In this document: in pieces, positions 1 to 64,000 of the stretch
How positions within the stretch are numbered: position 1 is the first letter of the stretch
How the letters are laid out: every line of letters starts with the position of its first letter
Source of the DNA: Escherichia coli
Lineage (GTDB): Bacteria; Pseudomonadota; Gammaproteobacteria; Enterobacterales; Enterobacteriaceae
Length of the DNA: 64,000 bases
Reading direction: 5' to 3' (one strand)
Assembly (NCBI RefSeq): GCF_009931435.1
Contig: NZ_CP043414.1
Notes under the pieces: model-generated
Databases searched by the model: none
Seen by the model: only the letters and a program-made list of their open reading frames with translations
Told to the model about the DNA's origin: nothing
Program-made: the position numbers and the translations under genes

Positions 1-296
1 GTCTGCTGCCAGTCCTCCTTGCTGAGCTGATCGGTCGCGCCCATGCGCAAAATTCCCGCCGCATTGACCAGCACGTCCAGTCGCTCCGTTTGCGCTAACA
101 GTCGCTGACACACTTGCGCCACCTGCGCAGCGTCGGCTACATCCATTACTTCGGTCGCAAAGGGATATTGCTCCAGAGTGAACGCTTGATCAAAACCTGT
201 AACTTTCGCTCCGGCCTCAACAAATGCCAGCGCCGTGGCGTAGCCAATACCTTTCCCCGCGCCGGTTACCCAGACATTTTTGCCGCTGAAATCCAT
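1..296 (-). CDS. entA: 2,3-dihydro-2,3-dihydroxybenzoate dehydrogenase EntA, N-terminal part only (gene continues beyond the window start)
   Basis: Reverse-strand translation from the ATG at 296-294 gives MDFSGKNVWVTGAGKGIGY...AGILRMGATDQLSKEDWQQT; the start overlaps the entB stop (ATGA). Confidence 0.9.
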   Translation of the reverse strand, partial: MDFSGKNVWVTGAGKGIGYATALAFVEAGAKVTGFDQAFTLEQYPFATEVMDVADAAQVAQVCQRLLAQTERLDVLVNAAGILRMGATDQLSKEDWQQ

Positions 297-1153
297 CATT
301 TCACCTCGCGGGAGAGTAGCTTCCACCAGGCGTCGATGGTCGGATTTTTCGCCAGCATGACAAAATCGATATCGCCATGCACTTTGCGCCAGCGCGCCGC
401 CAGCGCCATCATGCGCACCGAATCCAGACCGTAATCAATTAGGTTGTCGTCATCGAAGGGTTCATCGGACTCGTCCAGCAACGGCAGGATCACCTCACGC
501 AGCGCCGATTTGCTGGCGGGGATAGGTGCTGGCAGCAATTCTTCGGTCATCACCACCCGGCCAGAACGTCCGGCCACATATTTCAGCGACATCAAATGCT
601 CGTCACGGCTGAAATCGGCCAGCGCATCTGCCACCATAAACGGTTTAATATCGCGCATAAATGCGTCGGTTGCGGTGGTCATACAGCCAATGTGGGCGTA
701 CACCCCGGTTATAATCAGTTGGTTACGTCCACTCTCTTTGAGCATTTGTTCCAGCGGAGAACGATGAAACGCGCTGTAGCGCCACTTCACCAACACCGTG
801 TCGTCGGCATCTGGCGTCAGGCGATCCACCACCTTTTGCTGTTCCGGTGAACGGGTCAGGCCCGGTCCCCACATATCATTCAACAGCGCCCGATCTTCAT
901 CGCTCTGCTCTTTCGGCTGGGCGGTGTAATAAACCGGAATATTGTGCTGTTTGCAGTAGTCGCGTAGTGCCGCAATATTCGCGATCACCTGCTCCATCAT
1001 CGGGCAGTTCTCGCCCCAGAAGCTAACAAAATAGTCCTGCATATCATGGATTAACAACGCGGCACGTTGCGGCTCAAAGGCCCAGTTGACTTTATTGTGC
1101 GGAATATCGTGAGACTCCGGCAGTGCGTAAGCCTGTAATTTTGGAATAGCCAT
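296..1153 (-). CDS. entB: Isochorismatase / aryl carrier protein EntB
   Basis: 285-aa ORF MAIPKLQAYALPESHDIPHNKVNW... recognised as EntB; position between entE and entA. Confidence 0.95.
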   Translation of the reverse strand: MAIPKLQAYALPESHDIPHNKVNWAFEPQRAALLIHDMQDYFVSFWGENCPMMEQVIANIAALRDYCKQHNIPVYYTAQPKEQSDEDRALLNDMWGPGLTRSPEQQKVVDRLTPDADDTVLVKWRYSAFHRSPLEQMLKESGRNQLIITGVYAHIGCMTTATDAFMRDIKPFMVADALADFSRDEHLMSLKYVAGRSGRVVMTEELLPAPIPASKSALREVILPLLDESDEPFDDDNLIDYGLDSVRMMALAARWRKVHGDIDFVMLAKNPTIDAWWKLLSREVK

Positions 1154-1166
1154 CGTGTTCTCTCCT

Positions 1167-2777
1167 TCAGGCTGATGCGCGTGACGCCAGCCACTGACGT
1201 AATTGTTTTTTATCGACTTTCCCGACCGCCGTCAGCGGAAGTGAATCTACACACTCCACGCGATCCGGTAATTTAAATTCGGCAATACCCTGTTCACGCA
1301 GGAAACGACGCACCTGTACCGCACGCAGTGGTTCTTTTACCACCAGATAAGCACAGCTTTTTTCGCCCATCAGCTCATCTTCCATGCTCACCAGTGCGGC
1401 GTAGATCACTGCCGGATGGCGCAGTAACAGGTTTTCGATCTCTTCGGCAGCGATCTTCTCGCCGCCACGGTTGATCTGATCTTTCTCGCGCCCCTGCACG
1501 GTGATGTACCCCTCTGGATCAATAGAGATCAGATCGCCGGAACAGTAAAAACCGTTGGCATCAAAGGCGCTGGCATTGTGCTGTGGACTTTTGTAATAGC
1601 CGCGGAAGGTGTACGGCCCGCGCGTCATCAGGCGTCCAACCTCCCCTTGCGGCAGTGGATTTCCGTCAGCATCGGCAACCCACACTTCATCATCCGGACA
1701 CATTGGATAGCCCTGGGTATGGATAATTTTTTCCGCGCTATCATCAAGACGGGTGTAGTTCACCAGCCCTTCCGCCATGCCGAATACCTGCTGTAACTGG
1801 CAGCCAATCTCTGCGGGAATACGCGCCGCAAGCGTGGCAGAAAGACGTGCGCCACCGACCTGTAACAGTTTCAGCGAGGCAAGCTGCGCCCGGCTTTCGC
1901 CTTCAGCCAGTGCCTGCAACCACAGGCTGACTGCTGGCGGCACCAGCGCGGTGACGTTCACCTGATGTTTTTCAATCAATGGGAAACAAAGCGTGGCGCT
2001 GGGGTCGGCAGCCAGAACGACAGTGCCGCCAGCGAGAAATACCCCCAACGATCCCGGCGAACTCATGGCGTAGTTATGAGCCGCCGGGATCGCGCACAGG
2101 TAGCGCGTTTGTTGCGTGAACTGACAAATCTCGACGCTACGACGCACGCTGTAGTAGTAGTCGTTATGAGTGCGCGGGATCAGTTTCGGTGTGCCGGTGG
2201 TGCCGCCGGAAAGCTGGAAATAGGCCACTTCATCAGCAGGAGATGGCGTGGCAGTAAAATCCTCAGCCGGATGGTTAATCGCATCCTGCAAGTTATGCTC
2301 ACCGCTGTCGTTCAGCAGTTGCACCACGCGAATGGAAGAATGCTCTGCAACAAATGTGTTGAGGAAATCATCCCCGCTAAACAGCGCATGTTGGCGATCG
2401 GCAATCAGTAACGCCGGTTCAATCTGGCTGGCATAGGCGTTCAGTTCACTACGCTGATGGCTGAACAGCGCCAGCACCGGCGCAACGCCCAGTTTCAGCA
2501 GCGCGAAAAAGGTAATATACAATTCAGCGACGTTACCCAGTTGTACCAGTGCGGTTTCACCGGGTTTAATGCCCTGACGACGCAAGCTACAGGCGAGATT
2601 ATCCGCCGCCTGATTCAGTTCCCGGTAACTCAACTGACGCTCGCCGTCGATGACCGCGATGCTGTCGCTCGCGGCATGACGGGTCAGAATGTCGGTCAGC
2701 GGCAAATCCTGCCAGTAGCCTTTTTCCCGATAGCGACGGGCAAACTCTTCCGGCCAGCGGGTGAATGGAATGCTCAT
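1167..2777 (-). CDS. entE: 2,3-dihydroxybenzoate-AMP ligase EntE
   Basis: 536-aa ORF with adenylation-domain motifs ([14 protein letters not shown]); operon context. Confidence 0.95.
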
Positions 2778-2786
2778 CCTCGCTCC

Positions 2787-3962
<1,176 letters not shown>

Positions 3963-3976
3963 ATCATCCTCCACAA

Positions 3977-4010
3977 AATGATAAAGGCTTTAATAATGAT
4001 TATCATTTAT
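3977..4010. promoter_or_regulatory. Fur box in the divergent entCEBA / fepB promoter region
   Basis: Sequence aatgataaaggctttaataatgattatcatttat contains a near-consensus Fur site (ATAATGATTATCATT); a second weaker match (acaatgaaaatgagaagcattaac) lies at about 4100-4126. Confidence 0.6.
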
Positions 4011-4150
4011 ATTTTCGGTCGCTAACCTAAAAGCAAACGAGCACTATGTCAACTCTTGAGGTAACGCAATCTGCAAGTCGGGGTTGCATCTGCTTGTGGT
4101 TACAATGAAAATGAGAAGCATTAACTTCATTAATAACAGGAAGCTGATTT

Positions 4151-5107
4151 GTGAGACTCGCCCCGCTCTACCGCAACGCCCTTCTTTTAACCGGACTTTT
4201 GCTTTCAGGAATATCTGCAGTTCAGGCTGCCGACTGGCCGCGTCAGATTACTGACAGTCGTGGTACTCATACCCTGGAAAGCCAGCCGCAGCGTATTGTT
4301 TCCACCAGCGTCACCCTGACCGGCTCACTGCTGGCGATTGATGCACCAGTGATCGCTAGCGGCGCGACCACGCCGAATAACCGCGTAGCGGATGACCAGG
4401 GTTTTTTACGCCAGTGGAGCAAGGTGGCGAAAGAACGCAAACTGCAACGGCTCTATATCGGTGAACCAAGTGCCGAAGCGGTGGCCGCGCAAATGCCGGA
4501 TCTGATTTTAATTAGCGCAACCGGCGGTGATTCGGCGCTGGCGCTATACGATCAGCTTTCCACTATCGCACCAACGTTAATCATCAATTACGACGATAAA
4601 AGCTGGCAGTCGCTGTTAACGCAACTTGGCGAAATTACCGGGCATGAGAAACAAGCGGCAGAGCGGATCGCGCAGTTTGATAAGCAACTGACGGCGGCGA
4701 AAGAGCAAATCAAATTACCGCCGCAGCCGGTCACTGCCATTGTCTATACCGCCGCCGCGCACAGTGCCAATCTCTGGACAGCTGAATCAGCACAAGGGCA
4801 GATGCTGGAACAACTCGGCTTTACGCTGGCCAGGTTGCCCGCAGGCTTAAACGCCAGCCAAAGCCAGGGCAAACGCCATGACATCATTCAGCTTGGTGGG
4901 GAAAATCTGGCGGCAGGGTTAAATGGCGAGTCGCTATTCCTGTTCGCCGGTGATCAGAAAGACGCCGATGCGATTTATGCCAATCCACTGCTCGCGCACC
5001 TGCCTGCAGTACAAAACAAGCAGGTTTATGCGCTGGGAACCGAGACGTTCCGACTGGATTACTACAGCGCCATGCAAGTGCTGGATCGGCTTAAGGCGCT
5101 GTTCTAA
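4151..5107 (+). CDS. fepB: Ferric enterobactin periplasmic binding protein FepB
   Basis: 318-aa [23 protein letters not shown]... with GTG start and signal peptide; recognised as FepB. Confidence 0.92.
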
Positions 5108-5110
5108 GCA

Positions 5111-6361
5111 TTAACTGTCAGACGCTGTCACCTGCGGCGGCGTCTGGCGAAAACGACGCAACTCCACCAGTACCAGCAACAACAACACGCCGATAATCAA
5201 CAAACCAAAACCACTCGCGCTTGCGGAGGCCACCGGCGTCATCATCGCTCCCAGACCGCCCAACAGCGCTGCGCCTATAGCATCGCCCGTCACGTTTTGT
5301 GCCGTCCACAAACCGTTAATCCGCCCTAACATCGCTTCCGGGGTTTGCGTTTGCAGCATTGTGTATTGCAGCAACGAACTAACCGCGCTCAACCAGCCGA
5401 ACAGCGCCAGACAAACCACGCCTAAAATCCACATCGGCATCAGGCCAAACAAACCAATGGCGAGGAACGATCCCAGAGTGGAGAGCAGCATCAATAACCC
5501 TGGTCGCGCACTATGTGCCAGCTTCCCGCTGGTTAACGCGCCAATAGCTGCACCGAGCGGGATCGCCGCATAGAGAAAACCAATCTGTGCCGCCGACATC
5601 TGCCAGTTGTCAGCCAGCGCCGGATACAGTACCCGTACCGCGCTCGCCATCGTCAATAATCCCCCCAGCAGTGCAATCCCTCCCACCAGCGGGCTGGCGA
5701 GCAGAAAACGAAATCCTGCCAGTAATGATTTCAACGGATGCTCACGCGGTTGCGGTGGCGGAGGTAGCGCCGGAAGGCTTAACAACGGTAGCAAGGTAAT
5801 AAACGTGCCCGCCGCCGCCAGCCCGTAGTTCCAGGCTACGCCGCCAGTCGCCAGCAGTAAGCCGCCAATCATGGGCGAAATTACCGATCCCAGCCGCACG
5901 GTCAACATGGTGATTGCCCCGGCCTGCATTAAATTTTCACGCCCAACTAATGCCGGAGTCGCCGCCAGAAGCGCCGTAACGCCAAGTGACGCGAAAAAGC
6001 CATCCCATAATCCGAGTAAATAGATTGCCAGCAAAGACGGCTCCGGCAGCAACGCGTTCAGGCACAGACCAATGAAGCCAATGCCACAGGTGCCGCGCGC
6101 CAGCAAAATCACTTTTTTGCGCTCATAGCGATCCGCCAGCACACCGCCGACCATCAAGCCGACAAACATCGCCCCGCCGGTCAGCGTCACCGAAAGCCCC
6201 ACCTGCCAGGTAGAATGCGTCATCATCTGGATCTGCACTGGCACCGCGACGCCGAGCAAACCCAGAGAAACAATAGAGATAAAACGAGCGAGGAATACTG
6301 CGCGAAACGCCGGGTGCGTTTTCAACAGGCTGAGGTTAAGCAGCCAGGATTGTTTATTCAT
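5111..6361 (-). CDS. entS: Enterobactin exporter EntS (MFS transporter)
   Basis: 416-aa hydrophobic multi-pass [30 protein letters not shown]...; locus context. Confidence 0.92.
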
Positions 6362-6434
6362 TACAATGCCTTGCCATCAAATATTTTAAATACCTATTCT
6401 TAGGCTGCACATGCTAACATATCCAAATAAGATC

Positions 6435-6459
6435 GATAACGATAATTAATTTCATTATC
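6435..6459. promoter_or_regulatory. Fur box in the divergent entS / fepDGC promoter region
   Basis: gataacgataattaatttcattatc resembles the Fur consensus GATAATGATAATCATTATC. Confidence 0.6.
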
Positions 6460-6471
6460 ATGGAAGTTCGT

Positions 6472-7476
6472 ATGTCTGGTTCTGTTGCCGTGACACGCGC
6501 CATTGCCGTGCCCGGATTGCTGTTATTACTGATTATCGCGACGGCATTAAGCCTGCTCATTGGGGCAAAATCACTCCCCGCTTCCGTAGTACTGGAGGCC
6601 CTCTCCGGCACCTGCCAGAGCGCCGACTGCACCATCGTGCTCGACGCGCGACTGCCGCGCACCCTTGCCGGTTTACTGGCAGGCGGCGCGCTTGGGCTTG
6701 CCGGGGCGTTAATGCAAACCCTCACCCGAAACCCACTTGCCGACCCCGGCTTGCTTGGCGTGAACGCCGGGGCCAGCTTTGCCATTGTGCTGGGCGCGGC
6801 GCTGTTTGGTTACTCATCCGCGCAGGAACAACTGGCGATGGCCTTCGCCGGGGCGCTGGTGGCCTCGTTGATTGTTGCCTTTACTGGCAGCCAGGGCGGT
6901 GGGCAGTTAAGTCCGGTGCGTTTAACTCTGGCGGGCGTGGCGCTGGCGGCAGTGCTGGAAGGGCTGACCAGCGGCATCGCCCTGCTTAATCCCGACGTCT
7001 ACGATCAACTGCGTTTCTGGCAAGCCGGTTCGCTGGATATTCGTAATTTACACACCTTAAAAGTAGTGCTGATCCCGGTGCTGATCGCTGGAGCAACTGC
7101 ACTATTACTGAGCCGCGCGCTGAACAGTTTAAGCCTCGGCAGTGACACCGCGACGGCGCTGGGCAGTCGCGTAGCACGCACGCAGTTGATTGGCCTACTG
7201 GCGATTACCGTGCTTTGTGGTAGTGCGACGGCGGTAGTTGGCCCGATTGCCTTTATTGGCCTGATGATGCCGCATATGGCGCGCTGGCTGGTAGGTGCCG
7301 ATCATCGCTGGTCGCTGCCCGTCACGCTGCTCGCCACACCTGCCCTGCTGCTGTTTGCCGATATTATCGGGCGGGTGATTGTTCCCGGCGAACTGCGCGT
7401 TTCTGTAGTCAGTGCCTTTATTGGCGCACCAGTGCTGATCTTCCTTGTACGACGTAAAACGCGAGGTGGCGCATGA
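6472..7476 (+). CDS. fepD: Ferric enterobactin ABC transporter permease FepD
   Basis: ORF containing MSGSVAVTRAIAVPGLLLLLIIATALS...; start placed at the internal ATG at 6472; stop overlaps the fepG start. Confidence 0.9.
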   Translation: MSGSVAVTRAIAVPGLLLLLIIATALSLLIGAKSLPASVVLEALSGTCQSADCTIVLDARLPRTLAGLLAGGALGLAGALMQTLTRNPLADPGLLGVNAGASFAIVLGAALFGYSSAQEQLAMAFAGALVASLIVAFTGSQGGGQLSPVRLTLAGVALAAVLEGLTSGIALLNPDVYDQLRFWQAGSLDIRNLHTLKVVLIPVLIAGATALLLSRALNSLSLGSDTATALGSRVARTQLIGLLAITVLCGSATAVVGPIAFIGLMMPHMARWLVGADHRWSLPVTLLATPALLLFADIIGRVIVPGELRVSVVSAFIGAPVLIFLVRRKTRGGA

Positions 7477-8465
7477 TTTACGTCTCTCGTCGATTAATTA
7501 TCACCTGTCTGCTGTTGCTAATAGCTTGTGTGATGGCAAGCGTGTGGGGATTACGCAGCGGTGCCGTCACGCTGGAAACCTCTCAGGTATTTGCCGCGCT
7601 GATGGGTGACGCACCGCGCAGTATGACAATGGTGGTCACCGAATGGCGTTTACCGCGGGTACTAATGGCACTGTTGATTGGTGCGGCACTGGGCGTCAGC
7701 GGCGCGATTTTTCAGTCGTTGATGCGTAACCCACTCGGCAGCCCTGACGTAATGGGCTTTAACACCGGAGCGTGGAGCGGCGTGCTGGTAGCGATGGTGC
7801 TGTTTGGTCAGGACCTGACGGCTATCGCACTGGCAGCAATGGCGGGCGGCATTGTCACTTCGCTGTTAGTCTGGCTGCTTGCCTGGCGTAACGGTATCGA
7901 CACTTTTCGGTTGATTATTATCGGCATCGGTGTTCGCGCCATGCTGGTGGCCTTTAATACCTGGCTGTTGCTGAAAGCGTCATTAGAAACGGCGCTAACA
8001 GCGGGTTTGTGGAATGCCGGATCGCTCAATGGCCTGACGTGGGCAAAAACCTCGCCCTCCGCGCCCATCATTATATTGATGCTAATTGCCGCCGCCTTAC
8101 TGGTAAGGCGGATGCGCTTGCTGGAGATGGGTGATGACACCGCGTGTGCGTTAGGCGTCAGCGTCGAACGTTCACGGCTGTTAATGATGCTGGTCGCCGT
8201 AGTACTTACCGCAGCTGCCACTGCCCTGGCGGGGCCGATTTCCTTTATTGCTTTAGTCGCGCCACACATTGCCCGCCGTATCAGCGGCACCGCTCGCTGG
8301 GGTCTAACCCAGGCAGCGCTGTGCGGTGCGCTGTTACTGCTGGCAGCCGATCTCTGTGCTCAACAACTGTTTATGCCGTATCAACTTCCGGTTGGCGTTG
8401 TTACCGTCAGCCTCGGCGGTATTTACCTTATCGTCTTGTTAATTCAGGAGTCTCGCAAAAAATGA
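7473..8465 (+). CDS. fepG: Ferric enterobactin ABC transporter permease FepG
   Basis: 330-aa ORF; ATGA overlap with the fepD stop and the fepC start. Confidence 0.92.
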   Translation: MIYVSRRLIITCLLLLIACVMASVWGLRSGAVTLETSQVFAALMGDAPRSMTMVVTEWRLPRVLMALLIGAALGVSGAIFQSLMRNPLGSPDVMGFNTGAWSGVLVAMVLFGQDLTAIALAAMAGGIVTSLLVWLLAWRNGIDTFRLIIIGIGVRAMLVAFNTWLLLKASLETALTAGLWNAGSLNGLTWAKTSPSAPIIILMLIAAALLVRRMRLLEMGDDTACALGVSVERSRLLMMLVAVVLTAAATALAGPISFIALVAPHIARRISGTARWGLTQAALCGALLLLAADLCAQQLFMPYQLPVGVVTVSLGGIYLIVLLIQESRKK

Positions 8466-9277
8466 CCGAATCAGTAGCCCGTTTGCGCGGCGAACAGTTA
8501 ACCCTCGGATATGGCAAATATACCGTTGCGGAAAATCTGACTGTAGAAATTCCTGATGGTCACTTCACAGCGATTATCGGGCCAAATGGCTGCGGTAAAT
8601 CCACGTTACTGCGTACCTTAAGCCGCCTGATGACGCCTGCTCACGGGCATGTCTGGCTGGATGGCGAGCACATTCAACATTACGCCAGTAAAGAGGTCGC
8701 ACGCCGGATTGGTTTACTGGCGCAAAACGCCACCACGCCGGGAGATATCACCGTGCAGGAGTTAGTAGCGCGCGGGCGTTACCCGCATCAACCGCTGTTT
8801 ACCCGCTGGCGTAAAGAAGATGAAGAAGCGGTAACGAAAGCGATGCAGGCCACAGGAATAACTCATCTGGCAAATCAAAGCGTTGATACCCTCTCCGGTG
8901 GGCAACGTCAGCGAGCGTGGATCGCGATGGTGCTGGCCCAGGAAACGGCAATTATGCTACTCGACGAACCCACCACCTGGCTGGATATCAGTCATCAGAT
9001 TGATTTGCTGGAATTGTTAAGCGAACTGAACCGCGAGAAAGGCTATACCCTGGCGGCGGTACTGCACGATCTTAATCAGGCCTGTCGGTACGCTAGCCAT
9101 TTGATTGCATTACGTGAAGGGAAAATTGTCGCTCAAGGAGCACCAAAAGAAATAGTCACTGCTGAACTGATTGAGCGTATTTATGGTTTGCGTTGCATGA
9201 TCATTGACGATCCGGTAGCCGGAACTCCGCTTGTGGTGCCGCTCGGACGAACGGCACCTTCAACCGCGAAGATTTAA
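8462..9277 (+). CDS. fepC: Ferric enterobactin ABC transporter ATPase FepC
   Basis: Internal ATG at 8462 gives MTESVARLRGEQLTLGYGKYTV... with Walker A GPNGCGKST and signature LSGGQRQR; the longer 8144 ORF start was rejected because it lies inside fepG. Confidence 0.92.
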   Translation: MTESVARLRGEQLTLGYGKYTVAENLTVEIPDGHFTAIIGPNGCGKSTLLRTLSRLMTPAHGHVWLDGEHIQHYASKEVARRIGLLAQNATTPGDITVQELVARGRYPHQPLFTRWRKEDEEAVTKAMQATGITHLANQSVDTLSGGQRQRAWIAMVLAQETAIMLLDEPTTWLDISHQIDLLELLSELNREKGYTLAAVLHDLNQACRYASHLIALREGKIVAQGAPKEIVTAELIERIYGLRCMIIDDPVAGTPLVVPLGRTAPSTAKI

Positions 9278-10407
9278 ACTAAGTGGTCTGCCATCATGGC
9301 ATCCTGTTTTCTGGATGCCATGGCATGGCGCAACAGCACGCTACCACAAGCCACCATACCGCCGATCAACGCAGAAAGGATCACGATAATCGCCTTACCC
9401 GGACCATCTTTTTTTACCGGTAATGACGGACGCAACTGATATTTAAACGGCGTAAAATTCACATCGTTGACATTTGTTTTTGTTAATTGCTCGACTAGAT
9501 ACTGACGATTACGTAATTCACCATTCAGCTCCGCAACGTCAGTGACCGCTTTTTCAATTTCCAGTTTACGTTCAATACCGTCTGCGCCGAGAGAAATAGA
9601 AAAGTCGGGGTCATCTTTAACTGCCTGACCATTGCTATAAACGGGCTTTTTAATTCCTGCCGCGTTGGCAATGTCGAGTGAATAATTGAGGCGCTGAATG
9701 TTTGCATCAAGTTGGTTTTTCGTTTTAATGCGATCCTGAGCCAGTTTTTCTTTTTCAAACTGGGTTTTGATTTCCAGTTTATTACGGACGTTTTCTAGCG
9801 ACTCTTTCACCACCAACGCAGAGATATAATCGATATACCCGCTCAAAACGGTCTGCGCCTCTTCACTGGTTGGCGCGGTGAAACTTAGCGTCCAGGAGGC
9901 ATACAGTGACGGTTCATCTTTTTTCTTACTGGCATTGTCATCAACCGCTTTCATTTTTTCGCTCAATGCGACGATAGCGCGATGCAAATCCAGTTCGTCG
10001 ATTTTCGCCTCTTTTAATTGGTCCATCACATAAGGTGATGAGCGCAGGTACTCTTCCAGTAAGCTAACAGACTGAAACTTCTTGATAAACAGGTTAAATG
10101 CTTCTGTACGATCAATTTTGATATCCAGATCCAGCACACGAAGCTTAGTGAATGTTTTCTCAAGCGCCTGCCACTGAACAGGTTCTGGAGGCGTGACAAC
10201 CGCCGCGCTGGTCCATTTTTGCGGCAGGATGAAAGAGATCAGTAAACCTGCGCAGGCAAACGCAAAAACGACCGCCATGACCGTTTTTTTGGCCCGCCAT
10301 AAAACTTCAATTAGATTAAGTAAATCAATTTCATTATTACTGGGCGACGCCAGAGGATACTCGGGAAAATGAGCGTCACTTCCCTGTTTAATATTCAGTG
10401 ATGACAT
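9274..10407 (-). CDS. fepE: Polysaccharide co-polymerase family protein FepE
   Basis: ORF containing MSSLNIKQGSDAHFPEYPLASPSNNEIDLLNLIEVLW...; start at the ATG at 10407-10405; convergent 4-nt overlap with the fepC stop. Confidence 0.88.
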   Translation of the reverse strand: MSSLNIKQGSDAHFPEYPLASPSNNEIDLLNLIEVLWRAKKTVMAVVFAFACAGLLISFILPQKWTSAAVVTPPEPVQWQALEKTFTKLRVLDLDIKIDRTEAFNLFIKKFQSVSLLEEYLRSSPYVMDQLKEAKIDELDLHRAIVALSEKMKAVDDNASKKKDEPSLYASWTLSFTAPTSEEAQTVLSGYIDYISALVVKESLENVRNKLEIKTQFEKEKLAQDRIKTKNQLDANIQRLNYSLDIANAAGIKKPVYSNGQAVKDDPDFSISLGADGIERKLEIEKAVTDVAELNGELRNRQYLVEQLTKTNVNDVNFTPFKYQLRPSLPVKKDGPGKAIIVILSALIGGMVACGSVLLRHAMASRKQDAMMADHLV

Positions 10408-10571
10408 GCGGTATAACCTGAAATGGGTCCAATAAGAGTAAATCTCCACGGCCCCCACTTTACCAGTTGGTGAGATTTATCCGAAGCTGAAGTTTGTAAA
10501 TTCCTCCCACTGAATGCAACATTCACTCTATTTCAGAGAAATATCCGTTAAATTGATAAATTAAATAAATA

Positions 10572-10608
10572 ATAAACCCATAATCATTTATTGTAATTAT
10601 GGGTTTAT
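10572..10608 (-). terminator. Perfect 13-bp inverted repeat hairpin downstream of entF (candidate intrinsic terminator)
   Basis: ataaacccataat (10572-10584) and attatgggtttat (10596-10608) are exact reverse complements with an 11-nt loop, in an AT-rich spacer immediately after the entF stop. Confidence 0.5.
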
Positions 10609-10621
10609 AGATAATATAAAT

Positions 10622-13600
10622 TTACTTATTTAGCGCCGCACGAATAATTGGCCCTATTTTTTCAAACGCCATCGGCGAGATAATATCCACATGCGCGCAA
10701 TCATGACGATAGATATCCAGCTCCGCAATCCATGGTGCCCAGGCCCGTTCGGGAGTCATCCCCTCCTGAAGCGTGCGTTCGGCAACAAACAGCGTCGCTT
10801 TTCCATCAAACGGAACACTATGGGCAGTGGTCAACAAGCGCACTGCATCAGCGTAGTTGCCTTCAATGGTGGTAAACAGCTCCGTTGAAGTATTTCCCTG
10901 CTGTGCCGCCAGGAAAGCTTCACGTTCGCGGTTAATCTCCGCCAACACTTCCGGGTCCAGACCATTAGCTTCTTTTTCCTGCCAGTTCTGCGTTTCTGGC
11001 GGCCAGGTATCCAGCAAGCCAAGAAATGCCACCTGTTCGCCACGGGCACGCAGCCGTGCCGCAATCCCCTGCGCCAGCGTACCGCCCAGCGAATACCCCA
11101 GCAGGTAATAAGGGCCGTGCGGTTGTTGTTCAAGTAACGTTGCCAGATGCGCTTCGCAGACTTCATCCAGGTTTGCCGCCGTCTGCATGGGGCCATGAGG
11201 GCGCGGAGACTGGATGCCAATAATCGACCATTGAGGATCGAGATAACGCGAGAGCACGCTAAACTGCCAGGCAAAACCAGATGCTGGATGGAAACAAAAC
11301 AGCGTCGGGCCATTACCTTCACGCAACGGCAGGATGGTTTCAAATCCCATGCGCTGGGTGCTGTCTTCTTCACCATCAATAACCGTTGCCAGTTTGGCGA
11401 CGGTTGACGCGACCATCACCTGCCCCGGCGTCACCTGACGGGCAAACTGTCGACTGAGTTGTGCTGCCAGTTTCATTGCCAGTAGCGAATGACCGCCAAG
11501 CGCGAAGAAATCAGCGTCAGCATCCTGCACGTCACAACCCAGTAATGACGAGAACGCCGCGGCGATAATCGTTTCACTGCCCGCTTTCGGCGCACGCCCC
11601 GACGCTTGTGCCTTCAGTTCCGGCAACGGTAAGGCTTTGCGATCCAGCTTACCGTTGGCGCTAAGTGGTAACTGCGGCAGTTGCAGCAGAACCACGGGCA
11701 CCATATGCGGTGGCAATTTTTCGCGAAGCTGCGCCTGCAATGCGCTGGTATCCAGCGGCAGGCCCGATTGCGACACCAGATAGCCCACCAATTGACGCGC
11801 ATCCCCTCCGGTGGCTGCCGCCTGATTAATCACACAAGCGTGGGTAACTGCTTGCTCGACATCCGGCAGCGCCTGCATCACACGATCGATTTCGCCCAGT
11901 TCAATCCGCTGACCACGAATTTTTAGCTGATCATCACTACGCCCGAGATACTCCGCCGCGCCGTTATCCAGCCAGCGGGCAACATCTCCGGTACGGTACA
12001 TGCGTTCACCGGGCGCGAAAGGATCGGCAATAAAGCGGCTGGCGGTCAGATCGGGTCGTCCAAGATACCCCTGCGCCAGTTGAATACCGGTGAGATAGAG
12101 ATCGCCTGCCACACCCGGCGGCACCGGATGCATCATCGCATCGAGAATGCGCAGGCCCGTGTTCCACACCGGGTAGCCAATCGGCACACTGCTGCCGCGT
12201 ACCGCTGCAAGTTCAGCACCAAAGGCTGGATACCAGCTCACATCCACCGCCGCTTCCGTCGGGCCATAAAGATTATGTAACGGCGCGCCGGTTAACTGCT
12301 GCCATTCGCGACATAAATCGGCTGGTAAGGCTTCTCCGCTACAGAAAACCTGTTTCAACGTCGCGCAACTCTGGCGAGCGGTTTCCGACGTCAGCGAAGC
12401 AACAAACGCCGCCAGCATCGACGGCACAAAATGCGTGGTCGTTACGCCATATTCGGCAAAGAATTGTTGCATAGCGAGCGGATCGCGGTGCGCTTCCGGT
12501 TCAGCCATCACCAGTTTCGCCCCAGCAATAAACGGCCAGAAAAACTCCCACACCGAGACATCAAAACTGCACGGCGTTTTTTGGGCAACAACATCTTCGC
12601 CTGTGAGCGGGTAGTGGTTTTGCATCCATAACAGGCGGTTAACGATAGCCGTCTGCCCGACCATCACCCCTTTCGGCCTGCCGGTGGAACCGGAGGTAAA
12701 GATGATATAAGCCGTGTGGTGCGGTTGTGAAAGTTGCAGCGGCGCACTGCCCTGCGGTGTAAGCGGGGCGTTATAGCAAAGACTGGTTAAATTGGGGATA
12801 TCGCTAAAGCGCGGCAGTTGATCATCGGTGGTGATTAACAGTGACGGACGCGCATCTTCCAGCATCATTTTCAGGCGATCGTCCGGATAGCCCGTATCCA
12901 GCGGTAGCCAGGCCGCACCTGCTTCAACTATCGCATGTAGCGCCATAGTCAAAAAGACCGAGCGCGGTAGTGCCACCGCTACGCTGTCGCCAGGTTTAAC
13001 GCCGCGCTCACGCAGCAGATTCGCCAGCGCCACCACCTGCTCGCGCATTTCCCGATAGCTAAACTGGTAACGCGCATCTGCCAGCGCCGGAGCATCCGGT
13101 GTTTTTGCCGCTTGTTCTGCCACCAGCGCGCTAAGCGTAGTTTCTGGAATCTCAACCTGAGTGGCGTTGATCTGCGCCAGCTGTGCATACTCTTCTGGCA
13201 GCAGAATATCGACATCGCCGCACAACCGCGCCGGATCCGCGGCAAACTGCGCCGTCAGCATTTTCAGCCGTTCAGCATGCTTGATTAACGTTGGCTCATC
13301 GTAACGCTGTTTATTGGCGAGGATCTCAATACTCAAATCACCGTTTTCATCCGGGAAAAGGGCCAGTTCAAGGTCATTAACCGGACCGGTTGCCAGGGTA
13401 TGGGTTTGCGTCTGTACCCCCGGAATATCTAACTGATAATCAAATACTTTAATATTGAGCACCGGACCGAACAGCGGTTCCTCTCCCGCCGCGCGCCCGC
13501 TGTCACGGACAATTTGTTCGGCATCGTAACGTTGATGACGACGCATTTTTTTCAGTTGAGCGGCCAGTCGGGATGCCAGTTGCGGCAATGTTTCTTGTGC

Positions 13601-14503
13601 CTCAATGTGAATACCCAACGGCAACACGTTGAGCACAGGTCCGGTAGCCGTCAGCGCAGCTGAGCCCAGTCGACGCATAAAGATAAATCCGGCGGCATAG
13701 TCCATGTGGTTGCACAATCGCCCCAGCCACAAAGCCGCCAGCGCAAGGGCTATATCGGTACGTTGTACACCTGAAAGTTGCGTAGCCAACTGGCGGAATT
13801 CCCCGCCGTTAAATTCCAGTTTCAGACGCAAAATATCTGCCGAGGCGCTGCGCCCAGGTAAAGGGGCTGGAGAAAGTGACGCGGGCGGTGGTAGTTGACG
13901 ACGTTGCTCCGCCCAGAATGCCGCATCACGCTGCCAGGCTTCGCTTTCGCGATACTGCTGGTACTCTTCCACGACATCAGCGAAAGGCGTAAACGGCGAA
14001 GCCGGTGTTGGTTCGCCACGCATCCATGCACAGTAAATGTTGGCGATCTGGCGGGTAATGACCGGGAAACTGAAGCCATCGACCAGCAAATGGTGGTAAC
14101 GCTGATACCAGTACCAGCGGTTATCTGCCACCTGTATCAGTTGATGAAAAACCAGAGGTTTACCGCTATCGACGCGCAGATCTTGTTGCAAATCCGCCTG
14201 CATTAATGCCTGCGCAATACCGTGCGGATCAATGTTAGTTCGCAGGTCGATAATTTCTGGCAGTTCGAACGTCAGCGCATCATCGACCCATTGCCAGACT
14301 TCGCCGTTATCTTCCGTAAAACGCATCCGCAGCGTATCTGCTTGCGCTAATCCGGCAACCACCGCGCGAGCCAGTAATGGCGCATCAACATCTCCGGTTA
14401 ACTCAACGTAATGCGCCACGCTCCAGGCGGAGGGTAAATCCGACAGTTTTTCTGCCATCCAGATGCCGGGCTGTGCGGCAACTAAAGGTAAATGCTGGCT
14501 CAT
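10622..14503 (-). CDS. entF: Enterobactin synthase component F (NRPS: C-A-PCP-TE)
   Basis: 1293-aa product from the ATG at 14503-14501 (MSQHLPLVAAQPGIWMAEKL...); adenylation motifs (FTSGSTGRPKG), PCP (GGHSLLA) and thioesterase (GYSLGG); the ORF extension to 14641 was rejected. Confidence 0.95.
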   Translation of the reverse strand: MSQHLPLVAAQPGIWMAEKLSDLPSAWSVAHYVELTGDVDAPLLARAVVAGLAQADTLRMRFTEDNGEVWQWVDDALTFELPEIIDLRTNIDPHGIAQALMQADLQQDLRVDSGKPLVFHQLIQVADNRWYWYQRYHHLLVDGFSFPVITRQIANIYCAWMRGEPTPASPFTPFADVVEEYQQYRESEAWQRDAAFWAEQRRQLPPPASLSPAPLPGRSASADILRLKLEFNGGEFRQLATQLSGVQRTDIALALAALWLGRLCNHMDYAAGFIFMRRLGSAALTATGPVLNVLPLGIHIEAQETLPQLASRLAAQLKKMRRHQRYDAEQIVRDSGRAAGEEPLFGPVLNIKVFDYQLDIPGVQTQTHTLATGPVNDLELALFPDENGDLSIEILANKQRYDEPTLIKHAERLKMLTAQFAADPARLCGDVDILLPEEYAQLAQINATQVEIPETTLSALVAEQAAKTPDAPALADARYQFSYREMREQVVALANLLRERGVKPGDSVAVALPRSVFLTMALHAIVEAGAAWLPLDTGYPDDRLKMMLEDARPSLLITTDDQLPRFSDIPNLTSLCYNAPLTPQGSAPLQLSQPHHTAYIIFTSGSTGRPKGVMVGQTAIVNRLLWMQNHYPLTGEDVVAQKTPCSFDVSVWEFFWPFIAGAKLVMAEPEAHRDPLAMQQFFAEYGVTTTHFVPSMLAAFVASLTSETARQSCATLKQVFCSGEALPADLCREWQQLTGAPLHNLYGPTEAAVDVSWYPAFGAELAAVRGSSVPIGYPVWNTGLRILDAMMHPVPPGVAGDLYLTGIQLAQGYLGRPDLTASRFIADPFAPGERMYRTGDVARWLDNGAAEYLGRSDDQLKIRGQRIELGEIDRVMQALPDVEQAVTHACVINQAAATGGDARQLVGYLVSQSGLPLDTSALQAQLREKLPPHMVPVVLLQLPQLPLSANGKLDRKALPLPELKAQASGRAPKAGSETIIAAAFSSLLGCDVQDADADFFALGGHSLLAMKLAAQLSRQFARQVTPGQVMVASTVAKLATVIDGEEDSTQRMGFETILPLREGNGPTLFCFHPASGFAWQFSVLSRYLDPQWSIIGIQSPRPHGPMQTAANLDEVCEAHLATLLEQQPHGPYYLLGYSLGGTLAQGIAARLRARGEQVAFLGLLDTWPPETQNWQEKEANGLDPEVLAEINREREAFLAAQQGNTSTELFTTIEGNYADAVRLLTTAHSVPFDGKATLFVAERTLQEGMTPERAWAPWIAELDIYRHDCAHVDIISPMAFEKIGPIIRAALNK

Positions 14504-14718
14504 TGCGCCTCCTGCTGCTGGATGAAATTCGCCGGTGTCAGAGTACGCCAGTGGGCGTCCAGCCACTGCTGGCAGGACGCCTGTGACTGCGGCTGACACA
14601 CAACATCCCAGCCTGCCGGTAAGGCGCACTGTTGCGGCCACAGACTGAATTGCCCCTGCGCATTGCGTAAAATGTAAAACACGCCCTGCGGATCATCGAA
14701 GGGATTACTGAATGCCAT
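14500..14718 (-). CDS. ybdZ: MbtH-like protein YbdZ
   Basis: 72-aa MAFSNPFDDPQGVFYILRNAQGQFSLWP... from the ATG at 14718; the stop overlaps the entF start (ATGA). Confidence 0.9.
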   Translation of the reverse strand: MAFSNPFDDPQGVFYILRNAQGQFSLWPQQCALPAGWDVVCQPQSQASCQQWLDAHWRTLTPANFIQQQEAQ

Positions 14719-14720
14719 AT

Positions 14721-15923
14721 TCAACTCCTGTCATGGAAAAGTGGTTGCCAGAGGTCGATTAGCCCCTGCATCAAGCCACCGCGCCAACAAAGCGCATCAT
14801 GTCCGCCGTCAACCTGACGCCAGAAAATGGATTCTTTTAGGGGGGGTAATTGCGCATACAGCGCCTGATTGGCCCGCATAATCATCGGCTCGCGAAGACC
14901 CGCTTCCAGCACAATGCGCAGACCTTCGGCGCTAACTTCACCAGCTTTGAGCTGTTCAAGTAACATGCCCTCTTGCTGACCGCTCCGGTGCGGCCACCAG
15001 TACGATCCCGACTGGCTTAATACACAGCCAAAGCGTTCAGGCCAGTGCAGTCCGGCATACAGCGCGGAAAGCCCACCAAAACTCTGCCCGGCGACCACAG
15101 TACGATCGGCGCGATCGCTAAAGGGGGCGATAGTTTTCACCTGGGGTAATAACTCTTGCTGTACTGCCAGCCAGAAATCCGCATTACATGGCAGTTCGTG
15201 GGCACGTTGCGTGGTGTCGATAGCGTCGATCAACACGTACACGGCGGGAGGAAGTTGCTGACGATGGGTCAACGAAGTCAGCGCAGGCCAGACGGGCATA
15301 CTCTGCGCCCAAAATTCGCCATCAAGTAAAACTGCCAGCGGACGTTCTTCTGCTGTTGCATCGCCGGTGGTAAAAATCCATACACGGCGTGAATTTTTCA
15401 ACCGTTCACTTTTCCAGATAATTTCTTTGGCAGGCGTTTCTGGCGCTTGCGGACAATCCCATCCTGGTTGCAGGGGCGCTTGCGGCATTTCGAGTGCAGA
15501 AACAGCGTGCCCTCGCCCGCCTTTCCAGCTTTGTGGATTCAGCGGATCGGCTATCGCCAGGGGTAATAGTTTTCGCCAGCCTTCGCGCAATTCGAGGCGA
15601 TCAGGTGATGGAGCAGAAAAAATGTCATCACGTTCGGTAGGAATAAAACAGTAGCTGCCGCGCCAGTTGGCATTGAGTTGTGTCGTCCACTGCCAGACAT
15701 CGGTCCCTGCAATTCGCTGCATCGACTGGGGCTGGCTGTTCTGATGGTGATCGGTCACGCCAGTGATATAGACCCATACGCGCTTTATCGTCGAGTGGTC
15801 TTCAGAACCTTGTGGATCACGCCACCAGAAAGTGACCTGATACATTTCGTCATTCAGACGCTGACATTCCGGGCCATGTTTCGACTGCCACCAGCTCTCA
15901 CTTCCTACTTTTAACGCCGTCAC
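14721..15923 (-). CDS. fes: Enterochelin esterase Fes
   Basis: 400-aa ORF MTALKVGSESWWQSKHGPE... with serine hydrolase motif GQSFGG; directly upstream of ybdZ-entF. Confidence 0.92.
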   Translation of the reverse strand: MTALKVGSESWWQSKHGPECQRLNDEMYQVTFWWRDPQGSEDHSTIKRVWVYITGVTDHHQNSQPQSMQRIAGTDVWQWTTQLNANWRGSYCFIPTERDDIFSAPSPDRLELREGWRKLLPLAIADPLNPQSWKGGRGHAVSALEMPQAPLQPGWDCPQAPETPAKEIIWKSERLKNSRRVWIFTTGDATAEERPLAVLLDGEFWAQSMPVWPALTSLTHRQQLPPAVYVLIDAIDTTQRAHELPCNADFWLAVQQELLPQVKTIAPFSDRADRTVVAGQSFGGLSALYAGLHWPERFGCVLSQSGSYWWPHRSGQQEGMLLEQLKAGEVSAEGLRIVLEAGLREPMIMRANQALYAQLPPLKESIFWRQVDGGHDALCWRGGLMQGLIDLWQPLFHDRS

Positions 15924-15967
15924 ACCATAACCCCATGTTTACTGTGCAATTTTTCATTGATTGCAGA

Positions 15968-16004
15968 AATATATTGATAATATTATTGATAACTATTTGC
16001 ATTT
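15968..16004. promoter_or_regulatory. Fur box(es) in the divergent fes / fepA promoter region
   Basis: atattgataatattattgataactatttgc contains overlapping GATAAT hexamer repeats typical of Fur operators. Confidence 0.6.
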
Positions 16005-16165
16005 GCAATAGCGTAATGGCGCGCCGTGGGAAGCGCGGACATTAATTAACCAACTGCACTGCGTGTCTTTCAGGATCAAAGGTTTTCGCGGTAGCGGGAT
16101 ACGTCGTATTGATGACGACTACGCCCGACAGTTGCAATTCGTGGCAAAAATGCAGGAATAAAACA

Positions 16166-18406
16166 ATGAACAAGAAGATTCATTCCCTGGCCTTGTTGGT
16201 CAATCTGGGGATTTATGGGGTAGCGCAGGCACAAGAGCCAACCGATACTCCTGTTTCACATGACGATACTATTGTCGTTACCGCCGCCGAGCAGAACTTG
16301 CAGGCGCCAGGCGTTTCGACCATCACCGCAGATGAAATCCGCAAAAACCCGGTTGCCCGCGATGTATCGGAGATCATTCGTACCATGCCTGGCGTTAACC
16401 TGACAGGTAACTCCACTAGTGGTCAGCGTGGTAATAACCGCCAGATTGATATTCGCGGCATGGGTCCGGAAAACACGCTGATTTTGATTGACGGTAAGCC
16501 TGTCAGCAGCCGTAACTCGGTGCGTCAGGGCTGGCGTGGCGAGCGTGATACCCGTGGTGATACCTCCTGGGTGCCGCCTGAAATGATTGAACGTATTGAA
16601 GTTCTGCGTGGTCCGGCAGCTGCGCGTTATGGCAACGGCGCGGCGGGCGGCGTGGTTAACATCATTACCAAAAAAGGCAGCGGCGAGTGGCACGGCTCCT
16701 GGGATGCTTATTTCAATGCGCCAGAGCATAAAGAGGAAGGTGCCACCAAACGCACCAATTTCAGCTTGACCGGTCCGCTGGGCGACCAATTCAGCTTCCG
16801 TTTATATGGCAACCTCGACAAAACTCAGGCTGATGCGTGGGATATTAACCAGGGCCATCAGTCAGCGCGTGCCGGAACGTATGCCACGACGTTACCAGCC
16901 GGGCGCGAAGGGGTGATCAACAAAGATATCAATGGCGTGGTGCGTTGGGACTTCGCCCCTATGCAATCACTCGAACTTGAAGCGGGCTACAGCCGCCAGG
17001 GTAACCTGTATGCAGGTGATACCCAAAACACCAACTCCGATTCCTATACGCGCTCGAAATATGGCGATGAAACCAACCGCCTGTATCGCCAGAACTACTC
17101 GCTGACCTGGAACGGTGGCTGGGATAACGGCGTGACCACCAGCAATTGGGTGCAGTACGAACACACCCGTAACTCGCGTATACCGGAAGGTTTGGCGGGC
17201 GGCACCGAAGGGAAATTTAACGAAAAAGCGACACAAGATTTCGTCGATATCGATCTTGATGACGTGATGTTGCACAGCGAAGTTAACCTGCCGATTGATT
17301 TCCTCGTTAACCAGACGCTGACGCTGGGGACTGAGTGGAATCAGCAGCGGATGAAGGACTTAAGTTCCAACACCCAGGCGCTGACCGGAACGAATACCGG
17401 CGGTGCTATTGATGGTGTGAGTGCCACCGACCGTAGCCCATATTCAAAGGCAGAAATTTTCTCGCTATTTGCCGAAAACAACATGGAGCTGACTGACAGC
17501 ACCATCGTAACGCCGGGGCTGCGTTTCGATCATCACAGCATTGTCGGCAATAACTGGAGTCCGGCGCTGAATATATCGCAAGGTTTAGGCGATGACTTCA
17601 CGCTGAAAATGGGCATCGCCCGTGCTTATAAAGCGCCGAGCCTGTACCAGACTAACCCGAACTACATTCTCTACAGTAAAGGTCAGGGCTGCTATGCCAG
17701 CGCGGGCGGCTGCTATTTGCAGGGTAACGACGACCTGAAAGCGGAAACCAGTATCAACAAAGAGATTGGGCTGGAGTTCAAACGCGACGGCTGGCTGGCT
17801 GGCGTCACCTGGTTCCGTAACGATTATCGCAATAAGATTGAAGCGGGCTATGTGGCTGTAGGGCAAAACGCAGTCGGCACCGATCTCTATCAGTGGGATA
17901 ACGTGCCGAAAGCGGTGGTTGAAGGTCTGGAAGGATCGTTAAACGTACCGGTTAGCGAAACGGTGATGTGGACCAACAACATCACTTATATGCTGAAGAG
18001 TGAAAACAAAACTACGGGCGACCGTTTATCGATCATCCCGGAATATACGTTGAACTCAACGCTGAGCTGGCAGGCACGGGAAGATTTGTCGATGCAAACG
18101 ACCTTCACCTGGTACGGCAAGCAGCAGCCGAAGAAGTACAACTATAAAGGTCAGCCAGCGGTTGGCCCGGAAACCAAAGAAATCAGTCCGTACAGCATTG
18201 TGGGTCTGAGCGCGACCTGGGATGTGACGAAGAATGTCAGTCTGACCGGCGGCGTGGACAACCTGTTCGACAAACGTTTGTGGCGTGCGGGTAATGCCCA
18301 GACCACGGGCGATCTGGCAGGAGCCAACTATATCGCCGGTGCCGGGGCGTATACCTATAACGAGCCGGGACGTACATGGTATATGAGCATTAATACGCAC
18401 TTCTGA
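16166..18406 (+). CDS. fepA: TonB-dependent ferric enterobactin outer membrane receptor FepA
   Basis: 746-aa product from the ATG at 16166 (MNKKIHSLALLVNLGIYGVAQAQEP...), TonB box DTIVVTA, C-terminal ...TWYMSINTHF. Confidence 0.95.
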   Translation: MNKKIHSLALLVNLGIYGVAQAQEPTDTPVSHDDTIVVTAAEQNLQAPGVSTITADEIRKNPVARDVSEIIRTMPGVNLTGNSTSGQRGNNRQIDIRGMGPENTLILIDGKPVSSRNSVRQGWRGERDTRGDTSWVPPEMIERIEVLRGPAAARYGNGAAGGVVNIITKKGSGEWHGSWDAYFNAPEHKEEGATKRTNFSLTGPLGDQFSFRLYGNLDKTQADAWDINQGHQSARAGTYATTLPAGREGVINKDINGVVRWDFAPMQSLELEAGYSRQGNLYAGDTQNTNSDSYTRSKYGDETNRLYRQNYSLTWNGGWDNGVTTSNWVQYEHTRNSRIPEGLAGGTEGKFNEKATQDFVDIDLDDVMLHSEVNLPIDFLVNQTLTLGTEWNQQRMKDLSSNTQALTGTNTGGAIDGVSATDRSPYSKAEIFSLFAENNMELTDSTIVTPGLRFDHHSIVGNNWSPALNISQGLGDDFTLKMGIARAYKAPSLYQTNPNYILYSKGQGCYASAGGCYLQGNDDLKAETSINKEIGLEFKRDGWLAGVTWFRNDYRNKIEAGYVAVGQNAVGTDLYQWDNVPKAVVEGLEGSLNVPVSETVMWTNNITYMLKSENKTTGDRLSIIPEYTLNSTLSWQAREDLSMQTTFTWYGKQQPKKYNYKGQPAVGPETKEISPYSIVGLSATWDVTKNVSLTGGVDNLFDKRLWRAGNAQTTGDLAGANYIAGAGAYTYNEPGRTWYMSINTHF

Positions 18407-18443
18407 TGCTAACGTCAGATTGTTGACAAAGTGCGCGTCGTTC

Positions 18444-18545
18444 ATGCCGGATGCGGCGTGAACGCCTTATCCGGCCTACAAAAATTTTGCCAATTCAATA
18501 TATTGCAGGATAGTGTAGGCCTGATAAGCGTAGCGCATCAGGCAG
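18444..18545. repeat. BIME: two inversely oriented REP palindromic units between fepA and entD
   Basis: gccggatgcggcgtgaacgccttatccggcctaca followed by taggcctgataagcgtagcgcatcaggc; REP consensus recognised by eye. Confidence 0.7.
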
Positions 18546-18580
18546 TTTTGCGTTTGTCATCAGTCTCTAATATGGTCGAC

Positions 18581-19201
18581 ATGAAAACTACGCATACCTC
18601 CCTCCCCTTTGCCGGACATACGCTGCATTTTGTTGAGTTCGATCCGGTGAGTTTTCGCGAGCAGGATTTACTCTGGCTGCCACACTACGCACAACTGCAA
18701 CACGCTGGACGTAAACGTAAAACAGAGCATTTAGCCGGACGGATCGCTGCTGTTTACGCCTTGCGGGAATATGGCTATAAATGTGTGCCCGCAATCGGCG
18801 AGCTACGCCAACCTGTGTGGCCTGCGGAGGTATACGGCAGTATTAGCCACTGCGGGACTACGGCATTAGCCGTGGTATCTCGTCAACCGATTGGCATTGA
18901 TATCGAAGAGATTTTCTCTGTACAAACCGCAAGAGAATTGACAGACAACATTATTACACCAGCAGAACACGAGCGACTCGCAGAATGCGGTTTAACCTTT
19001 TCTCTGGCGCTGACACTGGCATTTTCCGCCAAAGAGAGCGCATTTAAGGCAAGCAAGATACAGGCCGCTCAAGGTTTTCTGGATTATCAGATAATTAGCT
19101 GGAATAAACAGCAGATCATCATTCGACTAGAGGATGAGCAGTTTGCTGTGCACTGGCAGATAAAAGAAAAAATAGTCATAACGCTGTGCCAACACGATTA
19201 A
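18581..19201 (+). CDS. entD: Enterobactin synthase 4'-phosphopantetheinyl transferase EntD
   Basis: 206-aa product from the ATG at 18581 (MKTTHTSLPFAGHTLHFVEFDP...). Confidence 0.9.
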   Translation: MKTTHTSLPFAGHTLHFVEFDPVSFREQDLLWLPHYAQLQHAGRKRKTEHLAGRIAAVYALREYGYKCVPAIGELRQPVWPAEVYGSISHCGTTALAVVSRQPIGIDIEEIFSVQTARELTDNIITPAEHERLAECGLTFSLALTLAFSAKESAFKASKIQAAQGFLDYQIISWNKQQIIIRLEDEQFAVHWQIKEKIVITLCQHD

Positions 19202-19322
19202 TTGACAACATCTGGTACGATTCGCCCGCAGCCATCACTGACCACGGGCGAAAGTGTAAAGCAGGTGCCTTACCATCCTGACCTGACAACCGGATATGCG
19301 GGGATTGCTCCCCGCACAACGG

Positions 19323-19475
19323 CTACTTCTTCGGTTCGTAAGCGAGAACAGCCCTGAACTCAATATTACGTTCCTTTACGGTGAACTCACACAGCGAGTC
19401 GCCGACCAGAAGCGTAAATCCCAGCACTGTCAAACACAGCACTATGACTGCCACAAGGGCATATTTCGTCAGCAT
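19323..19475 (-). CDS. hokE: Hok family toxin, copy 1 (entD-proximal)
   Basis: [50 protein letters not shown] (50 aa); a 1-nt deletion upstream breaks the in-frame mok-like extension seen in copies 2 and 3. Confidence 0.8.
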
Positions 19476-19554
19476 GTTTATATTGCCTCCATGCGAAGAA
19501 GGGACTACCATCCAAATTGTCTGGTTTGGAGTGGCGGCCCCAGGGTTGATAGAA

Positions 19555-19618
19555 ATATCTCCTGGGGCTTCATCTTTCCAGACCTCAGAGTTAACCGGAA
19601 AGCTTCAGGCACCCGCCG
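19555..19618 (+). ncRNA. sokE: Putative Sok antisense RNA, copy 1 (position inferred from plasmid R1 hok/sok architecture)
   Basis: Antisense to the mok start and ribosome-binding region; boundaries are approximate and not verified. Confidence 0.25.
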
Positions 19619-19817
19619 TTATCTTACCCTTCCTTAGCAAAATGGCTGTTTATTTATACAGTAAATCCTGTTCCGGACTTTTCATTGGTATTATCGCCCA
19701 TGCCAGTTAAACGAAATCGCCCGCAGCCATTGCTGACCGCGGGCGAAAATGTAAAGCAGGAGCCTTACCATCCTGACCTGACAACCGGATATGCGGGGAT
19801 TACTCCCCGCACAACGG

Positions 19818-19970
19818 CTACTTCTTCGGTTCGTAAGCGAGAACAGCCCTGAACTCAATATTACGTTCCTTTACGGTAAACTCACACAGCGAGTCGCCGA
19901 CCAGAAGTGTAAATCCCAGCACCGTTAAACACAGCACTATGACTGCCACAAGGGCATATTTCGTCAGCAT
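19818..19970 (-). CDS. hokE: Hok family toxin, copy 2, with in-frame mok-like leader ORF extending to 20069
   Basis: Same 50-aa Hok sequence (R at residue 41); the 83-aa in-frame ORF starts [33 protein letters not shown]. Confidence 0.8.
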
Positions 19971-20050
19971 GTTTATATTGCCTCCATGCGAAGAAGGGAC
20001 TACCATCCGAGTTGTTGAGGTTCGGAGTGGCAGCCCCAGGGTTGATAGAA

Positions 20051-20114
20051 ATATCTCCTGGGGCTTCATCTTTCCAGACCTCAGAGTAAACCTGAAACAG
20101 GAAAGCTTCAGGCA
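20051..20114 (+). ncRNA. sokE: Putative Sok antisense RNA, copy 2 (inferred)
   Basis: Same reasoning as copy 1; approximate. Confidence 0.25.
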
Positions 20115-20320
20115 CCCGCCGTTATCTTACCCTTCCTTAGCGAAATAGCTGTTTATTTATACAGTGAGTCCTGTTTCGGACTTCTGTTGGCAAAACTGAT
20201 CATTGCCCTTAAAACGACATCGCCCGCAGCCATCACTGACCGCGGGCGAAAGTGTAAAACAGGTGCCTTACCACCCTGACCTGACAACCGGATATGCGGG
20301 AATTACTCCCCGCACAACGG

Positions 20321-20473
20321 CTACTTCTTCGGTTCGTAAGCGAGAACAGCCTTAAACTCAATATTACGTTCCTTCACCGTAAACTCACACAGCGAGTCTC
20401 CGACCAGAAGCGTAAATCCCAGCACCGTCAAACACAGCACTATGACTGCCACAAGGGCATATTTCGTCAGCAT
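20321..20473 (-). CDS. hokE: Hok family toxin, copy 3 (ybdK-proximal), with in-frame mok-like leader ORF extending to 20572
   Basis: [50 protein letters not shown]; this copy matches my recollection of K-12 HokE (K at residue 41). Confidence 0.85.
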
Positions 20474-20553
20474 GTTTATATTGCCTCCATGCGAAGAAGG
20501 GACTACCATCCAAATTGTTCGGGTTTGGAGTGGCAGCCCCAGGGTTGATAGAA

Positions 20554-20617
20554 ATATCTCCTGGGGCTTCATCTTTCCAGACCTCAGAGTAAACCTGAAA
20601 CCGGAAAGCTTCAGGCA
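20554..20617 (+). ncRNA. sokE: Putative Sok antisense RNA, copy 3 (inferred)
   Basis: Same reasoning as copy 1; approximate. Confidence 0.25.
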
Positions 20618-20911
20618 CCCGCAGTCATCTTACCCTTCCTTAGCAAAATAGCTGTTTATTTATACAGTTGGTCTTATTTCGGACTTCTCACTACGCATTA
20701 GATCAACCGAAACTAAGCCAGTTTTTCCTTCGCCCCTCAATCATCAAAATTCTCCGCCGCCAGCCAGCTCTGCCATAACCTGGCACATTGCAAAGTAGCC
20801 AAACTTCTTCAGTCACAATCAGTTCACCATCACCAAAAAAAAACATTCCAGAACTTCCGCATCTCGCCCAGTCGCTCCCACTTCTATACTCAAATGAAAA
20901 CGCCAACATAA

Positions 20912-22039
<1,128 letters not shown>

Positions 22040-22104
22040 GTCGGGAATTGCCTTACAGAAGAATATCCCTGACAATGGTGTTTTAACTTACATTTAACAA
22101 TGTT

Positions 22105-22353
22105 ATGAAACACCCTTTAGAAACCTTAACCACCGCAGCAGGCATTTTGCTGATGGCTTTCCTCTCTTGCCTGCTGCTGCCCGCCCCCGCACTGGGGCTG
22201 ACGCTGGCACAAAAACTGGTGAGCACGTTCCATCTGATGGATCTTAGCCAGCTTTACACTTTATTGTTTTGCCTGTGGTTTTTAGTGCTGGGCGCAATTG
22301 AGTATTTTGTTCTGCGCTTTATCTGGCGACGCTGGTTCTCGCTGGCGGATTAA
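22105..22353 (+). CDS. ybdJ: Small inner membrane protein YbdJ
   Basis: 82-aa hydrophobic [32 protein letters not shown]... Confidence 0.8.
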
Positions 22354-22417
22354 ACGTCGATTATCGCCGTACTTCACGGCATACTTTGCTTATTCTCCTT
22401 CGCCTAAAGGAACGTTT

Positions 22418-22786
22418 ATGGATAAGCAATCACTGCACGAAACGGCGAAACGCCTGGCCCTTGAGTTACCCTTTGTCGAGCTTTGCTGGCCTTTTGGCCC
22501 GGAGTTCGATGTTTTTAAAATTGGCGGCAAGATTTTTATGCTGTCGTCGGAGCTGCGCGGCGTCCCCTTTATCAATTTGAAGTCCGATCCACAAAAATCC
22601 CTGTTAAATCAGCAGATATACCCGAGCATTAAGCCAGGATATCACATGAATAAGAAGCACTGGATTTCAGTGTATCCAGGCGATGAGATCTCCGAAGCGT
22701 TACTGCGCGATCTTATCGATGATTCATGGAATTTAGTGGTTGATGGCTTATCTAAACGCGATCAAAAAAGATTGCGCCCAGACTAA
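22418..22786 (+). CDS. ybdF: Uncharacterised protein YbdF
   Basis: 122-aa product from the ATG at 22418 ([34 protein letters not shown]...); the longer ORF start overlaps ybdJ. Confidence 0.8.
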
Positions 22787-22880
22787 AAGCGAAAATCTAT
22801 AGCGCATTTTTCTCGCTTACCATTTCTCGTTGAACCTTGTAATCTGCTGGCACGCAAAATTACTTACACATGGAGTCTTT

Positions 22881-23534
22881 ATGGATATCATTTCTGTCGC
22901 CTTAAAGCGTCATTCCACTAAGGCATTTGATGCCAGCAAAAAACTTACCCCGGAACAGGCCGAGCAGATCAAAACGCTGCTGCAATACAGCCCATCCAGC
23001 ACCAACTCCCAGCCATGGCATTTTATTGTTGCCAGCACGGAAGAAGGCAAAGCGCGTGTTGCCAAATCCGCTGCCGGTAATTACGTGTTCAACGAGCGCA
23101 AAATGCTTGATGCCTCGCACGTCGTGGTGTTCTGCGCGAAAACCGCGATGGACGATGCCTGGCTGAAACAGGTTGTTGACCAGGAAGATGCCGATGGCCG
23201 CTTTGCCACGCCGGAAGCGAAAGCCGCGAACGATAAAGGCCGCAAATTCTTCGCCGATATGCACCGTAAAGATCTGCATGATGATGCTGAGTGGATGGCA
23301 AAACAGGTTTACCTCAATGTCGGTAACTTCCTGCTGGGCGTTGCGGCGCTGGGTCTGGACGCGGTGCCAATCGAAGGTTTTGACGCAGCAATCCTCGATG
23401 AAGAATTTGGTCTGAAAGAGAAAGGCTACACCAGCCTGGTGGTTGTTCCGGTAGGTCATCACAGCGTCGAAGATTTCAACGCTACACTGCCGAAATCCCG
23501 TCTGCCGCAAGACATCACCATAACTGAAGTGTAA
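22881..23534 (+). CDS. nfsB: Oxygen-insensitive NAD(P)H nitroreductase NfsB
   Basis: 217-aa product from the ATG at 22881 ([31 protein letters not shown]...). Confidence 0.92.
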
Positions 23535-23593
23535 TTCTCCTTTGCCGGGCATCCGCCCGGCTATTTCCCCTCAGATTATCCTGATTTGCATAA

Positions 23594-24889
<1,296 letters not shown>

Positions 24890-24896
24890 TTAAAAA

Positions 24897-24927
24897 ATCC
24901 GCTCTCATCGAATGGATGAGAGCGGAT
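24897..24927 (-). terminator. Perfect 13-bp stem hairpin between convergent ybdG and pheP (intrinsic terminator; the U-tract is on the pheP strand)
   Basis: atccgctctcatc (24897-24909), loop gaatg, gatgagagcggat (24915-24927); preceded on the plus strand by aaaaaa, giving a T-run on the minus strand. Confidence 0.6.
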
Positions 24928-24947
24928 TCAGATGGTTGACTTCGTTT

Positions 24948-24978
24948 TGTCGGATGCGGCGTGAACGCCTTATTTCCG
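24948..24978. repeat. REP-like palindromic unit overlapping the pheP stop
   Basis: tgtcggatgcggcgtgaacgccttatttccgac resembles the REP consensus. Confidence 0.5.
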
Positions 24979-26346
24979 ACGCAGCGTTTTAAACGCCACA
25001 AACAGGAATACAATCCACACCGGCAGCAAAATTGCCGACAAGCGCATATCATCCAACGTGCACATCAGCAGCAAAATCATGCCGAGGAAGGCAATGCAGA
25101 GATAGTTGCCGAACGGATAGAGCAGCGCTTTAAACTGTGTTTCTCGTCCCTGACGTCGCATCGCCGCGCGAAAACGCAGATGCGCCAGACAGATCATAAT
25201 CCAGTTCAACAGCAACGTTGCCACCACCAGCGCCATCAGCAGACCAAATGCTTTTTGCGGCAGCAGATAGTTGATCAACACCACCAGCGAAGTGATAGCC
25301 CCGGAAAGCATCAGCGAGTTAATCGGCACGCCGCGACGGCTGACGCGAGTCAAAAATTTCGGTGCATTACCCTGCACAGAAAGACCAAACAGCATCCGGC
25401 TGTTGGAGTAAACCCCACTGTTGTATACCGATAATGATGCTACCAGAATGACGAAATTCAGCGCAGAAGCCACCACATTGCTGTCGAGATTATGGAAAAT
25501 CATCACAAACGGGCTACTGTTAGATTTCACTTCCACCCACGGATAGAGCGCCAGTAAAACCACCAGTGAACCGATATAAAACAGCAGGATGCGATAAACC
25601 ACCTGATTTACCGCTTTTGGAATACTTTTTTCCGGATCGCGCGCTTCAGCGGCAGTAATCCCAATCAGCTCCAGACCGCCGAAGGAAAACATGATCACCG
25701 CCAGCGACAAAATCAGCCCATTCCAGCCCGTGGCGAAGAAACCACCGTAGCGCCAGAGGTTGTCGATACTGGCTTTCTCGCCGCCGTGACCAGAAAACAG
25801 CAGCCACAGGCCAAAGCCGATCATGCCGATGATCGCCAGCACTTTAATCAGCGCAAACCAGAACTCGGTTTCGCCATATAAGCGCACGTTCACCAGGTTA
25901 ACGGCGTTGATGATAATAAAGAAGGCGGCAGCCCAAATCCACGTTGGAACATCCGGGAACCAGTACTGCATATAGATGCCCGCAGCGGTCAGCTCAGCCA
26001 TCCCCACCAGTACGAACATCACCCAGTAGTTCCAGCCTGAGAGAAAGCCCGCAAACGGTCCCCAGTATTTATAGGCAAAGTGGGCAAACGAACCGGATAC
26101 CGGCTCCTCAACCACCATCTCGCCAAGCTGGCGCATAATCAGGAAAGCAATGATCCCGGCGACGCCGTAGCCCAACAATACAGCCGGACCTGCCATCTGA
26201 ATCGCCGGGCCAATGCCAAGAAACAGACCAGTACCAATAGCGCCACCCAGCGCAATCAGTTGAATATGACGGTTATGTAATCCGCGATGAAGCGTCGGCT
26301 CTTTATTCGACGCAGTATCTTCCGATACGGTTGACGCGTTTTTCAC
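24970..26346 (-). CDS. pheP: Phenylalanine-specific permease PheP (APC family)
   Basis: 458-aa product from the GTG at 26346 (MKNASTVSEDTASNKEPTLHRGLHNRHIQLIALGGAIGTGLF...). Confidence 0.92.
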   Translation of the reverse strand: MKNASTVSEDTASNKEPTLHRGLHNRHIQLIALGGAIGTGLFLGIGPAIQMAGPAVLLGYGVAGIIAFLIMRQLGEMVVEEPVSGSFAHFAYKYWGPFAGFLSGWNYWVMFVLVGMAELTAAGIYMQYWFPDVPTWIWAAAFFIIINAVNLVNVRLYGETEFWFALIKVLAIIGMIGFGLWLLFSGHGGEKASIDNLWRYGGFFATGWNGLILSLAVIMFSFGGLELIGITAAEARDPEKSIPKAVNQVVYRILLFYIGSLVVLLALYPWVEVKSNSSPFVMIFHNLDSNVVASALNFVILVASLSVYNSGVYSNSRMLFGLSVQGNAPKFLTRVSRRGVPINSLMLSGAITSLVVLINYLLPQKAFGLLMALVVATLLLNWIMICLAHLRFRAAMRRQGRETQFKALLYPFGNYLCIAFLGMILLLMCTLDDMRLSAILLPVWIVFLFVAFKTLRRK

Positions 26347-26447
26347 GCCTTTCCCCTGTGTGACTTTTTTGTTGAGGGGCACCTTTTAACATTTAGTGCC
26401 CATCGTCGCAAGACACAATCCACGCGGTTAAACCGGGTATCCTGCTT

Positions 26448-29400
26448 TTATTTCCGTACCCGGTGTCGGTGCAGCCACATCAGCTTATACGCCGCCGGAA
26501 TAATAAACAGCGACAGCAAAGGTGCGGTGATCATGCCGCCAATCATCGGCGCGGCAATCCGGCTCATCACCTCTGAACCTGCCCCCGTTCCCCACAAAAT
26601 CGGCAGCAGACCCGCGATAATCACCGCCACCGTCATCGCTTTCGGGCGCACGCGCAGTACCGCGCCGTGATATAACGCTTCATCCAGCTTCTGCTCGCTG
26701 AATGTTTGCGGATTATCCAGGGATGGATCTGCCTCTATGGCGTGACGTAAATACATCAACATCACCACGCCAAATTCGGCGGCGACCCCGGCGAGGGCGA
26801 TAAAGCCAGTGCCCGTCGCCACGGAAAGATGAAAGCCCATCCACCACAGCAACCAGATGCCGCCCACCAGCGCAAACGGTACGCTGCTGATAATCAGCAA
26901 CGCTTCGCCCACGCGACGGAACGCCAGATACAACAGCACGAAGATGATCATCAACGTCATCGGCACCATGAGTTTCAGCTTATGGTTGGCGCGCTCCAGT
27001 AGCTCGAACTGCCCGGAGAATGCCACGCTGGTGCCCGGTTTTAACTGCACTTTCCCGGCAATCGCTTTTTGCAAATCGTGAACCACCGACACCATGTCAC
27101 GATCGCGGGCATCGATATAAATCCAGCTTGTCGGGCGCGCATTCTCGGTTTTCAGCATCGACGGTCCGGTAGAGACTTTAACGTCGGCCACGTCTGCCAG
27201 GGTAATTTGCTGCTTCATTGGCGTCAGGATCGGCAGCTGGCGCAGCGCCTGTGGGCTATCGCGCCAGCTTTGCGGATAACGCAGATTAATTGGATAACGG
27301 GCAATCCCTTCCACCGTTTCACCAACCATCGCACCGCCCACCGCAGAAGTCACAAACAACTGCACATCCGCCACCGTCATACCGTAACGGGCGGCTTTTT
27401 CACGGTTGATCTCAACGTTGATATAGCGCCCACCTTCCAGACGTTCAGCAAGGGCAGAAGCCACGCCTGGCACCGTTCGCGCCACTTCTTCAATTTGCTC
27501 CGCCATCGCGTCGATATCCGCCAGCACAGTGCCGGAAACTTTAATGCCGATGGGGCTTTTAATGCCGGTCGAGAGCATATCGATACGGTTACGGATTGGC
27601 GGCACCCACAGATTCGCCAGCCCCGGCAGACGCACGGTGTTGTCCAGTTCCTCAATGATTTTGTCCATCGTCATGCCTGGCCGCCACTGATCCTGTGGCT
27701 TAAGCTGGATGGTCGTTTCTACCATCTCCAGCGGTGCGGAGTCGGTGGCGGTTTCCGCTTTCCCGGTTTTGCCAAACACCCGCGCCACTTCCGGCACGCT
27801 CATAATCAGCTTGTCGGTTTTTTGCAGCATACTCGCCGCCTCTGCTGCGGAAATCCCCGGCAGCGTCGATGGCATATACAACAAGTCGCCTTCATTGATC
27901 TGCGGTAAAAATTCCCCGCCAACTTTATTGAGCGGCCAGAGAACCGTAAGCACCGAAAGCGCTGCCACCAGCAGCGTGGTTTTCGGCCAGTGTAGTACTT
28001 TCAGCAACAGCGGATGATAAACACGAATCAAAAAGCGATTGAGCGGGTTACTGCTTTCTGGCGGAATTTTGCCACGGATCCAGTAGCCCATCAGGATGGG
28101 GATCACCACGATCGCCAGCAGCGCCGCGCCCGCCATCGCATACGTTTTGGTGAACGCCAGCGGGCCAAACAGACGCCCTTCCTGCCCTTCCAGGGTGAAG
28201 ATCGGGATAAACGACAGCGTGATAATCAGCAGACTGATAAACAGCGCCGGACCTACTTCAACAGATGCATCGGTGATCACCTGCCAGCGCGTTTTATTAT
28301 CCAGCGTGGCGTCAGGATGCTGGTGCTGCCACTCTTCCAGCCGTTTATGCGCATTCTCGATCATGACGATAGCGGCATCGACCATCGCCCCGACGGCAAT
28401 CGCAATACCGCCCAGCGACATAATATTGGCATTCAGTCCCTGGAAGTGCATGACAATAAAAGCAATACACAACCCCAGCGGCAACGAAATAATCGCCACC
28501 AGTGCCGAGCGCACATGCCAGAGAAACAGCGCGCAGACCATCGCCACCACAATAAACTCTTCCAGCAACTTGCCGCTGAGGTTGTCGATGGCGCGGTCAA
28601 TAAGCTGGCTGCGATCGTATGTTGTAACTATCTCCACGCCTTCCGGCAGACTGCTTTTCAGCGTTTCCAGTTTGTCCTTCACGGCGGCGATCACTTCACG
28701 GGCGTTTTTGCCGGAACGCAGGATCACCACCCCACCCGCCACTTCTCCTTCGCCATTCAGTTCGGCAATGCCCCGGCGCATTTCCGGGCCAACCTGGACC
28801 TTCGCAACATCACGCAGATAAACGGGCACGCCATTTTCACTGGCTTTTAAAACGATGTGATTAAAGTCGTCGAGCGTTTGCAGATAGCCGCTGGCGCGCA
28901 CCATATATTCCGCTTCCGCCAGTTCGATCGACGAACCGCCCGCTTCCTGGTTTGAAGCATCCAGCGCGCTTTTTACTTCGGCGAGACTGATGCCATATTG
29001 CGCCAGGCGCTGGGGATCGATAACCACCTGATACTCTTTCACCACACCACCTACCGACGCCACTTCCGCAACGTCAGGGATAGTTTTTAACTCATATTTG
29101 AGAAACCAGTCCTGCAATGAGCGTAAATCGGCCAGATCGTGCTTACCGCTGCGATCCACCAGTGCATATTCATAGATCCAGCCAACACCTGTGGCATCTG
29201 GTCCCAGCTCGGCGCTGACTCCCGCAGGCAGCTTACCCTGTACCTGGTTGAGGTACTCCAGCACCCGCGAGCGCGCCCAGTACGGATCGGTGCCATCTTC
29301 GAAAATGACATATACATAAGAGTCGCCAAACTGCGAGAAACCGCGCACAGTCTTCGCGCCAGGTACTGACAACATGGTGGTGGTTAGCGGATAAGTCACC

Positions 29401-29591
29401 TGATTTTCAACGATTTGCGGTGCCTGACCGGGATAGCTGGTTTTAATAATCACCTGCACATCGGAGAGATCCGGCAGCGCATCCACTGGCGTGTTAATGA
29501 TAGTCCAGGTGCCCCAGATACTCAGAAACAACGCGCCGATCAGCACCAGAAAACGGTTCGCCACCGAGCGACGAATAATCCATTCAATCAT
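26448..29591 (-). CDS. cusA: Copper/silver efflux RND transporter CusA
   Basis: 1047-aa [50 protein letters not shown]... Confidence 0.95.
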
Positions 29592-29602
29592 TGGTTATTC
29601 CC

Positions 29603-30826
29603 TCAATGCGCATGGGTAGCACTTTCAGAGCGCATCCGCTCCAGTGCGCCAGAAATATTGGCTTCAGAATCAATCAGGAACAGGCCGCTGGAAACCACCT
29701 TTTCACCTTCCGCCAGACCAGAACGTAGCGCGGTGACGCCTTGCGACGCCTGGAAAACAGCAACGCGTTTCGGTACAAAGCGCCCGTCGGCATCAACGGT
29801 AATCACCCGCTGTTCGTTACCAGTATCAATCAGTGCCTGTGACGGAATGAGCAGCATCGGTTCGCTGGCGGTGTTGAGTTGCAACCAGGCGTTCATTCCC
29901 GGTTTTAGCGCCTCGTCGGCGTTGTCGACTTCCAGACGCAGTTGCAGCGTGCGGGTCGCGGCATCCACGCCGGGTAGAAGGGTCCATTTGCGGATGCTGA
30001 GCGTTTTATCCGGTCGCGCCGGAACGGTGAGCGTAAACTGCGAGGCATCTTTCACCAGCCAGGCGATGGACTCCGGGATCGCAGCAGTGACCCACACCGG
30101 GTCCATACCCTGAATTTTCGCGACCACGTTATCTTTGGCGATATTCATTCCCGCGCGCAGATCAAACGCGGTGATCACGCCATCAATGGGCGCTTTGAGC
30201 GTAAAGCGAGTCTGGATTTTTTGCGTGGCGATCAGGCGGCGAATATCGGCCTCCGGCATTCCCGCCAGCCGCAGGCGTTCAAGAATACCGTCGGTCTGGG
30301 TCGCCGTCCCGCCGGTTTCGCGCAGCAGTAAATACTCACTCTGCGCTTCCACCCAGTCGGGAATGGTCAGGTCGAGAAGCGGTGTGCCCTTTTGCACTTT
30401 ATCGCCTACGGTAAGCGGATACACCTTGTCGATAAACCCGGCTGCGCGGGCCTGCACAATGGCAAACTGATACTCGTTGTAACTCACATTCGCTGGGAAA
30501 CTCTGGGCAAAAGTCAGCGGCCCGCGCGTGACGGTCGCCGTTTTCACCCCCAGATTTTGCGTCTGGGTCGGGTCAATGCGCACACCAGACGCAGAAGTCT
30601 CTTCATCGGCATATTTCGGCACCAGATCCATATCCATAAACGGCGATTTACCTGGTTTATCGAACCGCGTATTGGGATACATCGGGTCGTACCAGAATAA
30701 TATTTTACGTTCTGCGGTCGACGTTTTTTCTGCGGGCGGTTCAGCCTTTGCAAACCAGGTAAAACCTGCCGCAGAAATAATACCGCCCGCGATCATGCTG
30801 CCGATAATAAGCGCGATTTTTTTCAT
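29603..30826 (-). CDS. cusB: Copper/silver efflux membrane fusion protein CusB
   Basis: 407-aa ORF MKKIALIIGSMIAGGIISAAGFTWF...; operon context. Confidence 0.93.
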   Translation of the reverse strand: MKKIALIIGSMIAGGIISAAGFTWFAKAEPPAEKTSTAERKILFWYDPMYPNTRFDKPGKSPFMDMDLVPKYADEETSASGVRIDPTQTQNLGVKTATVTRGPLTFAQSFPANVSYNEYQFAIVQARAAGFIDKVYPLTVGDKVQKGTPLLDLTIPDWVEAQSEYLLLRETGGTATQTDGILERLRLAGMPEADIRRLIATQKIQTRFTLKAPIDGVITAFDLRAGMNIAKDNVVAKIQGMDPVWVTAAIPESIAWLVKDASQFTLTVPARPDKTLSIRKWTLLPGVDAATRTLQLRLEVDNADEALKPGMNAWLQLNTASEPMLLIPSQALIDTGNEQRVITVDADGRFVPKRVAVFQASQGVTALRSGLAEGEKVVSSGLFLIDSEANISGALERMRSESATHAH

Positions 30827-30841
30827 CTCATTAAACCTGGG

Positions 30842-31174
30842 TTACTGGCTGACTTTAATATCCTGTAATAAAGAAAGGTTGCCCTGCTGGACAAAATTAA
30901 ACGCTACTTTGTCGCCAGTTTTAATTTCACTCATTTTCGTCTGCGGGGTGATGGTAAAGCGCATGGTCATCTCCGGCCAGTTCACGGCGGCAATCGGATC
31001 GTGGTGGATGGTGATTTTTTTGCTTTCCAGATCAATACTTTTTACCACACCGGTGGCACTAATGACCTGCGGTTGTGCTTCGTTCATGGTTTCATGATGA
31101 TGTTCGTTAGCCTGGGCATTAAAGCCAATAACGGTAAACAGACTGAACATTACGACTTGCAGTGCTTTTTTCAT
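30842..31174 (-). CDS. cusF: Periplasmic copper/silver chaperone CusF
   Basis: 110-aa ORF MKKALQVVMFSLFTVIGFNAQANEHHHETMNEAQPQV... Confidence 0.93.
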   Translation of the reverse strand: MKKALQVVMFSLFTVIGFNAQANEHHHETMNEAQPQVISATGVVKSIDLESKKITIHHDPIAAVNWPEMTMRFTITPQTKMSEIKTGDKVAFNFVQQGNLSLLQDIKVSQ

Positions 31175-31197
31175 TTATTCTCTCCTGGAGTTAAAAT

Positions 31198-32580
31198 TTA
31201 TTGCTGCCAACCGCCACCCAGGGCGGTATATAAGGAAACTTCGTTAACCTGACGGGCATAATTCAGGTCGAGTAAAGTTTGTCGGGTTGCAAATAAGGAA
31301 CGCTCGGCATCCAGCACTTCCAGATAACTTACCGCGCCGTGCTGATATAATGCCCGCGCCCGTTGCAAAGTAATTTGCAGCGACGCCAGATAACGCTGCT
31401 GGGCGCTGATTTGATCGTTCAGGCTTTGACGTAATGCAAGCGCATCTGCCACTTCTTTAAAGGCGTTCTGGATTTTCTGTTCATAATTCACCACCGACTG
31501 CTGCTGGCGAATTTCGGCGATATCCAGATTGGCCTGGTTGCGTCCGGCATTAAAAATGGGGATCTCAATTTTGGGAATAAAATTCCACATCCCGCTGCTG
31601 GCGTTAAATAATGATGACAGATCGCTGCTGGCGGTTGATATTCCACTGGTCAGGCTTATAGACGGGAAAAATGCCGCACGCGCAGCACCAATATTGGCAT
31701 TAGCCGCCATTAACGCGTGTTCAGCTTCCATAATATCCGGGCGCTGCAACAAGATTTGCGAAGACAAGCCCGCCGGTAATTTAACGCTTTGCAGGCTGTC
31801 GCTGTTTACTGTCTGCGCTTGCGGCAGTTTGCCGTAGTTTCCCAATAACAGTTGCAATGCATTATTCGCCTGCGCCAGTTCCCCCTGACGTTTAGCGATA
31901 TCACTGCGGGTACTTTCTATCACCCCGCGAGCCTGTTCCAGCGCCAGAACATTGCTGCTACCGGTCAACAGTTGTTTTTCAACAAACGCATATGACTGCT
32001 GATAATTACGCAGCGTTTCTTCGGCTATTTGTAATTGCGCATAAGCCAGTTGCTGATTGAAATAGCTTTGCGCGACATTAGAAACCAGCAGAATATGCAC
32101 CGCGCGCTGAGCTTCCTCAGTAGCTAAATAATTTTGTCGCTCGGCTTCGCTCATATTCTTTAAGCGACCGAAAAAATCGAGATCAAAGCTGGCGTTAAGG
32201 CCAGTCGAGAACTCCCGCGTCGTGGCGGTATTCCCTTTAAGATTGCCGCTCCAGCTGCCGCTACCCTCGCCATTGAGCTGTGGGTAGCGGTCGGCATCGG
32301 TCAGACGATATTGCGCCCGCGCTTCCTGCACTTTCAGCGTCGCCATGCGCAAATCCCGGTTATTCACCAGCGCCTCGCTAATCAGCGTCTTCACCTGATT
32401 ATCAACAAAAAAGGTGCGCCAGCCCGCGTTCTGGTAGTTATCTACCGCGTTAACCAGGCCGTTCTGGCTGAGTGAGAACTGCTGCGGCACGGGCATTGCC
32501 GGACGCTGATAATCCGGTGCCAGTGAACAACCGGTTAGCGCAAGGGCCACACAAAATGGCAGAAGTTTACAAGGAGACAT
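31198..32580 (-). CDS. cusC: Copper/silver efflux outer membrane factor CusC
   Basis: ORF containing MSPCKLLPFCVALALTGCSLAP... (lipoprotein signal with Cys); start taken at the ATG at 32580-32578, exact start uncertain by a few codons. Confidence 0.9.
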   Translation of the reverse strand: MSPCKLLPFCVALALTGCSLAPDYQRPAMPVPQQFSLSQNGLVNAVDNYQNAGWRTFFVDNQVKTLISEALVNNRDLRMATLKVQEARAQYRLTDADRYPQLNGEGSGSWSGNLKGNTATTREFSTGLNASFDLDFFGRLKNMSEAERQNYLATEEAQRAVHILLVSNVAQSYFNQQLAYAQLQIAEETLRNYQQSYAFVEKQLLTGSSNVLALEQARGVIESTRSDIAKRQGELAQANNALQLLLGNYGKLPQAQTVNSDSLQSVKLPAGLSSQILLQRPDIMEAEHALMAANANIGAARAAFFPSISLTSGISTASSDLSSLFNASSGMWNFIPKIEIPIFNAGRNQANLDIAEIRQQQSVVNYEQKIQNAFKEVADALALRQSLNDQISAQQRYLASLQITLQRARALYQHGAVSYLEVLDAERSLFATRQTLLDLNYARQVNEVSLYTALGGGWQQ

Positions 32581-32649
32581 AGGCACATAATTTCTGGTGA
32601 TTTTATGCCGCCAACTTTACACGCCAGGCTCTGATTTTCCGGTGACAGG

Positions 32650-32671
32650 AAAATGACAAAATTGTCATTTT
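32650..32671. promoter_or_regulatory. CusR-box palindrome in the cusC / cusR divergent promoter region
   Basis: aaaatgacaaaattgtcatttt is a perfect inverted repeat (AAAATGACAA / TTGTCATTTT) matching the CusR binding site as I recall it. Confidence 0.75.
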
Positions 32672-32736
32672 GCCAATAAGCGATTGCCATCTGATCCCGC
32701 TACTCTAGAATTGCCCGGGCAACATGCGGAGGAAAT

Positions 32737-33420
32737 ATGAAACTGTTGATTGTCGAAGATGAAAAGAAAACCGGCGAATACTTAACCAAAGGGTTAACCG
32801 AGGCCGGTTTTGTGGTTGATTTGGCCGATAACGGGCTGAATGGATATCATCTGGCGATGACAGGTGATTATGACCTGATAATCCTCGATATTATGCTGCC
32901 GGACGTGAACGGCTGGGATATTGTGCGCATGTTGCGTTCCGCCAATAAAGGGATGCCGATTCTGTTGCTTACCGCGCTTGGCACCATTGAACATCGCGTC
33001 AAGGGGCTGGAGCTGGGAGCGGATGACTATCTGGTGAAGCCGTTCGCTTTTGCTGAACTGCTGGCACGGGTGCGCACTCTACTGCGGCGCGGGGCGGCGG
33101 TAATTATCGAAAGTCAGTTTCAGGTTGCCGATTTAATGGTTGATCTGGTCAGCCGCAAAGTCACCCGCAGCGGCACGCGCATCACTTTGACCAGTAAAGA
33201 ATTTACTCTGCTGGAGTTTTTCCTCCGCCATCAGGGTGAAGTGCTGCCCCGCTCGCTTATCGCCTCGCAGGTGTGGGACATGAATTTCGACAGCGACACT
33301 AACGCTATTGATGTGGCGGTGAAGCGGCTACGCGGCAAAATCGACAATGATTTCGAGCCAAAGTTAATTCAGACCGTACGCGGCGTAGGTTACATGCTTG
33401 AGGTGCCGGATGGCCAGTAA
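32737..33420 (+). CDS. cusR: Copper-responsive response regulator CusR (OmpR family)
   Basis: 227-aa [31 protein letters not shown]... Confidence 0.93.
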
Positions 33421-34852
33421 GCCGTTTCAGCGCCCGTTTTCGCTGGCAACCCGCCTGACCTTTTTTATCAGCCTTGCCACCATTGCAGCGTTTTTCGTCT
33501 TTGCCTGGATCATGATCCACTCGGTAAAAGTGCATTTTGCCGAGCAGGATATTAATGATTTAAAAGAGATTAGCGCCACATTCAAGCGCGTTCTTAATCA
33601 TCCCGAAGAGACACAAGCCCGACGCTTAATGACGCTGGAAGATATCGTCAGTGGTTATTCCAACGTGTTGATTTCTCTGGCAGATAGCCACGGTAAAACG
33701 GTGTATCACTCCCCCGGTGCGCCGGATATCCGCGAGTTTGCACGTGATGCCATACCCGATAAAGACGCTCGGAGCGGCGAGGTGTATCTCCTTTCCGGCC
33801 CGACAATGATGATGCCAGGCCACGGTCACGGGCATATGGAACACAGCAACTGGCGGATGATTAACTTGCCGGTTGGCCCGTTGGTGGACGGCAAACCGAT
33901 TTATACGCTCTACATCGCGCTGTCTATCGATTTTCATCTTCATTACATTAATGATTTGATGAATAAACTTATTATGACCGCATCGATCATCAGCATCCTG
34001 ATCGTCTTTATCGTGCTGCTGGCGGTACATAAAGGCCACGCGCCAATTCGCAGCGTCAGCCGTCAAATCCAGAACATTACCTCGAAAGATCTCGACGTTC
34101 GCCTCGATCCACAGACCGTGCCCATTGAACTCGAACAACTGGTGCTGTCGTTCAACCATATGATCGAGCGTATCGAGGATGTCTTTACCCGCCAGTCCAA
34201 TTTCTCAGCGGATATCGCCCACGAAATTCGCACGCCGATTACGAATCTTATAACGCAAACGGAAATCGCCCTCAGCCAGTCGCGCAGCCAGAAGGAGCTG
34301 GAAGATGTGCTCTACTCTAATCTCGAAGAGCTGACGCGAATGGCGAAAATGGTCAGCGATATGCTGTTTCTCGCTCAGGCCGATAACAACCAGTTAATCC
34401 CCGAAAAGAAAATGCTCAACCTGGCGGATGAAGTCGGCAAAGTGTTCGATTTTTTCGAGGCGTTAGCGGAAGATCGCGGCGTGGAGTTGCGGTTTGTTGG
34501 TGACGAGTGTCAGGTTGCGGGCGATCCGCTGATGTTGCGTCGGGCGTTAAGCAACCTGCTTTCTAACGCCCTGCGTTATACGCCGCCCGGAGAGGCAATT
34601 GTAGTGCGCTGCCAGACGGTCGATCACCAGGTGCAAGTTACCGTCGAAAACCCCGGTACGCCCATTGCGCCCGAGCATTTACCGCGTTTGTTTGACCGTT
34701 TCTACCGCGTTGATCCTTCCCGCCAGCGAAAAGGTGAAGGTAGCGGTATTGGGCTGGCGATAGTGAAATCGATTGTTGTCGCGCATAAAGGCACGGTTGC
34801 GGTAACGTCAGATGCGCGGGGAACAAGGTTTGTTATCATATTACCCGCTTAA
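33410..34852 (+). CDS. cusS: Copper-sensing histidine kinase CusS
   Basis: 480-aa product from the ATG at 33410 ([29 protein letters not shown]...), H-box [10 protein letters not shown]; start overlaps the cusR stop. Confidence 0.92.
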
Positions 34853-35001
34853 TCCTTCAGCAATCGGCAACTTTTATAACCAGTGTAAAAATAACGTGCC
34901 GCAATAATCCTACCTATTAATGATAAAAAGCTGTCACAATTCATAAAAAACTTTAATATACGCCACCCTAAACATAACCAGCGTTAATGTAAGGTTTTTG
35001 T

Positions 35002-37239
35002 GTGGACTGGCTTCTTGATGTTTTTGCAACCTGGCTATATGGCTTAAAAGTAATCGCGATAACGTTAGCGGTCATCATGTTCATCAGCGGGCTGGACGAT
35101 TTTTTTATTGATGTCGTCTACTGGGTACGCCGCATTAAACGCAAGTTGAGTGTTTATCGCCGCTACCCGCGAATGAGTTACCGCGAACTGTATAAACCAG
35201 ATGAAAAACCGTTAGCGATTATGGTTCCGGCGTGGAATGAAACGGGCGTCATCGGCAATATGGCCGAGCTGGCGGCGACCACGCTCGACTATGAAAACTA
35301 TCATATCTTTGTTGGCACCTACCCCAACGACCCCGATACTCAGCGTGATGTTGACGAAGTGTGCGCTCGCTTCCCAAACGTGCATAAGGTAGTCTGCGCT
35401 CGTCCTGGCCCCACCAGCAAAGCCGACTGCCTGAACAACGTGCTGGACGCCATCACCCAGTTTGAGCGTAGCGCCAATTTCGCTTTTGCTGGTTTTATTC
35501 TGCATGACGCCGAAGACGTAATTTCACCGATGGAATTGCGTCTGTTCAACTATCTGGTCGAGCGTAAAGATCTGATTCAGATCCCGGTATACCCATTCGA
35601 ACGCGAATGGACGCACTTCACCAGCATGACTTACATTGATGAGTTTTCAGAACTGCATGGCAAAGATGTTCCGGTGCGTGAAGCCCTCGCCGGACAGGTG
35701 CCCAGCGCAGGCGTCGGTACTTGTTTCAGCCGCCGCGCCGTGACCGCACTGTTAGCTGACGGTGACGGTATTGCTTTCGACGTGCAGAGTCTTACTGAAG
35801 ATTACGACATTGGTTTCCGCCTGAAAGAAAAAGGTATGACGGAAATTTTTGTCCGTTTTCCGGTGGTGGACGAAGCCAAAGAACGCGAGCAGCGTAAATT
35901 TTTACAGCACGCGCGGACGTCAAACATGATCTGCGTGCGCGAATATTTCCCCGATACCTTTTCGACGGCGGTTCGACAAAAGTCTCGCTGGATCATCGGC
36001 ATTGTTTTCCAGGGCTTTAAAACCCATAAATGGACCTCCAGCCTGACACTCAACTACTTTCTCTGGCGCGACCGCAAAGGGGCAATCAGTAACTTTGTCA
36101 GCTTCCTCGCGATGCTGGTGATGATCCAGCTTTTGCTGTTACTGGCGTATGAAAGTTTGTGGCCCGATGCCTGGCATTTCCTTTCTATTTTCAGCGGCAG
36201 CACATGGTTAATGACCCTGCTGTGGCTAAACTTTGGTTTGATGGTTAACCGCATCGTGCAGCGGGTGATTTTTGTCACTGGCTACTACGGTCTGACGCAG
36301 GGGCTGCTATCTGTCCTGCGTCTTTTCTGGGGCAACCTGATTAACTTCATGGCCAACTGGCGCGCGTTAAAACAGGTGCTTCAACACGGCGATCCACGTC
36401 GCGTCGCGTGGGATAAAACAACGCATGACTTCCCCAGCGTCACTGGCGATACCCGCTCGTTGCGCCCGTTAGGTCAAATTCTGCTGGAAAATCAGGTCAT
36501 CACTGAAGAACAACTCGATACGGCACTGCGTAATCGTGTCGAAGGTCTACGCCTGGGCGGTTCAATGCTGATGCAGGGGCTGATTAGCGCCGAACAGCTG
36601 GCACAGGCACTGGCAGAGCAAAACGGCGTGGCGTGGGAGTCCATCGATGCCTGGCAGATCCCTTCTTCGCTGATTGCCGCGATGCCGGCCTCCGTGGCGC
36701 TGCATTATGCGGTGCTACCGCTGCGTCTGGAAAATGATGAGTTAATTGTCGGCAGTGAAGATGGTATTGACCCGGTTTCGCTGGCAGCCCTGACGCGTAA
36801 AGTTGGACGCAAAGTGCGTTACGTCATTGTTCTGCGAGGACAAATTGTCACCGGATTACGTCACTGGTATGCACGTCGACGCGGTCACGATCCACGGGCA
36901 ATGTTGTACAATGCGGTTCAGCATCAGTGGCTCACGGAACAACAGGCCGGTGAAATCTGGCGGCAATATGTGCCGCATCAGTTCCTGTTCGCCGAAATAC
37001 TGACCACGCTCGGTCATATTAATCGTTCAGCAATTAACGTGTTGTTATTGCGCCATGAACGCAGTTCTCTGCCGCTCGGCAAGTTTTTGGTCACCGAAGG
37101 CGTTATCAGCCAGGAAACGTTGGATCGCGTCCTGACAATTCAGCGCGAATTACAAGTTTCGATGCAATCACTATTACTCAAAGCAGGTTTAAACACAGAA
37201 CAGGTTGCGCAACTGGAGTCCGAAAATGAAGGAGAATAA
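35002..37239 (+). CDS. nfrB: Phage N4 adsorption protein NfrB (inner membrane glycosyltransferase-like)
   Basis: 745-aa ORF with GTG start, MDWLLDVFATWLYGLKVIAITLAVIMF... Confidence 0.9.
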   Translation: MDWLLDVFATWLYGLKVIAITLAVIMFISGLDDFFIDVVYWVRRIKRKLSVYRRYPRMSYRELYKPDEKPLAIMVPAWNETGVIGNMAELAATTLDYENYHIFVGTYPNDPDTQRDVDEVCARFPNVHKVVCARPGPTSKADCLNNVLDAITQFERSANFAFAGFILHDAEDVISPMELRLFNYLVERKDLIQIPVYPFEREWTHFTSMTYIDEFSELHGKDVPVREALAGQVPSAGVGTCFSRRAVTALLADGDGIAFDVQSLTEDYDIGFRLKEKGMTEIFVRFPVVDEAKEREQRKFLQHARTSNMICVREYFPDTFSTAVRQKSRWIIGIVFQGFKTHKWTSSLTLNYFLWRDRKGAISNFVSFLAMLVMIQLLLLLAYESLWPDAWHFLSIFSGSTWLMTLLWLNFGLMVNRIVQRVIFVTGYYGLTQGLLSVLRLFWGNLINFMANWRALKQVLQHGDPRRVAWDKTTHDFPSVTGDTRSLRPLGQILLENQVITEEQLDTALRNRVEGLRLGGSMLMQGLISAEQLAQALAEQNGVAWESIDAWQIPSSLIAAMPASVALHYAVLPLRLENDELIVGSEDGIDPVSLAALTRKVGRKVRYVIVLRGQIVTGLRHWYARRRGHDPRAMLYNAVQHQWLTEQQAGEIWRQYVPHQFLFAEILTTLGHINRSAINVLLLRHERSSLPLGKFLVTEGVISQETLDRVLTIQRELQVSMQSLLLKAGLNTEQVAQLESENEGE

Positions 37240-40198
37240 CCTTAATCGCGTCATCGGATGGTCTGGTTTACTGCTGACGTCTTTATTGAGTACCAGCGCA
37301 CTCGCAGACAATATCGGCACCAGCGCAGAAGAGCTGGGGCTGAGCGATTATCGCCATTTTGTTATTTATCCCCGTCTCGATAAGGCGCTGAAGGCACAGA
37401 AAAATAACGACGAAGCAACCGCCATCCGCGAATTTGAATATATACACCAGCAGGTGCCGGATAATATTCCGCTGACTTTATACCTTGCGGAAGCCTATCG
37501 CCATTTTGGTCATGATGACCGGGCGCGGCTGTTGCTTGAGGATCAACTGAAACGTCACCCAGGAGATGCCCGACTTGAGCGCAGTCTGGCGGCTATTCCA
37601 GTTGAAGTGAAAAGCGTTACGACTGTTGAAGAACTGCTTGCCCAGCAAAAAGCGTGCGACGCTGCGCCGACCCTGCGTTGTCGCAGTGAAGTCGGGCAGA
37701 ATGCCCTGCGGCTGGCACAATTACCTGTCGCCAGAGCGCAACTGAACGATGCGACGTTTGCTGCATCGCCGGAAGGAAAAACGCTGCGAACCGATCTGCT
37801 GCAACGCGCAATCTACCTGAAACAATGGTCCCAGGCAGATACGCTATACAATGAAGCACGCCAGCAGAACACATTAAGCGCGGCAGAACGCCGTCAGTGG
37901 TTTGACGTGCTTCTTGCCGGGCAGCTGGATGATCGGATCCTGGCGCTGCAATCACAGGGGATCTTCACCGATCCGCAGTCATATATTACTTACGCGACCG
38001 CGCTGGCTTATCGTGGCGAGAAAGCACGCCTCCAGCATTATCTCATTGAAAATAAGCCGCTGTTTACCACGGACGCACAAGAGAAAAGTTGGCTCTATCT
38101 GTTATCTAAATACAGCGCCAACCCCGTTCAGGCGTTGGCGAATTATACGGTACAGTTTGCCGATAACCGCCAGTATGTTGTTGGCGCGACGCTACCGGTG
38201 CTGTTAAAAGAAGGTCAGTACGACGCAGCGCAAAAACTGCTCGCCACCCTCCCCGCCAATGAAATGCTTGAGGAGCGTTATACCGTCAGCGTGGCGACTC
38301 ATAACAAGGCTGAAGCTCTGCGTCTGGCACGATTGCTGTATCAGCAAGAACCGACAAATCTTACCCGCCTGGATCAACTGACCTGGCAACTGATGCAGAA
38401 CGAGCAGTCACGCGAAGCTGCCGATTTGTTGCTGCAACGCTATCCCTTCCAGGGCGATGCGCGCGTCAGCCAGACTTTAATGACGCGACTAGCGTCTCTG
38501 CTGGAAAGTCATCCTTACCTGGCAACTCCGGCGAAGGTGGCGATTTTATCGAAACCCTTACCGCTGGCGGAGCAACGTCAGTGGCAAAGTCAGTTGCCGG
38601 GTATTGCAGATAATTGCCCAGCAATCGTTCGCTTGCTGGGCGATATGTCGCCTTCCTACGATGCCGCCGCCTGGAACCGTCTGGCAAAGTGTTATCGGGA
38701 CACGCTACCCGGTGTGGCGTTGTATGCATGGCTTCAGGCCGAACAACGGCAACCGAACGCCTGGCAACATCGTGCGGTAGCCTATCAGGCGTATCAGGTT
38801 GAGGATTACGCCACCGCACTGGCGGCCTGGCAGAAAATCAGTCTTCACGACATGAGCAATGAGGATCTGCTTGCTGCTGCCAATACCGCCCAGGCGGCAG
38901 GAAATGGTGCGGCTCGCGATCGCTGGCTTCAGCAGGCAGAACAACGTGGGCTGGGAAACAATGCCCTCTACTGGTGGCTGCATGCGCAACGTTACATTCC
39001 TGGTCAGCCGGAACTCGCACTGAACGATCTCACGCGCTCAATCAATATTGCGCCTTCTGCCAACGCTTACGTTGCGCGGGCGACAATTTATCGCCAACGT
39101 CATAATGTCCCGGCGGCGGTGAGTGATTTGCGCGCCGCTCTGGAACTGGAACCGAATAATAGCAACACCCAGGCAGCGCTCGGTTACGCCTTGTGGGATA
39201 GCGGTGATATCGCACAGTCGCGGGAAATGCTCGAACAGGCGCATAAAGGGCTACCGGACGATCCGGCACTTATCCGACAACTGGCCTACGTGAACCAGCG
39301 TCTGGATGATATGCCTGCGACGCAGCACTACGCCCGTCTGGTGATTGATGACATTGATAATCAGGCGCTGATAACCCCACTGACCCCAGAGCAAAATCAG
39401 CAACGCTTCAATTTCCGCCGTCTGCATGAGGAGGTCGGTCGCCGCTGGACGTTCAGTTTCGATTCTTCTATCGGCTTGCGTTCCGGCGCAATGAGTACCG
39501 CTAACAATAATGTTGGCGGCGCAGCGCCAGGGAAAAGCTATCGTAGCTACGGGCAACTGGAAGCCGAGTACCGCATCGGACGCAATATGCTGCTGGAAGG
39601 CGACCTGCTCTCGGTTTACAGCCGTGTATTTGCCGATACCGGAGAAAACGGGGTGATGATGCCGGTGAAAAATCCGATGTCCGGCACCGGTCTGCGCTGG
39701 AAGCCGCTGCGCGATCAGATCTTTTTCCTCGCCGTCGAACAGCAATTGCCGCTGAACGGACAAAACGGCGCATCCGATACCATGCTGCGCGCCAGCGCCT
39801 CATTCTTTAATGGCGGCAAATACAGCGACGAATGGCACCCGAACGGTTCAGGCTGGTTTGCCCAAAACCTGTACCTCGATGCGGCGCAATATGTCCGCCA
39901 GGATATTCAGGCGTGGACGGCAGATTATCGCTTAAGCTGGCATCAGAAGGTGGCGAACGGACAGACTATTGAGCCTTACGCTCACGTTCAGGACAACGGT
40001 TATCGTGATAAAGGCACTCAGGGCGCGCAGCTTGGCGGTGTCGGGGTCCGCTGGAATATCTGGACCGGCGAGACGCACTACGACGCCTGGCCGCACAAAG
40101 TCAGTCTCGGCGTCGAATATCAACATACCTTTAAGGCGATTAATCAACGTAACGGAGAGCGCAACAACGCGTTTCTCACCATTGGAGTGCACTGGTAA
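37226..40198 (+). CDS. nfrA: Phage N4 adsorption outer membrane protein NfrA
   Basis: 990-aa product from the ATG at 37226 (MKENNLNRVIGWSGLLLTSLLSTSALA...); overlaps the nfrB 3' end. Confidence 0.9.
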   Translation: MKENNLNRVIGWSGLLLTSLLSTSALADNIGTSAEELGLSDYRHFVIYPRLDKALKAQKNNDEATAIREFEYIHQQVPDNIPLTLYLAEAYRHFGHDDRARLLLEDQLKRHPGDARLERSLAAIPVEVKSVTTVEELLAQQKACDAAPTLRCRSEVGQNALRLAQLPVARAQLNDATFAASPEGKTLRTDLLQRAIYLKQWSQADTLYNEARQQNTLSAAERRQWFDVLLAGQLDDRILALQSQGIFTDPQSYITYATALAYRGEKARLQHYLIENKPLFTTDAQEKSWLYLLSKYSANPVQALANYTVQFADNRQYVVGATLPVLLKEGQYDAAQKLLATLPANEMLEERYTVSVATHNKAEALRLARLLYQQEPTNLTRLDQLTWQLMQNEQSREAADLLLQRYPFQGDARVSQTLMTRLASLLESHPYLATPAKVAILSKPLPLAEQRQWQSQLPGIADNCPAIVRLLGDMSPSYDAAAWNRLAKCYRDTLPGVALYAWLQAEQRQPNAWQHRAVAYQAYQVEDYATALAAWQKISLHDMSNEDLLAAANTAQAAGNGAARDRWLQQAEQRGLGNNALYWWLHAQRYIPGQPELALNDLTRSINIAPSANAYVARATIYRQRHNVPAAVSDLRAALELEPNNSNTQAALGYALWDSGDIAQSREMLEQAHKGLPDDPALIRQLAYVNQRLDDMPATQHYARLVIDDIDNQALITPLTPEQNQQRFNFRRLHEEVGRRWTFSFDSSIGLRSGAMSTANNNVGGAAPGKSYRSYGQLEAEYRIGRNMLLEGDLLSVYSRVFADTGENGVMMPVKNPMSGTGLRWKPLRDQIFFLAVEQQLPLNGQNGASDTMLRASASFFNGGKYSDEWHPNGSGWFAQNLYLDAAQYVRQDIQAWTADYRLSWHQKVANGQTIEPYAHVQDNGYRDKGTQGAQLGGVGVRWNIWTGETHYDAWPHKVSLGVEYQHTFKAINQRNGERNNAFLTIGVHW

Positions 40199-41089
40199 AT
40201 GCGTAAGTTCATTTTCGTATTGCTGACACTGCTTTTGGTCAGCCCTTTTTCCTTTGCGATGAAAGGTATTATCTGGCAACCACAAAACCGTGATAGTCAG
40301 GTTACCGATACCCAGTGGCAGGGGCTGATGAGTCAGTTACGTTTGCAAGGCTTCGATACCCTGGTTTTGCAATGGACCCGTTACGGCGATGCATTCACCC
40401 AGCCAGAACAGCGCGCGTTATTGTTTAAGCGTGCCGCAGCTGCGCAACAGGCTGGCCTGAAGCTGATTGTCGGGCTGAATGCCGATCCGGAATTTTTTAT
40501 GCACCAGAAACAGTCATCCGCGGCGCTGGAAAGCTATCTTAATCGCCTGCTGGCTGCCGATCTCCAGCAAGCCAGATTATGGAGCGCCGTACCTGGCGTA
40601 ACGCCGGATGGCTGGTACATCAGCGCGGAAATTGACGACCTGAACTGGCGCAGCGAAGCCGCCCGTCAGCCTTTGCTGACATGGTTAAACAACGCGCAGC
40701 GGTTGATTAGCGATGTTTCAGCAAAACCGGTTTATATCAGTAGTTTTTTCGCCGGAAACATGTCGCCCGATGGCTATCGCCAACTGCTGGAACACGTTAA
40801 AGCAACCGGCGTTAATGTCTGGGTACAGGATGGCAGCGGCGTGGATAAACTTACTGCTGAACAGCGTGAACGTTATCTACAGGCCAGCGCCGATTGCCAA
40901 AGCTCCGCCCCAGCAAGCGGCATTGTTTATGAACTGTTTGTCGCCGGCAAAGGCAAAACCTTTACAGCGAAACCGAAACCGGATGCAGAGATCGCCTCGC
41001 TGTTAGCGAAACGTTCCTCTTGTGGTAAAGACACGCTCTATTTCTCTCTGCGCTATTTGCCCGTCGCGCACGGCATTCTCGAGTATTAA
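40199..41089 (+). CDS. ybcH: Uncharacterised protein YbcH
   Basis: 296-aa ORF MRKFIFVLLTLLLVSPFSFAMKGIIWQPQNRDSQ... starting directly after the nfrA stop. Confidence 0.85.
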   Translation: MRKFIFVLLTLLLVSPFSFAMKGIIWQPQNRDSQVTDTQWQGLMSQLRLQGFDTLVLQWTRYGDAFTQPEQRALLFKRAAAAQQAGLKLIVGLNADPEFFMHQKQSSAALESYLNRLLAADLQQARLWSAVPGVTPDGWYISAEIDDLNWRSEAARQPLLTWLNNAQRLISDVSAKPVYISSFFAGNMSPDGYRQLLEHVKATGVNVWVQDGSGVDKLTAEQRERYLQASADCQSSAPASGIVYELFVAGKGKTFTAKPKPDAEIASLLAKRSSCGKDTLYFSLRYLPVAHGILEY

Positions 41090-41271
41090 ATCTCCTCCAG
41101 GTAAGTCGGGTACGACCTGGCTTACCTCTTTCGCTCTCGTCAGAATTCCATCAAGATTAATTGCTAAAAAGCGTGCTAAAGAAAGAAGATCGTTATCGGC
41201 GAACGGGCCGATCACTCATGCAGGAAGCATAGATCCTTTGAGCGGAGTTTCTGATATCTGAGGAGTGCGAA

Positions 41272-42033
41272 ATGCAATTGAGCAGCAGTGAACCTTGCGT
41301 GGTGATCCTGACCGAAAAAGAGGTAGAGGTAAGCGTCAATAACCATGCCACGTTTACCCTTCCGAAAAATTACCTGGCCGCCTTCGCGTGCAACAATAAC
41401 GTCATTGAACTCTCAACGTTAAATCACGTATTAATCACCCACATCAACCGTAACATCATCAACGATTATCTGTTGTTTTTAAATAAGAACTTAACCTGTG
41501 TAAAGCCCTGGTCGCGGCTGGCTACCCCGGTTATCGCTTGTCATAGCCGTACACCGGAAGTGTTCCGGCTAGCCGCCAACCACAGCAAGCAGCAACCCAG
41601 CAAACCCTGCGAAGCGGAGTTGACGCGCGCATTGCTTTTTACCGTATTGTCTAACTTTCTTGAGCAATCGCGGTTTATTGCCCTACTGATGTATATCTTA
41701 CGCAGCAGCGTCCGCGACAGCGTCTGCCGCATTATTCAAAGCGATATTCAGCATTACTGGAATCTGCGAATTGTCGCCAGTTCGCTCTGTTTAAGCCCCA
41801 GCCTGCTCAAAAAGAAATTAAAAAACGAAAATACCAGCTATAGCCAGATTGTCACAGAGTGTCGTATGCGTTACGCCGTACAGATGTTATTGATGGATAA
41901 CAAAAATATCACTCAGGTGGCACAATTGTGTGGGTATAGCAGCACGTCGTACTTTATCTCTGTTTTTAAGGCGTTTTACGGCCTGACACCGTTGAATTAT
42001 CTCGCCAAACAGCGACAAAAAGTGATGTGGTGA
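41272..42033 (+). CDS. envY: AraC-family transcriptional regulator EnvY
   Basis: 253-aa ORF with C-terminal AraC helix-turn-helix (...VAQLCGYSSTSYFISVFKAFYGLTPLNY); AT-rich. Confidence 0.85.
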   Translation: MQLSSSEPCVVILTEKEVEVSVNNHATFTLPKNYLAAFACNNNVIELSTLNHVLITHINRNIINDYLLFLNKNLTCVKPWSRLATPVIACHSRTPEVFRLAANHSKQQPSKPCEAELTRALLFTVLSNFLEQSRFIALLMYILRSSVRDSVCRIIQSDIQHYWNLRIVASSLCLSPSLLKKKLKNENTSYSQIVTECRMRYAVQMLLMDNKNITQVAQLCGYSSTSYFISVFKAFYGLTPLNYLAKQRQKVMW

Positions 42034-42078
42034 AGGGCAAAGCGGAAACAGATAAGACTGGCATAAATGAAGAAGAAA

Positions 42079-42123
42079 TGGCGCGCCCTGCAGGATTCGA
42101 ACCTGCGGCCCACGACTTAGAAG
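42079..42123 (-). pseudogene. pauD: 3' fragment of tRNA-Arg(UCU) argU (pauD-like), the prophage attachment-site core (attR)
   Basis: Reverse complement CTTCTAAGTCGTGGGCCGCAGGTTCGAATCCTGCAGGGCGCGCCA matches the 3' 45 nt of argU as I recall it (anticodon loop through the acceptor CCA); the 5' half of the tRNA is absent. Confidence 0.8.
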
Positions 42124-42546
42124 TTCCTAGAACGACATTTTAAGTCAACAACTTACCGCGCCATCTCTGCGCTCACACGTCCCACTACCTCAAAACATGT
42201 AAAGCCTTGCAAGCCATTGCGAGGCCTTATGTGTCTCAGTTTTGTCCCTCTTTTTTGTACTAAAAAACATAGTAATTGAGGATAAACCTCATGCTATTTT
42301 CGCTTATATGCCTCTAAAGGCATGGCACTTAAATAGATAAAAGCACCACAAAAGCATAAAAAAACCACACAGTAAAACCGAAATATGAAACAATAACAGA
42401 TAATTAAACCAAAAACAGATAGCGCATTGTGATAATCATTCAATACTAAACAAAATATAAACAGTGGAGCAATATGTAATTGACTCATTAAGTTAGATAT
42501 AAAAAATACATATTCAATCATTAAAACGATTGAATGGAGAACTTTT

Positions 42547-43500
42547 ATGCGGGCGAAACTTCTGGGAATAGTCCTGACAACCCCTATTGCGATCAGCTCT
42601 TTTGCTTCTACCGAGACTTTATCGTTTACTCCTGACAACATAAATGCGGACATTAGTCTTGGAACTCTGAGCGGAAAAACAAAAGAGCGTGTTTATCTAG
42701 CCGAAGAAGGAGGCCGAAAAGTCAGTCAACTCGACTGGAAATTCAATAACGCTGCAATTATTAAAGGTGCAATTAATTGGGATTTGATGCCCCAGATATC
42801 TATCGGGGCTGCTGGCTGGACAACTCTCGGCAGCCGAGGTGGCAATATGGTCGATCAGGACTGGATGGATTCCAGTAACCCCGGAACCTGGACGGATGAA
42901 AGTAGACACCCTGATACACAACTCAATTATGCCAACGAATTTGATCTGAATATCAAAGGCTGGCTCCTCAACGAACCCAATTACCGCCTGGGACTCATGG
43001 CCGGATATCAGGAAAGCCGTTATAGCTTTACAGCCAGAGGTGGTTCCTATATCTACAGTTCTGAGGAGGGATTCAGAGATGATATCGGCTCCTTCCCGAA
43101 TGGAGAAAGAGCAATCGGCTACAAACAACGTTTTAAAATGCCCTACATTGGCTTGACTGGAAGTTATCGTTATGAAGATTTTGAACTCGGTGGCACATTT
43201 AAATACAGCGGCTGGGTGGAATCATCTGATAACGATGAACACTATGACCCGGGAAAAAGAATCACTTATCGCAGTAAGGTCAAAGACCAAAATTACTATT
43301 CTGTTGCAGTCAATGCAGGTTATTACGTCACACCTAACGCAAAAGTTTATGTTGAAGGCGCATGGAATCGGGTTACGAATAAAAAAGGTAATACTTCACT
43401 TTATGATCACAATAATAACACTTCAGACTACAGCAAAAATGGAGCAGGTATAGAAAACTATAACTTCATCACTACTGCTGGTCTTAAGTACACATTTTAA
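42547..43500 (+). CDS. ompT: Outer membrane protease OmpT (omptin)
   Basis: 317-aa ORF MRAKLLGIVLTTPIAISSFASTETLSFTPDNINADISLG... ending ...ITTAGLKYTF. Confidence 0.93.
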   Translation: MRAKLLGIVLTTPIAISSFASTETLSFTPDNINADISLGTLSGKTKERVYLAEEGGRKVSQLDWKFNNAAIIKGAINWDLMPQISIGAAGWTTLGSRGGNMVDQDWMDSSNPGTWTDESRHPDTQLNYANEFDLNIKGWLLNEPNYRLGLMAGYQESRYSFTARGGSYIYSSEEGFRDDIGSFPNGERAIGYKQRFKMPYIGLTGSYRYEDFELGGTFKYSGWVESSDNDEHYDPGKRITYRSKVKDQNYYSVAVNAGYYVTPNAKVYVEGAWNRVTNKKGNTSLYDHNNNTSDYSKNGAGIENYNFITTAGLKYTF

Positions 43501-43749
43501 GAACGCCAACTAAAATTTCCCCGAGGTGAAAATCGCCCCGGGGAATAACTAGCCATTTCAATGTAACAATTAACCCTTAAAATAAACCCAGAAGGTTATT
43601 AACTAAATCACATAGAAAACCATCAATTATAGTATGTATAAAATAGGCGACAGCAACCCAATTACAAATTAATGGTTCCAGAATATCACATCAAAAAAAA
43701 CGCTGTATAATATTATAATTAACATGTAGACAACTTGTAATAAACATTA

Positions 43750-44499
43750 TCAGTCAATTGTTTTGTTTATTCCATCTGTGACGCCGATTATTTTCTCAAA
43801 ATAATGAGATGGCGTGACACCATAATAATCTTTAAATGCACATATGAAATATGAAGTACTGTTATAGCCACATTTCTGGGCTACGACATTGATAGAATAA
43901 GAGTTTGAAGTTATGAGTTTTTTTGCATACCTCATCCTAGTATCTCTCAATATTTCAGTAAATGACGTTCCTTCATCCCTTAATCTTTTTTTTATTAAAC
44001 TTTCACTCGTATAAATCAATTCCGCAATATCTTTTAAATGCCATTGCCGCTCAATATTAAAACTGATTATTCCAGTAATTTTACAGGTAAATGTATTTAT
44101 ATTTGTTAGTATAAATGAATTTACACTTTCGCGTTTTTTGAACATGGCAAGTAAGGATATACATAGTCTTTCTTTTAACCAAAGGGAGTGTGAGTCTGCT
44201 ATTTTAATCCCTTCAAACAGAGAAAAAACAAGCGATAATGGAGGTTCCTCTTCAGCAATATAGCCATTCTTATCAAGAGTAAATTTGCCAGGCAGCTCAT
44301 TATTCACGTCGATAAAAAAGGATAAACATGTTTTCTTATCTATATCAACAATTCTTAGTTTAGAGGGGCATACTGGTAACTCCCTTCTAATTTTGTCGCT
44401 TACAATAAACAATGAATTTTTTTTGAACGAGATAACTCTCCTGTTTATAATTAAATCAAATGATTGACAGATGAAAACTACGGAGCAAACATAATCCAT
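43750..44499 (-). CDS. appY: AraC-family transcriptional regulator AppY
   Basis: 249-aa [36 protein letters not shown]...; very AT-rich, with a long AT-rich upstream region (44500-45100). Confidence 0.88.
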
Positions 44500-45058
44500 C
44501 TTGCACCTATCATAAAATTAAAACAAGTTGATAGTAGTCAAATAACAACCAATTAAATACACAATCATAATCAGGATGATGTGCATTTATATTTTTATAC
44601 ACAAAATTATAGTTTGCAAATTTTAATAAATTTCATTTAAGATTAAATTATTATATGTATGTTGTTTTTTATTCTAACTTATTTCAAAGTTACATTTTTC
44701 AACGCTTACTATGCTTTTTATTAACATAAACTCACTACAACGCACCTGAAACCTCTTGCTATATATATGTCAACCGTTTGAATTTAAAATAAAAAGAGTA
44801 TCATTTTTACTTGCATTTCTTATCAAGTCACATTCAACAACAGTAAAAAAACATTATTAGAACCATTCAATTAACAAAAAACCAACATCCAGCTTGCTTA
44901 ATTTTTCTTTATTAAACGATATTGAAAATCAATTGATAAAATACATCTAAACAACCTTTTGGGGCGCAAAAGCATAACATCAAACAAACAAATAACACAC
45001 CGAAAAAACTCACAATTAATAACCTATGATATACATACTGTTTATTATGGTTGAATAA

Positions 45059-45200
45059 GCCACTCGATATCTGGTGCTACGGAAGTGTCCACACGGTTTA
45101 GCAGCACCCGATACTTTTTTCAGGCTTCCAGCAACGATCTTTCTTCCTCCGTTGCGATTTCCAGATCTACAGCATCCTGCAGTGGCGCAATATACTCACT
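45059..45200. repeat. Direct repeat copy A of the tfa 3'-end segment (partner at 46119-46260)
   Basis: About 140 bp at roughly 85-90 percent identity to 46119-46260, by manual alignment. Confidence 0.7.
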
Positions 45201-45305
45201 GAATTCCTGGATGTAGAACTGTGTAGTGACGGTCTTCCAGCCATTCGGCTCCTGCTGTATTGAAGCATACCAGGCTATTTCAATATCGCTATGCTGCGGC
45301 AGCAT
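45120..45305 (-). pseudogene. tfaX: Tail fibre assembly protein C-terminal remnant (tfaX-like)
   Basis: 61-aa ORF ending ...[23 protein letters not shown], homologous only to the C-terminal part of the intact Tfa at 46095-46679; lies in a duplicated roughly 140-bp segment. Confidence 0.7.
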
Positions 45306-45443
45306 TTAACCCCTTGTAATTCATTGCCATAATTGATTTAATTCACAAATAAAACTATAACATGGTGAAATTAATAAAAAAACACAGATGATGGGGCTAG
45401 AATTTACACACCACTTACCCTAAAGCTTTATGACTGGTGGGTT

Positions 45444-46040
45444 TTGGGAGTATCAAATCGGCTTGCATGGGGATGTCCTACAAAGGAACACCTTCTTCCA
45501 CACCTTCTTCCACACTTTCTGGAACATTTAGGTAACAACCATCTGGATATTGGTGTTGGAACTGGGTTTTACCTTACTCACGTACCTGAGAGTAGTCTGA
45601 TATCTTTAATGGATTTGAACGAAGCTAGCCTGAACGCGGCATCTACAAGGGCTGGGGAATCAAAAATTAAACATAAAATTAGCCATGATGTTTTTGAACC
45701 TTATCCCGCGGCGTTACATGGTCAATTTGATTCCATTTCCATGTCTTACCTTCTTCACTGCCTGCCTGGAAATATATCTACAAAAAGCTGTGTAATACGC
45801 AATGCGGCGCAGGCCTTAACTGACGATGGAACTCTATACGGAGCCACAATTCTTGGCGATGGAGTTGTGCACAATAGCTTCGGTCAAAAACTGATGCGCA
45901 TTTACAATCAGAAAGGCATCTTTTCAAACACAAAAGATTCCGAAGAAGGCTTAACACATATACTCTCAGAGCATTTCGAGAATGTTAAAACCAAGGTTCA
46001 AGGTACTGTAGTAATGTTTTCCGCTTCAGGAAAAAAATAG
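45444..46040 (+). CDS. ybcY: Putative class I SAM-dependent methyltransferase (YbcY-like), possibly N-terminally truncated or a pseudogene
   Basis: 198-aa ORF with glycine-rich motif I (LDIGVGTGFY); the only in-frame start is a TTG, with no upstream ATG or GTG before the stop at 45375. Confidence 0.55.
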   Translation: MGVSNRLAWGCPTKEHLLPHLLPHFLEHLGNNHLDIGVGTGFYLTHVPESSLISLMDLNEASLNAASTRAGESKIKHKISHDVFEPYPAALHGQFDSISMSYLLHCLPGNISTKSCVIRNAAQALTDDGTLYGATILGDGVVHNSFGQKLMRIYNQKGIFSNTKDSEEGLTHILSEHFENVKTKVQGTVVMFSASGKK

Positions 46041-46094
46041 CATCCAACCGCAGCATGTTCTTGCTTAAGACGTGCTGCGGCATAATCCCAATGA

Positions 46095-46679
46095 TTACTC
46101 CCTGACAGGGTTCGTAGGCCACTCAATATCAGGTGCAGTTGATGTATCAACACGGTTCAGCAACACCCGATATTTTTTCCAGGCTTCCAGCAATGAGGTT
46201 TCTTCCTCCGTTGCGATTTCCAGATCTACAGCATCCTGAAGTGGCGCAATATGCTCACTGGCTACCTGCATCAGGCTGTTTTTTGTTTCTTCCGCCTCCC
46301 GAATCCGGAACAGTTTTTCTGCTTCTGCATCTTTCACCCAGGCTGTACCGTTCCACTTCTGAAACTCCCCTTCCGGCGATAACCAGGTAACATTTTCCGG
46401 TAACGGACCGAGTTCAGAAATAAATAACGCGTCCCCTGACGCTACGTCATAAACCGTTTTACCCCGATGATCTTCAACGAGATGCCACGATGACTCATCA
46501 CTGTTGAAAACAGCCACGAAGCCAGCTGGAATATCTGGCGGTGCAATGTCGGTACTGTTTGCTGGCAGACCTGTATGAGGCGGAATATATGCGTCACCTT
46601 CACCAATAAATTCATTAGTTCCGGCCAGCAGATTATAAATTGTTATGGTCCGTGGTTGTTCACTCATTCTGAATGCCAT
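46095..46679 (-). CDS. tfa: Tail fibre assembly protein Tfa
   Basis: 194-aa [56 protein letters not shown]...; start overlaps the stf stop. Confidence 0.9.
46119..46260. repeat. Direct repeat copy B of the tfa 3'-end segment (inside the intact tfa)
   Basis: Partner of 45059-45200. Confidence 0.7.
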
Positions 46680-49600
46680 TATGCAAGCCTCACAATATAG
46701 TTAAATGCGATGTTTTTGACGGTGTTTTCCGCGTTACCAGCAGCGTTAACGGTGATGGTGTGTCCATGTGAGCCAATCGCAACCGAGTGCGTATGAGCAC
46801 CAATACCGACAGTATGTGCGTGTGCACCTGCGCTTGCTGCAGTGCCGGACAGTGAGTGGGTATGAGCACCATCTGATGATGTCTTCCCTGCATTACGAGT
46901 CTGGCCACTACCGCTTGTTGTGCTCATAATCCCCGCGCTTGGATTTGAAATCGCGGTATAACCATTAGGGAAAATGCTCGTGTTCGTGCCACCAAATGCA
47001 CCGGAACTCTTGTGTTGGTGCGCACCGGCACTATTTGCGGTCCCGCTAATACTATGGGTATGCGCCCCGGTGTTATTCGTGGATTTGGTTCCGTAATCAA
47101 ACGACGATGTGGTTTTCGTCCCCAAATCCGTACTGGATGCGCTGGCGCTGTGGGTATGCGATTTAATGCCGTCCTGTTCCTGAGACAATACGGCCCGACC
47201 ACTGGCAGGTTTGCCCTTAATCGTCCAGCCACGCATATCAGGGATCACGCCTGACGGATAAGCCGCTGCAAGTTTCGGGTAGGCAGATTTGTCAAAAGCC
47301 TGCCCCTGCATCAGGGCATAGCCAGACGGAACGGTATCTGATGGCCACGGGATTGGTGCGCCGACTGGGTAGCTTTCTGGTGGAAGATTTTTCGAGGTAT
47401 AAACTTCTGCCCAGTCTTCCTCAAAACCATAGCCATCTCTTGAGGAACGGTAGAACAGACCTCCATTTCTGTAATGCGCCTTCATCTGCAGGGTCCGGCA
47501 ACTTCCGACTCCGGTATAGAAGTTAACCAGAATATAGCTGTCGCCAGAGCGGGTGACATTGTAAGCGCCTGATTCGGCATTCCAGGGAACGCCACCATCC
47601 GCATCGGCATATGTATCCGTTGCCCTTCTGGCAAAAGCAGCCACATGCGCGGCGGTTAAAGTAATATCTTTGGAACCATCAAACTCAACACCAGAAACCA
47701 GTCTTGGCGTTTGCAGCTTTGTTGCTGTTAATGCATTACCGTTCAGACTTGCGGACAGTTTGGTTCCAATAATCAGTTCGCCGGTTGCGTTATCAATAGC
47801 AAACGGTCTTAATGTATTCCAGCCACCATAAACATCACCTTGATTGGTAAGCAGCAGGTAAGTTTTAGCGCCATCATTACGCCATAATGCACCATACTCC
47901 CCACCTATCATTCGAATCTGATTACCACCACGCGCTACAATTTCGTCTGTGGCAAAAAGTTTTTTGCACGACAAGTTATCGTTAACGATTAACGAATGAG
48001 ACTCATAAAAACCACGCCCACTCTTAAAATCAAGGATAACGTCCGCCGCGATACATTCAGTCGCCGGATTTGTTGCCCCAAACTTATAGGTCGTATCATT
48101 AACAACGAGATCAGCACCAGGTGCGGATATTGACAGGCCATCTTCGATAAACGCAAAAACAGGGAAAGCAGCGCCATCAACATAGAACACAGAGCGCAAA
48201 TCATCGCCCTTATTACTCATCATTATTGAGTGGATGGCTCGTTCATTGTTTTGATATTGCCAGAACATTCCATAAGCATAACGCCCCCTGTCAGTCCAGC
48301 CACCAGGCATAACAAATCCGTTAAACTCGCAGTTATTCATCGGATCGCCTGCGGTTCGCGTTGCCGTGGTGATAATGACCCTTGATGCCAGTTCGCTTAC
48401 TGAGCCAGCAGAACGCATAACAACAACAGGGTAATATTTTCCAGATGTTGCACCTGCAGGAGCGTTAACCCGCACATAACGCATACCACGCTTATCAGCA
48501 AAGTCTGTTTTACTGACCGCGTTAATGTTGTTCAGGAAGCGTCCCTTATCGGGTATATCAGCGCCGTTCTGGTCTTTCTGCAGACGTTTCTCTGCATTGT
48601 CATAGGCTGATTTTACTGCCTTTGGCGTTGCCGCCAGCGTTTCAGACGTACTGTTGGTCGCACTGCTGAGCTGTACTACCCCCTTTTTCGTCGTGCTCGC
48701 ATCCTCAAGCGCCACGGCGGATGCAATATCCTCTGCCCGTTTTGCCGCTGTCTCGGCGCGCGTTGCCGCGGATTCCGCCGTACTTTTGCTCTGAGCTGCC
48801 GCCGTCGCACTGCCAGCTGCCTCTGTCGCCTTCGTGGATGCCGTCGTGGCGCTGCTCTTCGCTGCTGACGCTTGTCTGGTCGCCTCATCTTTTGAAGCAG
48901 ACGCAGATGATGCCGATGACGCCGCCGAACTGGCTGACGATGCGGCAGCCGTTTTTGAGGATTCTGCGCTGGTTTCCGACGCTTTCGCGTTCGTTTCGGA
49001 TGTCTTCGCTGCGGAAGCAGAACTCGCTGCTGCGCTGGCCTGTTCAGTGGCTTCGCCAGCCTTCGTTGTGGCTGTTGAAGCAGACGATGCGGCACTTTCT
49101 GCCGACTTTCCGGCAGCGGTGGCACTGGCTGAGGCCTGCCCGGCACTTGTTGACGCGGCGCTGGCAGATGATGCAGCCGCTGTTTTTGAGTCTGCTGCTG
49201 CGGAGGCACTCTGTTCCGCTGCCGTCTCAGAAGACTTAGCGTTCGTCTCGGACGTTTTTGCCGCCTTCGCGGAATTTCCTGCCGCCGTTGCCGAGGAAGC
49301 TGCGCTACTGGCGCTCGAGGATGCGTTCGTTTCTGATGATTTCGCTGCCTCTTTTGAGGCCGCCGCATCCCTGGCTGAGGTGGCAGCTTCTGACGCTTTC
49401 CTGGTCGCGGTGGATGCAGAAGTGGCTGCTGATTGTTGTGACGCTGCGGCATTCGTTTCTGACGTTTTCGCCGCACCGGCACTGGTGGCCGCCGCGCTTT
49501 TTGAGGACTCTGCAGCGGCAGCACTTTTTTCCGCTTCAGTGGCCTTTGCTGATGCCGTTCCTGCGCTGGAAGATGCTGACTGAGCCGACGACGCGGCCTG

Positions 49601-50086
49601 TCCGGCTGACGTGCTGGCTGCGCGTGCTGAGCCTGCAGCATCAGTCGCATGGGTTGCCGCCTCACTGGCAGATGTGCTGGCATCGCCGGCTGACTTCTTC
49701 GCGGCTGCCGTGTTTTGTGCCACCGCGGACGCGTTACGCGCCACCTCTTCCACCATCAGTTCAAAACGGCGCAGAGCCTCCGGACGGGCATCATCCTCCG
49801 TCATGGCACCGAGAAAATCATTCAGCGTACCGGGTCGGGAATCTTCATACACGGTGATGGTCCCGGCATGTGACGGCGGGAATCCTTCCACCAACAGAAT
49901 AACGCTGTACTGACCGTACTCAACGTCCATGCTGTAACGCCCGGCTTCATCCGGATTTTCTGAGGCCAGCGTGTTCACCACCACCGCGGTGCTGTTACGT
50001 TTTGCTTTCAGCTGGATTGTGCAGTTCTGTACCGGTTTTCCTGTGCCGTCTTTCAGTACACCTGAAATCTTTACTGCCATATTCAC
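46679..50086 (-). CDS. stf: Side tail fibre protein Stf (lambda Stf / StfR-like)
   Basis: 1135-aa [40 protein letters not shown]...; long Ala/Ser/Thr-rich repetitive shaft; C-terminal His-rich GAHTHS-type motifs and ...[13 protein letters not shown]. Confidence 0.9.
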
Positions 50087-50096
50087 CCCACAAAAA

Positions 50097-50118
50097 AGCC
50101 CGCCTGAACAGGCGGGCT
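50097..50118 (-). terminator. Intrinsic terminator hairpin between lom and stf
   Basis: agcccgcct / aggcgggct stem with a 4-nt loop, preceded on the plus strand by aaaaaa (a U-tract on the minus-strand transcript). Confidence 0.6.
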
Positions 50119-50144
50119 GTCATAACACTGTGTTACCTGGCTAA

Positions 50145-50744
50145 TCAGAACTTATAACCGACACCCACGATGAAACCGTCAGTGCGCCAGTCGCCACTGC
50201 CGGAGCCTTCATAAGCAATATCAATGGCCACGGATTCGGTCGGGTTAAACTACACGCCAGCTCCCCACGCCAGAGACGTGTTGCTGTGGCGACCGTCATC
50301 ACTTCCGGTCAGCACGTCGTGCGTTTTCCCCTTGTTGTCAGTTACGCGGAGATAATCCCCGGAGAAAGTCGACACACGGCTGTAAGCCATACCCGCCATC
50401 GCATACGCGCTGAACCATTCATTCACGCGCACAGACGGCCCCACCATCACGCTGAACCAGCGGTTACGCACGGAATCTTCATGCCAGCGGGTATTGCTGT
50501 AACGGGTAAGCTGGCGATTCTTGTCTCCTGCATAGCTGAATGACGTCACCAGCCCCAGTGTGTCCGTAAACTCATAACGGTATTTCACGTTAATCCCGTT
50601 AAGATCATCGCTGCCGGGAACGTTCGTCGAGGCATGAAGATACCCCGCGCTCAGCGTGGACTGATGTTCAGATGCCCATGCAGGCGCACCGGATACGGTC
50701 AGACAAATGGCTGCGGACAAAATGGCGGCATAAAGTTTACGCAT
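50145..50744 (-). pseudogene. lom: Lom-like outer membrane protein gene interrupted by an in-frame amber codon
   Basis: 164-aa ORF MRKLYAAILSAAICLTVSGAPAWASEHQSTLSAGY... stops at TAG (50252-50250); the same frame continues FNPTESVAIDIAYEGSGSGDWRTDGFIVGVGYKF to a TGA at 50147-50145, with Q expected at the TAG position. Confidence 0.75.
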
Positions 50745-50813
50745 AATTACCTCTCGCTTTTCTGCAATAAAAAAGGCACCATTTCTGGTGCCCTTATATG
50801 GGTTATAACAATT

Positions 50814-53800
50814 TCAACGAATACTGATGCCGGAAGCGGCTTTTTTGGTCACAATCACCGTACAGTCGGTGATATTACCTGCCCACTGATTGCCTTTATG
50901 GAAAACCTTAAACTCCAGAGTGACGCTTCCCCTGCCACTCGGCATATCAATAACCGCACTGTAGCTACCGGGAATGGCCCCTTTAGTTTCTCTGGATGCG
51001 ATTAATACACCGTTTTTGCGAACTTCAAAACCATAACCCGTGTATCTTGTACCTCCCGGGTTATTACCACTTCCCGGATCGCTATACGCTATTCCGTTAA
51101 AGATAATGGGCGGAATAATGATTTGACGGTCAAAGTTATGATCATCGCTGATGGTGACTGTAACCGTCCCGTTTGGTGTTTCCGTGTTACCCCACGTACC
51201 AGCCTGTTTCGGAAATGATTTGGATACAGCTTTAACGAAGTCACCTCTGACCTGAGTCGCCTCCAGCATGCCCTTAATTGTACAGTTTTCATTTACCGTG
51301 ACATTGTTGAGCGTCCCGGCGTTCGCATTCACACTGCCACTGATATCCGCATTTTTAGCGGTCAGCTTTCCGTCTGATGTCAGGGAAAATACCGGTGGAT
51401 TTCCACCGCTGGTAATGGTGGGGGCCGTCAGGCGCTTCAGGAACACGTCGTTCATGAATATCTGGTTGCCCTGCGCCACAAACATCGGCGTTTCATTCCC
51501 GTTTGCCGGGTCAATAAACGCGATACGATTGGCGGCAACCAGAAACTGGCTCAGCTTGCCTTCCTCCGTGTCCTCCATGCTGAGGCCAATACCCGCGACA
51601 TAATGTTTGCCGTCTTTGGTCTGCTCAATTTTGACGCCCCACATCGCATTCCATTTATCGTTAGCGTCCTTCCACTCTTTCGAAAACTCATCCAGTCTGC
51701 TGGCGTTATCCTCCGTCAGATCAACTTTTTCCAGCAGCTCTTTACCGAGATGGGATTCGGTTATCTTGCCTTTGAAAAAATCCAGGTAACCTTCCGCATC
51801 ATCGCTCGCCCGACCAACAGCCTCCACGAATGCCGATTTGCCAACGGTGTTCACACTGCGAACGTAAAAATAATAATCATGGCCCGGTTTGATATTGATA
51901 CTGGCGGCTATCCAGTACAGTGCCGTACCAAGATAACGCGCGCTGGTTTCAACCTGCCTGATATCCGCAATCCGTTTTTCCGAGAACCAGAACTCAAACT
52001 GTACCGTCGGGTCATAAACCGCAAGATGCGGCGTGGCGGTTATCTGAAAATAGCCCGGCGTCAGCTCAATCCGCGACGGCGCTGCCGGTGCGGCAATCCG
52101 GAACGATACCGACGCCGGATCGCCCTGCTGTCCCCACGCATTTACCGCCCGGACTGTCAGCGTGTACCGTCCCAGCGCCAGTTGCGTGAAGCGGTATGTG
52201 GTTTCCGTCGTCCGGGCCGTGCTGACCAGCCGCTCACTGCCGTCATCCGCTGTTACGGTCAGACGGAGCAGGAAGCTCACGCCCTTCACCACCTTCGGCG
52301 TGTCCCAGCGCGCCAGCACCTGATATTCCCCGCTGTCTGCGGTGACTTCGGCAGTCAGGTGCTGCACCGCTGGCGGCGTGACACCATTCACCGTGCCGCT
52401 CTGGTCGCCGTCAAAGTGCGCCCCGTTATCCACGATGGCTTCTTTTTCCGGTACATGCTGCACGGCGGTGATGGCATACGTGCCGTCGTCGTTCTCACGG
52501 ATACTCACGCAGCGGAACAGGCGCTGGCGCAGCGTCGGCAGCTTCAGCCCCCACACGCTGTATTCAGCAACGCCGTCAGGAACACGGCTCACTTTCACCT
52601 TCACGCCGTCGGTGACGGACTGAACCTCCACGCTGACCGGATTGCCACTTCCGTCAACCAGGCTTATCAGCGTGGTACCGGAGGATGGCAGCGTGATTTC
52701 ACGGTCGAGCGTCAGCGTCCGGGTCTGGCTGTTTACCGCCAGCACGCGCCCGCCGGTGCTGATACCGGCATAGTCATCATCACAGATTTCAATGACATCG
52801 CCCGGCACATGGCGAAGCCCTTCTGCGCCCACGCTGAAGTCCACGGTCTGCGTTTCCAGCAGTTCTGTTTTAATCAGCCATAGCCCGGCGCGATGTGCCT
52901 GCCCCCGGCTGGTACAGCCAAAGGCATCCATCTTCGTGACGTTACGACCGTAACGGGCAATGGCCTGCGTGTCCTCCACAAGCTCTGTCGCCGTCTCCCA
53001 GCCGTTATTCGGGTCAATCCAGTTCACCTCAACGGCATTATGGCGGTCCTTCAGGGCGCTGAAGCTGTAGCGGAACGGCGCGCCATCATCCGGCATCACC
53101 ACATTACTGCGGTTATAGGTCCACACCTTATCCGATGGTCGGTCCTGCACGAACGTCAGCGTCTGCCCGTTCCATACCGGCATACAGCGCATCGCCGAGC
53201 AGAAATCACTGAGCACATCCCACGCCTTGCGCTGTGTGGTCAGGTACGCATTACAGGTGATGCGCGGCTCCGTGCCGCCAAAGCCGTCCGGCACTGACTG
53301 GTCGCAGTACTGGCCGATGACATACAGCGCCCATTTATCCACATCCGCCGCACCAAGACGTTTCCCCATGCCGTAGCGCGGATGGGTCAGCATATCCCAC
53401 AGACACCAGGCCATGTTGTTGCTGTATGCCGGTTTAAACGTTCCGTCCCAGATACCGCTGTATTGCCGCGTCTGCGGGTTATAGTTCGACGGCACCTGCA
53501 GAATGCGCCCGCGCAGATGATAATTACGGCTCACCTGCTGGCTGCCGAACTGCTCCGAATCCACCTGCACGCCGACCAGTGCCGTGTTCGGGTAGCCCTG
53601 TTTCACATCGATGATTTCGGTGTATGACGACCAGAGCGTTTTGTTCTGCAGCTGGTCTGTGGTGCTGTCCGGCGTCATCCTGCGCATCCGGATATTGAAC
53701 GGGCGCGGCGGCAGGTTACCCACCACCACCGAGGCCAGATACTGCGAGGTGGTTTTGCCCTTAATGGTGATGTCTTTTTCCGTCACCCAGCCACCATTAC

Positions 53801-54227
53801 GCTGGATCTGAACCAGCAGGCGGACTTCCGACGGATTCCTGTCCCCCTTTGAGGTGGTTTCCACCAGTGCCTGCACGCCGAAGGTAAAACGCAGTCGGTC
53901 AATGTTTGCCGACGTGATGGTCCGGGTGATCGGCGTGTCGTATTTCACTTCCGTACCCAGCACCGTCTCGGAGCCGGAGGATTCAAATCCCTCCGGCGGT
54001 GTCTGCTCCTGCTCACCGGCCCGGAACACCACCGTGACGCCGGAGATATTGGTATTCCCCTCACTGTCCAGCACTGGCGTACTGTTCAGCAGCACGCTTT
54101 TTAATCCATCCACCGGACCTTCAACCGGCCCTTCGCTGATGGCATCGATCACACTCAGCAACTGCGTGGACTTCAGGTTGTCCTTCGCTTCGCGCGGAGT
54201 ATGCCCCTTACTGCTGCCTTTACCCAT
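50814..54227 (-). CDS. J: Tail tip / host specificity protein J
   Basis: 1137-aa [57 protein letters not shown]..., lambda J-like over most of its length with a diverged C-terminus. Confidence 0.93.
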
Positions 54228-54286
54228 TCCTCACGCTCCATAAACGACAAAACCGCCCGGAGGCGGTTTCACATAAACGTTTTTCA

Positions 54287-54958
54287 TCAGCGACCAATCA
54301 CCACAACCTGACCACCATCCCCTTCGTCTGCCGTGCTGATCTCCTGAGAGACCACCCGCGACCCCACGCGCATTTCACCGTACAGAACCGGCAGAACATT
54401 GCCCTGGGCAACCATGTTATCCAGTGAGGAGAAATAGGTGTTCTGTTTGCCGTTATCCGTTGTCTGTGTACGGGGAGTTCTGGCTTTCGGTGCCAGCATC
54501 TGCGCCACACCACCGAGCACCATACTGGCACCGAGAGAAAACAGGATGCCGGTCATACCACCGGCCCCAATGGCTGCCCCCCATGCTGCAAGGGTGGCCC
54601 CGGCGGTAAAGAATGATCCGGCAATGGCGGCAGCCCCCAGGACAATCTGGAATACGCCACCTGACTTGGCCCCGGCGACTCTGGGAACAATATGAATCAC
54701 AGCGCCATCAGGTAGAGTCTCATGTAACTGCGCCGTTAATCCGGACGTGCTGACATCCTGCCCGGCAATCCGTACCTGATACCAGCCGTCGCTCAGTTTC
54801 TGACGAAACGCCGGGAGCTGTGTGGCCAGCGCCCGAATGGCTTCAGCCCCCGTTTTCACACGAAGGTCGATGCGGCGGCCAAATCGTTGCAAATCCCCGT
54901 AAAGGCAGATGCGCGCCATGCCCGGTGACGCCAGAGGGAGTGTGTGCGTCGCTGCCAT
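54287..54958 (-). CDS. I: Tail tip assembly protein I
   Basis: 223-aa ORF MAATHTLPLASPGMARICLYGDLQRFGRRIDLRV... (lambda gpI-like). Confidence 0.9.
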   Translation of the reverse strand: MAATHTLPLASPGMARICLYGDLQRFGRRIDLRVKTGAEAIRALATQLPAFRQKLSDGWYQVRIAGQDVSTSGLTAQLHETLPDGAVIHIVPRVAGAKSGGVFQIVLGAAAIAGSFFTAGATLAAWGAAIGAGGMTGILFSLGASMVLGGVAQMLAPKARTPRTQTTDNGKQNTYFSSLDNMVAQGNVLPVLYGEMRVGSRVVSQEISTADEGDGGQVVVIGR

Positions 54959-55599
54959 TTGTCGGTATACCTCTCTCGTTTGCTCAGTTGTTCAGGAATA
55001 TGGTGCAGCAGCTCGCCATCACCACAGTAAATGGCGGCATGATTCGGCACCGATGAACCAAAACAGCACAGCAGCACATCGCCCGGTTGTGCTGATGACA
55101 ACGGCACCTGATACAGCCCTGTGGCCTCCAGATTATCCAGATAGAGATTCTGACCGTGACGCCACCAGTCATCCTCGCGATGAAAATCCGGCATCTCAAT
55201 CCCCGCCAGATGATAAGCATCCCGGAATAGCGTGTAACAGTCCGTCACCCCGTGTTCAAAGCGCCGCCCGGTGAGATGCGGCACACAGCGGAACTTATGA
55301 ATCGTCCCCCGGCAGACCAGCCACCACGGCAAATCACTCTGCACCTGCAGCCGCCGGTCAGCCTCACTCAGCCAGGGCAGACCACCGGGGTGGCTGTGGA
55401 CCAGCGCCACAATCTCACCCTGCATCTCTGCCCGCAGCCAGTCCTCCGGCGACATCCGGAAATACTCCTCCGGCTCACCGGAGATATTCACGCAGGGAAA
55501 ATATCTTTCCCCTTCCGGCGTTCTCACCACGAAGCCGCACGACTCCGCTGGCGCACATCGCCGGGCGTGCGCCAGAATCGCTGATTCTGTCTCTGTCAT
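54856..55599 (-). CDS. K: Tail tip assembly protein K (JAMM/MPN plus NlpC/P60 domains); 3' boundary relative to lambda K uncertain
   Basis: 247-aa ORF MTETESAILAHARRCAPAESCGFVV... with HSHP motif; starts 5 nt after the L stop and overlaps I by 103 nt. Confidence 0.8.
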   Translation of the reverse strand: MTETESAILAHARRCAPAESCGFVVRTPEGERYFPCVNISGEPEEYFRMSPEDWLRAEMQGEIVALVHSHPGGLPWLSEADRRLQVQSDLPWWLVCRGTIHKFRCVPHLTGRRFEHGVTDCYTLFRDAYHLAGIEMPDFHREDDWWRHGQNLYLDNLEATGLYQVPLSSAQPGDVLLCCFGSSVPNHAAIYCGDGELLHHIPEQLSKRERYTDKWQRRTHSLWRHRAWRASAFTGICNDLAAASTFV

Positions 55600-55604
55600 G
55601 GGAT

Positions 55605-56303
55605 TTACTGCGAAAGTTTGTTAATGGAAAGGAAGCCGCCAAAGTTGCCGACATTATTGCGGAACTTACAGCCACTCAGGCATTTGCTGCATTTATCCTT
55701 CGTGATATCGGACGTCGGCTGATCATATTCATCCGCGACAGCCGGACCTTGATAACCGCACTCATCACCGCGATAGGTCCAGGTGCAGGTATTAGCCAGC
55801 ATGATGCGCCCCGGAAAAACGGCACCATCCGTTTCCGTCGGTGTGGACAACACAAAGGAGGCACTGACCGCACTCAGTTCGCTGCACTGCTCGATGCGCC
55901 AGCGGCTGATCACCTCCTGCTCCGGATCGGCGTCGCTGTTTCCGTTGACGAAGTTCACCGCATCCAGAAAACGGGCGTAAACCTTACGCCTGACCACCGT
56001 TCCGCCGACCAGACTCTGCAGGTCTTCCGCCATCCCCGTGACCATGCCGTGCAGGTTAGAAACCGTCAGTATCGGACGGGCAGCACTGCCCTTGCCGTTC
56101 AGTTCAAATCCCGTCCCCTGAATGGGGTATGCCTGATACTGCCGCCCCTGCCAGGTAACCGGCTCACCTTTTTCGTTTTGCTCATTACAGAAAAAATAAC
56201 GTTCTCCACCGACCTCTGTCAGGTCGATTTCCCAGAGCACCACGCTGGCCGACTGCTCCGCACGGGTGCATTCATTCAGTGTTTCCTGCCGGATATCCTG
56301 CAT
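55605..56303 (-). CDS. L: Tail tip assembly protein L
   Basis: 232-aa ORF MQDIRQETLNECTRAEQSASVVLWEIDLTEVGGERYFFCNEQ... Confidence 0.9.
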   Translation of the reverse strand: MQDIRQETLNECTRAEQSASVVLWEIDLTEVGGERYFFCNEQNEKGEPVTWQGRQYQAYPIQGTGFELNGKGSAARPILTVSNLHGMVTGMAEDLQSLVGGTVVRRKVYARFLDAVNFVNGNSDADPEQEVISRWRIEQCSELSAVSASFVLSTPTETDGAVFPGRIMLANTCTWTYRGDECGYQGPAVADEYDQPTSDITKDKCSKCLSGCKFRNNVGNFGGFLSINKLSQ

Positions 56304-56632
56304 CAGTTCACCACCTGTTCAAACTCTGCGCTGAACTCAACACGCAGCATACTGACCCGCGACGACCATTTTGCGCAGGTCACCTTTATCTGCCGCCACT
56401 CATAAGGCGGCGTCCACAGAAAGGATTTCCAGCCCCCGTGCTCTTCCAGAAACGACTCCAGTACCGTGGCCTCCTCACGGGGGACAGAAAGCGTCACGCT
56501 GTACGTTTTCAGGTTGGCATTCAGCCCGGCAGGCGCTCGCTGGGAATAGCCATCACCAAAGCGCACCTTTCTTACAGAAGGGACCGAAGCCACATCCATA
56601 CCGGGTTTCACTTTCCAGCGGAAGGTCTTCAT
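56303..56632 (-). CDS. M: Tail tip assembly protein M
   Basis: 109-aa ORF MKTFRWKVKPGMDVASVPSVRKVRFGDGYSQRAPAG... Confidence 0.9.
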   Translation of the reverse strand: MKTFRWKVKPGMDVASVPSVRKVRFGDGYSQRAPAGLNANLKTYSVTLSVPREEATVLESFLEEHGGWKSFLWTPPYEWRQIKVTCAKWSSRVSMLRVEFSAEFEQVVN

Positions 56633-59208
56633 CGTCCACCTCCGGAGAACAGGCCACCATCACGCATCTGTGTCTGAATTTCATCACGGGCACCCTTGCG
56701 GGCCATGTCATACACTGCTTTCATCATCTGTGGACCTGGCAGACCATTCGTACCGTCGTTCTGAATCACCACGTTGTTGTTCTGCTCAAACCTGATACCC
56801 TCTGAACGCCGCATTTGCGCCGGACTTCCGGTGCCACCGACATAACCGCCGGTGGCATAGCCGCGCATCAGCCGGTAGAGATTTCCCACGCCAATCCGGC
56901 TGGTTGCCTCCTTCGTGAAGACAAATTCACCACGGTGAACAATCCCCGCTGGCTCATATTTGCCGCCGGTTCCCGTAAATCCTCCGGTTGCAAAATGGAA
57001 TTTCGCCGCAGCGGCCTGAATGGCTGTGCCGCCTGACGCGGATGCGCCGCCACCAACAGCCCCGCCAATGGCGCTGCCGATACTCCCGACAATCCCCACC
57101 ATTGCCTGCTTAAGCAGAATTTCTGTCATCATGGACAGCACGGAGCGGGTGAAGCTGCGCCAGTTCTGCTCACTGCCGGTCAGCATCGCCGCCATATTCT
57201 GTGCAATACCATCAAAGGTCTGCGTGGCTGCACTTTTTACCTGCGACATACTGTCCGTGGCGCTCTCTTCCCACTCACTCCAGCCGGACTTCAGGCCTGC
57301 CATCCAGCTCCCGCGAAGCTGGTCTTCAGCCGCCCAGGTCTTTTTCTGCTCTGACATGACGTTATTCAGCGCCAGCGGATTATCGCCATACTGTTCCTTC
57401 AGGCGCTGTTCCGTGGCTTCCCGTTCTGCCTGCCGGTCAGTCAGCCCCCGGCTTTTCGCATCAATGGCGGCCCGTTTTGCCCGTTGCTGCTGTGCGAATT
57501 TATCCGCCTGCTGCGCCAGCGCGTTCAGGCGCTCCTGATACGTAACCTTGTCGCCAAGTGCAGCCAGCTGGCGTTTGTACTCCATCGTCTCATCTTTATG
57601 CGCCAGCAGGGATTTCTCCTGTGCGGACAGCTGGCGACGTTGTGCCGCCTCCTCCAGTACCGCGAACTGACTTTCTGCCTTCCACAAATCCCGGCGCTGC
57701 TGGCTGATTTTCTCATTTGCTCCGGCATGCTTCTCCAGCGTCCGGAGTTCAGCCTGAAGCGTCAGCAGGGCAGCATGAGCACTGTCTTCCTGACGATCGC
57801 CCGCAGACACCTTCACGCCGGACTGTTTCGGCTTTTTCAGCGTCGCTTCATAATCCTTTTTCGCCGCCGCCATCAGCGTGTTGTAATCCGCCTGCAGGAT
57901 TTTCCCGTCTTTCAGTGCCTTATTCAGTTCTTCCTGACGGGCGGTATATTTCTCCAGCGGCGTCTGCAGGCGTTCGTAAGCCTTCTGCGCCTCTTCGGTA
58001 TATTTCAGCCGTGATGCCTCAGACTCGACCCAGTCCTTTGCTGCCATCTCTCTGGCCTTTTCAAGATCGGCCTGCAACGTGGCGGCTGAAAGCCCAAGTT
58101 GCGCATTCGCTCTGTCCTCCCATGCTCCCCGGAGATTGGCAAGAAATGCTGAGGTTTTACCGCGCCGGTGGCTCCGGCTCTGATACCACTGCCATTTTTT
58201 GTCCGCCTCATCAAAAGCCTTTTCTGCTTTCTCCAGCATTCCCTGGGCAGTGTCCGGGCGACCAATATCCAGCACCGAATCCCACATGGATTTGAATGCC
58301 CGTGCTGTCCTGTCTGCCCAGGTCTCCAGCGTGCCCATGTTCTCTTTCAGGCGGCGGGTCTGGTCATCAAACCCTTTCGTTGCGGCCTCGTTCGCCGCCT
58401 GCAATGCCCCGGCTTCATCGCCGGAACGCTGCAACTGAGCAACATACGCAATCTGCTCCGCCGTCACGTTATGGAACTGGCGTGCCATCGCCGTCAGCCC
58501 CGACGTCGGGTCTGTGGTCAGCTTCCCGAAGGCTTCAGCGACCTTGTCCACCTCCACGCCGGATGCAGAGGAGAAACGCGCCACACTCTGGCTGATGGAC
58601 GCAATCTGAGCCTCACCGCTTACCCCCGCCTTAACCAGTGCGCTGAGTGACTCGCTGGTCTGGTTAAACGTCAGCCCTGCCGCCTGCCCGGCTCTGGACA
58701 GGACCAGCATGCGATCTGCCGTCAGACCCGACTGATTGCCGGAAAGGACCAGCGTTTTGTTGAAATCGGACAGGGTTGAGTTGCCCTGATACCAGGCATA
58801 CGCCAGCGCACCGGTCGCCACCGCCAGCGAGGTGGCCCCGACCATCGGCAGGGTGATCGCACCGGCAAGCCCCCTGAACATGGGGATCATCCCGCCGAAG
58901 GAGTCCTTAACCTGACCACCCTGTTGCAGCAGGATCAGCCACGGACTTTGCCCGCCTGCAAACTGCGTGGCCACGTCGGTGAACTGTGCAGGCAGCATAC
59001 GCATGGCGGCTTTATACTGCCCGACGGAAATCCCCGCTTTCTGTGCAGCCAGCGCCTGTCGGCTCAGCGACTGTTCAACGACTGCCGCTGTTTTTTTCGC
59101 ATCAGTTTCCGTACCGGAAAAATGACGCCTGACTCTGGCCATCTGCTCGTCAAATCTGGCCGCATCCAGACTTAAATCAACGACCAGATCGCCTACCGGT
59201 TCAGCCAT
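56629..59208 (-). CDS. H: Tail tape measure protein H
   Basis: 859-aa ORF MAEPVGDLVVDLSLDAARFDEQMARVRRHFSGTETDAKK... Confidence 0.93.
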   Translation of the reverse strand: MAEPVGDLVVDLSLDAARFDEQMARVRRHFSGTETDAKKTAAVVEQSLSRQALAAQKAGISVGQYKAAMRMLPAQFTDVATQFAGGQSPWLILLQQGGQVKDSFGGMIPMFRGLAGAITLPMVGATSLAVATGALAYAWYQGNSTLSDFNKTLVLSGNQSGLTADRMLVLSRAGQAAGLTFNQTSESLSALVKAGVSGEAQIASISQSVARFSSASGVEVDKVAEAFGKLTTDPTSGLTAMARQFHNVTAEQIAYVAQLQRSGDEAGALQAANEAATKGFDDQTRRLKENMGTLETWADRTARAFKSMWDSVLDIGRPDTAQGMLEKAEKAFDEADKKWQWYQSRSHRRGKTSAFLANLRGAWEDRANAQLGLSAATLQADLEKAREMAAKDWVESEASRLKYTEEAQKAYERLQTPLEKYTARQEELNKALKDGKILQADYNTLMAAAKKDYEATLKKPKQSGVKVSAGDRQEDSAHAALLTLQAELRTLEKHAGANEKISQQRRDLWKAESQFAVLEEAAQRRQLSAQEKSLLAHKDETMEYKRQLAALGDKVTYQERLNALAQQADKFAQQQRAKRAAIDAKSRGLTDRQAEREATEQRLKEQYGDNPLALNNVMSEQKKTWAAEDQLRGSWMAGLKSGWSEWEESATDSMSQVKSAATQTFDGIAQNMAAMLTGSEQNWRSFTRSVLSMMTEILLKQAMVGIVGSIGSAIGGAVGGGASASGGTAIQAAAAKFHFATGGFTGTGGKYEPAGIVHRGEFVFTKEATSRIGVGNLYRLMRGYATGGYVGGTGSPAQMRRSEGIRFEQNNNVVIQNDGTNGLPGPQMMKAVYDMARKGARDEIQTQMRDGGLFSGGGR

Positions 59209-59641
59209 ACCGGACTCCTCCTGCGATCCCTTCTGATACTGTCATCAGCATTACGTCATCCTCCGTCATGTCCGCCACATCCGGGGAAGCGGGGATAACT
59301 TCATTCCCGTCCGGGCCAAAGCGGACACCTCCGGCAAGCCCTGCCGCTTTCTGCATCAGCACATCATCTTCAGGCTCTTCGTCAGCCTCGCGCCGGTTAA
59401 GCAGACTGAAATCCAGCGGATGCATATCCGGATCGCTGAAAAACAGGCTGAGCACGGTGTACGTCAGCCCGGAAAAGTGCATATCCAGCAGAACATCATG
59501 AAAATAATGGGTACTGTAAAAGCGGTGCCAGTCGGCATACTCCGTGGATGACATCCCGGCAAGCATGGCACGCCAGTCGGGTCGCCCCATCTCACGCGCC
59601 AGTTTCAGGGCAAAACTCAGCTCACCGTCGAACACTTTCCC
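59201..59641 (-). CDS. T: Tail assembly chaperone T segment, expressed as a G-T fusion by -1 programmed ribosomal frameshift
   Basis: ORF in the -1 frame relative to G, beginning at the slippery site; no independent ribosome-binding site or ATG is expected. Confidence 0.8.
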   Translation of the reverse strand, partial: GKVFDGELSFALKLAREMGRPDWRAMLAGMSSTEYADWHRFYSTHYFHDVLLDMHFSGLTYTVLSLFFSDPDMHPLDFSLLNRREADEEPEDDVLMQKAAGLAGGVRFGPDGNEVIPASPDVADMTEDDVMLMTVSEGIAGGVRYG

Positions 59642-60039
59642 GCAGAAACAGGCTCTGCAGGCCCGGCGTCCTCTGTCTGTTCAGGGGTATTATTCACAAC
59701 AAACTCATACATTCCGGACAGCCGGTACACCACGTTTTCAGCATGAGAAATTGCCTCTGTGGGCCAGGTGGTAAGCACTTCCTGTTCAATCTGTTTAACG
59801 GCTTCATTCATGGACGGCATCTGCGTCTTCTTCGGATGGTTATGCCACAGGGACATCGCCACCACACAAGCACCGGTTCTGATGACGTCTTCCACAGTAA
59901 CCTGCCGGTTGCTGTCTGACTCCGCCTGTTCTGCCTGCCGTTTCATCAGGGCGAGATGCTCAATACGCTGCAGGGCTGACAGTTCAGAAAGCGTGACGGT
60001 CACGCCGTTATGTTCAAATGATTCGGTTTTCAGGAACAT
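59617..60039 (-). CDS. G: Tail assembly chaperone G
   Basis: 140-aa ORF MFLKTESFEHNGVTVTLSELSALQRIEHLALMKRQAEQ... ending ...SAGKCSTVS. Confidence 0.9.
   Translation of the reverse strand: MFLKTESFEHNGVTVTLSELSALQRIEHLALMKRQAEQAESDSNRQVTVEDVIRTGACVVAMSLWHNHPKKTQMPSMNEAVKQIEQEVLTTWPTEAISHAENVVYRLSGMYEFVVNNTPEQTEDAGPAEPVSAGKCSTVS
59635..59641 (-). other. Slippery heptamer G GGA AAG for the G/GT -1 frameshift
   Basis: Minus-strand reading GCG GGA AAG in the G frame, with the T frame reading GGG AAA GTG; identical in form to the canonical lambda G-T slip site. Confidence 0.8.
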
Positions 60040-60054
60040 CGCTGACTCTCCGGA

Positions 60055-60795
60055 TTAACTGGCGGTGACGGTGATTTCTGCAACCGCAGCAAACTCACCA
60101 TTACCGGATACGACCGGAATGTTGACCTTACCTGCAGCAACGCCATTCACGGTGATGGTCATACCACTGACCGACACGGTGGCTTTTGTTTTATCCGCTG
60201 ACACCGCACGGAAGCTCTTGTCGGTTGCGCCTTCCGGCTGGAATGCCACGGTCAGCGTGGTGCTCTGCCCTTTCACCACCGAGGTGCTGGCAGGCGTCAC
60301 AGTCATGCCGGTTGTCGCCGTCACCGTGCTGCGATCTTCTGCCATCGACGGACGGCCCACATTGGTGACCTTCACCGTGCGGGTGATCACTTCCTTCGCC
60401 GTCACCGCCTTACCGATACTGCTGACCCAGCCGCGGAACACATCGACCGTGCCGTTCGGGAAGCGGATTTTATAGGCTCGGGTATCCCCTTCATTAAACC
60501 ACGCCAGCAGCGCCTGCTGCCCCTGCTCTCCGGGCATCCACGCCAGCGTGAAGCTGGTATCTCCGGCAGATTTCTGCCCCTGTCCGGTCGCGGTCCAGTC
60601 CGCATCTTCATCATCGAGATAACTGTCGTCATAGGACTCAGCGGTCAGTTCGCCGGGCGTCAGGTCTTTAACTTTAGCCAGACGCGACCAGTCAACGTCT
60701 GAAAGCGGGTTCGCATAAGGGTCACCGTTCCCCTTATAAACCCACAGTGTGGTCCCGGCCCCTTTCACCGGTGCCAGAGGATTTGGTGTTGGCAT
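60055..60795 (-). CDS. V: Major tail tube protein V
   Basis: 246-aa product from the ATG at 60795 ([34 protein letters not shown]...); C-terminal Ig-like region. Confidence 0.92.
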
Positions 60796-60802
60796 ATCGT
60801 CC

Positions 60803-61198
60803 TCACATTTCATAGGTAATGACATAAGTCAGATCGGCTGAACTCCACAGGCCCGCATCATCGTCGCGCCGGTAGTCATAGCCACTGGCCACCATACTGG
60901 TGATCAAATCTGACAGTGCCGGGATATCGCTCATCACCGGATAAATCCGGGACTCCATCCACGAATCCAGCTCTGAATCCGGCACCTGAGCAGGCAGGAA
61001 AACTTCAATATGCAGCTCCGCCTGCCAGGTATCGCTGTCCAGCTCTTCGCCCGTGTATTCAGCGCCGGTGAGATAAACGGCAACTGCCGGAAAATCCGCC
61101 TCATCAAAAACAGCGGGGCGACCATCAAAAAACGTCGCCCCGGTGTCATGCTTCTCCAGTGCATCCAGTACGGCTGCACGGAGTTCAGTATGTTTCAT
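60803..61198 (-). CDS. U: Tail terminator protein U
   Basis: 131-aa [39 protein letters not shown]... Confidence 0.9.
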
Positions 61199-61773
61199 CG
61201 CTTTATTACCATCCTCAGTTGATGCTGCAGCGCATAGCCCAGCTCTTTCGGAAGACGCTCACGCCGTATCCGCTCAATATTCTGTTTAAACGCCGTGGTC
61301 AGCGGCACCGCCATCGGAATTTTCACCACATCAATGGGGTAACGATTTTTCCCGGCCACACGCTGCATAACATGCCAGCGGCCATTTTTCAGTTGCTGAA
61401 TAAACGCGCCGGGAATACGACGGTTTCCCACCACAAGCACGCTGCCGCCACCTTTCAGGGCTGAACGCTGCCCCTTTTTACGACGCCTGCGTCGGGACAG
61501 GACAATCCGCGCGTTACCCAGCTTTATTACGGGCAAATCCCCCCGGTTAACCTTGATTCTGGCCTGCGGATTTTTGACCGTGGCCCTTTTCAGCCTGGCC
61601 CTTTCCTTTACCAGTTTCCGGCGTACCTTTGTCTCACGGGCAACCTGTGACGCCGACTGCGATATCGCGGATGAAGCAACGCGGTTAATGGCCATTGCGG
61701 CGGCACCGGGCACCGCCGTTCTGCTGATACGGCTGAGGTTTTCAACGGCCTGCTCAAGACCTTTTATGGCCAT
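61195..61773 (-). CDS. Z: Tail completion protein Z
   Basis: 192-aa ORF MAIKGLEQAVENLSRISRTAVPGAAAMAINRVASS... Confidence 0.9.
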   Translation of the reverse strand: MAIKGLEQAVENLSRISRTAVPGAAAMAINRVASSAISQSASQVARETKVRRKLVKERARLKRATVKNPQARIKVNRGDLPVIKLGNARIVLSRRRRRKKGQRSALKGGGSVLVVGNRRIPGAFIQQLKNGRWHVMQRVAGKNRYPIDVVKIPMAVPLTTAFKQNIERIRRERLPKELGYALQHQLRMVIKR

Positions 61774-61784
61774 ACATCCCCCTT

Positions 61785-62138
61785 TCAGCGGCGACGGTTA
61801 ACGGCAGGCGGTACGCCCCGCCCAAGCCAGAGATGACAGCTTCCGCCATCATCCGGCGAAATCCGGTCTATCCAGAAGTTTTCCTCACCGATGGTCAGCG
61901 TGTCGCCGCGCCGCAGCTGCCGCACATCATCAGTCCGGACAAACAGGAACGGGCTGGAGCCTTCAACGCGCACGCCCTGTCCGGCATAGCTGATATTTTC
62001 AGGATCATCAAAAACACCACGTATCACAGCACCGGACTGCTCACCGGATGTCATGGTGGCTGACGTTCCCATGTACCCGCGTATCGTTTCATCGGCGCGG
62101 GCAATGGCAGCATCGAACAGGTTATCGAAATCAGCCAC
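61785..62138 (-). CDS. FII: Head-tail joining protein FII
   Basis: 117-aa ORF MADFDNLFDAAIARADETIRGYMGTSATMTSGEQ... Confidence 0.9.
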   Translation of the reverse strand: MADFDNLFDAAIARADETIRGYMGTSATMTSGEQSGAVIRGVFDDPENISYAGQGVRVEGSSPFLFVRTDDVRQLRRGDTLTIGEENFWIDRISPDDGGSCHLWLGRGVPPAVNRRR

Positions 62139-62149
62139 AGCGCCTCCCG

Positions 62150-62545
62150 TTATTGCATTCTGGCCAGGCCGCGCTCTGTCATTTCAGCTGCCACACCGGC
62201 AGAGACACGGAACGCCGTTCCCGGCAGCACAAATGCCACAGCCTCATCCCGCGTGGCGTGAAGTGCATCAGTATGCAGCGTCACCAGTGCCACAACCGTG
62301 ACCAGATCAGCCGTATCAGTCACGGTATCCGGCTGCGCTGATACAACCTCATTTTCATGTCCGGTCAGCGCATTTTCCGGGCTGACAGATGTGTCCTGAC
62401 CAGCAGCGTCATCCGTGTCATCAAGCTCCTCTTCCAGCTCTGCCACACGGAGTGCCAGTTCTTCTTTCGTCCCCGTCAGGCTGACATCACGGTTCAGTTG
62501 CTCACCCAGCACCTGAAGACGGGCAATCAGTTCATCTTTCGTCAT
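62150..62545 (-). CDS. FI: DNA packaging / head assembly protein FI
   Basis: Start taken at the internal ATG at 62545 (MTKDELIARLQVLGEQLNRDVSLTGTKEELALRVAEL...), giving 131 aa; the longer ORF start at 62584 was rejected. Confidence 0.85.
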   Translation of the reverse strand: MTKDELIARLQVLGEQLNRDVSLTGTKEELALRVAELEEELDDTDDAAGQDTSVSPENALTGHENEVVSAQPDTVTDTADLVTVVALVTLHTDALHATRDEAVAFVLPGTAFRVSAGVAAEMTERGLARMQ

Positions 62546-62586
62546 GGACTCCTCCACAGAGAGAAAATGGCCCCGAAGGGCCATGA

Positions 62587-63612
62587 TTACGCCAGTTGTA
62601 CGGACACGAACGCATCAGGATCAGCCAGCAGCATCAGCGGTGCTGACTGAATCATGGTGAACTCACGCGCCGGATCGCCGGTGGTCACCCAGTTTTTCGG
62701 GTAGCGGGCAGAGGCGTTAATACCTTCGCGCTGTGCGTCCGCATCCTGAATGCAGCCATAGGTGCGCAGACCGCGTGCCTGAGTGTTCCCCAGCACCATC
62801 GTGTTGTCCGGCAGGAAGTTCTTTTTGACGTCGTTTTCCACGTACTGTCCGGAATACACGACGATCGCCGTATCGCCATACATCCCCTTATAGGACACCG
62901 CTTCGCCCAGATCTTTTACCGCTGTCTCCAGCTCGGAATGAGAGCCGCGACGGGTATCCAGCTTCTCCTTGACGGCTTTGAAGGAACGGAACAGCGCCCA
63001 GCCTTTCGGATCAAACACGATGATATTCACCACACCGCTGGCGTTCAGCGCGTAGGCTTCGATATCGTCGGTCGGGTCATACGTGGACTTGTCACGCTTG
63101 CTCCACTCCGTACCGCCGGACTGCGTGATGTTGTTCGCCACACTGCGGCCCATATCCACTTCAACCGGATCGAAGGCTTCACCGGTCATGGTATATTTGC
63201 CCTTAAGCACGGCAGAAACGGCCTGCATCTCTTCGACCTGAGCAATGGCCAGCTCTTCGTCTCGCATGTTCTGCAGAATGATGCGACGGCGGCGGTAAGC
63301 CGGGTCCGCCAGATTCTGTGGATCTTCATCCGGCAGGCGACGCAGGGTCATCTGCGGATTCACCTCATGCTTCGGCTTGACATATCCCGGTGTAAATTCA
63401 GAGGTGGAGCCGCCACGGGAGCGGATAACCTCACCGGAAACAATCGGCGAAACGTACAGCGCCATGTTTACCAGTCCCGGAATTTGTGAGAGATAGACTT
63501 TCTCCGTGGTGAAGGGATAGCTCTCACGGAAAAAGAGACGCAGAAACAGCGGATCAAACTTAAATTTCTTCTCATTTGCCGCCAGCAGCTGGGCGGTTGT
63601 GTACATCGACAT
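62587..63612 (-). CDS. E: Major capsid protein E
   Basis: 341-aa product from the ATG at 63612 (MSMYTTAQLLAANEKKFKFDPLFLRLFFRESYPFTTEKVYL...). Confidence 0.93.
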   Translation of the reverse strand: MSMYTTAQLLAANEKKFKFDPLFLRLFFRESYPFTTEKVYLSQIPGLVNMALYVSPIVSGEVIRSRGGSTSEFTPGYVKPKHEVNPQMTLRRLPDEDPQNLADPAYRRRRIILQNMRDEELAIAQVEEMQAVSAVLKGKYTMTGEAFDPVEVDMGRSVANNITQSGGTEWSKRDKSTYDPTDDIEAYALNASGVVNIIVFDPKGWALFRSFKAVKEKLDTRRGSHSELETAVKDLGEAVSYKGMYGDTAIVVYSGQYVENDVKKNFLPDNTMVLGNTQARGLRTYGCIQDADAQREGINASARYPKNWVTTGDPAREFTMIQSAPLMLLADPDAFVSVQLA

Positions 63613-63667
63613 AAAAAAATCCCGTAAAAAAAGCCGCACAGGCGGCCTTTAGTGATGAAGGGTAAGG

Positions 63668-64000
63668 TTAAACGATGCTGATTGCCGTTCCGGCAAACGC
63701 GGTCCGTTTTTTCGTCTCGTCGCTGGCAGCCTCCGGCCAGAGCACATCCTCATAACGGAACGTGCCGGACTTGTAGAACGTCAGCGTGGTGCTGGTCTGG
63801 TCAGCAGCAACCGCCAGAATGCCAACGGCAGCACCGTCGGTGGTGCCATCCCACACAACCAGCTTACGGGTGGAGGTGTCCAGCATCAGCGGGGTCATTG
63901 CAGGCGCTTTCGCACTCAATCCGCCGGGCGCGGTTGCCGTATGTGCCGGGTCACTGTTGCCCAGCGGCTGGTAATGGGTAAAGGTTTCTTTGCTCGTCAT
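63668..64000 (-). CDS. D: Head decoration protein D
   Basis: 110-aa [55 protein letters not shown]...; the ATG is the last three bases of the window. Confidence 0.92.

What the first reader, a model, noticed from the sequence alone, without database searches (positions are those of the whole stretch)
59201..60039. Canonical G / G-T programmed -1 frameshift with an intact slippery heptamer
G (140 aa) ends ...GKCSTVS, and the T frame opens exactly at the minus-strand heptamer G GGA AAG (59641-59635) in the -1 frame. The frameshift site is intact and in the expected position, which argues that the tail assembly module is functional rather than decayed.
Basis: partly seen in the sequence, partly recalled or inferred. 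Interest (0 to 1): 0.3.

Follow-up and report, generated by a model that had tools for sequence, protein, structure and literature searches.

The report
Phage lambda G/G-T tail-chaperone frameshift site
This is the well-known ribosomal frameshift site of phage lambda's tail-assembly chaperone genes G and T, sitting intact in a lambda-like prophage of an E. coli chromosome; it is ordinary and already fully described.

Summary
On the minus strand, G (60039..59617, 140 aa, ending GKCSTVS) contains GGGAAAG at 59641-59635 in the phase G GGA AAG. The -1 frame stays open from there to a stop at 59203-59201, giving a 279-aa G-T fusion.

The 951-base region is 97.9% identical to lambda 9650-10600. Bases 59400-59658, which include the slip site, are identical to lambda. 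The T segment is 100% identical in protein. G and T match the NCBIfam equivalogs for lambda G and T.

The heptamer alone occurs at chance frequency in the window; context and homology give it meaning. In 86 distinct related loci, a shifty site ending in A AAG (two end A AAA) always lies 13 codons before the same T motif. The next codon is a start codon in only 18 of them, so T is made as a fusion.

I found no conserved RNA stimulator. The cassette occurs in 3701 of 5426 complete E. coli genomes.

All tail genes in the window are full length. However, an intact slip site is weak evidence of function: relatives keep it beside a broken J or a broken T.

Already known; low interest.

The parts
59617..60039 (-). 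Gene G, tail assembly chaperone (140 aa; ATG 60039-60037, TGA 59619-59617)
   Evidence: ORF. TIGR01674 phage_lambda_G equivalog scores 211.8 bits (cutoff 74.45) and PF06894 gives 5.9e-59. It differs from lambda G at 7 of 140 residues.
59635..59641 (-). Slippery heptamer G GGA AAG, in X XXY YYZ phase relative to G, 5 codons before the G stop
   Evidence: Identical in sequence and position to lambda 10109-10115. G_GGA_AAG is named as the lambda slip site in PMC7618472 and in Table 1 of PMC3296357.
59201..59641 (-). T segment in the -1 frame: GGG AAA, then 144 codons, then TGA 59203-59201. It is expressed only as the C-terminal part of the 279-aa G-T fusion (G residues 1-135 plus 144 residues).
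   Evidence: TIGR01715 phage_lam_T equivalog scores 185.8 bits (cutoff 77.35) and PF06223 gives 7e-14 on the fusion. The protein is 100% identical to lambda T, with one synonymous nucleotide change.
59617..59680 (-). Overlap in which both the G frame and the -1 (T) frame are open. The upstream -1 frame stop is TGA 59683-59681.
   Evidence: 61-nt overlap, the same as in lambda.
60046..60051 (-). Shine-Dalgarno-like GGAGAG upstream of the G start codon, in the 15-nt V-G spacer
   Evidence: Read directly from the sequence. Inferred function, not tested.
60055..60795 (-). Gene V, major tail tube protein (upstream neighbour)
   Evidence: tblastn against lambda V: residues 1-247 including the stop, 97.6% identity.
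56629..59208 (-). Gene H, tape measure protein (downstream neighbour; 859 aa). Its ATG 59208-59206 overlaps the last T codons.
   Evidence: 90.7% identity to lambda H, full length.

Best explanation
This is the tail assembly chaperone locus G/T of a lambda-type prophage, expressed by programmed -1 ribosomal frameshifting.

Most ribosomes translate G (140 aa) and stop at TGA 59619-59617. A small share, about 4% in lambda, slip back one base. This happens when the tRNAs reading GGA and AAG re-pair with GGG and AAA at G GGA AAG (59641-59635). Those ribosomes then read GTG TTC GAC ... to the stop at 59203-59201 and make a 279-aa G-T fusion.

By homology with lambda, the G part of both proteins coats the tape measure protein H. 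The T part of the rare fusion recruits the tube protein V, so the tube polymerises to the length set by H. Neither protein stays in the finished tail. The roughly 30:1 G:G-T ratio is set by the slip efficiency, which depends on tRNA-Lys(mnm5s2UUU).

Shown here: the sequence, the phase, the open frames, the homology, the gene order and the conservation. Inferred from lambda: that the slip occurs, its rate, and the roles of the proteins.
For: - Coordinates, phase and open frames.
- Similarity to lambda: 97.9% nucleotide identity, no indels, and bases 59400-59658 identical.
- The T protein is 100% identical to lambda T; G differs at 7 of 140 residues.
- Equivalog-level matches to TIGR01674 and TIGR01715 and to Pfam PF06894 + PF06223.
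- Position between V and H, with the whole lambda Z-to-J order preserved.
- Conservation of the slip site in relatives down to 36% protein identity: GGGAAAG (lambda group, Stx2a phages), AAAAAAG (Stx1 phages, CP-1639) and GGAAAAG (N15, where GenBank annotates it as the slippery sequence; phi80; cdtI).
- In 86 distinct loci the site always lies 13 codons before the LARE motif of T. The following codon is GTG in only 18 of 86; otherwise it is GTC, GCG, GCC, GTA, GCA or ATA. T therefore has no conserved start of its own.
- Literature on lambda: about 96% zero frame (PMC3296357); 30:1 ratio, G binds H and T binds V (PMC5009743); dependence on tRNA-Lys modification (PMC3296357, PMC7618472).
Against: Nothing in the sequence argues against it. 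The limits are these:
- No expression data exist for this prophage.
- The heptamer alone is at chance frequency in the window.
- GenBank and PGAP annotate T as a separate 144-aa CDS starting at the GTG, a legacy convention.
- No stimulatory RNA element could be shown, so efficiency rests on the heptamer alone, as is assumed for lambda.
Confidence: 0.95

Rival explanations
1. T is a separate gene, translated on its own from GTG 59635-59633 into a 144-aa protein, as GenBank and PGAP annotate it. On this reading the heptamer is incidental.
For: An ORF finder starts T at that GTG. The lambda RefSeq record and PGAP list T as its own CDS.
Against: There is no Shine-Dalgarno motif at a usable distance: the 14 nt before the heptamer are GAGCCTGTTTCTGC, and the only G-rich run is the heptamer itself, 0-6 nt from the GTG. 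The corresponding codon is not a start codon in 68 of 86 distinct relatives, yet T-frame protein conservation runs right up to the slip site. N15 is annotated as the 'downstream half of translational frameshift product'. The literature reports gpGT, not free gpT (PMC5009743, PMC3296357).
Confidence: 0.02
2. The cassette is sequence-intact but belongs to a prophage that is defective elsewhere. The slip site would then be a well-preserved relic and says nothing about current tail production.
For: - The prophage sits at the DLP12 position next to appY/ompT, where E. coli K-12 carries a defective prophage (context; the K-12 DLP12 status is from my own knowledge).
- The Lom-family gene in the window has a premature stop.
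- Relatives keep an intact G-T beside a frameshifted J (CD45) or keep the heptamer with a broken T (L074).
- The cassette is in 3701 of 5426 E. coli genomes, median 2 copies. Many of those prophages are likely defective; this last point is an assumption from general knowledge, not tested.
Against: Every lambda tail and head-completion gene visible in the window (D, E, FI, FII, Z, U, V, G, T, H, M, L, K, I, J, tfa) aligns full length including its stop, and stf is a single uninterrupted ORF. lom is dispensable for phage growth (own knowledge). The related prophage in CD45 carries terminase, portal, protease, lysis and Q genes.
Confidence: 0.3
3. The frame change is made at the RNA level, by transcriptional slippage of RNA polymerase on the A run, rather than by the ribosome.
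For: None specific. The site contains a short A run, and the Stx1-type relatives have six A's.
Against: Three A's are far shorter than the homopolymer runs known to cause transcriptional slippage (own knowledge). What is conserved is the in-phase tandem-slip pattern ending in A AAG, not run length. Altering tRNA-Lys modification changes the lambda G:G-T ratio, which points to the ribosome (PMC3296357).
Confidence: 0.01

Closest known systems
Bacteriophage lambda genes G and T (gpG / gpGT; slip site G GGA AAG at lambda 10109-10115; Levin, Hendrix & Casjens 1993; Xu, Hendrix & Duda 2004, 2013, 2014, as cited in PMC5009743)
   Same: Same gene order (V-G-T-H), the same ORF lengths (140 aa and 144 codons), and the same heptamer, phase and distance to the G stop (5 codons). 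The 61-nt overlap is the same, the nucleotide sequence is identical from 59400 to 59658, and the T protein is identical.
   Different: G has seven amino-acid substitutions (K46Q, F47V, A52V, F58C, L59V, Q70K, A118T, written lambda to window) and there are 13 silent or flanking nucleotide changes. The neighbouring H is 859 aa rather than 853. None of these touches the slip site.
Escherichia phage Chlobot (PP925838.1) and the lambda-like prophages of E. coli genomes
   Same: Chlobot is 99.5% identical over the 951 bases, with the same G variant. The closest genomic copies are 99.6% identical, and PGAP names them 'phage tail assembly chaperone G' and 'phage tail assembly protein T'.
   Different: Chlobot has one amino-acid difference in T (L to F). 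In Chlobot G is annotated only as 'hypothetical protein' and T as a shorter CDS.
N15 gp14/gp15, and the G/T homologues of phi80 and cdtI
   Same: Homologous G and T segments with a -1 slip at the aligned position. N15's GenBank record marks it as 'slippery sequence for -1 translational frameshift'.
   Different: The heptamer is G GAA AAG instead of G GGA AAG. Protein identity is 36-53%. In the cdtI group the G stop is 1 codon after the heptamer rather than 5.
dnaX-type bacterial -1 frameshifting (A AAA AAG with an upstream SD-like element and a downstream hairpin)
   Same: Tandem tRNA slippage on a heptamer ending in A AAG, read by E. coli tRNA-Lys (PMC5009743).
   Different: No SD-like element lies within 20 nt upstream, and no supported downstream hairpin was found. 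The frameshift is low level: about 4% in lambda (PMC3296357), far below dnaX (dnaX level from own knowledge).

Membership tests
Lambda-type G / G-T tail assembly chaperone pair made by -1 programmed ribosomal frameshifting | Two overlapping ORFs located between the major tail tube gene and the tape measure gene | tested here: met
   V is at 60795-60055, G at 60039-59617, the T frame runs to 59201, and H is at 59208-56629.
Lambda-type G / G-T tail assembly chaperone pair made by -1 programmed ribosomal frameshifting | The upstream ORF is a gpG homologue | tested here: met
   TIGR01674 equivalog 211.8 bits (cutoff 74.45); PF06894 197.8 bits (cutoff 27); 133 of 140 residues identical to lambda G.
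Lambda-type G / G-T tail assembly chaperone pair made by -1 programmed ribosomal frameshifting | The downstream ORF, in the -1 frame, is a T homologue | tested here: met
   TIGR01715 equivalog 185.8 bits (cutoff 77.35); PF06223 52.5 bits (cutoff 25.9); 100% identical to lambda T.
Lambda-type G / G-T tail assembly chaperone pair made by -1 programmed ribosomal frameshifting | A slippery heptamer X XXY YYZ in the zero-frame phase, inside the overlap and shortly before the G stop | tested here: met
   G GGA AAG at 59641-59635, 5 codons before the TGA. It is the only in-phase XXXYYYZ in the overlap.
Lambda-type G / G-T tail assembly chaperone pair made by -1 programmed ribosomal frameshifting | The downstream segment has no translation start of its own | tested here: inconclusive
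   A GTG follows the heptamer here, but there is no SD at a usable distance. The codon is not a start codon in 68 of 86 distinct relatives. The comparison argues against a start; direct proof needs protein data.
Lambda-type G / G-T tail assembly chaperone pair made by -1 programmed ribosomal frameshifting | A fusion protein is actually produced at a few percent of G and is needed for tail assembly | not testable with these tools
   Known for lambda (PMC5009743, PMC3296357). No expression data exist for this prophage.
Stimulated -1 frameshift signals (heptamer plus a downstream hairpin or pseudoknot, or an upstream SD-like element) | A stable, conserved RNA structure starting 5-9 nt after the heptamer | tested here: not met
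   The window's 107-nt fold has z = -1.43. A structure suggested by 9 sequences failed on 25 representatives: 74% of cells paired, 7 pairs with compensatory change against 6.5 in shuffles, and an RNAalifold consensus of -1.5 kcal/mol.
Stimulated -1 frameshift signals (heptamer plus a downstream hairpin or pseudoknot, or an upstream SD-like element) | An SD-like element about 10-14 nt upstream of the heptamer | tested here: not met
   No GGAG, GAGG or AGGA within 20 nt upstream in the window; absent in 61 of 86 distinct relatives.

The most novel reading that the evidence does not exclude
In the lambda subgroup only, the GC-rich hairpin CUGGCGCG...CGYGCCAG may tune the slip efficiency, and so the G:G-T ratio. 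It runs from window 59601 to 59566, starts 33 nt after the heptamer, and is closed by an outer helix that starts 8 nt after the heptamer. My data show that it is not conserved across the wider family and is not significantly stable. They cannot exclude a lineage-specific role, because the lambda-group sequences do not vary there.
Probability: 0.05. Interest if true: 0.3.

Novelty: already known. Interest (0 to 1): 0.04.

Why it matters
It matters little beyond correct annotation. The site is the textbook lambda G/G-T recoding signal, present in about two thirds of complete E. coli genomes.

Two practical points follow:
- Automatic annotation (GenBank lambda, PGAP) still lists T as a free-standing 144-aa gene. 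The real product is the 279-aa fusion.
- An intact slip site should not be used by itself to call a prophage tail module functional.

Tried and rejected
**1. A conserved RNA stimulator downstream of the slip site.** RNAalifold on 9 sequences gave two helices with 95% of cells paired, 5 compensatory pairs and 0 of 500 shuffles reaching the observed values. I then fetched 160 more loci from IMG/VR, located the slip sites, and reduced them to 24 representatives more than 5 mismatches apart, plus the window sequence. On these 25 sequences pairing fell to 74%. Pairs with compensatory change numbered 7, against 6.5 in shuffles (252 of 500 shuffles reached this). RNAalifold found no consensus. I rejected it as a family feature. 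The first signal came from a few lineages and from conservation of the encoded LAREMGRPDWRAML motif.

**2. An upstream SD-like stimulator.** None was found.

**3. The heptamer as a statistical signal on its own.** It occurs at chance frequency.

**4. A solved structure of G-T.** No PDB sequence matched at E <= 0.01.

**5. Primary papers.** PMC3762263 (Xu et al. 2013) is not held, and Levin et al. 1993 is not in the library. Statements about lambda therefore rest on reviews and on Maynard et al. 2012. The running text of PMC3296357 prints the slip site as 'GGGTTTG', while its Table 1 gives GGGAAAG.

**6. Exact source genome.** I did not identify it. The best 24-kb matches in complete E. coli genomes are about 97% identical.
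Full report
**Observation.** On the minus strand of the window, an ORF runs from ATG 60039 to TGA 59619-59617. It encodes 140 aa ending ...PAEPVSAGKCSTVS. GGGAAAG occupies 59641-59635. Its first G is the third base of a GCG codon, so the zero frame reads G GGA AAG, the X XXY YYZ pattern of tandem -1 slippage. The -1 frame reads GGG AAA GTG TTC GAC... and continues for 146 codons to TGA 59203-59201, with no early stop. The coordinates 59201-60039 therefore span exactly the G start to the T stop.

One detail needs correcting. The -1 frame is already open 13 codons before the heptamer, from 59680 after TGA 59683-59681. What starts at the heptamer is only the first start-type codon (GTG 59635) that an ORF finder picks.

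**Is it more than chance?** The heptamer alone is not. There are 9 copies in the window against 7.6 expected from shuffles. The evidence is homology and conservation.

**Identity.** The 951 bases 59150-60100 match lambda 9650-10600 at 97.9% with no indels. The best phage match is Chlobot at 99.5%. Of the 20 differences from lambda, 17 lie in G codons 12-127 and cause 7 amino-acid changes. One is a synonymous change in T, and two lie outside G and T, in V and H. Bases 59400-59658, including the slip site and 235 nt after it, are identical to lambda.

The predicted fusion is G residues 1-135 followed by 144 residues of T, 279 aa in all. It matches NCBIfam equivalogs TIGR01674 (phage tail assembly chaperone G) and TIGR01715 (phage tail assembly protein T) far above their cutoffs. 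It also matches Pfam PF06894 and PF06223. No solved structure shares detectable sequence similarity.

**Context.** Lambda D, E, FI, FII, Z, U, V, G, T, H, M, L, K, I, J and tfa all align to the window full length, in the lambda order, with their stop codons. G-T lies between V (60795-60055) and H (59208-56629).

The window is an E. coli chromosomal segment. The tail end of the prophage adjoins appY, ompT, envY, ybcH and nfrA. In a related genome (strain CD45) the same prophage continues into terminase, portal and lysis genes (essD, rrrD, rzpD) and quuD, rusA and ybcN, which is the DLP12 position.

**Comparative test.** In annotated phages down to 36% protein identity, an in-phase shifty site sits at the aligned position:
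- GGGAAAG in the lambda group and Stx2a phages.
- AAAAAAG in Stx1 phages and CP-1639.
- GGAAAAG in N15 (whose GenBank record labels it the slippery sequence), phi80, cdtI and Ayreon.

I added 160 IMG/VR loci. Of the resulting 86 distinct loci, 43 have GGAAAAG, 36 GGGAAAG, 4 AAAAAAG, 2 GGCAAAA and 1 CGCAAAG. The site always lies 13 codons before the LARE motif of T. The codon that follows is GTG in only 18 of 86; elsewhere it is GTC, GCG, GCC, GTA, GCA or ATA. T-frame protein conservation nevertheless runs up to the slip site. T therefore has no conserved start of its own, which fits expression as a fusion and argues against the database convention of a separate T CDS.

**Mechanism.** By homology with lambda, about 96% of ribosomes finish G and about 4% slip to make G-T (PMC3296357). 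The roughly 30:1 ratio is critical for tail assembly. G and the G part of G-T bind the tape measure protein H. The T part binds the tube protein V and starts its polymerisation. Neither protein is in the virion (PMC5009743). G_GGA_AAG is intrinsically shift-prone in E. coli (PMC5009743), and the rate responds to thiolation of tRNA-Lys (PMC3296357, PMC7618472). All of this is inferred for the present copy; none of it was measured.

**Search for a stimulator.** The 107 nt from the heptamer fold no better than shuffles (z = -1.43). RNAalifold on 9 sequences suggested two helices with compensatory changes, and 0 of 500 shuffles reached the observed values. On 25 representatives from the enlarged set, pairing fell to 74% of cells. 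The number of pairs with compensatory change equalled the shuffles (7 against 6.5). RNAalifold returned no consensus.

The early signal is explained by a few lineages and by the conserved coding of LAREMGRPDWRAML. No SD-like element lies within 20 nt upstream. The site therefore behaves as an unassisted, low-efficiency slip, as is generally assumed for lambda. A lambda-lineage-specific hairpin cannot be excluded, because those sequences do not vary in that stretch.

**The 'functional rather than decayed' inference.** The tail genes visible in the window are indeed all intact. The side tail fibre gene is a single 1135-aa ORF, where lambda's reference sequence has it split. But the slip site is poor evidence for this:
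- CD45 has an intact G-T beside a J gene marked frameshifted.
- IMG/VR L074 keeps GGGAAAG with a broken T frame.
- The window's own Lom-family gene has a premature stop.
- The rest of the prophage lies beyond position 64000.

**How ordinary is it?** The cassette is found in 3701 of 5426 complete E. coli genomes, with a median of two copies per genome.

**Verdict.** This is the known lambda G/G-T programmed -1 frameshift, present here as a near-identical copy. It is already known, and interest is very low.

Noticed in passing
window 50145-50744 (-): The Ail/Lom-family outer-membrane gene downstream of J has an in-frame stop at codon 165 (50250-50252). The CD45 relative has Gln there and a full 199-aa protein. 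This is one sign of decay in an accessory gene of this prophage.
   Followed up: partly
window 46679-50086 (-): The side tail fibre gene stf is one uninterrupted 1135-aa ORF followed by an intact tfa (46095-46679). The lambda reference has it split into orf-401 and orf-314.
   Followed up: partly
window 45048-45227 (-) and 45444-46040 (+): A 60-codon remnant of a second tail-fibre-assembly gene (73% to lambda Tfa residues 132-191) lies between the prophage end and appY. Next to it is a 198-aa ORF, at the place where a related genome has a 'recombinase family protein'. This may be a leftover of an invertible tail-fibre segment.
   Followed up: no
window 59150-60100 (-): Divergence from lambda is very uneven. 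Seventeen of the 20 nucleotide differences fall in G codons 12-127, while the 440-nt T segment has a single synonymous change. The same pattern holds against strain CD45 (18 differences in G, 1 in T). It could be a mosaic joint near the slip site or stronger constraint on T; this is unresolved.
   Followed up: partly
window 56629-59208 (-): The tape measure gene H encodes 859 aa against 853 in lambda. A stretch around 58020-58223 does not align to lambda at the DNA level.
   Followed up: no
L074 (IMGVR_UViG_2537562188_000009) 1008-1014; L045; L013 (E. coli CD45) 24520-28016: These are examples of decay next to an intact slip site. L074 keeps GGGAAAG but its T frame ends after 79 codons. L045 has an in-frame 15-codon deletion in T between two GACTGGC repeats. 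CD45 has an intact G-T but a J gene that PGAP marks frameshifted.
   Followed up: partly
L131-L139 (IMG/VR), about 977-996: One lineage has GGCAAAA at the conserved position and a GGAAAAG four codons upstream. Which of the two is the slip site there is unclear.
   Followed up: no
window 54856-55599 (-): The K (C40 peptidase) ORF is 247 aa, the same length as the PGAP call in CD45. The lambda RefSeq record annotates only the last 199 codons.
   Followed up: no

Follow-up and report, generated by a model that had tools for sequence, protein, structure and literature searches.

The D and E genes of a lambda-type late operon are separated by a short spacer whose transcript can form a G-C hairpin followed immediately by a run of U residues. 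The question raised by this locus is whether the hairpin is a chance palindrome or a working element and, if it works, whether it acts on transcription, on the stability of the message or on the translation of E. We addressed this question in a window of 64,000 nucleotides of Escherichia coli DNA (the whole stretch that was analysed) and by comparison with related phages. The first-pass annotation of this DNA had described the hairpin as a weak terminator-like structure inside the late operon, which could attenuate readthrough into E or simply stabilise the D message. The features of the locus are collected in Table 1.

Table 1. Positions of the D–E hairpin, of its flanking genes and of other features in the window
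Feature	Position	Strand	Description	Basis
Gene D	63668..64000	minus	head decoration protein, 110 aa; stop TAA 63670-63668; ATG is the window's last codon	ORF list
D–E intergenic spacer	63613..63667	minus	55 nt	read from sequence
Extended stem	63629..63650	minus	9 bp, AAAGGCCGC/GCGGCUUUU	MFE structures
Core hairpin	63633..63646	minus	GCCGC-CUGU-GCGGC, five G-C pairs, 4-nt loop; arms GCCGC 63646-63642 and GCGGC 63637-63633, loop CUGU 63641-63638	sequence and folding
U-tract	63626..63632	minus	seven uninterrupted U, no gap after stem	sequence
Shine-Dalgarno of E	63620..63623	minus	GGGA, between the two U runs; nearly invariant in relatives	
Second U7 run	63613..63619	minus	spacer between the E Shine-Dalgarno and start, directly before the E ATG; mostly unpaired in ensemble	
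Gene E	62587..63612	minus	major capsid protein, 341 aa; start ATG 63612-63610	
Second intercistronic hairpin	62567-62584	minus	AUGGCCC-UUCG-GGGCCAU, UUCG tetraloop, -12.3 kcal/mol; 2 nt after E stop	
J-like tail-tip gene	50814-54227			
Strict terminator-like motif	50774-50793	minus	just after the J-like gene, before lom	
lom-like ORF	50250-50744	minus	164 aa as listed	
Strict terminator-like motif	50098-50117	minus	between the lom-like and side-tail-fibre ORFs	
Side-tail-fibre-like ORF	46679-50086	minus	uninterrupted, 1,135 aa; very long Ala/Ser/Thr-rich repetitive region	

The hairpin and its flanking genes

The gene order D-E-FI... agrees with that of the lambda late operon. The last base of the window (64000) opens the D start codon; the upstream late genes C/Nu3, B, W, A and Nu1 lie beyond it, as do cos, the lysis genes, Q and pR'/tR'. 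The DNA of gene D is 100% identical to that of several Lambda_ev phages, and its protein is 97.3% identical to lambda gpD. A 350-amino-acid version of E in the mechanical list of open reading frames was rejected as an artefact, as it opens at a GTG (63637-63639) inside the hairpin loop, while it is the ATG at 63612 that is conserved as the start. In the record of phage 434 the GGA equivalent to the GGGA of E is labelled as the capsid gene's ribosome binding site, and the stretch from Shine-Dalgarno to ATG is A/U-rich in relatives rather than U-specific (AAAAATCT in the N15 type, AATAATTT in Perceval).

Every detail given in the first-pass annotation for this structure was correct, namely the stem, the 4-nt loop, the seven U residues and the 55-nt spacer, and the positions that it named, 63626-63646, are exactly those of the core and U-tract together. 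It had overlooked the 9-bp extension of the stem, the second U7 run and the GGGA Shine-Dalgarno. The extension consists of one G.U and three A-U pairs, formed by an A-tract with the four U that open the tail. The predicted folding energy is -7.7 kcal/mol for the 5-bp core, -9.3 for a 6-bp form and -11.7/-11.8 for the 9-bp form; the 25-nt element, at -11.8 kcal/mol, has a z-score of -2.6 and is equalled by 2 of 200 shuffled sequences. Folding of the whole spacer (63613-63667), which had been proposed as a check, also predicts the hairpin, at -14.5 kcal/mol (z = -2.0), and in a 241-nt context the pair probabilities are 0.89-0.997 over all pairs and 0.987-0.997 for the core. The hairpin shares a G-C stem, a short loop and a U-rich tail with lambda tR2 and the trp attenuator, from which it differs in being weaker (-7.7 to -11.7 versus about -13.5 kcal/mol for the tR2 and trp attenuator hairpins folded in the same way) and in lying inside an operon rather than at its end. 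The word weak therefore suits the 5-bp core, but understates a 9-bp stem with a perfect U7. A 3-bp CCC/GGG helix (63659-63662 with 63621-63623, minus strand) is also predicted to enclose the hairpin and to pair the Shine-Dalgarno of E; as a prediction it is too short to be trusted, and N15-type spacers show no counterpart of the CCC upstream of their hairpin.

A strict scan of both strands of the 64-kb window, for a perfect stem with at least five G-C pairs and at least seven T in the next eight bases, returned only three sites, all of them intergenic in the late operon and one of them the D–E hairpin. As shuffled windows hold a mean of 0.15 such sites, the motif is real and not a chance match. 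A pattern-based scan for promoters and terminators did not list the D–E site, presumably because the stem runs into the U-tract and leaves too few T in the tail, and it placed no promoter-like site near the hairpin on either strand. Read as a bidirectional terminator the element is unconvincing, since on the plus strand CTTTAGTG comes after the reverse hairpin.

The two other strict sites bracket lom, at the end of the late operon. The lom-like open reading frame is shorter than lambda Lom, which is about 206 amino acids long, and this copy may be truncated or end differently. The side-tail-fibre-like frame is uninterrupted in the window, the corresponding gene of laboratory lambda being split by a frameshift. 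Nearer to the D–E spacer, a second intercistronic hairpin lies 2 nt past the stop codon of E, so that E has a hairpin on either side; UUUCUCUCUG and the FI Shine-Dalgarno GGAGGAG come after this second hairpin.

Several other identities were tried for the D–E element and rejected. No Rfam family reaches its gathering threshold: Leu_leader scores 20.3 bits against 50 and isrK 16.5 against 50, and both are chance alignments of the terminator parts of these families, ending exactly at the U-tract. An RNase III site requires about 20 bp or more of double-stranded RNA, and processing by this enzyme is ruled out by the length of the stem, 9 bp at most. PasB, an Hfq-bound prophage sRNA of EPEC, was considered following the description of the Pas sRNAs as 'embedded in structural operons'; its probe sequence is absent from the window and, by the coordinates of the original RIL-seq paper, it lies antisense between the tail genes I and J in E2348/69.

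Identity with lambda and conservation among lambda-type phages

Over the 701 bases around the hairpin, the window matches several Lambda_ev-type phages at 100% identity and lambda at 98.1%. The lambda D–E spacer (NC_001416 / J02459, about 6080-6134) has the same flanking genes, and its hairpin, both U7 runs and its Shine-Dalgarno are those of the window. Beginning 5 nt past the D stop and up to and including the E start, the two spacers agree at every base, and they differ by a single substitution (C for T) at the second base after the stop (alignment column 25); when lambda, 434 and HK629 are aligned, the differences in the spacer are likewise confined to the first few bases past the D stop. 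A 161-base stretch centred on the hairpin is present in 3,199 of 5,426 complete E. coli genomes, in up to five copies per genome. The comparison with lambda had been suggested in the first-pass annotation, which counted an identical lambda sequence of no known function as an objection to its own reading. The sequence is indeed identical across the hairpin; that it is functionless does not hold, as the comparative data described below show selection.

The lambda records NC_001416 and J02459 carry no annotated feature at the position of the hairpin. In phage 434 (OL657226, 6100-6120) and HK629 (NC_019711, 5911-5931) the identical 21 nt, again offset by 22 nt from the final base of the D stop, are annotated 'rho-independent terminator'. 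In N15 a stem-loop between genes 7 and 8, the homologues of D and E, is recorded as a 'putative rho-indep. transcription terminator' (AF064539 5980-6004), and the equivalent element in the HK225 record is likewise annotated as a rho-independent terminator. The N15 and HK225/phi80 elements share with that of the window the GCCGC/GCGGC core, the U7, the Shine-Dalgarno (ACGGGA/ATGGGA) and a 20-nt distance to the ATG; they differ in the loop (CUGC/UUGC), in an upstream spacer that is longer (67 nt) and of unrelated sequence, and in a stretch between Shine-Dalgarno and AUG that is A-rich, not U-rich. These GenBank labels (434, HK629, N15 and HK225) are predictions, not experiments. The D–E hairpin is thus an already known and ordinary element, an unchanged lambda spacer that the records of sister phages carry as a putative terminator.

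Conservation within the lambda clade is uninformative because the whole region is 97–100% identical there. We surveyed a wider sample, using as queries the proteins of lambda, N15, Gifsy-1, 783R5 and Aeromonas ARM81ld: 223 loci encoding D homologues, from annotated phages and IMG/VR, gave 73 distinct strings from D stop to E start, with homologues down to about 40% identity of the D protein. A terminator-like hairpin is present in 68 of the 73 distinct spacers, compared with 2.1% of dinucleotide-shuffled spacers. Of the five exceptions, two have a larger, imperfect hairpin in the same place and three belong to an Aeromonas clade. The latter, of the phiARM81ld type, is the most distant clade of the survey and the only one without an intergenic hairpin; in these loci (L010, L137-L142) the D homologue overlaps that of E (TAATG/TGATG), or a short spacer devoid of hairpins lies between the two.

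Across clades there are at least 10 different stem sequences, for example GCCGC/GCGGC, GCCGCC/GGCGGU, ACCGCC/GGCGGU, GCCGCG/CGCGGC, ACGGGUCGC/GCGGCCCGU, CAGGCCGC/GCGGCCUG and UCAGGCCAC/GUGGCCUGA. The hairpin lies 19–23 nt from the E ATG in phages of the lambda, N15 and 783R5 types and 25–32 nt from it in those of the phage 21 and Gifsy types, and the D stop precedes the hairpin by 3–33 nt across clades, with 3–4 nt in Gifsy-1-like relatives. The phage 21 and Gifsy-type clades have stronger stems (-15 to -20 kcal/mol) and interrupted U-tracts.

Variation was counted over the 21 distinct spacers of the lambda/N15 type; a MAFFT alignment across clades put the 3' arms out of register and was left out of the counting of pairs. 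The 10 columns of the G-C stem require a minimum of one change (a single variant) and the 7 columns of the U-tract none, only the length of the latter varying (6–8), compared with at least 9 changes in the 4 columns of the loop and at least 12 in the 11 columns of the upstream spacer. Under uniform change the split between stem and loop has a binomial probability of 9e-5. Pairing is kept in 98.9% of cells, the outer pairs alternating only between A-U and G-U, and compensatory double changes are lacking in the alignable lambda/N15 set. This pattern clearly points to purifying selection on the D–E hairpin, a conclusion that derives from an invariant stem and U-tract beside a variable loop and flank, from the conservation of position and from the replacement of stems between clades, and not from classical covariation.

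Possible termination and the alternatives

The element has the hallmarks of an intrinsic terminator: a G+C-rich stem-loop on the transcribed strand, and a U-tract of the usual length (about 7–9 nt) immediately 3' of the stem. The description of a terminator-like structure inside the late operon was in this respect borne out, in agreement with the annotation of 434, HK629, N15 and HK225. We infer, tentatively and at slightly less than an even chance, that it acts as a moderate intrinsic terminator on the late-operon strand, which would halt polymerase without Q modification, would be bypassed during lytic growth, and would persist as a hairpin in the mRNA. A polymerase that lacks Q modification and is not closely trailed by a ribosome would pause at the U7, the GCCGC/GCGGC hairpin would form in the exit channel and the transcript would be released; transcription not begun at pR' under Q control would in this way be kept out of E and the downstream genes. 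During lytic growth Q-modified polymerase would read through, so that the hairpin would not set the D:E ratio; the Q-lambda nozzle on the RNA-exit channel prevents the formation of terminator hairpins (PMC9388147). In the finished late mRNA the folded hairpin, its stem lengthened by pairing of the A-tract with the U-tract, could then block 3'-to-5' exonucleases.

Terminators within late operons are common in lambdoid phages, where 'their roles are not known', and one proposed role is to stop transcription that has not been antiterminated (PMC8022706). P22-like phages such as phage L likewise have predicted intrinsic terminators in an antiterminated late operon with a single promoter, next to the procapsid gene module (PMC8022706); their head genes and sequence are unrelated, and their terminator follows the coat-gene module whereas the D–E hairpin precedes the coat gene.

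Several points weigh against termination, besides the lack of compensatory double changes in the alignable clade. Firstly, the core hairpin is weak by prediction (-7.7 to -9.3 kcal/mol). Secondly, a barrier about 10 kb downstream of pR'/tR' would shield only E and later genes, a benefit that is not obvious. Thirdly, the conservation of the U-tract could equally reflect the translation-initiation region of E, because the distance of the hairpin is fixed relative to the E ATG (19–32 nt) and not to the D stop (3–33 nt). Finally, tR2 is 12–80% efficient at 17–18 nt from a stop codon and fully so only beyond about 27 nt (PMC4824070). The D–E hairpin starts 17 nt (extended stem) or 21 nt (core) past the D stop, so a ribosome at this stop can partly repress the terminator, and at the 3–4 nt spacing of the Gifsy-1-like relatives a ribosome on the stop codon would repress termination partly or fully (PMC4824070). 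In the literature we found no termination, 3'-end, reporter or decay data for the D–E hairpin, nor any assigned function that had been tested, and PMC5737525 holds no per-gene mRNA data.

The alternative that survives best is post-transcriptional, and we regard it as possible but rather unlikely: the hairpin would be an intercistronic stabiliser and processing boundary which, after endonucleolytic cuts in the 26-kb late mRNA, blocks 3'-to-5' exonucleases and prolongs the life of the D fragment. The UUCG hairpin that closely follows E would protect the E message in the same manner, giving long-lived messages for the two most-needed head proteins. The proposal of the first-pass annotation that the hairpin stabilises the D message is accordingly plausible. 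It agrees with the presence of hairpins immediately 3' of both D and E, with pair probabilities of at least 0.89 in a long context, and with the maintenance in relatives of the outer A-U/G-U pairs with the U-tract, which would stabilise the mature RNA. It also agrees with the stronger stems and interrupted U-tracts of the phage 21 and Gifsy types, some of them 3–4 nt past the stop, where co-transcriptional termination would be repressed, and the GC|UUU at the end of the stem would fit the loose cleavage preference of RNase E. Yet the U-tract is invariant in three clades, as is expected of a terminator, and a plain stabilising hairpin needs none. In addition, Sampson and colleagues are said to have attributed, in 1988, the ratios of the late proteins mainly to translation initiation, which counts against a role in stability.

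The same fixed distance to E that weakens the case for termination suggests a role in the initiation of E translation, in which the hairpin would keep the E ribosome-binding site from pairing with the D coding sequence, and U-rich single strands would recruit the 30S subunit via S1, allowing very high translation of E. The tight spacing between hairpin and ATG (19–23 nt in three clades, 25–32 nt in the others) beside a D-stop distance that varies from 3 to 33 nt, the U7-AC-GGGA-U7-AUG layout with its U runs predicted to be unpaired, and the A/U-richness of the stretch between Shine-Dalgarno and AUG in all relatives argue for it. However, the block from hairpin to ATG may merely be co-inherited with E, the predicted fold pairs the GGG of the Shine-Dalgarno with the upstream CCC, which would not help initiation, and insulation would not call for a G-C-rich stem with a T-run after it in every clade. 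Such a role is unlikely.

Less probable still is the first suggestion of the first-pass annotation, that the hairpin is a partial attenuator which lowers transcription of E and the downstream genes relative to D during lytic growth. The lambda capsid requires D and E in roughly equal amounts, with at least as many copies of E as of D, and an attenuator placed before E would be counter-intuitive. The shape of the element is that of a terminator, and partial termination is a suggested role for intra-operon terminators in P22-like phages (PMC8022706). However, a marked attenuation of E in lytic growth is unlikely because the late operon is transcribed by Q-modified polymerase, which resists terminator hairpins, its nozzle blocking them (PMC9388147), and a ribosome terminating on D 17–21 nt upstream would weaken termination further (PMC4824070).

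It is very improbable that the hairpin has no function of its own and is a chance palindrome carried along with the D–E module, as the uninformative near-identity of the lambda clade and the lack of compensatory changes in the alignable set would allow, but the frequency of hairpins in the surveyed spacers relative to shuffled ones, with stems that differ between clades, and the constancy of stem and U-tract beside a varying loop and upstream sequence contradict.

Significance for lambda-type head modules

A more ambitious reading, which we hold to be highly unlikely, is that the hairpin and U7 form a conserved functional 3' end which releases a discrete RNA by termination or processing, with a regulatory or expression role in lambda-type phages; the product could be part of the D 3'-UTR ending in a terminator tail of the Hfq type, or an E mRNA that is monocistronic and delimited by the two hairpins. 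If this were true, the fixed distance from hairpin to E would mark a unit in which processing and translation of the major capsid gene are combined.

For this window the element matters little; the wider interest of the D–E spacer lies in a terminator-type hairpin before the major capsid gene that is kept across lambda-like head modules, with stems that differ and a distance to E that is fixed. This observation bears on the question of why the antiterminated late operons of phages retain internal terminators.
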